From Stegostoma tigrinum (taxonomy: Eukaryota): a DNA stretch of 64,000 bases. The notes beneath the pieces were generated by a model. That model ran no database searches. It was not told where the DNA came from and saw only the letters and a program-made list of their open reading frames with translations. Positions 1 to 64,000 of this stretch are shown here, one piece after another; position 1 is the stretch's first letter; every line of letters starts with the position of its first letter. The stretch is from positions 32,896,630-32,960,629 of the forward strand of contig NC_081374.1 of the NCBI RefSeq assembly GCF_030684315.1, written 5' to 3'. The position numbers and the translations under genes are program-made.

Positions 1-2983
1 TCTGCAGCTACGACAGCAGCTGATACAGTCACAATGCAACTTCCCTTTTGAGACACAAAGTTTAACACATGCTGCCTGAGGATTATAAACAGGGATCCTT
101 TATTCTACTGGAATAGGTATTAATAGATAAGTCTATCTGAGAGCAACAAACTAACGGCAATAGATCTGTTCTTCAGGATACAGTTGTAGCACATAACGCC
201 AGACCCCTAATCAGTCAGATAATAGTTCAGTTGATGGAATGTCCACTGGAAGCCTCCTGTAGCTATGAGATGAAGATTACTTTGTCTCCAAGATTTAAAG
301 GGGAGCTCCCTTTCCTCACAGCCTGTCACTCTGATTTTGCCCAGATGTTCCAGCTAGGTCTACTGCAGCTATTTGGCCTACCCACTAGTATGTCCCAGTT
401 CACAGCTACTGTCAATGGCATTCATTTGTGCTATTTGTGACCCTGGCAATTCTGTACAAGATGCATCAATCTGGAACAGTGCTGTCACTCCTGGGTACTT
501 CTCCCTCTCTGTGTCTCTCACTGTGTCTCTATCTGAGGTTTCTCTGGTTCAGGGGTGCTGTCTGTTGAATGTATTATTTATCCAGCATGCATACATCCAC
601 AGTGGGAGTCTTCTGACTCACAAGGTCTGGGTTTTATGTTTTTGTCCCTTGTCACATGGTATCTAACTTGGCCCCTCAGCTTGTCAAAGGCTGTACTACA
701 CCCTGCAGGAAGACACCCAACGGGTCAGATTAGTACCTCATTTCTGTGCTGAACCCCACCATAGACACCTGCTGTTGAAGGCCCTGCTACACCTTTAAAA
801 GCTGCTGACTAGTTCCCACAATGCAGAAGCCTCTCATGCACCTGAATTTATCCCATGTGCCATTGTGCTCTTTATCTGTCCCTAATCCCCTCTGGAACAG
901 GGTCAGTCAAGACTGGCTGTTGTTTATGTCCTGGCCATGCCAGGGGGAACAATGAGCACTGTTGCCATTGCACTGAGATAGTGAGGCGCACTGCAATATG
1001 TCTGAACTTTGCGTATTTGGGGTCTGGCGAAGGTTTGGGAAGCAATAGGGGATTGGAAACTTGTGAGAGTGTTACAGCTGGATGGACCCTCCAATGGGCC
1101 TGGGGGCTAGTTAAATGGGGGCTCTATCACCCTTCCCCACCCCGGCCTTGTCCACCACAAGCCTACACAACTTACACAATCATCGGATGAGACCTGGGCA
1201 GAGGGAGTGGCAGACATTGAGCCGCCAGGCATGAATCTTTTTGCAAGTATAACTGTGATAGCGGTAGGGACAGGATGTTAGGTGCTTTCCAGGCTACCTT
1301 CTGGGTTTAACATACTCCATTCTCGGCCTTCAGCCCATCAGTGGGAAGCAGTAAATCCAGCCCATAATTTTGGCAGTGAACTCCTGCATGCGACCAAGTG
1401 AAGGCTGTGGTTAGCACGGTCTGGGAACAAAGGTCATTCCAATGAGCAAGAGGCACAAAACTGTCAGCTCCTGGCATTGCATTTATTCATGAATCTCGCA
1501 TTGCAATGACAGTGCCTGTATTTGGGGTTCATCCAATTTGACTGAGAATGACCTTGCAAGGATTTTTAATGTTTGATCAAGGCCCCAAAAACATCAATAT
1601 ATCGTAAGGTATAATTGCATTGCAGGTGATTCATGGTACGTTCGTCTTTCTCATTTTCAAATAAATAAATGACTTCTAACAGAAGCTCTTTCATAAAGAA
1701 AGTGGGTCCATTAAATGAAATAAAGGTGTCCTTATCCTCTAAAAGAGTACAACACTAATTAATGCTACTTTAAAAACCAGATGTGTTCAGTTCTTGAGGC
1801 AGTTGGTGTTCAGGAGTATTTTGCTGTTGTTCTCTGATTTCTAGCAGAGATGCGCAGGATGGAATTTCTATATAATCCATTATTGATGGCCAAATGAAGT
1901 TTGAATTTACATGGGAGTAGTAAATATAAAACGTAGGTTTTGTAAATAGATAACATGTTTATTGAATTACATCGTAATTCTGTAGTTTTCCGCATCATAA
2001 TTCAAAACACCTTTATAATGATAATGCTGTACAAAATTGAATCCCATTCATCAGAGAATTGAGTGTCACAAATCTCTTTGAGGTAAACTGATCTTCATTC
2101 AACATTTGAGCTCCTTGCAAATTTCACAAAATTCTCGGAGAACGTTTATGCAAATGTTACCATCTTCAACAGGAGTTTTGCAGAGTTCTATTCCACTTCT
2201 TTGAAGATCCGTTTCTGAGATATGTACTAAGGGTTGCCTTATGCTTTACTTGGCTTTTACATGCTTTGTGGGAGGTGGCTTCAAGAATTTCTGTTTGCCG
2301 TGTACTTTGGTTCTTTTATTACTTTTTAGGCAAACTTCCAGTGCAGCATGATTGTCTGCTGGGGGTTGGGAAGTGTAACATTGAATTAGATCAGTGAGAA
2401 GCAGACTTATATTGCAAAACATATACCAATTTTAATGCAATATAGCAAAATGGAAATCATGCACACAACTATTAAATTCCTTCTTTTAAATGTCTAAATG
2501 TAAAATTCAGTATCACATTCAGTAACTTGATGTAGGTTATGCTTTTCTTTCAGGAAATGTTATAATTATATGGCTAATAAAATTGTTGTGTTTTGGGATT
2601 GAGTTTTTAATTTTAAAGCAAAATGAAATGGGTCATTGCCCTGTTCAGAAGTTGGCTTGCGAGTGAGCCTGCTTTGATTGTTTGAGATTAAAATGGGGCT
2701 GTTGCAATCTGACAAGGAGAGGTCAAATGGCTTTCTTCTATTCCCTCTCCTCATTTGACTGCAATGGGTTGTTTTGTTTGAAAAGGATTACTTGCCAATT
2801 CAGTGAGTACTTAACTATTTACGCTGTGTGATCATGAAAGAACCAATAAGCAATTTTAAAACCAGATTTTCTTGACTTGAACAAAGAAAGAAGTCTACCA
2901 CACCCAGCACCTTCCCCTGCAACTGCAGGAAATGCTACACTTGCCCCCACACTTCCTCCCTCACCCCTATCCCAGGCCCCAAG

Positions 2984-3454
2984 ATGACATTCCACATTAA
3001 GCAGAGGTTCACCTGCACATCTGCCAATGTGGTATACTGCATCCACTGTACCCGGTGTGGCTTCCTCTACATTGGGGAAACCAAGCAGAGGCTTGGGGAC
3101 CGCTTTGCAGAACACCTCCGCTCAGTTCGCAACAAACAACTGCACCTCCCAGTCGCAAGCCATTTCCACTCCCCCTCCCATTCTCTAGATGACATGTCCA
3201 TCATGGGCCTCCTGCAGTGCCACAATGATGCCACCCGAAGGTTGCAGGAACAGCAACTCATATTCCGCCTGGGAACCCTGCAGCCTAATGGTATCAATGT
3301 GGACTTCACCAGTTTCAAAATCTCCCCTTCCCCCACCGCATCCCTAAACCAGCCCAGTTCGTCCCCTCCCCCAACTGCACCACACAACCAGCCCAGCTCT
3401 TCCCCTCCACCCACTGCATCCCAAAACCAGTCCAACCTGTCTCTGCCTCCCTAA
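2984..3454 (+). pseudogene. GIY-YIG endonuclease C-terminal part of the Penelope ORF (RT missing through 5' truncation)
   Basis: ORF track 156 aa with VVY...LYIGET motifs, conserved R and E, and a terminal GIN. The Met at 2984 is internal because the frame stays open upstream to about 2897. Confidence 0.88.
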
Positions 3455-3678
3455 CCTGTTCTTCCTCTCACCCATCTCTTCCTCCCACCCCAAGCCGCAC
3501 CCCCATCTACCTACTAACCTCATCCTACCTCCTTGTCCTGTCCGTCTTCCCTGGACTGACCTATCCCCTCCCTACCTCCACACCTATACTCTCTCCACCT
3601 ATCTTCTTTACTCTCCATCTTGGGTCCGCCTCCCCCTCTCTCCCTATTTATTCCAGAACCCTCACCCCATCCCCCTCT

Positions 3679-3706
3679 CTGATGAAGGGTCTAGGCCCGA
3701 AACGTC
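3679..3706 (+). ncRNA. Minimal hammerhead ribozyme-like core
   Basis: CTGATGA, extra A, stem II GGGT/CTAG/GCCC, GAAAC-GTC. Helix III is reduced to the palindrome ACGT and stem I is only about 2 bp. Confidence 0.65.
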
Positions 3707-5566
3707 AGCTTTTGTGCTCCTGAGATGCTGCTTGGCCTGCTGTGTTCATCCAGCCTCACATTTTATTATTGCTTTAGAAAGTGTCAGCTTGTCATGTGAC
3801 CTGCTTCCTCCAACTGTCCGGAATTAAGAAAAAGCCATTGCTCATATATTCCAAAGGTGGTTTAATTCCCTTTATGTCTAGAAGCTATCTTAGCCAAAGC
3901 CCCATTATCATGCAATTATTATTTAAAACCCGCTCTCCACGCCTCAAGTTCTTGCCCCAAATTTACCTTCTTAGTAAGATGGAAGATGCCAGTCCTACAC
4001 AATCCCTTGAAGTTATTGTCTTTGCATTTTGCAGATTGTCTCGATCGCATTGGGACTGGAATGTGAAATGCACAGAAATGCAAATTCTTTCATCACCTTA
4101 GCTGTCAGTTCAAATTATTGTCCCATGTCGTAAAGAGCCTGTGTTTTTAAAAATCCAATCCATATTCCACTCGGTGGATTAAAATCATTATTTGGTATAA
4201 AGCAGATCTTCATTGGAGAGCCAAGAGTGTGGTCCTGTGTTTGATTGGAAACAGAATACTGTATAATAAGAGTGGAAGATTTCAACATTACTGAAAATGT
4301 ATTAGGGATATTGGGTTGTAAACTCTTGTGCTTACAATTGTTCATTTATTCCGAGATATAAAAAAAAGAGTTGGGTTCACAGGGGTAACTAATTAGCACT
4401 TAGTTTGGATACAAAGCTCAAATGATTTGCAATGTTGTTGAAATGGTTTTTGAGACAGGAAGAATATCTAATATATCCTTAAGAACTCATAGAGACAGTT
4501 CGTCAGCTAGGGTATGATGGAGAAACAAGCACCTAAATGCTGAATATTTCTGTGGTTCACCGTGGAAAACTGCACATGCTGATATGTTATAATGGGCATG
4601 GAAGATTTGCTTAGTATTAGCTAGAGGAAGAAGTCTCCTGGAAAACTTTCATCATGAAAGAATGCTCTAGAATTAGAAGGAACCAAGCTGGGAAATGAAC
4701 TGATCATATGTAATCCCTGTAGTGCTAAGAATCATTATGGACTGTTTCTGGGAGAATTGGATATCGACTTTGAAGAAAATATAAAGCATACCTTCAAGGT
4801 TTCTTTTTGGTCTGCTGAAGTTAAGAACGGAAAGGTACTGTTCTGTGGTTTGAAGTAAAGCAACCTTAAAAAATAACATTTAATCAATAGTTTTTTTTTA
4901 CAGTTTGGTGTTACTACAAAATCTTCTGGAAACGTAAAACTTGTTGTGTCCTCCTTTCTGCCTAAACTGGAAATTTGTGTTTTGTTCTTTTTAAAAGCCT
5001 TGAGTCTCTGAGGATGGTCACAGTAAAGAAATCTTTTGTGCTTAATAAGATCAGAAAGCAATTTCAAAACCAATGCAATCACGAGAATGATTGAAATTGC
5101 ACAGACATTTGCATTGTTCCACCAATTTAAGTACATTACTTTCAGGTTGATGGAAGTTGGGTGCTGAAAGAACAGCAGTTAGGTGCTGAAAGTATAGTTG
5201 ATATAAGTTGACATGAGGAATGCTTAACAAGGGCACAATTACCAAGTCACTATCTAACCATTTAAAAATGCAGCCTGATGTTCCTGCTTGCTTACTGTAC
5301 ATCAGCATTATTGTCTACTTCATAGTGTGATTTAAAAGGTATTGATAATATATCGTGTGGGTTTGATATTAGGCTGTGCTGAATAGTGTTGTCTAACAAA
5401 TAAATAGTATTTAACAAGTTGCTTGGCTGATTAAGGCAGTGCATAATGTAAATCTCATTTTGCAGGTACATAATAAGTAGATAATTGCAGTTGCATACTT
5501 TAAATGCTGTCCCTTTGTACCTGCACCAAAGAACACTGATGTTTAGTTTTTGAAACAAAGATTATA

Positions 5567-5790
5567 TTTTTAATTCATTCATGGGATGTGAACATTGTTG
5601 ACAAGGCCAGCATTTATAGTTTTTTTTCTTAATTGCTGATGAGAAGGTGGTCATGAACTGCTAAGTTGAATGACTGTCGTGCTTGTGGTTTAGGCATACC
5701 CACAATGCTGATAGGGAGAGAACTCAAGGATTTTGGCCGGGTAGCAGTAAAGGAGTAGAAATGTAGTTCCAAGCCGGGATGATGTGTGAG
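5567..5790 (-). mobile_element. 3' end of CR1-group LINE family D (tail shared with SINE family C)
   Basis: Reverse complement ends ...AAATGCTGGCCTTGTCAACAATGTTCACATCCCATGAATGAATTAAAAA, homologous to the 3' ends at 42.5 kb and 51.2 kb. Confidence 0.7.
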
Positions 5791-5993
5791 GTATGACTAT
5801 CAAAACTAAATTCAAAGTTACATTCAGGACTACTCTTTAATGTTCTGTCATTGGGTACAATACTGCTCGACACAAGTTGAGTTCAGTGAGCCTTGTAACC
5901 TAGAAAACACCAGGCGCTTACAGCGGAATTGACTGCATTAATTTCTACTTTTATTCTCTAAAATATCAATATTGGCAATTCTTTGAAATATTT

Positions 5994-6350
5994 GGATGGC
6001 ACAGTCGCCCAGTGGTTAGCACTGCTGCCTCACTGCACCAGGGACCTGGGTTCAATTCCACCCTTGGGCGACTGTCTGTGTGGAGTTTGCACATTCTCCC
6101 CGTGTCTGTGTGGATTTCCTCTGGGTTGTCCAGATTCCTCCCACAGTCTAAAGATGTCCAGGTTAGGTGGATTGACCATGCAAAATTGCCCACAGTGTTC
6201 AGGTGTGTGCAGAAAATGTGGATTAGCCACAGGAAATGCAGGGTTAGATGTATAGAGTCACAGTGTGGGTCTGGGTGGGATTCTCTCTGGAGGGTTGGCA
6301 TGGGTTTGATGGGGGAATAGCCTGCTTCCATACTGTGGGGATTCTATGAT
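5994..6350 (+). mobile_element. HE1-type tRNA-derived V-SINE, near full length
   Basis: A-box-like CCCAGTGGTTAGCACTG, B box GGTTCAATTCC, core TGTGTGGAGTTTGCACATTCTCCCCGTGTCTG, and CR1-like tail CTTCCATACTGTGGGGATTCTATGA. Confidence 0.92.
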
Positions 6351-9300
6351 TTGAAATTCAAATGGCGACAGTTACATTTTTCTGACACAGTACAGAATCT
6401 TTCCACAGTGCACCAACATCATGTAAAACCACTGTAGTTCTGAAAGGGTTAAGAAGCTTTTAAATTATGTACATTTGTGGGTGAACAGCTGCAGTTATAT
6501 TCACATGGATCCCAGCCAGTTGGCTCACAATTGTACAATTCCCTTGTGTTGAAACTAAAGATGCCTTGGTGGCATTTAGAATTGAAATTTGGAGAATGGA
6601 TTCCCTAACACCAATCACAGATATATATCGGTCATAAAATCCTCTGAAAAATAAGAAAACGTCTGGATGAAATGATGGATATATTACATTATGATGAATC
6701 ACAGTAATCCATCAGTACATTTGCCATTTAATCTAATAGTCTAATATAAAATTGAAGACATCTTTCAGCACTTGCTTTCCAGTGGTATCTATTTAGTTTG
6801 TGGGCCATGTGTAACCAATGGGAAGTGCCCTGTGGAAGAGCTGTAACTCAAAATGTTTCCAGAAATAAATTATTCTGTTATTACGGTGGCAATTATGAGT
6901 GGTATGGCGTTAATTATGTCTGTCACTGAGATTGCGCTAATTTTAATCAGTTTGGACATGACGACATAAGTTACCAAGCTGTCAGGTGAAAAAGATCCAA
7001 ATACCCAGCCAGAGAGGAACAGTTAAGGTTAGCATAAGAAACATGTGAAAAACAGTCACTTTAAGAGGAGAGTTTGGACAATTTATTTTTTGTAAAGGGC
7101 GAGGAACAGTTGTTAATGTCACAGGGCCATCAGCACAATTGATGTAATGAGGCATTTTGAAACTGTTTATGTAATTCTTGCATGTGTTTGCAAAAAAAGA
7201 GGATTAGCCAGGCAATTAAGTTTAGCACTAGCATTAACAGAAACTATTTGGCATTTCTAGTTCTGAAATGGCCTTTTCCAAGTCAAACTGGACATGGTCA
7301 GCAGATCACTTACTTCGCATCATTTAGTATCAATATTAGATGGTGGATCAAGGTTTATTTTTATTGTTACGCTGCTTTCAGCAGTGAGGCTATTTGTAAT
7401 TCTCAGTTCATTGCTTTGCATAAGTACTGAATTTAATATCTCAACTCCACTCCTCTACTACCACTAACTGGAATATGATATATTGCATATTTCATGTAAG
7501 CAGCATGAAGATATTAATTCAGTTAAGTAAGATAATTCAAACAGGCCGAGACACTTTAAAAACACACTTTTTTTGGAAATAATTGCATTCATTCATATTT
7601 ATTCATGATATTTATATTCAAAACACTGAATGTGGCAAACTACACTAAAGGCAAATTGCAGCTAATTTGTCCAAGTCATGGATATTTTCTTATGATTTTA
7701 AGGAAAGTATTCATTTCAAGGCCAGCTATTCCTTAAGAAACAGTTTTTTAGTTGTCATGCACCCAACTGATAAGTAGTAATCTAATATCATTATGTCTTA
7801 TGGCACATGAACAGCTGTTGTGCAATAAAATTTGCTTGTGAAACGTTTAAATATTGTACATGCAGCACCTCAGGACATAACAGTCACAAGTTTAGTTATG
7901 AATTAATTTATTTTGGCAGTATTTTCACTTAAAATTTGTATTATTGTTTACAATTAAACAACTTCTTGCAATTCATAATGCCTTTAAAAGTCTTTAAAGA
8001 CAACACTACATCTCAGTATAATAAGAGTTAGCTATGCAATGAAAAGACACAATTTAGTTTGAAATAAGTGTATCAGTTTAAAAAATAACTATTTGAGAAC
8101 ATCCCCTTTTATTCTGACTGCATTCAAGTTTTTATCAATGCATGACTAATTCTGGTTAGAATTTGGATGTGGCATTAAAAGGTTGTAAGTTGTAATACAT
8201 CACAAAAAGTTCTCAATGACGTGGTAATAACTGTGGTAAAGGCCTTTATAATTTTCCCTCTGATCATGTTTGTTTAAATATGGTTCTCATCAATAGTTCA
8301 CCTTTTTTAGCCTTTATCTTTCTTTCAGACATTGGGATTTCATTAATTTTTGTTCATTTTTATAACATTCATTAATCACCTGTCCTTCCTTTCTTTACTG
8401 TTTGCTGCCCACTCTTATTTTCCTCTCCCTTATTTTTCATTCATTGTTGTTAGTTTATTTGATAGCAATCAGATTATGGGAGAAAACAGCGCAGAGCAAT
8501 TGTAGTCTTCACCTGCATGGTCAACACATTTCAGAAATGGTACATCAATGAGAGATTTTTTTATACTCTTGCCATTTATCTAATATAGAAAAGTTTTTCG
8601 GGTTACTTGTGGCGATGAGGTCAGGTCCCTTAGTGCAGAAAGCTTCTTTAAAAGTCGCTCCAAAAAATGAACATAATCTAAATTTCCATTTTGGAGCAGA
8701 CAAGTGTTTATATTTTCCATTTGAAACTTTTCACATTCATTCTCTAAAGAGTTTCTCTTTTTGTCAATAAAGTGTGTTTTGGATCACAAAACAGTAACAG
8801 ATTCTGGTCACAAAGATGTATGTTGTTTCAGTTGAAGTAAAAAGAACCCGGGAAAATGTGTGTTTGCTGCTCAGGGGTGGGATTGTACTCCCAGAAGAAA
8901 CCACATTGGTTCAATTAACACAGATGTCTCAGGCAGTCAGAGGGGTCACTTCACTGGCTGATGATTTTGTTCAAATCATTTATTCTAAGCTGAAGACCTG
9001 GCTTAACTAAGCAGAGAAAAAACAGAACATAAATACATTGTCCGTAGTTGCACAGCGATACATTTATCCACAAGGGTGGATGGAAAATTTATTGGTCAGT
9101 CTGCTGTTTTGAATTTAAGACTGCAGCTGAAAGCTATCAAAGGGAGTGACTGGGAGCAGCTCAAGTTGCACTTCCCCATGTGGCTCATTTTCTGATTGTG
9201 AAGCAGTTGAATGGATGTGATTAGGCCCAACTCTGTGCTCGTTAATGAATATCATTATGTGTTCCAACTGAAGAAAGTATTGCATTGTTGTTGAGAGCAT

Positions 9301-10694
9301 GATTCACGTCCCTTTGGTGAAGATGAGCCGGACAATGTATTTCAATTTCGGGTAGGAGAACTTTAAATGCTCTGTTTGAGCTTTGTTTGAAAACTCAAGA
9401 GCTTGGAACTATAGTGACTTGTCTCAGAATGCTTCTCGGGTTTCCTCATTGAAAACTGTTGAATCCATTCATCAAAATGTGTTCTATGTATTGTACTGTA
9501 CAATTCTTTGTAATTTAATATTATAAAAGATGACCATAAAATTGGCACAATTTCCACGGTAAGACTTTGTTTTATTTTCTTGTAAAACCTGTGAGATGAG
9601 GGTAAATTTTGTTTTGTTTGCTCTACTGAGCTGATAGCAAGAAAATCCTTTTACTAGTGTTAGAAGATGATGTTTACTTTGTTGAAAATAACATAAAAGA
9701 TTCCCAGTCTCATTATTTTTTTGAATTGTAAGTTTGAGTTGTTAATGATTAACTGAAAATGTGTGTATCAGTAATGTGATTGTCATTCAGGAATATTTCA
9801 CCTCCCTGACTGCTTTCCTGAAGCAGATTGGCTCCAATGTTGAACTTGTCCTTCTTCATAGAGAAGTTTTCTTGTTATAGTCAACAAGGCTATTGTTGTC
9901 TCCACCCTCTAACTCAAATGGTGAGGCCATTTAAACTGCACTTATTACTGTGCAAACCTTTGATCAGTAATCTACGGAAGAGCAATTATTGAACTGAGGA
10001 TTCTTCTAGCCATAATAACCCAATCCTCACTGGTTCCAATCTTGAACCTCTGCCCAAAATGTGTAAAATGATTGAGCGGCTGTGTCATCCAGAACTTTAA
10101 ACTTGACTAAAGAGCGATGACAAATTGAAGTCTTTTGTTTTGCACTCATTTAGGACCTGGACGCAGGAAACAGACATTGGAAGAGGGGCAACTCCATGTC
10201 AGTGATGGCCCAGACAATGCCCTCCCTGCCCCTTTAATATGTTCCATCAATTGGTGTGTCTTTTCTCAAGCCTGTTTCATGTACCCAAGTCCTGAGGGCT
10301 GTAAAAAGAAAAGCTCCAACTTCTCTCTTCTCTGGCAATCTTTAATTATATCATTAGTTAACGGCAACATCTAGCGGCTGGAACCACTTTCAGCTTGGAC
10401 CTCATTTATGTGCTGTTAGTAAGATTCAGTTGCCAGATAGGGAGCTCATTACATTTTGTGATGACAGGGTAGAAATCGAGCCAGATTCCATGCTGAACCT
10501 GCAGGTGGAATCTGGTGAGAGGGAGAGCTGCATGCACGGACCACTGTCAGAGACCCTTTTTGTCTTTGGTTAGACACTGCAGCTGCCTCCAGGTAAATTG
10601 AAATAAACATTATTGACCATTTGTTTGTGGTGATAGTCTTCTATGAGTGGATGAAGTGTGTGTTTTATACAAAAGAAGCTAACAACGAGGGAAG

Positions 10695-11085
10695 AATTTT
10701 ATTTTGCAGCAAGTGGTTAGGATCTGGAATGTGTGCTGCTGCCTGAGGATGTGGTTGTAATAGATTCAGTTAGTATCAAAAGTGAATTGAATATGGAAGA
10801 ACACTTGTGCAAGGCTATGAAGAAAAGGTGGGATAGAAACATAGAAGATAGAAGCAGCATGAGGCTATTCGGCCCTTCGAGCTTGCTCCACCATTCTTCA
10901 TGATCATGGCTGCTTGTCCAACTCAACAGCCTAATCCTGCTTTCTCCCCATAGCCTTTGACCCCATTCACCCCAAGTGCTACATCTGACTGCCTCTTGAA
11001 TACATTCAAGGTTTTGGCATCAACTACTTCCTGTGGTAATGAACGAAGGTTCTGTTTCCATGCTGTATGACTCTCTGACTCTGTA
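10695..11085. mobile_element. Nested CR1 3'-end fragments (+ fragment interrupted by a - fragment at about 10838-11045)
   Basis: GTGGTTAGGATCTGGAAT...CTGCCTGAGGATGTGGT on +. ATAGAAACATAGAAGATAGAAGCAGC...GGCTATTCGGCCCTTCGAGC is a reverse-strand tail, and CTGTTTCCATGCTGTATGACTCT is a + tail. Confidence 0.75.
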
Positions 11086-12320
11086 ATACATCACTGTCCC
11101 TTTCCCTGTCTCAATTGTTCATGAGTTTCTGAGCAATGATTATCATGATGCCACCTATGCTATTTGAAGATATTGTATTGATTAGTATGATAACCAGCCT
11201 GATGAAGTTCAACAACTGAGAGAAGACTGATTGAAACATTATGATTATGTAATAGACATTGTAATCCCAATATATCGCTTTCCTTCTTGATTTTTACCTC
11301 CTCTGCGTATAGGTTACAGGAATTTTAAATGCATAACAGGCTGTTTGCTGGATAAATGAGCTAGATTTCTATTGTTCCTGGCACGTTGTCATTCTTTCCT
11401 GATAAACAAATGCCAACTTTTTCTCATTATGTGTTAAAGCCCTAATAGTCATAATTATTTTAATTTTAAGTGTAATGATTCCTGTCATATGTTGCCTGTG
11501 AAACAGAACTTTTATATTTTTGTTTTGGATCATTTAAGCTGAGCAGTCTGAAATCCGTGTGGTAGTTACAGTGGATTACTTGACTTAGTTATTTAAATCT
11601 GATTTACAGTAGTATTTCCTGATTTATATTCTTCAAGTGCAATATATCTTTTTTGTCAAGAGCAAGATCTAATTCTTTGGTAGTAAGAGATGTATATGTT
11701 TGTACAACATCCTTCTGATTCACTTCAAGTTAGCATAATATAAATGTTACTTTGTTGGAATCGGTGCACATGAGGCTATCACATGACTTTAATTGAAAAC
11801 ATTAACTCACTTGAAGAAGGCCTGAAGTATAAAATTGAAACAAGACAGCTCTTCACAGCACAGCCATTAATAATGGACATATCGGAGAAGCTCTGAACTT
11901 ACAAAAGCGACCTCTTGAGATGGAGTAGTGATCTGACTTAATTCTTTAATGAAAATTCAAATCCTTTAAGGTGACAAAAGGGGAGATTTCTTAAGCTGAT
12001 GTCTTGTGCTGGTGATTTGATGCTGGTATTGAAAGATGAAGTAACTTTCTCTAAATTGTATTTAAAACAAACGTGGTGTCCTTATTGGTATTCATTTCAA
12101 AATTCATTCATTTTTGTAATACAAGAACTAGATATACTTTAATTTAAATGTAGCAGTTTGTAAATTGTGCAGTTTTAGTTATAACAGTGTAATTGTTTAA
12201 GATTTTGTTTCCCTTCCATCCCATGAATTATTGTAACATTGTCTATGTCATGTTCTTTAGATCTTCCTATTCAATTTGTTACGTTCCTGATCACGGCAAT
12301 AGGTGAGCAACCTGTAGTAA

Positions 12321-12445
12321 TTAAAAACCGAAAGAACTACGGATGTTGTAAATCAGAAACAAAAACAGAAGTTGCTGGAAACTCTCATCAGGTCTGGCAG
12401 CACCTGTGAAAGTATAAAGTCCGAGTTTATGTTTTGAGTCCAGTG
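12321..12445 (-). mobile_element. Penelope-like terminal fragment (family B)
   Basis: Homologous to 22395-22480 and 28362-28453 (GTTGCTGGAAA...CAGGTCTGGCAGCACCTGTGAA). Flanked by the degenerate direct repeat AACCTGTAGTA / AATCTGCAGTA. Confidence 0.7.
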
Positions 12446-12873
12446 GGAATCTGCAGTATCACTTTAGTTCCAAACGCAGGAGTACAGATTTAGGGAGATC
12501 TCCCTTGAATTTGTTTTCCTTCCTCTTTTCCTATGGAGAGAAGTACCTTCCTTTCACTTATAGTTTAGCAGGTTAAAAGCAGAAACTCATGAGCAGGTCT
12601 GGATTGTTTTACTGGTCTTTATCAAAGAGATGAAGTAACCATCTGAACAATACACAAATACCATTACAGAACTATTTTGCACATAATAAAAAGTACATCT
12701 GCAACAAAGTTCCTTTCATTCTACAAAAAAAAAATCATCTGGGTAATGATATTTTTTGAATTATCAGTATGCAAACTGTGCAATGAAGTAGGAGAATTCT
12801 GCTTACATAGTGATGATGCATCTATGTGCAGGATTGGTTTTGAAGTAATTGCGAACAGTAAACTGATCAGATC

Positions 12874-14273
12874 ATGTATGTCATTGTGGGTGTTTGCTGC
12901 CTGTTCACGAGGATGGGTCAGGTGACCTGGGGCAGAAGCTTTGGGTTAGTCTTGGTCTGACTGTGTCGCTGTTAAGACGTGGAATAAGTTGGTCTTGGTT
13001 CAAGTGATACAGGCATAAAAATAATAATTGGGGACAAGGCTGAATCACGGCCCAGAGATTGTGTTTTTGGAGGGGAGGGAGGAGATCAAATGTCACCCAG
13101 ACCTTTGGAAACAGTGCGGGATTAAGGAGACCACATAGTAGACCTACTGCAAGACAGCGCAAAACGTCAAGGGGAGTGGTTGTGAGGGACTCTGGAAGAC
13201 TGAGTGTCCTCATGGTAGCTCACTGACATCACTGTGGAGAGTATCACTGAGTGGATCCAAGTGGTGGGGAAAAACTCCTGCTAACAGAAGGACAAATAGT
13301 GGCCTGGTGGTGGAACAATGAGATTTGTTTGACAAAGAGACAGAAGGTTGGATTCTGTACAATGAACATTTTAATGTTTTACTTGATGGCAATCCGAGAC
13401 TTTATGGTACGAGTTTTTTTAGGAACCATTAAGTGCAAGACCTTCATGATTTTGAGGAGTCTGATCCAACCAGAGAAACCAGTGGAGAAGACTTTAAAGA
13501 GATATAAAGAACTATGCGAAGCACTGGAAAGTCATTTTGGACCAAAGCTACAGACTACGATGAACTGGCTTGGAGGAGATGGGTGGACCAGCTTGTTTCC
13601 ATTTAAAGGACTGTTATTTTTGATCTTTTCCCCCAAGTTCCCAAAACAAAGCAAAAGCTTAAAAAAAGCAGTAATTACTGTAGCATGAATTTGAGGAAAT
13701 CAGCTCCCGCACTGGAAAAAAAAATTCCCTCTCATTCACCATTTTAATTCCTCCTCTGTGAAGTTCCTCAAAATTCAGAATCTGAACAACAAAAGCCATC
13801 AGACGGATTCGTCTACAAAATGGCATGAGCCTTTGGAAGTCTGAGGGACTATACCAGAAAAGGCTCCCGAGACTTGGAGTTAATCTTCTTCTATTAACTG
13901 CTATTCCCTCTGAGAGCCTAATCATGTTGATGTAAACTGCAGTTTACAATGGGTTACATGGGGATGCAGGAGGTTGGGAGGGGAATGAACATTTACCTAT
14001 GTTTTTGTAAATATTGCTGAATATGTACAAATGTTGGCTATGATATCTGTATAATATTTAAAATTGTTGCATATATCTTCATTGATGGGAGTTTTTGAAC
14101 TAAAGGGGGAAATGTGTATGTATGTCATTGGGGGTGCTTGCTATCCCTTTACAAGAGTAGATCAGGTGACCTGGAGCAGGAGCTTTGGATTAGCCTCAGT
14201 CTGACCTAGTGGCTGCAAAGACGTTGTGGAATAAATTGTTCTGGGTTCAAGTGCTATTCACCTACCCTATAAC
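12874..14273 (+). mobile_element. Internally deleted Gypsy-type LTR retroelement: two LTRs and a gag remnant, no pol
   Basis: Direct repeats at about 12874-13010 and 14113-14260 (ATGTATGTCATTG...TCAGGTGACCTGG.GCAG.AGCTTTGG.TTAG...GGAATAA...GGTTCAAGTG). Purine tract AAAGGGGGAAA at 14102-14112 lies directly before TG. PBS-like TGGGGACAAGG at 13029. Gag-like peptide FLGTIKCKTFMILRSLIQPEKPVEK...ELCEALESHFGPK. Confidence 0.8.
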
Positions 14274-14774
14274 TTCTATAAATTGACCTAAATTGTAACA
14301 AACATAGATCAATAAGGATCCACAAAAGTCTTTATTTAAATTCCCCAACCATCTGTGATGCATGTTGTACAAACCATCAACATTTTTTCCCTGTTTGGAT
14401 GATGAAGTTTGTGAAGAATATATTTGCTGGACAGATTGTTGCTTATCAAAAGGAATAATTGTGATGTCTAATGCAAGCAAATCCCATCAGATGACGATAT
14501 GAAAGAAATTCCAGAAGGTTTTCAAACCACGTTTGTAGAAATAGAGCCACAAGTTTCTCCAGCAGTTCATTCAACTGGCATTCCTATTGGTAAGACCGAG
14601 GCAGATGAAGGCACAGGGATCAATGGTGGAATTATTACTGTTGGGGTTGTGTAAGTAACTAGAATTAGAATAGTGCAGTTACCTCGGAGGAGCCTGAGAG
14701 CAAAGGAGGTGGTAGCAATTGATGGAGCAACAAGGCCATGGAAGAAATAAAAGGGAGATTAAAGATTATAAAGT

Positions 14775-14975
14775 TGACGTGTGATCTAATGATGACCACA
14801 AATTCACTGAGTTGTTGAGGAGAATTCTGAACCAGCAATGTCCTTTAGGGAAAGAAACTGCCGTCCTTACCTGGTCTGAGCCTACATATGAATCCAGATC
14901 CACAGCGCTGAGGTTGATTCTCAACTGCCTTCTGAGCAATAAATTCTGGCCTAGCAACCAACTCCCTCAGCTGCA
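14775..14975 (+). mobile_element. Partial tRNA-SINE family C (central core)
   Basis: AATGTCCTTTAGGGAAAGAAACTGCCGTCCTTACCTGGTCTG...TCCAGATCCACAGC, homologous to 51085-51180. Confidence 0.8.
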
Positions 14976-15301
14976 GAATGAATTTGAAAAGAACTGAGAG
15001 GCGTGTATATTTGTGATCATTGGGTAAACGGATGTACTTTGTCTCCTCATCAAGAAAGAAGCACAGATATGGGAAACTGAATTTGTTTTGGAAGAGTTCA
15101 TGCTTATGGCAGGTAATGCGATGTTAGCTTGGAGTCTATTAGTCAGACTGGTACAGGCTAGGGAGAAGCAGTAAAGACTTGGATGAGGTCTCAGTAGTGG
15201 ATGGTTCTAGTGATGAAATAGAAATGTTTAGAAGCTCATCTCTGGGTTAGCTAATACAGCAAGGTTATGGACAGTCACATATCACAGAGAGGGTTGGAGC
15301 T

Positions 15302-15603
15302 TCATACAGTGTGGAAACAGGCCCTTTGGGCCAACAAGTCCATGCTGACACTCAGAGCAACCCACCCAGACCCATCCCCCTAATCTACACATCCCTGAAT
15401 ACTAGGGGCAATTTAGCATGGCCAATCCACCTAACCTGCACATCTTTGGACTGTGGGAGGAAACCTGACCACCTGGAGGAAACCCACACAGACACGGGGA
15501 GAATTTGCAAACTTCACATGGACAGTCGCCTGAGGGTGGAATTGAACCTGGGTCCCTGGCCCTGCTAGGCAGCAGTGCTAACCACTGAGCCGCTGTGCCA
15601 CCC
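15302..15603 (-). mobile_element. HE1-type V-SINE
   Basis: Reverse complement matches the copy at 5994-6350 (GGGTGGCACAGCGGCTCAGTGGTTAGCACTGCTGCC...). Confidence 0.92.
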
Positions 15604-16329
15604 TAAAGTTGGAGTTGGAGGCCAGGGAATTACTTTTAAAGCTGGGACTGAAAATAATCACAACAGTTTCTGAAAACTTGGTTGAAGGAAATTTCTGCTT
15701 GTCCAGAAACACAAACTGTGTGTGAGAAATACGATACTGTAAAGCAAAATTAGATGTTATCAGTTTATGGGTGTAACTTGAAATTATCTTTTTGTTGCTG
15801 ATGTTGAAGTTAACTTTTTAATGGCAAAGTTGTTCAGGAATAGCAAATAGATAAGAGCTAGGAAGTGACCGAAAATAGATCACTGGGGGCTTCAAAGGGA
15901 GCAGGGAGGGAATGGTGAGAGAGACAATTGTAAATGATTCCCTGGCTAAGTGTAATGAAACGACCAGTAGCAAGTGACAACTGTGAAGGATGGTGCTGAG
16001 GAGGGGAAGCCAAGCAGTTGTGCCTGGATCTCCTCCAGTAAGTGGTGGTCAGTCAGCAATAGATCCTCTTTAGGGGAAGGAGACCTCTTGCGAAGAAAGA
16101 CCAGACAGGCAGGCAAAGGTTTTGTCAACCTAATGTCAAACTATGAGCTTCATTCACTGTAAATACTTCCTTGTTTAGCCATAATCTCCCTTCATGTTTG
16201 TCATGATCTGATGCCAGTGGCAAATAATCCCTGCTTCACAATCTTTCGGTCTTCTATATATTTAAATCTCACCTGTACACTAGACTGACAAAATAAAAAG
16301 GAACAGGGTGAATGCTGTTGCATCCATTC

Positions 16330-17340
16330 AAAGGAGAACTTCTAAAGTTAAGGAGGATGAAGAGGAATAGTTTACCAAAGTCATAGCCATCTATGAGTTT
16401 GAGGGTGTCAAGCAAATACTGAGACTTAATACCTGTTTTGGTACAGAGGGTTCTGGGTATCCATACACATTCTCCAGGTAATAACACAAATGGAATTTTT
16501 GCATTTATTGCAAAAGAATAGTGTATAAAAGTAGGGAAATGTTGATGCAACTTCACATGGCATTAGTGAGACTGTGCCTGGAATATTGTGCGCAATTTAT
16601 GGGCCCCTTACATGAGGAGGGATATAGCTGAGTTGGAGGCAGTTCAGAGGAGGTTCACTAGAGTGATTACAGAGGAGATTCCAAAGATATGCAGGTTAGG
16701 TGGGTCGGCCATGCTAAATTGCCCACAGTGGTCCAGGGATGGGCCAGCCAGGTGGGCTAGCCATGGGAAATGCAGAGTTATAGGGATAGGGTAGGGGGGG
16801 TAGTTCTGGGTAGTATGCCATTTTGGAGGATTGGCACGGACTGTGTGCTGAATGGCCTGCTTTCACACTTTTGAGATGCTATGATTCTATGAAGCGGGGT
16901 TTGTTTTATGAAGAGACATTGAGCAGTTTAGGCTTGTACACTCTGGAGCTCAAAAAAAATGAGAGGAGATCTAATTGAAGCATAGCAGATGCTAAAGGAG
17001 ATTGAAAAAGTAGATATAGAAAGGATATTTCTTTGTGGGGAAATCTAGAACAAGTGGTCATAGTTTTAGGATAAGGGTTGGCAGATTTAAGAGATGAGGA
17101 GAAATTACTTCTCTCAAAGGATTATGGAATTGTGGGATTCGCTTACCCAGATTGCTGTGGATCCTGGGACGTTGAGTAAATTTAGGGAGGAGTTAGACAT
17201 AATTTTAGTTAGTAATGGGTTGAAGGTTAATGGAGTATGGGGTTGAGGTTGAGATGAGGTCACTTATGATCGTATCGAATGGTAGAGAAGTCTGGAGGGG
17301 CTGTATTGCAGATTCCTACTGCTTGTTCTTGTGTTCTTTC
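16330..17340 (+). mobile_element. Degenerate CR1 LINE 3' part (RT C-terminus to tail), interrupted by an HE1 SINE
   Basis: Peptide remnants LWAPYMRRDIAELEAVQRRFTR and RGDLIEA, NYFSQR-like DNA, and tail TTGTTCTTGTGTTCT. Confidence 0.85.
16678..16891 (+). mobile_element. 5'-truncated HE1-type SINE nested in CR1
   Basis: TCCAAAGATATGCAGGTTAGGTGG...GCCATGCTAAATTGCCC...GATGCTATGATTCTAT. The CR1 frame resumes right after it. Confidence 0.85.
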
Positions 17341-17913
17341 AATGCAAGTAGTCCTCCAAAGTGCAAAATGCAAGTTCAACAATCTCCTGCTGAACAGGCA
17401 AACGGGTCACTAGCTTCTGGATGTTTGAATTTTACTATACCTTTGACCCCCTCAGTTTGTTATATCATCTGTCAAATATAACAGTGCAATGAGACTCACC
17501 TTTTTAATTTGATAAAAAACTATGGGTCATCAAGGCAGTATATTTCACAATGTGATCTGAATGTACAATATCAATTGCTTCACTGATAGTTTCATTCCTG
17601 TAGTGAGAGATTATCTTGCTTGTGTTATTCCTCTGAACATAGCTACAGTTTTTTAAGCTGACAGGTTGTTCATGAGATTAAAATGCATTACCTTTAATTC
17701 AAACCGTGTAGATCATATGGGTTAAATTTTAACTGCTGGCTGCCCCACTTTGAGGCTTGGATTGCATAGTACAAACTGAAGATAAATTGAAGGGGAAAAT
17801 CTGGATTTTATCCTTTTTTCTTTTTTTAAAAGAAAGGAAATATTAAGTTTGAAAGAAGTACAGATGGCTGAATACACTTGAATATACTTTATTAATGTCT
17901 GAAAACAATTTAA

Positions 17914-18840
17914 AGTCATAACAAGTCCTGGAAACAGACCTTTTGGTCCAACCAATCCATGCCAACCATGTTCCAAACTAAACTAGTTTCACCTGCCTGC
18001 GTTTGGCCCATATCCCTTGAAACCTTTCCATTCATGAACTTATCCAAATACCTTTTAAATGTCGTAACTGTACCTGCATCTACCACCTCCTCTGGCAGTT
18101 CATTCCACACATGAACCACTCTCTGTGCAAAATAACTTGCCCCTCAAAGGCCTGAGCACTGCAGGCAAGCATGCTAAATGTCTCCCTAACCATCCTGTCT
18201 ACCTGTAATGCAAATTTCAAAGAATTATATACCTGGAACTCTTGATCTGTCTGTTCTACAACACTACCTAGGGCCCCAAATTTAATTGTATAGGTCTTGT
18301 CCTTGTTTGTTTTACCAAAATGCAATACCTCACATTTATCCAAATTAAACACCAACTGCCACTACATAGTTGATCAAGATCTCTTTGTAATCTTGCAGAT
18401 GACACCAAAATTGATGGTATTGTGGACAGTGAAGAAGGTTATCTAAGATGGAGTATGATTTTGTAAACCTTTATTAAGGCTTATAGCATCATGAGGGACA
18501 TAGATCAGGTGAATTACAAGGGTCTTTTCCTTAGGGTGGGGGAGTTCAAAACTAGGGGGCATATTTTTAAAGTAAAAGGAGAAAGATTTAAAAAGGACAA
18601 TCTTTTTAGACAGAGGTTGGTTCGTGTGTGGAGTGAACTGCCTGAGAAAGTGTTGGAAGCAGCTACAGTTACAGCATTTAAAATATATTTGCATAAATAT
18701 ATGAATAGGAAACTTTTGCAGGGATATAGGCCAATTGTAGGCAGGTGAGACTAGTTTAGTTTGGGAATGTGGTCAGCATGGACGGGTTGGACCGAAAAGT
18801 CTGTTTTGATGATGTATGATTCTGACTCTTTACAACTCTA
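17914..18840. mobile_element. Head-to-head CR1 composite: - arm 17914-18393 and + arm 18394-18840, each internally deleted and each with a 3' tail
   Basis: The - arm encodes FNLDKCEVLHFGKTN and VWNELPEEVVDAGTVTTFKRYLD. The + arm encodes ADDTKIDGIVDSEEGY, then jumps to MRDIDQVNYKGLF...VWSELPEKV. Confidence 0.85.
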
Positions 18841-20124
18841 GATTGTTTTCAAAATTAAGAATGTTATTCGAATGCATAGTTTTCGCAGTACTCCTTTCTA
18901 TGAGGTGATGCTCGGAACAAAATGCCTTTGCTTCTAAAATTTGGAACGTAAAATCTGTTGAGTTGGAAAAGGATTTCAATTTCATATACAGTCAATTTCT
19001 TAACTCAGAAAATGCACATGAGTTGTGTTATGCCCTATTTCTGTTACAGTGAAACTAACAATGTCAGGCAACTTTAGAAGACGAAGCTTTTTGTGTGCAC
19101 TTACAAATGACTTTGGGCAGTTGGAATAGCACGTAAAGCTCCTTTAAAGTACTGACAAAAAAGGTTGGCGTTACAGCTGTTTAAAACCACAGACCTTGCA
19201 AATATATCAGTCACTGTATTCATGCCAAGCGTCACATTTTTGTGGTGCACAAATACAGTACATATTGTGCTCTGTGCCACTCTAGTGTTTTACATTGATT
19301 TCATGATAATTTTTTTCAGATAATTGTTTAATAAAAAGCTGATCTAAGCAGAGGATTTAAATGTTTGACTGTTCCTGTTATGGATAATAGTATTCATAAA
19401 CTATTAGACCATTTTTAACTTGTATAACACCTTACATGACCTCAGCGTGTCTCAAGTGCCAATCACGTATTTTTGCACAGTTGTCATCATTGAGAAATGG
19501 AAGCAAGTTAAAACATAGTTAATTATTCAATTCCAACTGAGTTTTTGTTTTATTCGAACAGAAATCTGTCAACCCTCTGAAATGTTCTAAAATCATAGGA
19601 CATGTCCAGAAAATGCACTTTGTTAAAGTGTAATTTTTATTAATATAGAAAAGATTTCTCTGGTTTGAAAATCTGTTGTAACTTTTGTTCATTTAGTCAA
19701 TACAATTTTTAAAAGTTCAGCACCTTGAGGCAGTAACTTTGCTGTAAGATGGAACTGTCCTTGAAGTGTGTGTCTGCAGAAGTTGTTTAGAGGATGAGCA
19801 AATCTTGAATCCTTATTTTATTACAGGTAGGAGATATGTGTAGGAGGACAGTACATGTTGTTAAAGATGTAGCATATATTTTTGCCAGATAAGTGTCTGT
19901 TAGTAGGTTAAGGATTTGAAGTAAGAGAAGGTATCAAATAATATTTTGAAATTTAAAATGGTTTCCAAATTGTTTTATATCATCTTTTGAAAGAAAGCTT
20001 AGATAGTTAAAAGCTACTAGAAAAGAAAACAGTTAAGACTCCATTTCTATCATACAAATATAATCTTACAGGAACAGGAATTTTCCAGTTGTTGCCAACA
20101 ATTTTTGCCATTTAGTTTTGGAAA

Positions 20125-20600
20125 ATGTTCCCAAGCTAAACTAGTCCCACCTGCCTGCACTTGACCTATATCCCTCCCGATGTTCCTATTCATGTACACA
20201 TGCAAATGTGTTTTATACATCGTAACTATAGGTACATCCACCACTTTCTCTGGCAGTTCACTTCACAGACGAACCACTCTCTGCCTAAAAAAAAGTTTCC
20301 TTCCTGTCCATTTTTAACCCTTTCTCCTCTCACCTTAAACACATGCCCTCTAGTTTTGAACTTCCCCACCCGGAGGAAAAAACCCTTATAATTCACCTTA
20401 CCTGTGCCCCTCATGATGTTATAAGCCCCAATAAGGTTGATAAGATCATATTCAATCTTAGATAACCTTCTTCAATGTCCACTATATCACCAATTTTGGT
20501 GTGATCTGCAAAATTACAAAGAGATCTTGATCAAATGAGTCAATGTGCTGCGGAGTGGCAGATGCTGTTTAATTTTGGACAAATATAGATTTTGCATCTT
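20125..20600. mobile_element. Second, inverted and partial copy of the CR1 composite
   Basis: Same inversion junction (ATCTGCA|A[A/G]ATTACAAAGAGATCTTGATCAA) and same internal deletion junction as 17914-18840. Confidence 0.8.
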
Positions 20601-20949
20601 GCAGTCCTTAATCTCAATATTTGATGTATAATTACTTGGAAAATTGGTGGTAAAATAAAAGTTGTAGGATGAATAATTGTTTCTGTGACTTGAATATTTC
20701 AATTGTGGTATGGTCTGTACTATTTCACCTACCTATTATAATGTATTCAGTGACAATGCAAAATATCCACAATCTGATTCCACATGAGTTTATGCAGATC
20801 CAATGTCAGAAATGTAGACAGAAATGTGCATGTATTTTGTTCTTTCAAAAGTTGTATTTTAATATTGTTTTATAACTCTGCAGCTAGTAATCATTCTGTA
20901 CAGGGAATTGACAGAGATGTTTAATAATTACTTTGCATCCTCAGTATTT

Positions 20950-22045
20950 ACAGTAGAACAGGAGGATAAATTTGCCAAAAGGCTCGATGAAATTTATAGT
21001 GGATAGGGAACAGGGACTAAATAATTTCATCCCTAATGAGAAAAATAATGGAATTGAGGAGTGACAGATCCCTAATGATTTCCATCCAAGGGTGTTAAAG
21101 AAAGTAGGGGAGCGTATTACAGATGCCTGTAATCTCTCCAAGCTCCCTAGATACAAGAGCCTTTCCTTCCAGATTGAAAATTATACATCTCACTCTGCTT
21201 TTTAAGCAGAGTGAAAGAGGAAAAGCAGGGATTTGCAGATTAGTTAGCCTAACATCCATGGTGGGGAAAATACTGGAGTCTATAATCCAGGATGGGGTCA
21301 TTGAATACCTTAAATTAGAGAGAATGTAGATTCATGATGTGTCAGTCATGTCTGACGGATCTCATTGAATTTTTTTGAAGAGATGTCTAAGGTATTGGAC
21401 AGGGAATGTCTATGGGTGTTGTTTTGATGGATTTCCAGAAGGCATTTGATAATGATCCATGTCACCAATGGTAAAAGCCTATGGAATTGAGGGTAGATTA
21501 GTGACATGGCTGGGAAATTAAGTGGCAGTTGACAGAAAGTGGGGATAATGGGTAAGTACTCAAATTGGCAGGATATGACCAGTGGCATTCCAAAAGGATC
21601 TCTGTTTAGGCTTCAATTATTCACATTTCTTAACAATTTGGATAATGGCATGGAAAGTTAGATATACAAATTTGTCAATGATGCAAAATTAGGGTTACAT
21701 GATAACATTTCAAAGGGTTATGCATAGATTGAACTCCATCTTCCACAGTTTTAATGTAAGCAAGTGTGAGGTTATCCATTTTGGACCAATTAAATGATAG
21801 ACCAGGGTACTTTTGAGATGGTATTAAGTTAAACATGATGGATATGCAAAGACATCTAATTGTTCATGTGCATAGGTATTTGAAATGTCACAAATAGGTG
21901 CAGAAATTATTCAAGAAAGCTAATGGAATTCTGGTGCTCATATCTAGAGGACTGGCATATTAGGAAGAGAAGTTTTATATTGCAGTTATACAAAATCCCG
22001 GTTAGGCCCTACTTGTAATGCTGACAGTGGATTGGTGCACCACAA
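20950..22045 (+). mobile_element. Old CR1 LINE RT fragment
   Basis: Remnants of HPRVLK, RLVSLTSMVGKILESII, MDFQKAFD, SGIPKGS and KFVND, with frameshifts and stops. Confidence 0.85.
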
Positions 22046-22394
22046 AACTCATATTTTCTTGATGTCTAAAATTTGCTGCATTCTACTGCCTGTTAATACT
22101 CTGTGTAGAAAGAATAAAGTACATCAGAGAAGCCAAAAAAAACAAATTTGTTCATTCTACAATTTGTAAAAACAAACATTGAAATCCTAAACCACTTTAA
22201 TGTAATGGCTTCCAACCATTCATTCATTGTGTTCTTGTGAATTCCATTGTTCTGAGCCATTAGGTCCTAAATATCTGAAGAGCTCAGCCAGACACATCTG
22301 CTTTCCAAAATATTCAAAACGACAAGTCTGTAAATTTTCAAGATGTCCGTTCGTCCTTGAGTGCAGTTTGCCAACCAGCCTTGATGCCCATTGA

Positions 22395-22632
22395 ACGAAA
22401 ACAAAATTGCTGGAAAGGCTCAGCAGGTCTGGCAGCACCTGTGAAGGCAAAAACCAGAGTTAACATTTCAGGTCCAGTGACCCTTCCTCAGAACAGTTCT
22501 GAGGAGGGGTCATTGAATCCAGAATGTTAACTGTTTTTGCCTTCACAGATGCTGCCAGACCTGCTTAGCTTTTCCAGCAACTTTGTTTATTTTTCATGAT
22601 TTGCAGCACCTGCAGTTCCTTTGGTTTTTAAC
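22395..22632. mobile_element. Palindromic Penelope-like family B insertion with 13-bp TSD and a hammerhead-like core on each strand
   Basis: Inverted arms 22399-22494 and 22496-22588. TSD TGATGCCCATTGA (22382-22394) / TGATGTCCATTGA (22633-22645). Confidence 0.88.
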
Positions 22633-23854
22633 TGATGTCCATTGAGGTCGGCTTCTTTGTATGGTGTCACACAGTATGTGATTTCATTTTTTGTGGGGCT
22701 TTAGTTCTGCTACAGAGCCAAATGGGGAGTTGACTGCAGAGCTATTTAGTCAGTGCAATTGCATCTTTAGCAATTTACTGTTTCAACTAAGTGAAATAAT
22801 TAGACAGAATACTTGAGACCATATTTCCTGCCTGGTCCCCTGCTCTGTGACTGAGTTATGCAATTTATTAGGGGTGAAATATGCTTTTCAGATGAAGTGT
22901 GCACTCAATGTCCCTGGTTTGACCATTTTTTTTATGACTCACTTGAGTGGAAGTTACAGACCAGTAAGGCCTCCTAGCTGCTAACATTGAGGCCTTCTGA
23001 CTGTTACTCTCCAGCAGCAGCTTAAAAACACAAGTCCCAAGTCTAAACATTCTATGAAAAAGATGAAAAAAAGAATTGCCTTGTCCCATGTGTAAGACAG
23101 AAAAGTCTGCACCAATATATTTAGGCATTTCAGTCAACATACTTTACTAGAAGTTAGGAAAGAGATGCTAGAAGCATGTGTATAAATGTGTATAAAAAAA
23201 ACTAGAAAAGGCAATAATGCCTAAGAACTCATGAACCTTTAATATCATTCTTGCATTTAAAAAGGAAGATAGAACATGTCCAAGAAACAATGGATGAGTT
23301 GACTTAAGATTAAGAATGAAAGCATCACTCAAAGATATAACTAAGTAAAATAATTCTAGGAAATAAAATTATAATAATACAGACTTTCAAAGGGAAAGTC
23401 ATTGCTCACAAATCTTTTGAATTATTTGAAGAAGTAACAAAATGTAAACAAGGTTATATAATATATTTGGAATTTTATCAACAGTATGGTAGAATCCTGA
23501 CTCTGGAGTCACAAGATAGGTCGTATATCTTGAGCTAGAATAATAGAAGACAATTCGGTTTAAGGTTGTTGCTTGAGCCAGCAAAGGTGGGAAGTGGTTA
23601 TCCACGTGGATCAGTCCATGAAACATTGTTGTTGACAGCTTATATAATTATGCAGTTGGGAAATGAAAATACTCTTTTGAAAGATCCCACAATTTGACAA
23701 CATTTCAATCCTGCTTACGTTAAGGATTATATAAGACCAATGATCAGTTGGACAGTACATACTGTTCTTACAAACAGTAAAAATAAAGGACCACATGTTG
23801 TAGGCATATTTTAATTCAGTGACAGCTTTTGGAAAAACCATTCTTTGGTGCATT

Positions 23855-24090
23855 CCCCATGGCAATGCTTAAATCAATGAGAATCGACTTGCCTGGTTTG
23901 AATTTAAACAAAAGCTCGACAGTTAACTGTACCCCAGTGCATTTCCATGGAGATACCTCTAGCAATCAGGGTCTGCTTGCCAACCAATTAACGCCCTGTT
24001 CTGATGCAACATAAATTGTTGTTCCCTTTGAGATTTTGTATTTGTGACTCTGCCCTGATGTGGACAAGATAAAAGCTTTGATTGCATATT
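23855..24090 (+). repeat. Unclassified repeat family E, possibly a PLE terminus; second copy at 43205-43400 (-)
   Basis: Shared CATGGCAAT...AGAATC.AC.TG.CTGGT.TGA and terminal CAAGAT(G)AAAAGCTT. Confidence 0.55.
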
Positions 24091-24149
24091 CTGCTTTTTG
24101 GTAATATTAATAAATCTGTGGACAACAGTTTATGCATCAGCTACACCTT

Positions 24150-25500
24150 CCAATGTGACAAAACACAGGAAGATATTAATAAATAACTGCGCACATGTGA
24201 TGTGCGTCATTTTAGTAGGAAGAATAAGATTATATATTGCTAAAATAAGAGCCTATACTAATATGAAGAACAAAGGATTCAGGAGCACAGATAGTTGTAT
24301 CTCTAAATATAATAATGTGTTCTCCAGGATGCAGAGGCATTGGAGAAGATGAGAAAAAAGAGATTCACAAGGATATTCAAACTGAAAAACACATTTCGAT
24401 ATCAGGAAATGGCGAATGACTGTTCCTTTTAGAAAAGGAGAGGGCTGAGGGCAAACCCGAGAGGGATCTTATGCATGAAGAGAAGTTTTTTGAAAAGGCA
24501 GACTCAAAAGCAACTGCTTCCCGACCCAAGCAGAGGTGGTTTCTGTGTGTAGGAAATTCCTGATCTACATTCAATTGGGAACCCAGTTTCATACTACATC
24601 TTTATTCCAGCTTTTCCCAGGATGAGACCTGAATCTATTTGGAACCACTTTGTTTTTCAGAAAATTGAGTTTTGCATGTAATCCTATGTAAACCTCTCAA
24701 TGCACTCTGAAATTATAGTGGACACAGTTTTGCTGGTGACTTCTACAACTACTTCATCAAAGCCTGCCTGTGTCACATTTGAAATATACAAGATTTTGAA
24801 AAAGCTTCACGTGGTGAACACTGAGATTGTTTTCATCAGTTGGGGAGGAGAACATAAGTGAGGGGACGTAATCTTCGCCCCAAGTGATCAGCCCCTTTTT
24901 TCTGAGATAAGGAGAAATTACATCATTCAAATGGTTGTGAACCTTCAGAAGTCTCCACTCGAGGCTTTGTTGATACTTTAATTGTTGACGACATTTTAAG
25001 GTTGGGTTGGTCTCTAAGGAAATTAAAAGATATGAGGAGTGAGTAGGAACCTACAGTTGAAACCTGAGATTGTCTATGATAGCATTAAATGGTGGAGCAA
25101 GCTCAGTGGCCCATATGCTGCTGTCCCAATTTCTGATGATCTTAAAGGGAAATCTGTTTCTCAGTTGTCAAATGTTCCTGCTCTTCTGGTAAGAATTAAG
25201 TATTTAAGACTATACACAAAGAGAAGTGCATCTTTGTGGGCATGTCCAAAACTAGAACTCGCAAATATGAGAGTCACAAATAAATCAATCCAAGAATCCA
25301 TGAGAAACCTCCTCATCAAAATAATGGTAAGCATGTGCAACACACTACCATCAGTTAAGACATATATAGGTACATTTAAGGTTAAGCTAGGCAAATGTAG
25401 GAGGGATAAACAACAAACGAATTTGCTGTTTGAGCAAAAAAGGGTAAAGGAGTCCTGTGTGGAGCATAATTGCCAACAAAAGCAAGTTGAAAAAAATGGT
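24150..25500 (+). mobile_element. Cluster of very degenerate CR1 3' fragments
   Basis: GCAGAGGCATTGGAGAAGATG...AGATTCACAAGGAT, GAGATAAGGAGAAATTTACATCATTCAAATGGTTGTGAAC and ACATTTAAGGTTAAGCTAG motifs. Confidence 0.6.
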
Positions 25501-25504
25501 CTGC

Positions 25505-25860
25505 TTCTGTGCTGTAAATCCTCCTTCAGAATGTGGTAACATTGCGTACCAACTACAATGGAGCCATTTGACGGACTTCAATGGCATTTTTTCAAGTCTT
25601 GACTTCTGTTGCCTTAGAACAAGGCTAGAAATGCCGCCACCTCCTCTCCAATTACAGATCAGCCCAACTTGGAAGTATATCACAGTGTCTTCATCACTGT
25701 GTCAAAATCATGGAACTTTCTCCCTAACAGCACTGTAACACATGGACTGCAGTTATTTAAGAATGTGGTTGATCACTATCATCTCGAAGGCATTTAGACT
25801 TGGGCAGCAAATGTTGACCTTGCTAGTGAAGCCCAAATCTATGAAATTAGAAAAGAAAAG
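25505..25860 (+). mobile_element. 3' end of LINE family D
   Basis: ACTTGGAAGTATATCACAGTG...GTCAAAATCATGGAACTTTCTCCCTAACAGCACTGT...GGGCAGCAAATGTTGACCTTGCTAGTGAAGCCCA, homologous to 42340-42540. Confidence 0.7.
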
Positions 25861-26559
25861 GATTATTTGTAATGTGAAGAAAATGAAACATCATTGAGAC
25901 TCGGTGAAATAAATGATTTAGTAGTCTTCAAGTAGATAGTGATTGATTTTAATTCATTGGACATTTTTCTGCAAAAACACTTTTTTTTAATAGTTTAGAA
26001 TCTTGCCCAATGAACATCTCCAAATGTGTTAACAAGATTAATGGGGTCTGTGAAGCTATGTCAGGTTTTGAAAGAATCCAGGGTAAACAGACAATGGTCC
26101 AAGTATCAGGAAAGTTTTAAATTTGATTTGAAAGATAAAGCCATAAGTACAATCCATTCAATGAGTGAATAAAATAGTTTCAGAAGAAATATGAAGATCT
26201 GAAGGAGAAGAAAACAAAATGTTGATGCTTATTTGATACTAAATAAAACTTAACCAACTTTTTAAAAACTGAATTTAACATTGCCAAAGAGAGAATTAAC
26301 GAGTTTCTGTGTCAGCAACAAAACTGGGTAGAGCTTCTGAAAACTCTGAATTTTGAATCCATGCCAACTTGCAGTCTAGTCAGTGGGTCTCCCAAGACAT
26401 TTTTAAATAGATTGAAAATATAATTGTTTGTGACATGTCAATTATGTAATGATTTATATGCTAAGCACATTTACATAAAGTAATGATCACTGCTGGTTAG
26501 TTCATCAGCTGGCAGAAGATGCTGCATGTCAAAATATAACTTTTGATACAAATCATGGA

Positions 26560-26960
26560 ACGAAAGCAATTGCATCTAATGTACTGTATTTCCTGGCCTC
26601 AGGATATCTAAACGCGTTAATATTCATTGTGTTTTTACAGTATAGTCACTGTTACAATCATGGAAACATGGCCATTTTTATGCAACGTAAAATTCATGAA
26701 CAACAGCCAAATACGTGATGAGAATGTCTCTGTCTCTGTTTCTATCTTTAATATGATTAAATGTTAAAAGATTGAACAGGCCATTGGGAACATTCCATAT
26801 CTCAGTTTCAAATAGCCAGGGTTTCTTTCATACTCCAAGATGACAGACCAAGGTTAATTCTGTTGCCAAAATACAGCACTTGCCACAATCCTGGCCCCTG
26901 GTAGGTACCAGACTTGAGTGTTGGCTTAGATTTTGTGTACATGGTTTGATTTGAGGTGAC
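26560..26960 (-). mobile_element. Highly degenerate Deu-domain SINE (SacSINE1-like)
   Basis: GTATAGTCACTGTTACAAT...GGAAACATGGC, TTCAAATAGCCAGGG and GAGTGTTGGCTTAGATTTTGTG resemble the reverse complement of the shark DeuSINE as I recall it. Confidence 0.45.
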
Positions 26961-27879
26961 TTGGCTAAGCTATCATCCAAGACTAGTCTTTTACATTTGT
27001 CTGAGGCTTTTTCTCCCACTCATTAAATTTTCCTAAATTCCTGGTTATAACATTCTAAAATGAACTTGGATTATTTAATTCATTGGAACTGACCTGGACT
27101 AAGGATTCCTCCTTTATTGTTTTGACCATCTCTAAAAGTTAACATGCTGGAAGTTCCCAACAGGCTAATCAGCTTTGCAGAGAAAAGTGTAGGTTAGCAT
27201 CTGAAATATTAACGTGTAATTTACCCATTTATGAATGCTAACTAACTGTGTACTTAGAGCAGTTTCAATTTAACTAAATAAGGGAAAAGTAAACTATCTA
27301 TAGTTCTATCGTGTTTAGCCTCTGCTTTCACTTTGCTAAGGACACATGTTCATAACTCCAGTAATGCACTCTCTTCTAAAATGGCTAACATTGAATCCTC
27401 ATGCAGATAAATTTTAAATGCCAATGTTTCTAAAATGTTACCCCGCAACCTATTTGGTCAATTACAGAACTAACTTTGAGTAACTACTATGTGTAGAAAT
27501 AATAACAAACAAATGTATACCACATGAGTAGGGATAAAATAGCAATCGACGAATTTGCAAGCTGTCTTGCCATCTTGGTAGATTTGGTACTCAACATGTC
27601 GAACAAGTGCAGAATTCCAATTAAGGAAGGAAGTAGAACACTGAACCCATGTACTGAGTATTGTGCCCAATTGAGGCCACTGAGAACTAAAGGAAAACAC
27701 GGGGAGCTGTTCAGCCACAAGGCTGGTACTTGGTGTTAGTCTAGGACACATTGGAGAACTGGGTATTTTGCAAACTTGACAGTAAAACTAGTGATTGTTG
27801 TTTTTTTTTCCTTCTGTATTATCTGGAAAAGGTAATTCAAGTATTATTTCAAATTGACAATTTACAGAACAGCAGTTTG

Positions 27880-28330
27880 TATCAGTATAGTAGCCTTAAT
27901 TTAGTGAGGTGTCTCAAGGTGCTTCAAATGTGCATTATCAAACAAAACTTGAGAGCTTGACAAAGAATTTTGGTACAGGTAACCAACAGCATGATCAAAG
28001 AGAGGACCATCCTCACAAAGGAAAGAGTTGAAAAGATTTCAGGAGGATGTTCTAGATTTAAGGTCTGGCTATGCCTACCAATGATGAAGTGGTTTCAAAT
28101 TCTGGGATGAATAAGAAGCCATAGGGGATTTCTGATATCTTTGAAGTTGAGGAGTTTTAAGAAGAGATGTAATAAGGCCATAAAGATTATGGGAAATAAG
28201 AATGAGAAAAAAGGTCAAAACAAGTCAAAAACCATTTCAAAACTGATTTTCAAGAGGTGACGGAGAGTAATAAGTAGATGGAATGGATAGCACATTTTCA
28301 AATTAGTAGCCCTAATTTGCTGAGGTGAGG
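27880..28330 (-). mobile_element. Old L2-like LINE 3' fragment
   Basis: TATAGTAGCCTTAAT...TCTCAAGGTGCTTCA followed by purine-rich GATTTCAGGAGGATGTTCTAGA, which resembles a reverse-oriented L2 end. Similar tracts lie at about 31320-31560 and 15.0-16.0 kb. Confidence 0.45.
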
Positions 28331-28361
28331 CATTTGACCAATTGATAGACAACTTGCTTTG

Positions 28362-28453
28362 CAAACTGAAAGAACTGCAGACGCTGTAAATCGGGAACAA
28401 AAACTGAAAGTGTTGAAAAAGCTCAGCAGGTCTGGCAGCATCTGTGAAGAAAA
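28362..28453 (-). mobile_element. Penelope-like terminal fragment (family B)
   Basis: AAAGAACTGCAGACGCTGTAAATC...GCTCAGCAGGTCTGGCAGCATCTGTGAAGAAAA matches 12.3 kb and 22.4 kb. Confidence 0.75.
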
Positions 28454-28584
28454 CTCTGGATAAACATGGATGCTTACCCAGCAATACCCCCGTCCATGAA
28501 AACATAACGAATTGTAGAACATCTGCCAATGGAGAGGTAGATTTGGAAGTGTCTGTGTACTCTGTATAAGCTGAGTGCTGAGAT

Positions 28585-29508
28585 AGACAACAGACAATAG
28601 GTGCAGGAGTAGGCCATTTGGCCCTTCGAGCCAATGCCTCCATTCATTTATGAAAATGGCTGATCATCCACAATCAGTATCCTGTTCCTGCCTTATCCCC
28701 ATACCTTTGATTCCACTATCTTTTAAGAGCTCTATCCATCTCTTTCTTGAAAGTATCCAGAGATTTGGCCTCCACTGCCTTCTGGGACAGAGCATTCCAT
28801 ATATCCACCACTCTCTGGGTGAAGAAGTTTTTCCTCAACTCTGTTCTGAATGGCCTACCCCTTATTTCTAAACTGTGTCCTCTGGTTCTGGACTCACCCA
28901 TCAGCGGATACATGCTTCCTGCCTCCAGAGTGTCCAATCCCTTAATAACCTTATACATCTCAATCAGATCCCCTCTCATCCTTCTAAACTCAGGTGTATA
29001 CAAGCCCAGTTGCTCCAATCTTTCAACATATGATAGCCGCGCCATTCCGGGAATTGACCTCGTGAACCTACGCTGCACTCCCTCAATATCAAGAATGTCC
29101 TTCCTCAAATTTGGAGACCAAAACTGCACACAATACTCCAGGTGCGGTCTCACCATGGCCCTGTACAGCTGCAGAAGGACCTCTTTGCTCCTATTCTCAA
29201 TTCCTCTTGTTATGCAGGCCAGCATGCCATTAGTTTTCTTCACTGCCTGCTGTACCTGCATGTTTGCTTTCATTGATGTACAAGAACACCTAGATCTTGT
29301 TGTACTTCCCTTTTACCTAACTTGACTCCATTTAGGTAGTAATCTGCCTTCCTGCTCTTGCCACCAAAGTGGATAACCACACATTTATCTACATTAAACT
29401 GCATCTGCCGTGCATCTGTCCACTCACCTAGCCTGTCCAAGTCACCCTGTATTCTCATAGCATGCTCCTCACATTTCACAATGCCACCCAGCTTTGTGTC
29501 ATTATCCA
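28585..29508 (-). mobile_element. Relatively young 5'-truncated CR1 (HER1-like) LINE, RT C-terminal region with one frameshift
   Basis: ORFs 29270-29509 (DTKLGGIV...QFNVDKCVVIHFG...DLGVLVH) and 28716-29273 (RPHLEYCVQFWSP...QRRFTR...RGDLIEMYK...NFFTQRVV), plus a short tandem tail at 28585-28600. Confidence 0.95.
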
Positions 29509-32439
29509 AGGTCTCTTTTTAAAATTACTCTTTACTTAATATTCTATGAACTATTCACACTCTTAGATTTAACACTAGGCTTACCCAATGTCTCTCTTCA
29601 GCCTCTTCGTCATGTGATATCTTCCCACTACAGACATTGATGACTATTTACATGAACCATTTTATATGAGACTAATGAAAGTATATACTTGCATCTGTTT
29701 TCCATCACTTGCTCTTGATTTACTATATGTAATCATTTTTTGTGATTAGGGGATGAATCTACTTGATGTTACCACTGATGTTGCCAGCCACATGAGATCC
29801 CCTTGACTTAATGCCTCAATCAAACAAAATCAAAAACTTCACACCAGAGATCATTAGATCTTTGTACATAATGAAACCAGAGCACAGTTACCTTCCTGCT
29901 GATAATCCCATCCGTAAACTTAAGCTTTAAGTACTTTTCTGTCTTAAGTCTAAATGTATTAGCTTTTTGTTTGTTTGGCATACTTAATTTGTTACACGGT
30001 TATGTGGGCTAGTACTGCATATAGATATGTGGTGCATTTTAACCTCAACAATATACAGACTTCAAAAGACTAACTAGATGGAGAGGTATACAACTTAATG
30101 TAGACGCTGTTGCTGACGGAGTTGTACAAGCTGATTTGTCATGCCTTTGTTCATTGGAAGAGATAGGGCTGTTTAAATTTTTAACTAGCATTTATTATAA
30201 GAAGTAGTAAAAGTCTGGTTTTGCTTCCTTGGCCTCTGTAACTTCCACCTAAATAGAACCACAACTTCATTAGCCAAAGTTCTTGGAAGTATAGAGTGAA
30301 AACATCAAAGGTGTGCAATTACAGACAGGATGGTAACATTGTTGGGGTTTATTTGAAGAAAACTTTATCCAAGACAAAACTTCTGGGATCTGAAGGTGAT
30401 GGACAAACTCCTCGCTGTATTTAGCCTTGCAGTTCAGATTCAGTTCAATCTGAAGTTGTTTGGAAAATGAAATGGAGAGAAAAATCCATTATTTCCTCAT
30501 TGAGCAAAGATGATATGGATTCCGCTGAATGAGTTGAGTAAGTTTCTCTTGTGGGAATTTGTGTGGGTGTCTTGGCAATGAGTTTATCATTGCAACATTT
30601 TTTTTAAAATTCTGGCAAGATTTTCCCCGTTGTAAATTGAGATAAAACAGACTAGATAGCAAAAGAAAAATCATGCTGGTGACCTGTTTAGGCAGTTTGC
30701 AGTCTCCATTTCTGCCTGAGGCTGGGGACCGACAGGGGGTGGGTGGGAATGCGAATCACTCCTTGTTAATTGGGCAGATTGAGGTCATTGGGAACTCGTT
30801 AAAGTAATGCTTTGTGACCTGTCAAGATTTTAATGGGGGCAGGCAGTCATTAGGAACTGACCAGCTGCAATCTGCTTGGAACAGGCATGGTAGTGCTGGA
30901 ACTTATTTATTGCCAAAGAAAAAGCTGGAAGTTTGAACAAAAAAATGTTCTGAGCACCTTGTATATTCAACAAAATCACAGGTCCCACCAACTTGATTGC
31001 TGCGAACATGAAGATTCTCTTTTTTTTAATGTTGCACACCAAGATTCAGGTCAAAATGTCACCTAGTGACCTGTGATTTGTCATGACAGCCAATTTTATC
31101 CAACTTCTCCGGAAGAAATGTGCGATTTTATTCCAGAATCAAAACATTATGTTTTCCACAGTTTCAATTTTTTCAATACCTGAGTTGTAACCAAAATGCT
31201 CTAATGCAAACTATCGATTTTAGTAAGGAAGATGCATGGGGAATATTCAGCTTGTAATTTTTCAATTTTTTTAATGTGCATTTGATGTACAATAACAATA
31301 TATTGCTGTTATTAGGATCATTAAAGGAAGAGACATGAATAAAGTTTTCAGAGGCTATGTTTTGAAAGTTTTTAAAGCTAGAGAAGCATGCAGTGGCTCA
31401 GCTTGCTCTGAGTGGTGAGGATGAACAAAGTGCCTGATTGTGGGGTTTGAAGGCAAGTTCGGTCGAGAGAAAATTAGTGATAAGATTAGGTGAACATTTG
31501 AAGACGAGAACAAGGATTTGAAATTCAGTGTGTTGAAGACACAATGATTTGTAGGATAGTGAAATGAGCATTAGTTTATCTGTGAAGGATACTAGCCGTT
31601 ACATTTTTTTTAAGAGCACTGCAATTCATAAAGCTTTTAAAAAGGTACACAAGATACTTAAGATCATAAGTAACATGCATAATAACTTCATCCGTGATGG
31701 GTAAGAGCTGAAAAACTGCATTCTTCCAAGTGGTCTCAAAGCTGGAAAGAATTTGTGATTTAAAAGTCAAGCTTACCTATAGCCTGTCAGAGCTTGATCG
31801 CATGGATGAGGAGGGTGACAGGCGTGATGACAAGTGGCAAACTTGGAGCAAAATCGGGTGGTGTTCTCTCTACGGTTCATTGTTGAAAGTTTTGATTCAC
31901 CCAAGACTTGATGTCAGGCAGTTGGGCATTGCAGAGCTGGGTTAGAAGGACAGAATAAGCGTGGAAAATGTGGAGCTGTGGTACAGCAGTAAACTTATAG
32001 AAACTAACTAGCTAGTACAAAATTTATTTGAGGAAAAGTGTAAGCCAAAGAAACTGGGAAAACAGCATATGTGAAAGCTAGAGAAAAAGTGTCATTGATT
32101 CCACCAATGTACCTCTGTAAAGGATTTAGATCATACAGGACTGTCCGAGGGAAAAATAAATGAAATAATGGAACCGCTGGGATACTTTTTGATTGCAGAG
32201 TGCACCTTATCTTTTGAAGGACTGACTATTCTTAATTGGAGTGCTTCCTGATGCCTATGCAGCCTGTGAATAGCACAGGATAGCAGCAGCTGGTTATCTG
32301 CATCCCATGATAATAAGCAAACAGCAGGAATAGTATATTCTACCTGAGACAATACTAATATAGATTCATGCCTTTCGGCCATTTGAGTCTGTGTCAGCAT
32401 TAATACTACTACTGCTACTAAAAGTGCACAAATCTCAAT

Positions 32440-33030
32440 TTCCTGCACTTGTCCCATATCCTTAAATGTTACGATATTTGAAGTACTCATTCAAATATTT
32501 TTTTTAAAGGTTGTAAGGTTTCCAGCCTCCACTAATGTCTCAGGCAGTGCATTCTAGATTCCCACCACTCACTGAGAGAATTTTTCCCACGTCTTCTCTG
32601 AATAACCTGCCCCTTCCCCTAAAAAAAATACCCTCCTGAAGATAGATCCCCCAGCCAAGGAGAATAGCTGACTCTTCACTCTGCAAAGTCCTGCTGTTTG
32701 CCTGCTGTGCACCTGGGGTAGAGGAGTCAAAAACCATAGGGCATAGGTTTAAGTGAGAGGGGAAGGTTTTAAAACAGACCTAAGGGGAAACTTTTTCACG
32801 CACAGGGTAGTGAGTGTATGAATGAGCTACCAGAGGAAGTGGTGGAGGCTGGTACAATTACAAAATTTAAAAGGCATCGGAATGGGCATATGAATATGAA
32901 CGGTTTGGAGGGATGTGGGCCAAATGCTGGCAAATGGGACTAGGTTTATCTAGGATATCTGGTTGGCATTGACAAGTTAGACTGAAGGCGCTGTTTCCAT
33001 GTTGTGTATCTCTATGACTCTGTGACTCTA
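32440..33030. mobile_element. Adjacent CR1 3' fragments (- about 32440-32715; + 32715-33030 with tail)
   Basis: + part: GGGGTAGAGGAGTCAAAAACCATAGGGCATAGGTTTAAG...GAGCTACCAGAGGAAGTGGTGGAGGC...TCTATGACTCTGTGACTCTAT. - part: CAGGCAGTGCATTCTAGATTCCCACCACTC. Confidence 0.8.
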
Positions 33031-34869
33031 TCTGTTTATAGGCACAATTGCATTTCCTAGCCTGTTTCTCAGTGAGTCTGAATTCCATGGGATAGTAGCA
33101 CTGTTTGTTTGATATTGTATCCAGATTTGTTTCAAAGTTTTATCCCTTTGTACATGTTCATGCTGTTTAGCACTTAATTAAGCTGCACAGTTTAATAAAA
33201 TAAATGGTTCCTAGACACACCAAAAATGGTGATAAACCATGCTGCCTTGCAAAGAGAAGAAATGATTTCATTGGATTTTGTTTTTGGCACAATTAGCAAA
33301 ATCTTGCTGGCTTACTACTTTCTAGCCTGAAATAATGTCTCTCCAGTGCTGTGGTTTGTAATTTGGTCAAGGACTGACAGGAAGGGTGACATGCAAATAT
33401 CGAATTATGCATCAGTGGAATAACTGAAACAATGAGTTGCACTTAGGTTGCATGTCTACCCTTGTATGTGCATCCAGTTTTAGTGACTTTTTTTGGTGGA
33501 CTTTTTATGCTTCCAGCATTTAATATTTTTCCATATATATTTTTTGGTCAGTTCTTGGGTATCAGATCATGTTGACCAGTAGCACCGTATCAAATTTGTG
33601 TTGCAAGTAATGGTACAATTTTTAAAAAATTTCCCACTGGTGTTACCTTTGCAGTCTGAGAGTCTGGCATAAAGAGAATAGATTGCCAAAACTACTAGTC
33701 TGAAATCCAAACATCATCTTTTCCTCAGTATACTCTAGCGTTTATGGCTGTGTTTGTCGCACGATGCTTGTTTTACACAATTTACCAGTAAAACCAAAGG
33801 AAAAGATAAAAAGCAAAGGAATATTTTCATTCTTTTTGAGAGCAATTCACTGAAATTATACTTCTTTTAATGTGTATTTTTTGATTTGATATTGTTACAT
33901 TTAAAGTTTGAGTTTGACTTGATTTCTAAAATCCAGTTTAAACACTGGGAATGTGACTCATTTGTATCTGCTTTTTGTTAGACTCTTCCCTATTAGTCTT
34001 TTGTTTTCTATTACTGGCATGTGGCTCTGTTGTGAAGCAGCTCCGAAATTATGTACTGCGTGCCACTTCCTCCAGCTGGGAAGATTCAAGAATGATGAAA
34101 TTATTACGGAAAGGATGAGATGGAACACAAAAGTCATCCAATTAAGCAAAATGTTAAAAGATGGTAATCTGGCAGTCATCTCAGCTTTGGTCTGCCTGAA
34201 ATTTTACTTGCTACTAAGGGCCAATTTCAAAAAATCTTTGACGTTTGTGCTGGTTAGAAGGGAGGAAATAATAGCACGCTTTCTAAAATAAATTTGATTT
34301 ATCTTGTCACTAGAAAACATCATATGTTACAAAGAACTTGAACAAATGTCTCGTGGGTGAAAGTAACTATATGCAGTCAGTTAATTGTTGCTTAATTCAC
34401 TAAATTAGCCCATGGTGCAATTGTGCTGAATCAAATGTTACTAATCAAATGTAGACTTTATAAGCTTTTAGGTGCATATTCATAGAGTAAACTATAAACA
34501 AGCTACCTTTTATGGATAAATGCTATTTAATACGCAATGTTTAATTTTCCATAAATGTGAATGATAGATTCATGCTTTGCAAGTTGACTTATTGATTTTA
34601 TATTGTGAACAAAAATAAACAGTACACTTACGCAATTAAAAGTAGTGCAAATCAGTTAAATATTTTATTATTGTTCTTCATTTGTAATGGAGTTAATTCT
34701 CTTCTCGGGCTGTTTGTGGAGATGCAGCAAGTTATATTTTGGTGGGAGGCTACTTGAAAATTTCATTTTCAATGTATCTTAAATGATGTAAACTAGGGAA
34801 CACACACTTTTTTTGTTTTTTTTAAAATTTTTTTTTTCCACATTAGCTAATGTTCAACAGCCAAAACAT

Positions 34870-35612
34870 CGCCAAGATGGTAATGCCATTGCACTGATCT
34901 TAGTGGTTCAAGCTAATGCTCTGGGAGTACTGGTTCAATCCCACCACAACAAGTATTGGAATTTACAGTCAATTAGCAAAATCTGGTTAAGTCTCAGAAG
35001 TATTGAAAATTGAAGCTTTCATTATTAAAGCACACTTGATTGACTTGTGATTTTTTTGGAAAAGAAATCTGTCATTCTTACGTAAAACCGACCTACGTCT
35101 GACTCCAGATTGACAGTAGGATAGTTAACTCTTAAATTATCTCTGAAATGGCCCAGCAGGCCATTCAGTTCAAGGCAATTAGAGATGGGCACCAAATGCT
35201 GGTCATGCCAGTGAGACTGGGTTACGTGGTGGCACAGTGGTTAGCACTGCTGCCGCTCAGCACCAGGGACTTGGGTTTGATTCCACCTACTAGGTTGCTG
35301 TCTGTATGGAGTTTGCACATTCTCCCCAAGTCTGCATCTCTTTCCTTCGGCTGCTCCAATTTCCACCCACAGTCCAAAGATGTGCAGGCTAGATAGATTG
35401 GCTGAGATAAATTACCTGCATTGTCCACAGACAGGTTAGATGGTGTAGGTTAGTTGGATTAGCCATTGGATATGCAGGGTTACAGAGCTAGTGTAGGGGT
35501 GTAGGTTTGGGTGCGTTGCTCTTCAGAGCCTATCGAGTCCACATTGATCCTAAATGCCCTGTTACCATGCTGTAGGGATTCTATGATTCCACATCCTATG
35601 AATGAACAATTT
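34870..35612 (+). mobile_element. tRNA-SINE family C whose 3' tail is split by an HE1 insertion
   Basis: Head GGTTCAATCCCACCAC, core ...GACTCCAGA...AACTCTTAA...CTCTGAAATGGCC, tail GGCAATTAGAGATGGGCACCAAATGCTGG...|HE1|...CCACATCCTATGAATGAA. Confidence 0.75.
35219..35589 (+). mobile_element. HE1-type V-SINE
   Basis: GTGGTGGCACAGTGGTTAGCACTGCTGCC...GGAGTTTGCACATTCTCCCC...CTGTAGGGATTCTATGATTC. Confidence 0.9.
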
Positions 35613-37706
35613 CTTCTTAGCATTTTTTTTTGACACTCAGTCCATATTCTATAAGAATTGTTGCTTAGTTTTGCTGTGAACATTGATTATTTTAAGATTG
35701 CTTTGTATTAATTATTCACCTTTTTCTGGCCAAACTCATGCTTTTTATTTCCATTTCTCTAAAGATACTTTGCATTTTTATTCTCTTTAAATATGTAGTG
35801 GAACTGTCTTTTCTCCGAGTGCACAGCCACTGATCAAGATAGCTCCTTAGTCTTGTGCTCACCATAGTAGTCTTTATTCTCACATTCTCTCCATCAGTAC
35901 TGCAATTTGTTATTGAACAATCAAGTAGCAGATCAGTGAGGTGTGTGTGTTTGTTTATCTGTGGGAGGGTGGGCTTGATGACTAGAGTATCTTAAAACTG
36001 CGGGTGTTTATCAGCTAAGTGATATAACCAGTATTGTAGATGACTGATCAAGATAAGTAATTGTATTTAGTTTTTAAGTTGTATCATGGGTGCAAATTAC
36101 ATGTTGCAGGACAGTAAACCTGTGATTTAGTTGTTGCGTGAGACATCTTATGAGGTTCAAAAATCATATCTATTCAGCGTAGAAATGCTTATTATGTGGA
36201 AAAGAAAATCCATCTAAAAGTTGATGTTAGCAATTTAAGTGGATAAACATCTAATGTTCATGCAACATAATTTTTTTAAAAAAGAAATGGCAATTAATCA
36301 TGCAAAATAAATGTTGTTTAATACCAATGTTAAAGGAGCAAAGTGATGTACAGTAGAAATACAGTGCTTTTCAGCTAATATCACTATTAATTTTTGGTCA
36401 TTTCCAATTATATTGAACCAATTAATGCACAACATTTTTAGTAATGTTTTACCTCCATTAACATCCGTTTGGAATTTGAAGTATTTAAAGCCTAATTACA
36501 GAGTGATTTTAACCAGACCAATAATCCAAGAAGAAAAGTCATAAGAACTGTAAGGTCTGAAACCAATAAGAAATATGTACTATTCCCTTTGATAGAAGTT
36601 GGAGTAAAAACATTTTTTTCAGTTAAGTAGTTACAAATACTTATCTGATAGTAAATTATTCATTGTCAAATACATTGTAGTTTTAGCATAAATTATGTAG
36701 CATTATAAATGTGTTGTTGCATGAGATGTAGGTAGTCATTAAACAGAAAAGGATCCTTGCAAGTCAGCAATGGGCTATCATTTGAAATAATAATCTTGAG
36801 AAATTTATTTACCAGATGGTTCTTGAAATGAATTGAAACTGTGTAGTCCTCTTTAGAACCTCCGTATATTCCAGTGTGGTTTTGTAGTCAGTGAGGTGTT
36901 CTTGAAGTTTATTGACGAGTTTAGAAACGTATGATTGTATGGAATAAAGGAACTAGATGTGACTTTGCTCATAGCAAGATGAAACTCGGTACTGTTGCTC
37001 CCAAGTCAAAGGTCACTGTAGATATGGTAATTTGGATTGATGTTGTTGCAGTCATGAGGAAGTGCTGCAATATTGAAGCTTCTATGTTTCAATTTTAATA
37101 TGAATCCATATTCAATCTGCTTTCTTTGAAGGGTGCAAAGCAAAGAGAAAAAGTTCTGTGGTAAACTTCAAAGTTCTTTTTTATTTTTGTAGGTTTCTCC
37201 ATCAAAGAAGTACAGCAACCACAGTTGTTAACCTAAAACAGGTGTAAAGCTTCCTGCAACAGAAGGTTCTTTAAATGTTTCCCCAGTTTATGTAACCAGT
37301 TTATTATTTTCAGATTTCAATTATTTTTTGAGATTGCAACATTTTTACCTCTGTAAATTTTTAAAGCTGTCTCCCTTCAATGCATATCAAACAAGTTGAC
37401 TCTTGAGCGGGTCACAAGTTGATTCATTCTTGCCTCACTGAATCTGATACTGGTTCCTTATTAACTTCAATTCCTGGGAGCTGACCGTCGTGCACCTTAC
37501 CCAAGTACTTACAATGCATGAATAAATCTTGGCCGTAATTTTTAACAGGCTATGGTATCATGGAGGCATTTCATAAAAAAAATTACCCCATTCTAATGTA
37601 ATGTCCACATGCGCAGGCTGCTCATAGGGGCTATCGACAAGAATTAAGAACAGGCATTTCCCTTTCTAACTCAAGATCATTGAAACACTGTACAACTGAT
37701 AATGTA

Positions 37707-37812
37707 GATATTTTATAATCAAACTGTTCAGTGATGTTATCACACACCTCTGGAGCAAGTACTTGAACCTGTGCTTCCTGTTCAGAGGTAGAGGCACTGC
37801 TGCTGTGCCACC
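37707..37812 (-). mobile_element. Short tRNA-headed SINE-like element (family F)
   Basis: Reverse complement GGTGGCACAGCAGCAGTGCC...AGGTTCAAGTACT...GCTCCAGAGGTGTGTGATAACATC. Homologous copy at 48328-48432. Confidence 0.6.
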
Positions 37813-38534
37813 TTGATTAATTATATATTAAATAATTAATATATTCCTCTGCACCTATTCTTCTCGGTCCATTTATTAACTTATCCTTTGAAGTTTGTTC
37901 ACCTTATTCAACCACTCTGCATGGTGACAAAGTAATCTGATTTTCCACTGAATATATTATTGATGAGAAGAGAATCTGACTACTAAGTACAGAGAAGCCT
38001 ATTTGCATGCACTACTATCTCATTTTGGTGCCATTGGCGTGAATCCTGTAAGGTGCTGGCACTGGGGAGTGTGTCTGGCACTGGTGAATGCACAGTAACA
38101 CGTTTTCCAGTAGGGGTCTAATGTGTACGTAATGTGTGATATGAGAAGTCACGAGAGCTCATGAAGGGAAATCCTCTATGAATCTCCCTGAAATTGACCC
38201 TTGGATGGTTTTTGATAAAATGTGAGAAAAATTGTAATCCTTTCAAACCACTGGGTCTGGGATAAGTGAGATGCAGAAATGCATTTTTAAAAAAAACCTG
38301 AATACACTTGCCCCAAAGTATCTACTTAAAATTTAAGGCACACGTGAATAAAGTTATGGGATCAACTCATAGGAGATTGCCTGGTCACTTAAATATTATT
38401 ATGAGACTCTATGCTAAATATCTAGTCTTTATATGAAATTTAATCTTGGCCATCCAGGATTGCGGAAAACCAGCAGTTGAAGGGAAGTGGAAATGTTGGT
38501 TCTAGTCAGTAAGTTATTTTATTTTTATTTCTCT

Positions 38535-38900
38535 TCGTAATGAGATCCAGAACAACTATTTCACTAGCCTACACATCTAGGGAGAGGACATCTCACCTAG
38601 TCTTCCAACCTCTCCTTTGGCCAGAACACACAAAAGCTTTAAGCACATGTATCAACAGATTCAAGAACCGCTTCTACCATGTTTTCATTCGACTTCTGAA
38701 TGGACTTCTTGAATTTTTAATTTGATATTGATCTCGCTCCTTGTGCGGCCTTTCTGCAACCTTAACATTGTATTCTTCGCTTTGTTCTATTACCCTAAGA
38801 TACGTTGTATGCTATGATCTGCCTGTACTGCACATAAAACAAAACTTAATTGCTATACTCAGGTGCATGTGATAATAATAAATCAACTCCAATCAAATCA
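38535..38900 (+). mobile_element. Rex1/Babar-like non-LTR element 3' end
   Basis: Peptide SHLVFQPLLWPEHTKALSTCINRFKNRFYHVFIRLLN resembles the Rex/Babar C-terminal motif LLPSGRRYRS...RFKNSFFP.AIRLLN. The tail is AATAAATCAA...ATCAAATCAA. Confidence 0.6.
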
Positions 38901-41439
38901 ATTTTTTTACATATTCTTCCCTGTTCTTTCAAATCCCTGCCTCCTCTGTGCTCCCAGGCTGTTCTTCCTAATTTCTACCCCTCTTCACAAAATATGTTTC
39001 CAAATACAAACTAATATTGGGGCCTTTAGCTTAAAATTGTGAATACAAGACCATTTTGAAATCATGTGACCATAAACCATATTTGCTTTCATAGGGGATC
39101 ATTGCTAATTTGGAATGATTGGTCGAGTTGAAGATGTTAATTTCATGTAACTCTCATGTTTCCAAGTGCAGTTTTTGAGTTGATATTTGTCACTTGCATA
39201 CAGCGCTGAAATAAGGAAAACATTTAATAGCAATTCTGATTGCCTTCATCGTAAGAGGTTCTGCAATTAGCAAGGAAGGTCTCTGATTTGAATGAATGAA
39301 TAATGAAAACAATGCCTGGATGTTGTCCAAAGAGTTTATAGATTCACTTTATTATAATGCAGTGGGAATTCCTGTGTGATTTATTTACCACTTTTTGGCA
39401 AAATGGAAACAATAATAGAAAACAACTCCTCGTATAATTGCTGTGACACATTTCCCTCCATCCTATGTCAAAGTAAAACTCTTGATAAAGCAAAGCACAC
39501 TTCTGTTGTTTACAGGAGCAACATATTATAACTGAGAGCAAGTTAGGATTTTTTTGTCGGAAGTATCGTTTACATCAGAAATGATTTTTTTCAAGAATTC
39601 TCCCTCCAACTGTTGCTAAAAGCTACCAGAACTGACGGGGACAGAAGTTTAAAGCGTACACGTGGGAAAGAGCATATGGCAAACTTGACTAAATGAAAAT
39701 GCTACGATAAGTCATTGGACACTAAATACACTGGAGACCTTGTATCCGTGCATTGTAGTATGTGCTTCACAGTTTTAGAATAAATGGACAAATCAGTTTG
39801 GCCTTTCGTCAGTGGTAGCAATAAGTTGTAAAGGTTATCACCTTGTTTTAGTATTGAAATCTCACTAAACTGAAGGCAGCATTTAAAATAAATAATTGCA
39901 ATATTCAGACAGAAGCAAGATTTTTCATCTCACTTAAAGTTTCTAAGTCTCAGAGAAGCTACTTATATATTCAGCTGTTTTCTACCATGAGTAATTTCCC
40001 CCACTATCAGAGAATGCGGTTTTAGTTCCACTAGGACTTTGCACACTGCAGAGGAGAAACCTAGGTCAGACTTTTTTTTCACAATTTAGAATGGTTAGAT
40101 GTGTTGGGTAAGGAAACAAAATCAACTGTTTGCTTTAGGATGCCCATTGATTTTTTTTTTAAGTAGACATTTAGAACAATTGCTGTTTTCACTTTTAACT
40201 GACAATGCTAGAAATAACCGTATTCATTTGATTTTTCATGCTATACTTTTCAGCTGTGTCAAACCGCATGTTTTTTGAATCTTGAGACACTTGCTTTTGC
40301 ACACCCATATAAGCTGTTTATTGTGGGAACTTTGCTGCTGGCATTTAACACCACCTAAATTGCCCAGTTAAAGGTTAAAAAATAGTGCAGGTAAGAACCT
40401 GTCCTTTATACTCAGGCATCCTTTGATTTGAATGCATTTTACTAAGATCAGATCAGGCTCTTTTCTGTGGACTATCCCCATGGATTTTTTTGTTGAGTGA
40501 AGTTAACATTTGAACTGATAGTCTTGCTCCAGAATGGATTGTGTGAGAAGCTTAAAGGTCACAATATGGATGCTGCTCTGAAGTTGGTCATGAAATACCT
40601 TCATTTCTGTCTGAGGTTTTCTTTTATTTAACACGTGAATAACTGACAAACAGAAATTTGAGGGCAATGTATGCCTGAAATGGGACAAGCTTTTTTTAAA
40701 TCTAATATTATTTCTTAATAACATGAATGCATTTTATTTTTAAAATTTTGATAATTGCCACATGAAATAAATAAAACAACATCTAGCAATTTTGAAAGTA
40801 AGATGTGTGATGTGTAGAATAGTAAGCCTAAAGAGTAGGAATATTACAGGGTGACAGGTTTTTCATAAAAGGAAAACACAAAAGAAACTAGGCTGGAATC
40901 TAATAACGACTTGTAATAAACTTTTGCAAGTATGTAGAAATAGTTGAATTTAAATATTGTCGTCTCAGTGCAGAGAGGGCATACAGGCAGCAACCTCTCA
41001 CATCTTTTGGGAAGGCCACTCATGCATTTAACTGGGCAGCACTTGACGTTCCCCATGATCTAGGAATCCTGCTAATTGGGCAATGCCAACCATTCAGAAG
41101 CTGGTATCACTTCATTGTTTACCAGCACCAGGGAAGCAGTGGCCAGTTTCAGTATTGCACCAAGTGACTTTGAATGAGGGACCCTTCCTGCCCTGATCTG
41201 CAAAAGACATGATGGGCTTTGGTTTTCCAAAGACTTCAAGCATGGTGAATCACCGCCTACCCATTGCAGCATGCGACCCTTTATTTGAACATTAATTATC
41301 CACTTAACAGTTCTCCTTCAATTTTGAGTGTTTATTTTCAGTGGTCAGAATTGATAAAACAATTAACAAAAAGAAAAAAAATTCAGCAATCAGAACTAAT
41401 TGACACTTAGAAAGGAAAATAATTGTGCATAATCCTCAA

Positions 41440-41665
41440 CTCCACGTGCCTGCTTTTTCTCAGTAACTCCTGATTCCCTTTTGATTAATGATCTGCCTAT
41501 CTCTACTTGAATATCCTAAATGATTTAGCCACTACAGCCCCCTGCAGTAAAGAATTCTACAGACTCCCCACACGCAGAAGAAATTCTACCTCACTCTGTT
41601 TTAACTGGGCTACTGTTTACTCTGAAGTTATGCCATCGTTTCCTGGACTCTCCAACAAGGAAAAA
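41440..41665 (-). mobile_element. Old CR1 3' fragment
   Basis: CCTATCTCTACTTGAATATCCTAAATGATTTAGCCACTACAGCCCCCTGCAGTAAAGAATTCTACAGACTC is the reverse of a CR1 3' end. Confidence 0.7.
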
Positions 41666-41667
41666 GA

Positions 41668-42542
41668 AGTGGGAATGTTCACTGATGATTTGCAGAATGA
41701 CTCGGGTATTGAACAAGTCCACATCCAAATGCAGCAAGACCTGGACAAAATCCAGGTTTAGTCTAACAAGTGGAAAATAACATTCACCCCATACAAGAAC
41801 AAGGTAATTCCCATCTCATACCAGGAAGAACCATTGCCCATTGATGTTCAATGGCATTACCATCACTGTATACCCCATTATCAAGATTCTGGAAGTTACC
41901 ATTGACCAGAAACTGGACTGGACCAGCCATATAAATACAGTGGCTGCAAGACCAAGTGAGAAGCTAGAGATCCTGCAGTAAATAACTTGCTAACTGATTC
42001 ACCAAAGCATGCCCACCATAAAGCACAAGTTGAGTGTGATGAAATGTTCCACACTTGCCTTGGTGACCACAGCTTCAACAACACTCAAATAACTTGACAC
42101 CTTCCAAGACAAAGCAGCTCATTGGATTGGCACTACAACCTCAATTAGTCACTCCATTGACTACTGTTGCACAGTAGCAGCAATGTGCACCATCTACAAG
42201 ATTCCTTGGAGCAATCCAGCAAGGTGTTTGGACAGTACCTTTCAAAGCTATGACTGCTACTATCCCAAAGGACAAAGACAGCAGATACATGGAAGCATCA
42301 CCACCTGCAAGTTCTCCTCTAAGCCACTGTACATCTTGACTTGGAAACATATCCTTGTTCCTTCAGGACCATTAAATCAAAATCCTGCAGCTCCTTCCCT
42401 AACAGCTCTGTGGTTATACCTACACCAAATTCACGGCAGTGATGTGAGGTAGCAGCTCATCACCAACATCTTGAGGATAGCAGAAGACAAGCAATAATGT
42501 TGGCCTAGCTAGTGATGCTACATCCGCATCAATAAATTAAAG
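41668..42542 (+). mobile_element. 5'-truncated CR1-group LINE family D (RT C-terminus and 3' tail shared with SINE C)
   Basis: Remnants VGMFTDD, QMQQDLDKIQV, KWKITF, FNGITIT, TIDQKLDW, LDTFQDKAAHWIG. Tail GCAATAATGTTGGCCTAGCTAGTGATGCTACATCC. Confidence 0.85.
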
Positions 42543-42932
42543 GAAGGAGGTAAAAGTGAAATCTTGACTCCTTTTTTTTAGGGCATGAACTCTGAAACAT
42601 TAGTATGTCTGTTAATAAACTCTTCGTAATTCCACTGCAAAAATTCAGTGAATTGAAGGGGAGTGATCAGGATTAAAGCATTGTAGACAGAGTTCCAATT
42701 AGACAAATGGTGTCCAAATAGATCATTTACAGAATGCCTTTCACTGTGGTTAACATATAATGGTGCACAGCTTGAGCATATGTGGCACCATTGTCTTGTC
42801 TGTCATTAGAGCAGGTGGTATGTAAGTGACCTAGTGTGAAGGGTTCAATCCTTGGCAAACTTTGAACAGATGCTCTCTGCTTTTGATGACTTGCAAGGCA
42901 GGAGATTGCCATAATTTGAATGAAATGTTCAA

Positions 42933-43010
42933 ATCTCTCTCGCGCGCGCGCTCTCTCTCTCGCCGTCTCTCTCTCAGTTGCTTTCTCTCTCTCGTGCTCT
43001 AGCTTGCTCG
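42933..43010. repeat. Compound (CT)n-(CG)n-(CT)n microsatellite
   Basis: CTCTCTCT CGCGCGCGCG CTCTCTCTCT CGCCGTCTCTCTCT, read directly. Confidence 0.9.
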
Positions 43011-43204
43011 CTTCATGGAGCATTGGCACCAGAACTGGAGAAAGAGCTTTTATATTGGGGTGGACCGTGAGGTGTGGAAATGGATTGCATGACTTTGAAC
43101 AATATTGCCAAGGGGTGGCATGTAAGTGAGGCAAAAGTGCAACAAAGTTTGAGCTGTATAAATACATGCTTTGTAGTATAGAATTTGATAATGCTAAAAA
43201 GAAA

Positions 43205-43400
43205 CCAAAAGTTGAAGCTTTTCATCTTGCACTCACCAAAATTAAACAGACTTGACAGGGAGGAATAAAAGAAGCACCATTTTTACGCAGATTGTTAAAG
43301 CACTGTGACATTGAGCTGGAGCAAGAATCATTAACAGCCGAACTTAATTCTCAGACCAGACAGGTTGATTCTGATCAGATATGGTATTGCCATGTGGACA
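43205..43400 (-). repeat. Repeat family E, second copy
   Basis: Reverse complement aligns to 23855-24090 and ends GGTGAGTGCAAGATGAAAAGCTTCAAC. Confidence 0.55.
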
Positions 43401-43404
43401 CAAT

Positions 43405-44071
43405 AGAGTTTTGCTGTCTCTGTGACCTCTTTGAAAAAGGTCCGGTCTATGTAAAAGTTTCTTCGTGCCTCCATAGTGTGATGATGCTGTTACTTTAAAA
43501 GGGGTATTTTGCCCTTGGTTTTATTTTTGAAGAGAGGTTGTAAAGGCAGAAATACCGAAGAGCCTAGGGAGTTACAGTTTAACAATGGAAGGGGAATGGT
43601 CAGTTCTTCTAGTTCAGGTTTTGTCTAGTTTATTTTTGTAGCTGTAGCAGTCACAAGATGTTTTGAGCACCAAACGGTTACAAGTTTCGGTGAATGATTG
43701 CTTACTATCTTCCTGAAATCTCTCTGGATGTTGTCCCCTCCTGCCTGTATGAATCTGTATTTGAATTTACCTTTTTTGCCAAGGCGTGTGTTAATGAAGT
43801 GTCATTATATTGGAACAGTTAATTAGATAAGTTACTGTATCAAGTGTTTGGTTGCTTTTTTCAATGGTTATGTAATTTTAAATTCTGCTTTCTTTTGTGT
43901 TTCAACTGTAGTGATTTAAATAAATTGTATTTTGTTTAAAGCCAAGTGATTTGACCAGTTGCTTCATACCTGGGACACACACTTCACATCTGCCTTTAAA
44001 ATAAAAAAAAAAGTGAGGGTCTAGGCTACCATCTTAAAATATTTTGAGGGGGTCTGGCCTGGCCCATAACA
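43405..44071 (+). mobile_element. Probable solo LTR (Gypsy-type); 5' boundary uncertain
   Basis: Contains AATAAA (about 43919-43924) and ends GAGGGGGTCTGGCCTGGCCCATAACA, with an LTR-type terminal CA. No TSD was found. Confidence 0.5.
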
Positions 44072-44534
44072 ATAAAACAGTGGCTTGGAGTATTTATGTA
44101 CATAGGTTCCAACATGTGCAAATGCATCACACTGCAAACCTGGCTGATGACCTTCAATTCTTACCACAGCCAGGGTTATTTCTGGCATCTTATTATTTCA
44201 TGTTTTGTTATTGTTAATATATTTGTGTGAATGGATGGAACATGGCACTTTAGAAGAAAAGGAAATTGTACTTTATCACTTTGTTCTTGCTACTTTGCAC
44301 ATTAAATAGATTACCAAGTAATCACTGGCTGAACTAATTTTATCGCCACAATTCCAATGCTGTGAGGATAATCATAGTCTTAACAAGTACATCTTGGCTG
44401 AGATATAATTCAAAATAAAATTGAAGAGGAAATTCAGTTTTTTTTTCCTGAGTTAGTTTTCATATTAAATTATAAAGCCTTCAAGAACCATGGTCAGTTT
44501 TTGGCAGCTGTTCAGGATTGGCTGCCCTCCTTAT

Positions 44535-45350
44535 ACATTCCATCACATGCATTCGCGCACATAAATACCCTCTGTATACACAGGACCTGTTCAGATGAAG
44601 AGGAACGAGGATCTGAAGGTGTTGAAGGATGCCCTGACAGGAGCAGGATATGCTGCTCAGCTCATCGATTGCCAGTTCCGACGTGACGCAGTGAAAAACC
44701 GTAATGACTTCCTCAGAAGACAGATACTGGACAATTCTGATAGGGTGTCCTTCATCATCCAGTATTTCCCAGAAATGGAGAAACTATGCCATGTTCTTTG
44801 TAGCCTTCAACACATTAGCCAAGATCCTCCCTATGCCTCTGTTTCTCACCTTCAAATAACCACCCAGCCTTAAACAGACCATTGTTTGCAGAAAACTACC
44901 TCACCTTCAGGACAACATTGACCACAACATTATATAGCCTTGTCAGGGCAATCTCTGCAAGGCATGTCAGATCTTTGACATGGATAGTGCCATCACACAT
45001 GGGAACATCATTTATCACAGGCACGGCTAATACTCATGTGACTCGGTCAACTTTGTCCATCTCATTCACTGCAGGCGCAGGTGCCCCGAGGCATGGTATA
45101 TTGGTGAGACCATGTAGATACTACAGCAAAAGATGAGTGGACACTGCACAACAATCACTAGACAGAGATGTTCCCTGTCAATGAGAAAACACTTCAGCGG
45201 TCCAGGACATTTGGCCTCTGTTCTTTGGGTAAACATCCTCCAAGGCAAACTTCGGGGATATACAACAGCGCAGTCATGTTGCAGAGTTTGGTACCCATGA
45301 GGATGGCCTTAATCAGGATCTTGAGTTCATGTCGCAGTATGGATGATCCC
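44535..45350 (+). mobile_element. Second Penelope-like family: degenerate RT thumb/linker and GIY-YIG region
   Basis: Frameshifted peptides LCIHRTCSDEEE, LKVLKDALTGAGY, SFIIQYFP, QPCQGNLCKAC, YSCDSVNFVHLIHCRRRCPEAWYIGET. Confidence 0.85.
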
Positions 45351-45530
45351 ACCACACTATACACTCTCTCTCGCACACACTCACACTCACAAACACATTC
45401 ACATACATACATACACACTCTCTCACAGATCCTCTCTCATACACACACTGTCTCTCTAGCGCACACACATATACACACTTTTCTCTTTCCCTTGATCTCT
45501 CATTCTCATGCACATAAACATGCACACCTC
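45351..45530. repeat. Imperfect (CA)n/(CT)n microsatellite following the PLE
   Basis: Read directly: ACACTCTCTCTCGCACACACTCACACTCACAAACAC... Confidence 0.85.
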
Positions 45531-47200
45531 TGCATTTATGTGGCTGCAAACTGACTGTGTTTGATAGCTAAAGGCAACAAAGAAAGCCTTTGGGCTGAAT
45601 AAATGTCAAGCTAATAAATGGAAACCTTTACTCGTGAGAAAACAACTGTCTTTTGATTACATCTTGATTCTTGAATTGTTCATTATTCCACAGTACATGT
45701 TAGAATACAAAAGCATGTTTGATGAAAACTTGCATTGGCATCTACATGACATATTAACCTCTGTTAATCAATTATGTCTGGCTGGATGATGACTTGTCCA
45801 AAACAGCAAAAAAATTCATAACAATTTATTTGACTGTTAGAATATCTGGAAAGCTAACTAATCATTCTGATTGGCTTTTAATAACAGCATGGAGTGAAAT
45901 AGATAAAGTAGGTTGCTATCTTGTCCCTTTTGGATGTCTGTAAAAGACAATTATGTGATATTCAGACATCACATGTGTAAGATTACAACCAAGGTCAGTG
46001 AACAAGCCTTGATAAAGTGCATGAGAGCACTAGAATAAATTGAGCAGGACTTGATGTATAACACCATTCAGTGGATGCCTGGCTTTTTTCCAAATAAGTC
46101 TTAACGCCAAACCATCCAAGTAAGAGCTTTTGTAACACACAATACACCTCTGTACACAGGCATAGTTTGATTTACACGATATGTCATGTAATTCATTCTT
46201 CTTTATGGATAGCCATTATTTTATTCTACACAACTGGTATTAATTTCTGCTTCATAGTATCTTTTTTATGAGAATTCCCAGTAAACTCATGGGTAGAAAT
46301 TGGTATGAATAGTGTCGATTTTACAGAGGGATGTGGTGGTGGTTGTTGGGTCGGGGGTTGGCAGTAAAAGAACAAAACTTAACTATTTAGCAGTGGTACA
46401 GCCTGCACCCAGTCACCATGCTGATTTCCGCTACAAATTCATGGGGAGTTGGTGATAGGTTTCATGAATATGCAAATGATCTCAATGCAATTTTATGAAT
46501 GGCCTTTTTATTAGAGTATTTCCTGGCTAGAAACATTCTTGTGTTCAAGACATGTCTAATTTTAAATGGGTTTCCTATCGAAAAAGTCACCTTTTCATTT
46601 TATTTTGGTAGAGAGCAAATTCAACTGTAGCATGTAGCATTTGTAATATTTGTCACAGCCCATCACAACTGTGTATATCAAAGGGCATTGACAAGTAAAG
46701 TTTCTATTTTGTTTTAGTATTATTTCTGAAGATTGATATGCTGAGTGGCAGAATAAAATCTTGCATCGAATCGTTAGAAAGGTTCTGTTCCCATCTTGTT
46801 ATCCATATGAGAATCCAACTTCTAACAATTGGAGTGTTTTTTTTTGTATGATATGCTCTTTATCAGACAATATTTAAACCAATTAACAAGCTACTGATAT
46901 CCCATTTAAAAACTGAACAAACATGAGCTAATGAATTCTGAATATTTGTCATTTTGAAAATGATCACTTAAAAATAAAGCAGGAAGTCTGAGATTCTCCT
47001 TCTGTTTTTGGATTTAATTATAATGTACCAGCATTGGGGTGGAATTTTCACCTTAGGGATAGGAAATTAAAACTGAAACTGTTTCTAGGTCCTAATTCCA
47101 CCTGCAGCTTGCTTCAGTTTTAAGTTTTAAGATGTATTGGAACAATAAAACCAACATGAATGATGGTATCAGCCTTCTCTGACACTAACTTGTGCAAGGA

Positions 47201-47235
47201 TCGTGCGTGCGTGCGTGCGTGCGTGTGTGTGTGTG
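47201..47235. repeat. (CGTG)n(TG)n microsatellite
   Basis: CGTGCGTGCGTGCGTGCGTGCGTGTGTGTGTGTG, read directly. Confidence 0.9.
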
Positions 47236-48327
47236 GCGTAAAATTCTTTCAAATGTAGGGAAAAAGTGAATGGTCTGACACTGGATCTTCTTACACAACA
47301 GTTATTATTTTTTCAGCAATGCTTCAGGATTTTACAGACTCTGGTCTTGGTCATTCTTGTGATACTATACTGAGAGAAATGCTATTTTGAAAATAGTATG
47401 CTTCAATACTGCACATTCATATTTTAGTCATAAATTATTTTCTGTTACATCCAGCTGTTTGTATTGACCTTGAACGGTGGAAAAAATCAAATATGGGCAT
47501 AAAATTAATTTACAATTGGCTTTATTTTTAAGTTGTGCTTCACATGAGGATTCATGCTCATTAATGTTATTTTAAATCATGGCGAATTATAAAAAGTTGG
47601 AATTAAAATAATTTCTTTCATAAAATACACTGAATTGACTGCGGCAGATTTTTATCTGATAACTTTTTGAGTATTAAGATAATGGAAAATAAATATCCTC
47701 CTTGGTTTATGAGATTTATCTGTTATCATTTCATGAGTGATAGAGTTGATGAAAGATATCTGTTTTCATAACAAACACTCGGACTTGTATGACAGTAAAT
47801 CACTTCAAAATTCAGTAATAGTGTAAACCGTGCCACATCTCGTACATCAAAAGATAACCAGAATGGGATTGCGTCCGAAAATGCTAAATCTTTTTAATAA
47901 TACAATATTGCTTGCTGCTGTGTGGAAGACCAAAATGAGGTTTTGGCATCACAAGCATTTACAGAATCTCGTTTAATTTATCTTTATCTCCTTAATTAAT
48001 AGCTCCATCATTGACTGCATTGAATGAGTGTACCAGACTAATGAATGATACCTTATCTAACATTTGAAATATTATACTCATTAATAACATTAGTGCTACT
48101 ACTAATAGTCTTTTGTCTTTCTATTTGCTATTAATGTAGTAGAATTATACGGTCTATTTTGCAGTATTTGATGGAAACCAGTGAATATTGCAAATTCAAA
48201 ATAATTTCACAGCCTTTGTCCATCTGGTACCAAACAAGTTTCTGAAATGCCTTCGTATCCTTGCTCAAGGTTCATTCCCCTTGCCTCAGATATTTTCCCT
48301 TGCTCCTTGCCCTTCCTGCTGACTGAA

Positions 48328-48432
48328 GATGTTTTAGTTAACCTATTCAGATGTGTTATGACACCTCCTGGAACTGTTGGGACTTGATTCTAGGCCACTT
48401 GCTTAGATGCAGAGGTACTACCACTACAAGGC
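48328..48432 (-). mobile_element. Short tRNA-headed SINE-like element (family F), second copy
   Basis: TGTTATGACACCTCCTGGAAC...GGGACTTGA...AGAGGTACTACCACTACAAG aligns with 37707-37812. Confidence 0.55.
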
Positions 48433-49919
48433 CCCCAAATTGTCAATCTGTTAACTGTGTAGGTAGGAGGAACTACACACAATATTAAAGCCCCAGTTGA
48501 ACATACTGTGATGTCAACAAGAAGAAAACTTAACTATGAACAAAACTTAAGTGGCTAAAAGAAAACTAGCTCCAAATTCAACATTTCAAAATGGACCTGA
48601 TAGGATTTATTCAAGAAAGCACCAATTGGATGAATTTGGGTACCAGTTGTGCATTAGACTTTTACTAGAAAATTAATATTTGGCTTGTTTTTGTTTTGTT
48701 TCAACTCAGTACCTTTCTATTAATGATTAACAATGTGTGTCTAAATAGCAAGCCAGACAGAAGTACAGGAAACCAATTTTAACTGGCACCATACAAATCA
48801 GACATTTTAGATTTGAAATGCCTTGAGTTTCAAGCAGTTATGTAATCAAATGTGATGTTGTTTTAATTTTGTTATGGTTGCACAAGAAGTAATATTTTAA
48901 AGGACAATGAAGATAAATTCACAGTTCAAGCTTAATTTAAAAGGCAACTATAGGAGAATTCTAGCTTAATCTGCAATTATGTCTACTTCATGTGAGTGTT
49001 TGAATATTCCCATGTGTTTTTCACTCAATGAGAAATGTCCTCATTGTGAAACTAAGTAGCAGATAAAGAAGGATATATATTGTGCACAATGACTGCTGAA
49101 GATTTACGAAATTTTAGTGCCATGTGATGGAGCAATGGAGGTTTGCATTTTTGCCTAATATTTTCAGGGCACGGAGATGGTATTGAAGGACAATTTGTAG
49201 ATGAATTATCACTTAGCTCTAGTACATGACCAAGGAGTGCCATAATTTCTTGTAGAAGAAACTGATATCCACTAACTGTTCCGAACTTTAGATAGCATTT
49301 GAATTGCCATATGCTTTTTTTCCCATTATTTCCAGGAGAAAATTGCACAAATCCAGGAAAGCACAGGATTAGATTTGTTCCCTTGAGCGTTTACAGATAT
49401 TGCATCTCATCTTTTGGCTTTGCGTATTCCAATGTTGAAATATTCCAAAGCTGAAACAGCTGGACCTATTTTGAGATTTTGCAACTAACCATGCAATTAA
49501 AAATCTACTAAGCATTACAGCAGTCAGCTAGAATTGGTTTTCAGGAGTTTTACTAAAATTGCTATTTCTTGTGTAAATAGGCAGATTTATTCTGCAACAG
49601 GCTGCACTGTATTCAAGCACTTATCTTTTATCTACTTTCGCTGCTCACAGTAAGTTATGATGTAATATTATTGATATACGTAAGGTTGGAAAGTGTGCTG
49701 AGATGGGAGTATATGCATATGAAGCTTAGACATAGATGTGAACTGATTCCTGTGGGTCATTTGTTTTAATTTACTTGTGGTTATCATGGAGTAAAGTCTG
49801 TGTCACATGACCTGACTTCATTTGCTGGAAATTCATCAGCTATCCTCTGACAGCTTCGTACAACATAAGCCATTGTTTTCTGTACCTTATCTTTTAGTCC
49901 ATTAGCACTCATATAAAGC

Positions 49920-50252
49920 CATCAAATTCCTACAATGTGGAAGCAGGTCACTCAGCCCATTGAGTCTACACTGACGTTCCAAAGAGCAATCCCCCTACCA
50001 ATCCCCCTACCCTAGCCCAGTAACTCTGCATCTCCCATGGCTAATCCATCTAGCCTGCACAATCTTGGATGCTACAGAGTAATTTAGCATGGCCAATCCA
50101 CCTAACGTGCACATCTTTGGATTGTGGGAGGAGGTGGGAACGCCTGCAGGAATCCCACGTGGACACAGGAAGAATGTACAAATTCCGCACTGACAGTCAG
50201 CCAAGGGTGTGCTGTGAGGCAGCAGTGCTCACCACTGAGCCACTATTGCCAC
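49920..50252 (-). mobile_element. HE1-type V-SINE
   Basis: AATTTAGCATGGCCAATCCACCTAACGTGCACATCTTTGG...GAGGCAGCAGTGCTCACCACTGAGCCAC. Confidence 0.9.
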
Positions 50253-50893
50253 CTTTTCATATCTTTATTCAGAATAAATTATTTTATCTGTCGTCATTAA
50301 TCATGAACTGCAATTTTCACAGATTACTATGATAATGAAGGGGAAGACTATTTTATAGTGTAATTAAAGGGAAAGAAACATTACAAGGTTCCTCTTTATA
50401 AGCAACAATGCTCTATGTGCTCCATTGTGGAAATTCAAGAAGTACAACTAGGTATAAAATCTCATGCTGGGAAATCCCATGAGGTCAAAAAAATATGGAT
50501 AGCTATCATTTGAAGATCATAAGACTTTGTTGCAGTTGTGGTTTTAAAAAGCTACTTTGAATAGTTTGCATTTTATAGGCTTTGCTTGGGAAGCTTCCCT
50601 GCAACACAGCTCTGACCCTGACACACTATCTGGTGTCTGATTTACTATGTTAAATTGTCATGTAAGTTGAATTCATTCTATCGCTGTTCCATAACAGGGT
50701 TGACTCCTTTTCACATTGTGATTCTTCTTGCTTCCTGCTAAAAGCAAAATCTGATTTGTTTTTCCAATGTCAAATATTCTCTAGACTTCGTACTTCAGTA
50801 GCAATGTTTTATCTCACTATTGTTTTACGGAGGTTTATTCCTTCTTTGTCGCCCTTTTAATTCTAGTTTTGCAACATTACCAGTGCTGCAACA

Positions 50894-51247
50894 GGTGAGG
50901 TGATGGCCTAGTGGTATTATCACTAGACTAACTATCCAGAGAACCAGATAATGTTCTGGGGACCTGGGTTTGAATCCGACTGTGGCAGGTTGTAGAATTT
51001 GAATTCAATAAATGTCTGGAATTAATCATCTAACGATGACTGTGAATCCACTGTTGATTGTTGCACAAGCCCATGTGGTTCACTAATGTCCTTAGGGAAG
51101 GAAACTGCCATCCTAACCTGGTCTGACTGACATGTGACTCCAGGCCCACAGCAATGTGGCTAACTCTCAACTGTCCTCTGGGCAATTAGGGATGGGCAAT
51201 AAATGCTACTTGGCCCTGATGCCCTCATCCCATGATTAAAAAAAAAA
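50894..51247 (+). mobile_element. Full-length tRNA-SINE family C
   Basis: A box TGGCCTAGTGG (50904), B box GGTTTGAATCC (50967), core CACTAATGTCCTTAGGGAAGGAAACTGCC, tail GGGCAATTAGGGATGGGCAATAAATGC...CATCCCATGATT followed by poly-A. Confidence 0.9.
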
Positions 51248-52742
51248 TCTGTTTTAAAATGATTCTATTGCCTTTGATTTCCCCAGACTGACTCTCTGTC
51301 TCCTTATGTTCTGTTGCTAGACTATTAATGCGTATTGTGAGCTATGTGTACATTTTTAAAACATTTTTCGTCTTTTTTGACCAGACATTTTTATCTTTAT
51401 GCATAGATTTCCGATGCCTGTTCACTTCTTTCTCATTGAACTTTTAGCAGGAATGTTCTTATGAATTCTCTCAGGAACTGAATCTGTAACGGCCGAGTGT
51501 GACTAACGTCTAGCCTACACTTGTTTCATTGTTTCGCTTACCTAGTTCTGAAGGAAAAGGCCTTGCTATTAATTGCTATTTCTCCATTGTTGATCTTTGC
51601 ACAAACTTAGACTGCTGCATCTACCAACTAGCTGTAAGAATAGTGAAGACTTTTTAAGTTGTAAGTGTTCAGCTCTGCTGCTGGGTGTCCAAGGATTCTC
51701 CCCATAGCCTAGTACCACAAAGGTAACAATAATGCTGTTTACTATCATTGTATAGCTCAATAGATTCCAGCCCTCAACACAGGTCACAATTGATGTTTGT
51801 GTGTGTTGCAATACCCAACCATTACCAGCGTTCCATTAGGTTGTCTTGCTGCCACCATTCTCTTTACTGGGTCTAAGGATCTCCTCAACTCACAGTAATA
51901 GTCAAAACAAAAAGAATAAGTCTTCAAAGGCCCTTGCCTAAAACAAGATGTGCTTTATTATGTAATGACTATTTTGATCTGACGGTCACAGATAATCGTG
52001 AACAATCTAGGCAACGTAAAACCTTATTTTTGGTTCGCAAGTTTTTTTCCATCTTTCTGTTCTCATTTTTCTCAGTAAGCTGTTCATAAGAAATGTTTGA
52101 ATACAAATCAATCTGATTTCCTTTGACTTGATGGCTGTACTGAGATTTCTGAATCCTACTGCAGCTTTAAGTACCTAAAAAGTGTATTTCTTCTGCCGTG
52201 TATCAATTTAAAGGGAGCAACAGAATGCCATCTTCATAGCCTTATCAATTCAGAATCATATTTCTTTATTGCAAAGCCATATAACATGTTACTTATCCAA
52301 AAGCTATGCAGCAGTGGGGGTAAATATTGTTTCAAGTAATTTGCTGACACCATTCCTCCTTAGTTTTTGTTTTGCTTTGGGAATATTCAATGATTACTGT
52401 TAGAAGTTACACCACAGATATCTAAAGAGACACTGTTCTTGGATAAAGAGATTTCTTGCATGGTAGCAATAAATACAACTACAGTACTAGTGCTCATGAA
52501 GCCATTGAGTGTAGAAGTAATTACTGCTTATCATTAAATTATCTTAGTGCAACAGATGTTTGTAACATGTATTAAAGGCACTGATTTCAGATCCAGCAAA
52601 TTCCATGCGGGAAACCTAGTGAAGTGCACTTTCTCTTGTTGAAAACCTGCAGGTTCTGCATCTCCAACAGGTGCATTTCCACTTTGCACATTGAGTTTGC
52701 TTTAAATTTAAGAAAATTACACCCTATTTTATTTAAATGCTG

Positions 52743-53087
52743 TTTTTTTACAATTCATTTGCGGGCTGAGGGCATCACAGTTTAGGCAGCCTTTATTGCC
52801 CATCCCTAATTGTCCAGAGGGCAGTTAAGAATCAGCCACATTTCTGTGAATCTGAAGTCACATGTAGGCTAGACCAGATAAAGATGGCAGTTTCCTTCCC
52901 TAAAGGTCATTAGTGAACCAGATGGACTTTTCCACCAATCAACAATGGATTCACGGTCATCATTTAGATTCTTAATTTCAGATATTTATTGAATTCACAT
53001 TCCATATCTGCCATGGTAGGATTCGAACCTGGGTCCCCATAATGTTATCGTGGTCCAGCAATAATACCGCTCGGCCATTGCTTCCCC
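52743..53087 (-). mobile_element. Near full-length tRNA-SINE family C, inverted relative to 50894-51247
   Basis: TTTATTGCCCATCCCTAATTGTCCAGAGGGCAGTTAAGA...TTCCTTCCCTAAAGGTCATTAGTGAACCAGATGG...GGATTCGAACCTGGGTCCCCA. Confidence 0.9.
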
Positions 53088-53629
53088 AAAGTTTACTCCT
53101 ATCAGATTAACTTTGTTAATATTTAAAGTTTTTTTTAGAAAACAAGTTCCAATGTGTACATCTGTCAGCACCCAAATAGGTTAACGATTGCTTAAATCAG
53201 TATGCAGCAAATATCAATTTACACTAAGTATCTTTTTCGGGCTTCAATGAGGTGAATATAATTCTTCTGCAATTAGTGATAATGGGAAATGATTGGGTAT
53301 ACATTAAAATACCTTCTAAAAAGTCATCATTATGCATTGTAAATAATATTGTGGTACACAAATATGATTACTTGAATGGAGTATGCAGTAAAGGGGTATA
53401 ATACTGGTTTTGGTTCACTTTGTTTCTAGAACTTTCTGTGCAGAAAGGGATGTGAAATTAATATTTTTTTTCGAAAATCCCCAGCCTCACCTGAGCTAGT
53501 GTCGTTGAGTTGAGTTGAATGGCTTCTTTCTGCGCTATAACAATTCTGTGATTCTGTGATAGGGGAGCTAATGTGAATCAGCTGACCCGCTTGACTTGGC
53601 CAAATGGAATTATGCAAGCAAGTAAATGA

Positions 53630-53975
53630 AGATTTGCATTTATGTCGCTCGTTTTGTGACCATAGGATGTCTCAAAATACTTTACAGCCAACAAAGTACT
53701 TTTGAAGTATGAACCCTGCTGTAGTATTGGAAACATCGCAGCTGGTTTTTACACAACAGTCTGTTTGTGATGCTGATTTGGCAGGCAAATATTGTCAGAT
53801 CTGCTAGAGACAACTTGTGCTCTTCTTTGATATAGTGTCCTGGGACCTCAAACTGACCCACCTCAATGCACGAACACCAAGCTTGGTTTTTGCATCCAAG
53901 ACTTGGAACAGGCCTTGAACCAAGAACTTTCAGACTTAAAGGATTCAGTGCTACCAAGTACACTGTGCTGACACT
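53630..53975 (-). mobile_element. Degenerate Deu-domain SINE (SacSINE1-like)
   Basis: CTTTACAGCCAACAAAGTACTTTTGAAGT...GCTCTTCTTTGATATAGTGTCCTGGGA...GCTTGGTTTTTGCATCC, then a reverse tRNA head CTTGAACCAAGAACTTTCAGACT. Matches the recalled shark DeuSINE organisation. Confidence 0.6.
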
Positions 53976-56532
53976 TGTGCACCTGCCCCGAGTTTGTGGG
54001 ATTTTCTCAATGTGCAGATCAGACTCTGATGTCTCAGGGCTCAATCTGCTATTTTAATGTGAGAGTTGAGGAAGGTAGCAATAATACCTTCCCACCAGGC
54101 TTACTCTAGTTGATAAAGAGGCCAAAAGCCCCAAACGCTGAGGCTAAAAATTAAGTGAAACATTTTGTATTCCTCCTGTTTCTGTCTTGGACTTCCCTGA
54201 CTGCAACTCCACTCTTGAATCACTTTGTCCTATTCATGGTTTAGTCTTTTAGGACAGCCTTTTATCATCTGTTTGTGACCAGCAGGCAGCTGATTCCCAC
54301 TCCCTTTTTGTTCTTGAAGTCAGCAAGCAGGATGTTAATGAAAAGCAGCTGTTAAAGTGAAGCCAAGTTCTAGCAACAGATCTTAGACAGGCCACCCACT
54401 CAGTTCGCTGTGCTCCTATCTGAGTGTTAAGATTAAAACCATTGACATATTTTGTACAAAACATCATTTGACCCTTGTCTTTGCAAATATAAGCCCACTC
54501 ATTTATAAACTCATTTTTGACTCTCTTCAAACTAATCCTACTTTCTACATTAGATCCATAAGTTTTAAAAAATATTCTTCAAGTAATCTATTCGAAACAT
54601 TGCTGGTATTGAATGACATTTGGAAATTGTGGGCATTCTGCATGATCTTTTGCCCATCCATGTATTAACAGTTGACAAATCTAGCATTTTTTTATTTAAA
54701 AAATTGAAATCAAGGCTATTTTTACGTAACATCTGAAGCCAACTGGAATCGTATGTCTGAAAAATTAGTCACAGTGAAGTAGGACTTCCAAGTTTTTCAC
54801 CTGTTTTGTCTCTGCAGTTGACTGTGATCTACAGTGGTAAAACAGGTCAGGGTTATGTTAAAATTCAGCTTCCACAATTGATAGAGACAGAACTTCCAAA
54901 TGAGACTTTTGAAAGGGTATATGTCAAAGGCAGGTGTTCTTTCTTAAAATAGATTCAATTCTGTTTTAGTTTATTTACAAACAGGATAAACGGGCAGAAA
55001 ATCTGCGCTCAGTTTTGTTCTGCCTGTACTTCCTTTATGGCTCCAGCATAACTGCTGTTTCAAAATGGTTTTGTCAGTGAGAATTTCCTCCAGTTGACGC
55101 CTTCAGAAAATGAGGAATACCGTAGATAAATCCGTCCAAGAAATACTGTAATGCCAACTGCTGACATTTCTTCCTTTCTGCAGACAGCAATGAAATTATC
55201 TCACTTTAGGAATTGTTGTATTGTGAAGCCTCCTTATACCAAAGCAAGCTGCACCAGTTGGGCATCATTGGTGTCTCTATAACATTACGCCGCAGGAAGA
55301 ATATGGCATTGAGATCGAGGATCAGTCATGATCAGCCCTGGTACATTACAATTTGTGTGACTCTACAAAAGGAGGCACATTCGAAGACTGTCAAAAGGCT
55401 GTGTTAAGTTGTGCCTCTGCTGACTGTAGGTCCTGGCGCATGTACCTGGCAAAGAGCGTGGGAACCTGTCTTGTCTCAGTATGGGTCAGCAGAGATGCAG
55501 GTGCAGAATTGTGCCATCTGCCATCTGAATGGCTGCCATGTAGCATAAGCCCATCCCATCAAGCAATGGTTATGGTCAGCTTAGCCTAAAACTTGGCTGT
55601 AGATCCTTGTGGACATACGCAGCACTGACCCCCATGAAAGGGGCTGTGGAGTGCCCCAAGAAAATGTTTCTTGCAGCCAATGTTAGATCAATCCATTTTA
55701 GCAGTGTCCTATAAAGGGCCATGTGCTAAAATATTTTGCTTATTCCCTTGACCTTTTTTCCTGCTTCGCATATTGGTTTTTAATTCTGTGTTCAATTTGT
55801 CAAAAGTGACTTTCATTAATCAAGCACTATGTAGATATTCAAATATCTGAATTTTTGCTTACTTGGCTTGAACTGTTCCCATTCCCTTCAGGTTTGGCAC
55901 ACATGTAGTATTGTTCATCCGTCATCATGCCTTTCTGTACTTGAGATTTGAACCATTTCCCAATCACTTACAACTGACCTATTTCCATGGTTGAGTGTGA
56001 ATGTAGAATGTAATACATCAGTAAGCAAGTCATTGGTGTTCCATATTGAGAAAAGGCTTAAAAGTGCAATATTGAACTGTTACAGTTACTCATGCAAGAT
56101 TAATGCTGCTAAAGATTTAGCACCCTTCAACTTTTATGGTACCAAGCAATTACAAGGCCAATTATATAGCAGCCAGCCTGTATTCACTTTATAATGAGAC
56201 ATTTTAATACATGGCATTATTATTTATTGCAGAAGCATTATTTTTCAGTTCATAACTCTACACTGTGTATGTTTAATTTACGATAATTATCCCATGATGA
56301 CCAAATTGGGTATAGACAGGCTTCTCCAATATTTGCTGCATTGTAAGAAATGTATGTGTCCTGTGGACAGAATTGTTCATAGTTAAATGTTACTTGGCCA
56401 ACTCAGTGAAACAACTCATTTTGTGTATGTCATGCTCTGGAGGTTTTCTTGCATTTCAGATCAAATAAAATTTTGCACCAGAACTTAATGGTAGTGTAAT
56501 TGACTCTCTGTGGAGAGATCATTGGGATAGCT

Positions 56533-56624
56533 CTCTGATGAAGGGTCTAGGCCCGAAACGTCAGCTTTTGTGCTCCTGAGATGCTGCTTGGCCTGCTCTG
56601 TTCATCCAGCTCCTCACTTTGTTT
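56533..56624 (+). mobile_element. 92-bp Penelope family A terminal insertion (hammerhead module only) with perfect 14-bp TSD
   Basis: TSD TCATTGGGATAGCT at 56519-56532 and 56625-56638. The first 78 nt differ from 3677-3754 at one position. Confidence 0.95.
56535..56562 (+). ncRNA. Minimal hammerhead ribozyme-like core
   Basis: CTGATGAAGGGTCTAGGCCCGAAACGTC, identical to 3679-3706. Confidence 0.65.
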
Positions 56625-57104
56625 TCATTGGGATAGCTGATATCTTTGTCAAAGATGTGGCCACTAGTTAAGGATTGGGAAGAAGCTGAGAAATCAGCAA
56701 AAAATGTTGCGACGAGGTGGGGAGGGTTAAGTGGCTCCTCTCTGACTGCATCTCTTTTCACCACAACAATTTTCCTTCCCCCTTTTTTTTGTTTGTTTGT
56801 TTGTTTGCTAATCAGTGAATGTTTACCTGTTTGCAAGTCATGGCTACAAGAGGCACACATTGACCGAGAAGCAGTTAACTATATGCTCTTTCTGGGCCAG
56901 AGAGAGTGATATCTTTCGTAATTGTAATTATTGATGTCACTTAAGGTGTTGAGCGTGAAGCTTATCTTTCTATGGTGTGTTTAAAAGACAAATGTGCAAA
57001 TTCAGCAATTCTTAAAAATCATGTGGAAGTTACGAGGGAACTGCCAATTGCACAGAGTGACTGACATAGCGATGCACACAGATCTCTGTTACAGTGATTT
57101 GCAA

Positions 57105-57720
57105 GACCAGTATTCATTGTTTAAAGAATTTGATGGTGAGCTTTTATCTTGAACTACAGCAGTCATTGATGTCAATGAATTCACAGCACTTATATGTGAG
57201 GAATTCCAGCATTTTGAGTGACAGTGAAAGATGGAACACTAACATTGGATGACAAGGTATTCCGATTGGTTTGATGCCCTTGTCCATCTGGATTGCAGAG
57301 GTTGCAGGTTTGTGAAATATTGTTGAAGTCTCGGCAAGTTGCAGCAGAGCGTCTCGTTGCTATAATGCACTGAAGTCACAGTGCATTGATGGTGAAGGGC
57401 CTAAACATTTTTAAGGTGGTGGAAGTGGACTGATCAAGTTGACTGTTTTGGATAAAATATTAAATTATGCCTTGTGTATTGATGTTGAAGCCACACTCAT
57501 GTAAGCAAATAGAAAGTAATCATTATATACCTGACCTGTCACTTTTTTTAACAGGTAGTGAAAGTTCTTCCAGGTGGTAAATCTATCACCATGGAATGTT
57601 CATCCTCTGACTGTCTGTACTAGTTACAGTAATTATCTGGCTGGTCTAGTTAGGTTTGTGTACAATGGAGACCTGAGGATGATGGGGATTTCACGCTTGT
57701 AATTACATTGAACGTTAGGC
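57105..57720 (-). mobile_element. Very old LINE family D fragment
   Basis: GATGGTGAGCTTTTATCTTGAACTACAGCAGTC, GAGGAATTCCAGCATTTTGA and TATCTGGCTGGTCTAGTTAGGTTTGTGTACAATGG are reverse matches to 41.9-42.5 kb. Confidence 0.6.
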
Positions 57721-58207
57721 AAAGTATTAACTACTTCTATTTAACACTTGTGTGATGTGAATATTCTTTGGCACCCACCTCTTTGTTCCACAGGAGCATG
57801 GACAGTTTGAGTTTTCTAGGAATTGTGAATTTGATCACACCTGGAGTACTGAATACATCTCCAGTTGTCATTATTAGAAAATGATTTGGAGCTCTGATTA
57901 AGGACTGAGACACTGGCAAATAGCAAACTGGACAAATCCAGAGATGTGTGGCAGTGTTTATCAGGAGTGAATGACCATGTTGAGTCTCTTTTCTCTTGAA
58001 GACGAAAGGTAACAAGGTGAATTATGAAAAACTTTCACTTGAAAGAAATTCTGGGATTTGCACATTAATAAATTAAATCCTGCATCTGGTTTCTAACTGA
58101 TTAAAGATTTAACAGCCATCTTAGATTTGGTCAATCCATTCGCATCAGTTCCAAGACCCTTTAATCTTTTACTTATAAATTCGGTGTCTGATGCCCCTCT
58201 CATTAAC

Positions 58208-58323
58208 AAGAAGGAGGAGCACAGCTCCGAAAACCTGTGTTTTCAAATAAACCTGTTGTACCTTAAACTGGTGTTGTGTGATTTTTAACCTTGTCCACCC
58301 CAGTCCAACACTGGCACCTCCAC
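58208..58323 (+). mobile_element. Probable third Penelope-like terminal module with a damaged hammerhead
   Basis: GGAGC-ACA-GCTCC-GAAA (stem II plus GAAA), then CAAATAAACCTGTTG...CTGGTGTTGTGTGATTTTTAACCTTGTCCACCCCAGTCCAACAC. The 5' CTGA part is missing. Confidence 0.55.
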
Positions 58324-58439
58324 TTTAGAGTGGACAGTGTTTCCGCATGTGGCAGTGAGTAAAACTAGAAGATATCAATGTAAGATAGCCAGGGGAATGG
58401 TAACATATGGGACACACTATCACAAGAAGTGGCTTTCTT

Positions 58440-59515
58440 TGAATTCATTCTTTCATGGAATATGAGTGTTTGCAGTAGTTGTCCATTTCGCCTTGCCCTT
58501 GAACAAAGCGATTTTACGAAAGTGTTTCAGGATCAAACAGAGGTAGTAGAAACTGCCAGTGCTGGAGTGCGAGTTAACAAGGTGTAGAGCTGAATGAACA
58601 CAGCAGGCCACGCAGCACCAGAGGAGCAGGAAAGCTGACATTTCGGTCCTGCGCCCTCCTTCAGAAATGTGGGAGGGAGAAGGGAGTTGGAAAATAAATA
58701 GAGAGAAGGGGAGGCGATGATAGATGATGGATAGAAGAGTGAGTAGGTGGGAGGGAAGATGGACAGGTCAAGGAGCGGGGATGAGATGAGCTGGTCTCGG
58801 GGGTGGGGAGATTTTGAAGCTTGTAAAGCTTCCTTGACCTGTCAATCTTTTTTCTCCCACCTATCCACTCCTCCCACCTCACTGACCAACCCCCACTCCC
58901 ACTTCCTACCTACTAGCCTCATCTCTACCTCCTTAACTGTCCGTCTTCCCTCCCACTACCAGCCACTCCCTCCTCATTGACTAACCTCCACCCCAACTCC
59001 TTACCTACACTTGCCTGTTATGGCTTCATCTCCGCCTCCTTGACCTGTCCGTCTTCTCTCCACCTATCTGCTCCTCTATCCATTTTCTATCATCGGCTCC
59101 CCTGCCCTCTATTTATTTCAGAGCCCCCTCCCCCATTTCTGAAGAAGGGCCCAGACCCAGAACGTCAGCTTTCCTGCTCCTCTGACGCTGCCTGGCCTGC
59201 TGTGTTCATCCAGCTCAACACCTCATTATCTCAGAATCAAGCTCATTGCTGGAGTCACATGTAGGATGGCCAGACCAGATGGGGATATGTTTCATTCCCT
59301 AAAGGACGTCTGTAAAAATTCCAATTGATTTACTACAATTGGTAGTTTCATGGTCTTAATTACTGCAAATTGGTTCTTATTCACACAGAATTATTAACTG
59401 TATTTTGAGTTCTACCAGATGCCCAGCTGGGATCTGAAATAGCGCTACCTAAACAATAGCTTCAGTCTCTAAATTGCTCAGTGAGTGATGTTACCACTGT
59501 GTCACCATCTCCCCT
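58440..59515 (-). mobile_element. tRNA-SINE family C interrupted by a Penelope insertion
   Basis: Tail ATTCATTCTTTCATGGAATATGAGTG (58443) to GAGGTAGTAGA, resuming at GAATCAAGCTCATTGCTGGAGTCACATGTAGG...CCCTAAAGGACG...GTTACCACTGTGTCACCATCTCCC. Confidence 0.7.
58551..59233. mobile_element. Inverted pair of Penelope family A 3' regions (- 58551-58825, + 58830-59233)
   Basis: Both arms carry the pyrimidine tract and terminal module seen at 3450-3770. Degenerate cores lie at 58637-58664 (-) and 59139-59166 (+). Confidence 0.85.
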
Positions 59516-59538
59516 GATTGAGCAGAACGCATCGCATT

Positions 59539-59866
59539 TCATAGAATCTCTACAGTGTGGAAACAGGCTCTTCAGCCCAACAACTGATCCTCCACACTGA
59601 TCCTTGGAGCATCCCACCCAGAACTATCCTCCTAAAACCCAACTAAGCTACACATCCTTGAACACTCTGGGCAATTTAGTATGGCCAATCTACCTTGCCT
59701 ACACATCTTTGGACTGTGGGAGGAAACCAGAGCACCTGGAGGAAAGCCATACAGACATGGGGAGAATGTGCAGACTCCACACAGACAGTCGCCTGAGGGT
59801 GGAATTGAACTCAGGTCCCTAGCGCTGTGGGACAATAGCGCTAACTGCTGAGCTACCGTGCCACCC
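59539..59866 (-). mobile_element. HE1-type V-SINE
   Basis: TCATAGAATCTCTACAGTGTGGAAACAGG...GGGAGAATGTGCAGACTCCACACAGACAGTCGCC...CCGTGCCACCC. Confidence 0.92.
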
Positions 59867-60159
59867 AAATTATTAACTACCTTGATTTGATGTTCAATGT
59901 CAGGGATGTCTGAAGTCTGCACAAGAGAAGGGAATGCAAGACTGTTAAGTCAGGAAGGTTGAGAAGATGCTTAAGTGGAGCATGGGCTGGTTGGGCCACA
60001 TGGTTTCTTTGTGAGCTGTACATCCAGTGTAAACCTTTGTGTGGGGCCAAGGCGATTCGTTTCCAACTATCACAACTAATTTCATTTGTGTGACTTGAGT
60101 CTCCAGCCAGTGCAGAGGTTTTCCAGTGATTTTTGTTTCATTTATGTGATTAATTGTCA

Positions 60160-60550
60160 CTGGCTGGATTGCTCATTCCTCATTGCTCTTGAGAACATGG
60201 TGATGAGCTGCCCTTTTGAATTGTGGCAGTTTATTTGATGCTGTTAAGGGAGGGAGTTGCAAGATCTTGATCCAGCAGTATGTATTGTGACCTGTGTGTG
60301 TGTTTGCGTTCCCATGTATCTGTTGCCCTTGTCTTTTTAGATTGTCCGAGCCTCAAGGTTAGGTGCTGCTTAATAAGTCTGGATGGACTTCTGCAGTGCA
60401 TCTGCGCACTACTGCTATTAAATGTCGGGGGTAGAGAGACTGAATGTTTGTGGCTGTGGTGCCAATGAAATATGCTGCTTTGTCCTAGACGGTGTCAAGC
60501 TTTTTGCGTGTTGCTGAAGCTTCCTGGAATGTGGTGGGTATTCCATCACA
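60160..60550 (-). mobile_element. Old LINE family D 3' fragment
   Basis: ATTGCTCATTCCTCATTGCTCTTGAGAACATGGTGATGAGCTGCC...GCTGCTTTGTCCTAGACGGTGTCAAGCTT are reverse matches to 42090-42540. Confidence 0.65.
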
Positions 60551-62457
60551 TGCCTACCTTCTGTTCCACTCTGGCTCCTTGATGCTGCTTTTGGTTAAAT
60601 CTTACATTGCTGTCAGGGTTGTCCTCTCAATTTCACCTTGAATTCCACTGTTTTGTTCATGTTTGGTTGGACCAAGGTTGCAATGTGATCTAGAGCAAGT
60701 TGTCCTGTGAGAACTGAGATTTTATTTTTATTTCAGAACTTAATGGTGGACTTTACACACAAACTGCAATGTATTATGAGCTGCCTTTGTTTTCCTAAAA
60801 TTGTTTCTCGTTCTAGAATTGTGTAGTACTTTTCTTCACCTCATACCTTTTTACCATCAGGTTTGCTCCAGCACTGAAACATCATTCTTTGTACTTCTGA
60901 AATATCATCCATTCAGAGCCCAAAGGTGATGCTTGTGGCACATGAGCATTTTAAAAATCTGGATATCTTGCAGTTTTTGTAGAATGTTTGCTATACAATT
61001 TATTTGTCCTTCTATTCTTTATTGTGTCAAATTTTAGCTTCAAAGTCATCACAAGGTGGTGACGGTATTACTGACGGTAACACACAATCTTAAACACTCA
61101 GCCCACATCTAACATCTGCTATACCAAGCATAGCATTTTATCCCAAAGGATGACTATTCCATGTCACAAACTTGGACCAAGCTTCTTTGATAGCATTCTA
61201 TATATTAGCCATACAATCAACTTAATACAGTAGCAGAAGGTCAACCTGACTTTAACAAACTAACAACAATTTATTTTAGTTCACCACCAAAAGTGAGACA
61301 CTTGCAAGAAATTTAGGAATACATGCTAGCAAATTTAATGGAATTCATTCAAGTGCAATTAAGTACTCATTTAACAGAATTGTTGAAAGCTATTTTCCTC
61401 TGGGGATGTCTGACCTACTGCGATATTGAACGAGAAAGGATTTTGACAGATTTTCTCAACTGAAAGACAAATTAAAACTAGGCATCATTATCCAATATCC
61501 TGTACATGTTTAGGTACCTTTCATTGTACAGCTATCATGTAAATGCTACACGCCCCATATTACATTCTTTTTTTAAGAGGTCAGTCTGTCGTTAAGTTCA
61601 TTAGCTACTGCAATCAGTACTTGCGAATAATTTCAGACAGAAAGTGGTAGAATGAAGAACAGCATTTAGACATTAGTTAAGTTATTTTTAATTCACTTCA
61701 GTAATTTGATAATCATTCACTTTGCAGGTAGGATCTTTTAATCATGTAGGAAAATGAACAGTGTAACTTCACATTGGACATCATCACAATAAATTTTATT
61801 GAAACCGATTTAATGATTAATTGAATCCAATGTTTTAGGGAGGTGACAGGTGCTTGTAGTGTGCAGGGAGCTAGGTAATGAGAACTGCCTTGAGATCTGG
61901 CTGAATATAAGGGCCAGAACTGATGTAAATGTTTTGAGTCTGTGTTTTTCAGCCTGTAAGGTGGCTAGGTCTTTAGCACCAGATCACAGCTGAGGAGTGA
62001 TATTGCAAAAATGGGGAAGGGGTGGTGGTGGTTGGATGCTGATGTGGTTTGATTGGGGGTAGAGGTGGATAACTCAGCGCAGTGAGGAAGGACCATGGAA
62101 AGATTAGGGGAGTTATAGATAGAGTCAGGCTTTCATTGTGAAGAGTGAAGATAGAGGCCATGGCCATGTTGAATTAAAATCAACATTATTTATGCTAGAG
62201 GCTGATTAGGGATGAGGTTTCTCATTTTTCAACTGATCTTCTACTCACCCTGCTAGGTTACACGTCTCATCACCTCAACTTCATTCAGCCAAAGTTTTGA
62301 AAACAAGCCAGTGGAATTTTGCCCTCCCTTCAGTTGGTGAGAGAAGTAGTCAGGAGAGGAAATAATTGAATGAGTTGGTGCTGGGTAGAGATTTTTCACC
62401 ATGACACCAATTAAGTTCTAGGACAGACTGCATGCACTGTGACTCAATCACCGGAAT

Positions 62458-62752
62458 GGGTGGCACAGTGGCTAAGTGGTTAGCACTGCTACATCACAGC
62501 ACCAGGGACCTGGTGTTTCTTTCAAGCCTTGGGTGATTGTATGGAGTTTGCACATTTTCCCTTCATCTGTGTGGGTTTCCTCTGGGTGCTGTGGTTTCCT
62601 CCCACAGTCCAATGATATGTTGAGTAGGTGGATTAGCCTGGGGATAGGGTAAGAGGAGGTGGGTTTGGCTGGGATGCTGTTCGGAGGATCGGTGCAGACT
62701 TGATGGGCTGAATAGCCTGCTTTGCACTGTAAGGATTCTCTGGTTCTGTGAT
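62458..62752 (+). mobile_element. HE1-type V-SINE (internally deleted)
   Basis: GGGTGGCACAGTGGCTAAGTGGTTAGCACTGCT...GGAGTTTGCACATTTTCCC...CACTGTAAGGATTCT. Confidence 0.88.
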
Positions 62753-64000
62753 CTAATCAACCTGCCAGCATTGTAAGTCCTAAAGTGGCAATTTAATGGC
62801 CACTAAAAGAAGTCAATGCATCTTTGCTCGTATTACTTGTCTTCCTGGGATTTGAGACAGAGTTAACTGGCCTGCTGGAATCGGGAGTCTTCTGGAACCC
62901 AGCCTCATGTTCCTAACAGGCTGACTATCACTCCAGTGAAATTTCACAGTGCTGAGGTAGCACCTCAACACTGAATCAGTGATTCTGTTATCAAAAATCT
63001 GAATTTACCATCTTCATGTTCTGTCTTGCTGAGTAGCTATTCTCCAGTTTAATTAAAATAATAGTGCTGTCACGAAAGGGCAAATGGGTTCTCTCATTAA
63101 AACATTTTAAAAAAACTGGTGTTGCCGGCCTCTAGAAATATTAGCATGTTTTCTGTTTTCAGACAACAGCAAAAATGTGCTAATCTACCTGTATAAAAAT
63201 AAGGTTATATTAACTTGACCGAATAGAAGTCATTAGTGAATAAAGTGGGGATACAGCATTGTTGGATGCCTCAGTTCAATATGTCATGGTGGCATTTCAG
63301 ATTCCTCAGCTTTTCTATTATAGATACATCAAACAGATGAACTCTGCCCACAAACAATTATCTTCAAACAGCTGGCTGCACAGCAACATTTGCAGAGTTT
63401 TGGGATCAGATTGTGCAGTATGGATATCCTAAAAAGTGCAGAACTGGGCTGGGTTAGGCTAGTTGGCTAAATATGATGTATTGTAGTTACAAGTCACCTG
63501 TATCTGTAGAGTGGTAAAGTTCTTGATTTGTACTGCTGACTATGGCATGTTAGGTCAAAGAAATTAAGTTATGTTATAAGAGAACAGTTTGGAGCATAAT
63601 TGTTTCTCTAACATTGAAAACTGGGGCAGGTAGATTTCTTAAAAAAAATGCCTAGGCATTGCAAAACACTGTCCAAGGAATTCTAAAATGTTACTTCAAA
63701 ACAGACTATACTTGCATTCTTTTGGGTGCGGATATGCAGTTGTAAAATACTACCCAATACAGACTGTGTTTAAGATTTCTTCTCCTACAACAGTTGATTT
63801 GACACTGCCTGGGGGCAAAATTTTTGCAGATCGGATGATTCGTCAGATTTTTGAAAATGGGAAGCCAAGACTCAGATATGGAAGTCATGCCCCCATTTCC
63901 TGATAGTCCAATATTTTACTGTTTGTGGGTTGTGTTTGGGACATGACTGTTGTGAGGGAAACCTGCATTCGGGCCCATTTGAACTTGGTGCTACGCGTTT

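Follow-up and report, generated by a model that had tools for sequence, protein, structure and literature searches.

A short hammerhead-bearing insertion in Stegostoma tigrinum and the 5' boundary of copies of a Penelope-like end repeat

The window analysed in this study, a stretch of 64,000 nucleotides from contig NC_081374.1 of Stegostoma tigrinum, contains a 92-bp hammerhead-bearing insertion. This insertion is probably a copy of the end repeat of an autonomous Penelope-like element (PLE). Reverse transcription (RT) would have begun inside the element RNA, about 95 nt short of its 5' end, and would have run off that end, a predicted RNA polymerase II start at position -4. In this best explanation, the hammerhead was likely carried along by virtue of its position at the front of the RNA and did not set the boundary; its cut site may be the starting point of a minority of copies. 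By itself, the insert is probably a dead fragment, of a class already known. The short copies to which it belongs together form a very large natural record of poorly understood Penelope-like copying; from them the RNA start is predicted with single-base precision, and strand transfer and hammerhead cleavage in vivo become open to direct tests. Moreover, short hammerhead copies of this kind can be mistaken for SINEs or retrozymes.

The insertion and its parent element

Positions in the element are numbered from the first C of CTGATGA (hammerhead C3, window position 56535) as 0, which places the predicted cut between +27 and +28. The features of the window and the members of a third family are given in Table 1.

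Table 1. Features of the element families, with positions in the window
Feature	Position	Strand	Remarks
5'-truncated long parent copy	2896..3770	+	Cys-rich linker and GIY-YIG end of the ORF (E 2e-4, just under the Pfam cut-off); pyrimidine-rich 3' UTR; hammerhead at 3679
TATA-like word TATTTAT	3645..3651	+	lies 30 nt upstream of 3675 (-4), where transcription is inferred to start
Left target-site duplication (14 bp)	56519..56532	+	last 2 nt also match element -4/-3 (microhomology)
Short copy of the element end repeat	56533..56624	+	element -2 to +89; without the 35-nt tail and without the upstream TATA-like box
Right target-site duplication	56625..56638	+	begins with letters similar to element +90..+95
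Minimal type I hammerhead motif	56533..56564	+	from sequence, pair counts and the descriptor in PMC4209133
Hammerhead CUGAUGA	56535-56541	+
Hammerhead extra A	56542	+
Hammerhead helix II, 4 bp	56543-56554	+
Hammerhead GAAACGUC	56555-56562	+	palindromic ACGU; predicted cut 56562/56563
Hammerhead helix I, 2 bp	56533-34 with 56563-64	+
Older head-to-head pair, family 1	58571..59232	.	longer arms
Head-to-head pair, family 2	22399..22588	.	arms start at -5/-4 and end at +132/+97
Other copies of family 2	~12321-12445, 28363-28453
Family 3 (third hammerhead family)			loci L165, L192, L251, L128, L296-L325; longer helix II, purine-rich UTR, mostly long copies

An earlier note, made from the letters of the window, had described the insert as a recent target-primed insertion, essentially just a hammerhead module, which starts 2 nt before CTGATGA between perfect 14-bp target-site duplications (TSDs) and is identical at 77/78 positions to the 3' end of a GIY-YIG element at 3677. 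The insert and its duplication are exact: TCATTGGGATAGCT stands at both 56519-56532 and 56625-56638, and the match has no outward extension. A TSD search with right flanks swapped among 95 solo copies gave 0/95, so the duplication is not a product of chance. The literal boundary is correct as described, but the true start lies anywhere from -4 to -2, because the left duplication ends in CT, which matches element -4/-3 as well. The likeness of the right duplication to +90..+95 is possibly a trace of primer-template pairing at the RT start. The hammerhead motif is present, but it makes up only about 31 of the 92 nt, and the remainder reaches the +89/+91 end site of the element. Similarly, the 77/78 match (3677-3754) is exact, but the closest relatives are copies of a sister subtype with 98-99% identity, and the genome matches at this level include several long copies reaching the ORF. 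The 1-2 differences from the closest copies fit a recent insertion, and its description as target-primed and Penelope-like was right. In an empty-site look-up, the left junction was found in contigs of two samples with the right flank uncovered, and no empty-site joint occurred among the matches listed.

The presence of a minimal type I hammerhead with palindromic helix III and an extra nucleotide was borne out, since the conserved core and the G10.1-C11.1 pair of helix II are present. Metazoan PLE hammerheads (PMC4209133) share with this motif the conserved core, the extra nucleotide before G10.1, the G10.1-C11.1 pair and the palindromic helix III (15.2/16.2), and they too are mostly single copies from truncated PLEs; their helix I usually has 4-5 bp (2 in D. 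virilis), whereas here helix I has 2 bp and helix II 4 bp. Among 469 copies of the family of the insert (family 1), N7 varies by subtype while the other core letters hold, and helix II is paired in 439-457. Helix I consists of 2 Watson-Crick pairs only, with a third pair in 30/469, which is below the usual 4-5 bp. Both of these pairs show compensatory changes across families 2 and 3, in which the helix has 3-4 bp, and this supports a real but short helix I. For the insert monomer, the predicted fold (-24.0 kcal/mol) hides the core, compared with -3.5 kcal/mol for the hammerhead fold, and an Rfam scan at E<=5 returned no hammerhead model and no match at all.

The parent is an RT/GIY-YIG PLE, likely of the Neptune clade. 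In L108, the ORF contains parts matching RVT_1 (E 8e-4) and GIY-YIG (E 1e-3), both under the Pfam cut-offs and with motifs visible in the translation. In L108, L063 and L087, a single frame with a few breaks spans RT, linker and GIY-YIG; no intact ORF was recovered. The arrangement is that of PLEs, a single ORF with RT and C-terminal GIY-YIG, and two Cys lie inside the GIY-YIG motif. In addition, the linker before GIY-YIG carries a Zn-finger-like C-x-C-x2-C-x2-C; such a Cys motif in the RT-EN linker is presented in the text of PMC8557442 as a Neptune feature common to Nematis. In partial tandems, of which 900 exact read-through matches were counted, the 3' module runs on through the tail and reaches the start of the ORF, which indicates the pLTR arrangement of PLEs. 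In most of 15 partial tandems compared, the two repeats differ by 1-4 nt. Strict LTR-like identity of both repeats was considered and rejected, as L124 and L128 each carry repeats of different subtypes, which also argues against a single-template rule.

Several further arrangements were observed in this family. Arrays of a 50-bp minisatellite occur in L067, L074, L083, L084, L092, L104, L108 and L112 (contig C1, 2.1-3.9 Mb). The unit corresponds to about +40..+89 of the 3' module of a sister subtype, without the hammerhead, and ends at the short RT start site; several arrays follow the pyrimidine-rich UTR and look as if synthesis had been reiterated. Mini-elements of 250-600 bp (L124, L126, L128, L136, L141, L149, L150 and others of L121-L150) begin with the 5' module and the initial portion of the ORF, then jump to the 3' UTR and close with a second module; their break points differ, so they are probably independent template jumps. 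The pyrimidine-rich 3' UTR (L108 7629-7775; window 3510-3656) contains TACTAAC, similar to a branch point, and a long tract devoid of AG that closes with CAG at about -24. These features recall the pLTR introns of other PLEs, and no spliced copies were seen among the sampled copies. A splice acceptor at about -24 was rejected as the 5' boundary, with stops in -30..-21 in only 1/121.

Start and end points of the copies

Copies of family 1 were sampled by a 3' anchor (+45..+75), and loci that had been selected because they resembled the insert or had special junctions were left out. Removal of 17 copies without context and 128 tandem units (mostly of the 50-bp minisatellite) from 532 unique copies left 387, mostly from the first 4.2 Mb of one contig, and 24 copies elsewhere show the same shape. 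In 10-nt bins from +40 down, 5' stops were found in 20/387, 24/367, 20/343 and 27/323 copies, followed by 76/296 (0..+9), 95/220 (-10..-1), 4/125, 1/121, 4/120 and 5/116, with the mode at -4. A plot of 5' ends had been proposed in the earlier note, with a sharp peak at or just before CTGATGA as the telling outcome and uniformly scattered truncation as the opposite one; the peak was obtained. Of the copies reaching +9, 197/338 stop within -10..+9, compared with 6/141 in the next 20 nt upstream and 57/395 in the other flanking window (Fisher p about 1e-32 and 1e-36). An unselected 200 kb (61 copies after removing 5 tandem and 1 at the edge) repeats the peak, with 12/42 and 14/30, then 1/16 and 0/15. 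The peak is present in solo copies and in each subtype; stops at -10..-1 number 26/97 in the youngest subtype versus 52/83 in that of the insert.

Exact genome-wide counts were consistent with this distribution. A 33-mer of family 1 has 123,617 matches, falling to 108,791, 87,427 and 56,905 when the pattern is extended to +10, 0 and -10, that is, by 12%, 20% and 35% per step with mutation included. Between -4 and -14 the count declines from 71,001 to 52,101; the range upstream of -14 rests on the sampled loci. No RNA sequence was among the carriers listed. With the 12% step taken as a ceiling for the background, roughly 20,000 young copies are estimated to stop in -10..-1.

The 3' ends cluster at two sites, about +91 and about +127 (+124..+131). 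The 5' peak is common to both classes (38 short-ended and 23 tailed solo copies), and the boundary is therefore a fixed position and not a fixed length. TSDs of 9-17 bp were found in 37/95 solo copies; one 30-bp match was a repeat artefact.

Inverted copies are frequent, and 183/387 sampled copies adjoin one. Among pairs within 135 bp, 74/80 join an arm ending at about +91 to an arm ending at about +127. This one-of-each rule holds in 80/86 under looser pairing (two arms counted twice), in 10/15 loosely paired cases of the unselected set and in 13/16 pairs of family 2. Furthermore, 51/73 pairs lie inside one TSD of 11-19 bp, their arms are more alike than random arms, and only 5/68 scored pairs mix subtypes. 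A tail at one end only is known qualitatively from the descriptions in PMC8557442 and PMC3846280. We infer that priming on each nicked strand uses one of the two sites, and that the two cDNAs stop close to a common 5' boundary, so that the two RT start sites known in vitro would be used one per arm; the insert would be the one-armed case of a head-to-head insertion.

The sequence upstream of the peak was compared with the TATA-to-start spacing of 30 nt and the initiator consensus of RNA polymerase II promoters. In family 1, a TATA-like word is present at -34 in 135/149 UTR-bearing copies of the subtype of the 2896..3770 copy, and at -34 or -35 in these and in 26/36 of a second subtype. No TATA-like word occurs in -330..-46 of the family 1 UTR; the copies derive from one sequence and count as a single observation. 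TATTTAT departs from the TATA consensus, and matches to a pyrimidine-rich initiator are cheap. A G precedes the start in 14/29 solo peak copies versus 14/37 in the control. In the subtype with the TATA-like word 1 nt further up, C stands at -5 in 27/56 versus 15/32, without a 1-nt shift of the start. Transcription starts inside the pLTR are described for D. virilis Penelope, with a TATA-less internal promoter, and for a Chlamys element (PMC2377424, PMC8557442), and TATA plus Inr-like motifs are noted in a rotifer pLTR. On balance, a transcription start 30 nt downstream of a TATA-like box accounts for the 5' peak better than does a SINE- or retrozyme-like unit or a stall.

Two further families were found. 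Family 2 is older, with a GIY-YIG about 50% identical to that of family 1, and its hammerhead has a 4-bp helix I and a GUU cut triplet. It has 158 copies in about 1.7 Mb, mostly short and about 82% identical to the references. The references begin at -5, so that sharing of upstream sequence, and not the histogram, served as the test: 86 copies reach the core, 29 of them are inverted, and 46/57 of the others share no upstream sequence. In the 11 copies that do share it, TCAGTT at -6..-1 resembles an initiator, and a TATA-like box lies at about -35. The two landmarks come apart in family 3, where the TATA-like box, conserved in 23/29 long copies, lies at -48, further from the hammerhead. For matches required to cover -7 onward or to adjoin such matches, 0/39 start at the hammerhead edge (-10..-1). 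The shortest arms start at -12, -16 and -17 (3/39 near TATA+30), and by eye two further insertions start at -16..-19; other starts lie at -25, -27, -28 and -37, with no strong peak.

Explanations of the 5' boundary

In the preferred explanation, transcription by RNA polymerase II is predicted to begin at -4, 4 nt ahead of the hammerhead core. A staggered GIY-YIG nick would prime synthesis, RT would begin at about +91 near the RNA 5' end and run off the transcription start, and the cDNA end would be joined to the target by 2-3 nt of microhomology. According to the in vitro work on the anole Poseidon element PAc, as given in the text of PMC11167929, RT initiates internally near the RNA 5' end, downstream of the hammerhead, at two sites bounding the tail; both strands are nicked and extended, cleavage by the hammerhead is not needed for insertion, and the enzyme requires ORF-side sequence. 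In these respects the present copies are alike, the last apart: short copies would be dead on arrival, since they contain neither the upstream TATA box nor the sequence on the ORF side on which the anole enzyme depended, and the insert copy is probably dead and not propagating. PAc differs in being a Poseidon element with the ORF start in stem II, while here the element is likely Neptune with the ORF start after the tail, and the PAc text (PMC11167929) mentions neither a genomic 5'-end peak nor a one-of-each rule for inverted pairs.

A stronger form of the same idea is tentative. Here RT would always start near the RNA 5' end, at +91 or +127 depending on the strand, copy to a capped -4 and have to jump to the 3' repeat for a long copy. 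Failed jumps would leave solo inserts or head-to-head pairs, and a second jump would rebuild the TATA-bearing pLTR. In LTR elements, minus-strand strong-stop DNA is likewise a short cDNA primed near the RNA 5' end, which ends at the transcription start in the terminal repeat. That DNA is tRNA-primed, whereas here nicked target DNA would be the primer and the product would be integrated directly, and the counterpart of transfer to the 3' repeat is putative. Against the preferred explanation, when 30 read-through copies were viewed by eye, 10 kept UTR upstream of the 5' hammerhead and only 1 started at -4, so that either some templates extend further or a jump is needed. For rebuilding of the pLTR, PMC2377424 sees no obvious mechanism.

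Trimming of the RNA is unlikely as the source of the boundary. It supposes that nucleases cut the unstructured pyrimidine-rich UTR back to a protein-bound hammerhead and that RT runs off the trimmed end. The peak does coincide in families 1 and 2 with the 5' strand of helix I, protein assists the anole hammerhead according to the text of PMC11167929, and the counts of G before the start do not establish a cap-derived G. However, trimming leaves the TATA-like word 30 nt upstream in three families unexplained, and family 3 has none of its 39 starts at the helix I edge.

A stall of RT at the hammerhead, or at a long predicted stem from 0 to +76, was the second idea of the earlier note and is improbable. 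The predicted MFE stem begins at 0, and stops already rise over 0..+9; however, RT, moving 3' to 5', meets the structure first at +76 or +29, where stops amount to 5-8% per bin, and at the peak it has already copied the whole hammerhead, which makes a stall implausible. The long stem was rejected as a structure: its fold is no better than shuffles (z -0.27), it shows no covariation, and a subtype change at +4 breaks it without compensation (A-A in 53/469). Moreover, family 3, with its longer helix II, shows no stop at the hammerhead edge.

The first idea of the earlier note, an active SINE- or retrozyme-like unit, here of about 95-130 nt and propagating from its own master copies, is no more probable than a stall. 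In its favour, a very large number of copies have one start in common, short copies make up most of family 2, and bioRxiv 10.64898/2026.07.22.740005 reports retrozymes derived from PLEs in vertebrates, one of them a cartilaginous fish. Against this, every subtype holds both short and long copies, the closest relatives of the insert include ORF-bearing ones, and the short copies have no TATA box. RNA polymerase III units follow rules on A and B boxes and TTTT; in this sequence TTTT stands at +31..+34, no A or B boxes were seen, there is no A-tail, and the 3' end has two alternatives rather than one fixed site. A SINE fits poorly on these grounds and for want of an Rfam match. Head-to-tail retrozyme arrays were rejected, as the one junction form searched occurs 20 times genome-wide and only 2/20 are true tandems.

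It is very unlikely that hammerhead self-cleavage makes the RNA 5' end even for a minority class, and the insert is excluded from such a class, as the cut lies 30 nt downstream of its start and of the main peak. At +28, the base that follows GUC, 15 copies start, whereas the other positions of +15..+42 have a mean of 2.5; of 14 such copies in a separate scoring, 3 are not inverted. This minor peak may be a trace of cleavage and is confounded, for the palindrome AGCT starts at +28 and makes head-to-head joins more likely (at 3 loci the join is symmetric). In addition, the excess was noticed after the fact, and no anole RNA-seq reads ended at the cut site in the data described in the text of PMC11167929. 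Finally, ordinary random 5' truncation without a preferred site, which would suit the scattered starts elsewhere (5-8% per bin), is hardly credible and is already refuted in the sample by the counts inside and beside the peak.

Known systems and other features of the window

The copies resemble EN+ PLEs, as characterised in PMC8557442 and PMC3846280, in RT with C-terminal GIY-YIG, partial tandems, head-to-head inversions, an optional tail of 30-40 nt at one end, TSDs of 9-19 bp and solo pLTR-like copies. In those accounts, 5' truncation is variable and inversions arise by self-priming, whereas here, of the sampled copies that extend to the hammerhead, about half end inside a 20-nt stretch whose position is TATA-linked. 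Non-LTR retrozymes, in the descriptions of PMC7229834 and bioRxiv 10.64898/2026.07.22.740005, are similarly short, non-coding, hammerhead-bearing and pLTR-related. They differ in forming head-to-tail tandems cut once per unit; here copies are solo or head-to-head, and the cut site is not the bound. No description of a class of short PLE copies bounded by a transcription start was found in the literature covered, with most subscription papers and Repbase/Dfam outside its scope, and Fig. S2 of PMC11167929, on where genomic insertions end, may bear on the matter.

Just 30 bp left of the insert (window 56445-56496), an acceptor-like T-rich tract with CAG is followed by 30 open bases and GT; by its sequence this could be a small host exon or chance. 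The search for a host gene in 104 of the 368 stop-to-stop frames of the window gave 0 Pfam matches. The window also harbors an unclassified dispersed family of 200-300 bp with 70-85% identity (5990-6350, 15305-15606, 16680-16886, 35229-35522, 50003-50253, 59551-59870 and 62457-62638), as well as unclassified inverted or dispersed repeat pairs with about 80% identity at 17932-18806, 20125-20601 and 50943-53054.
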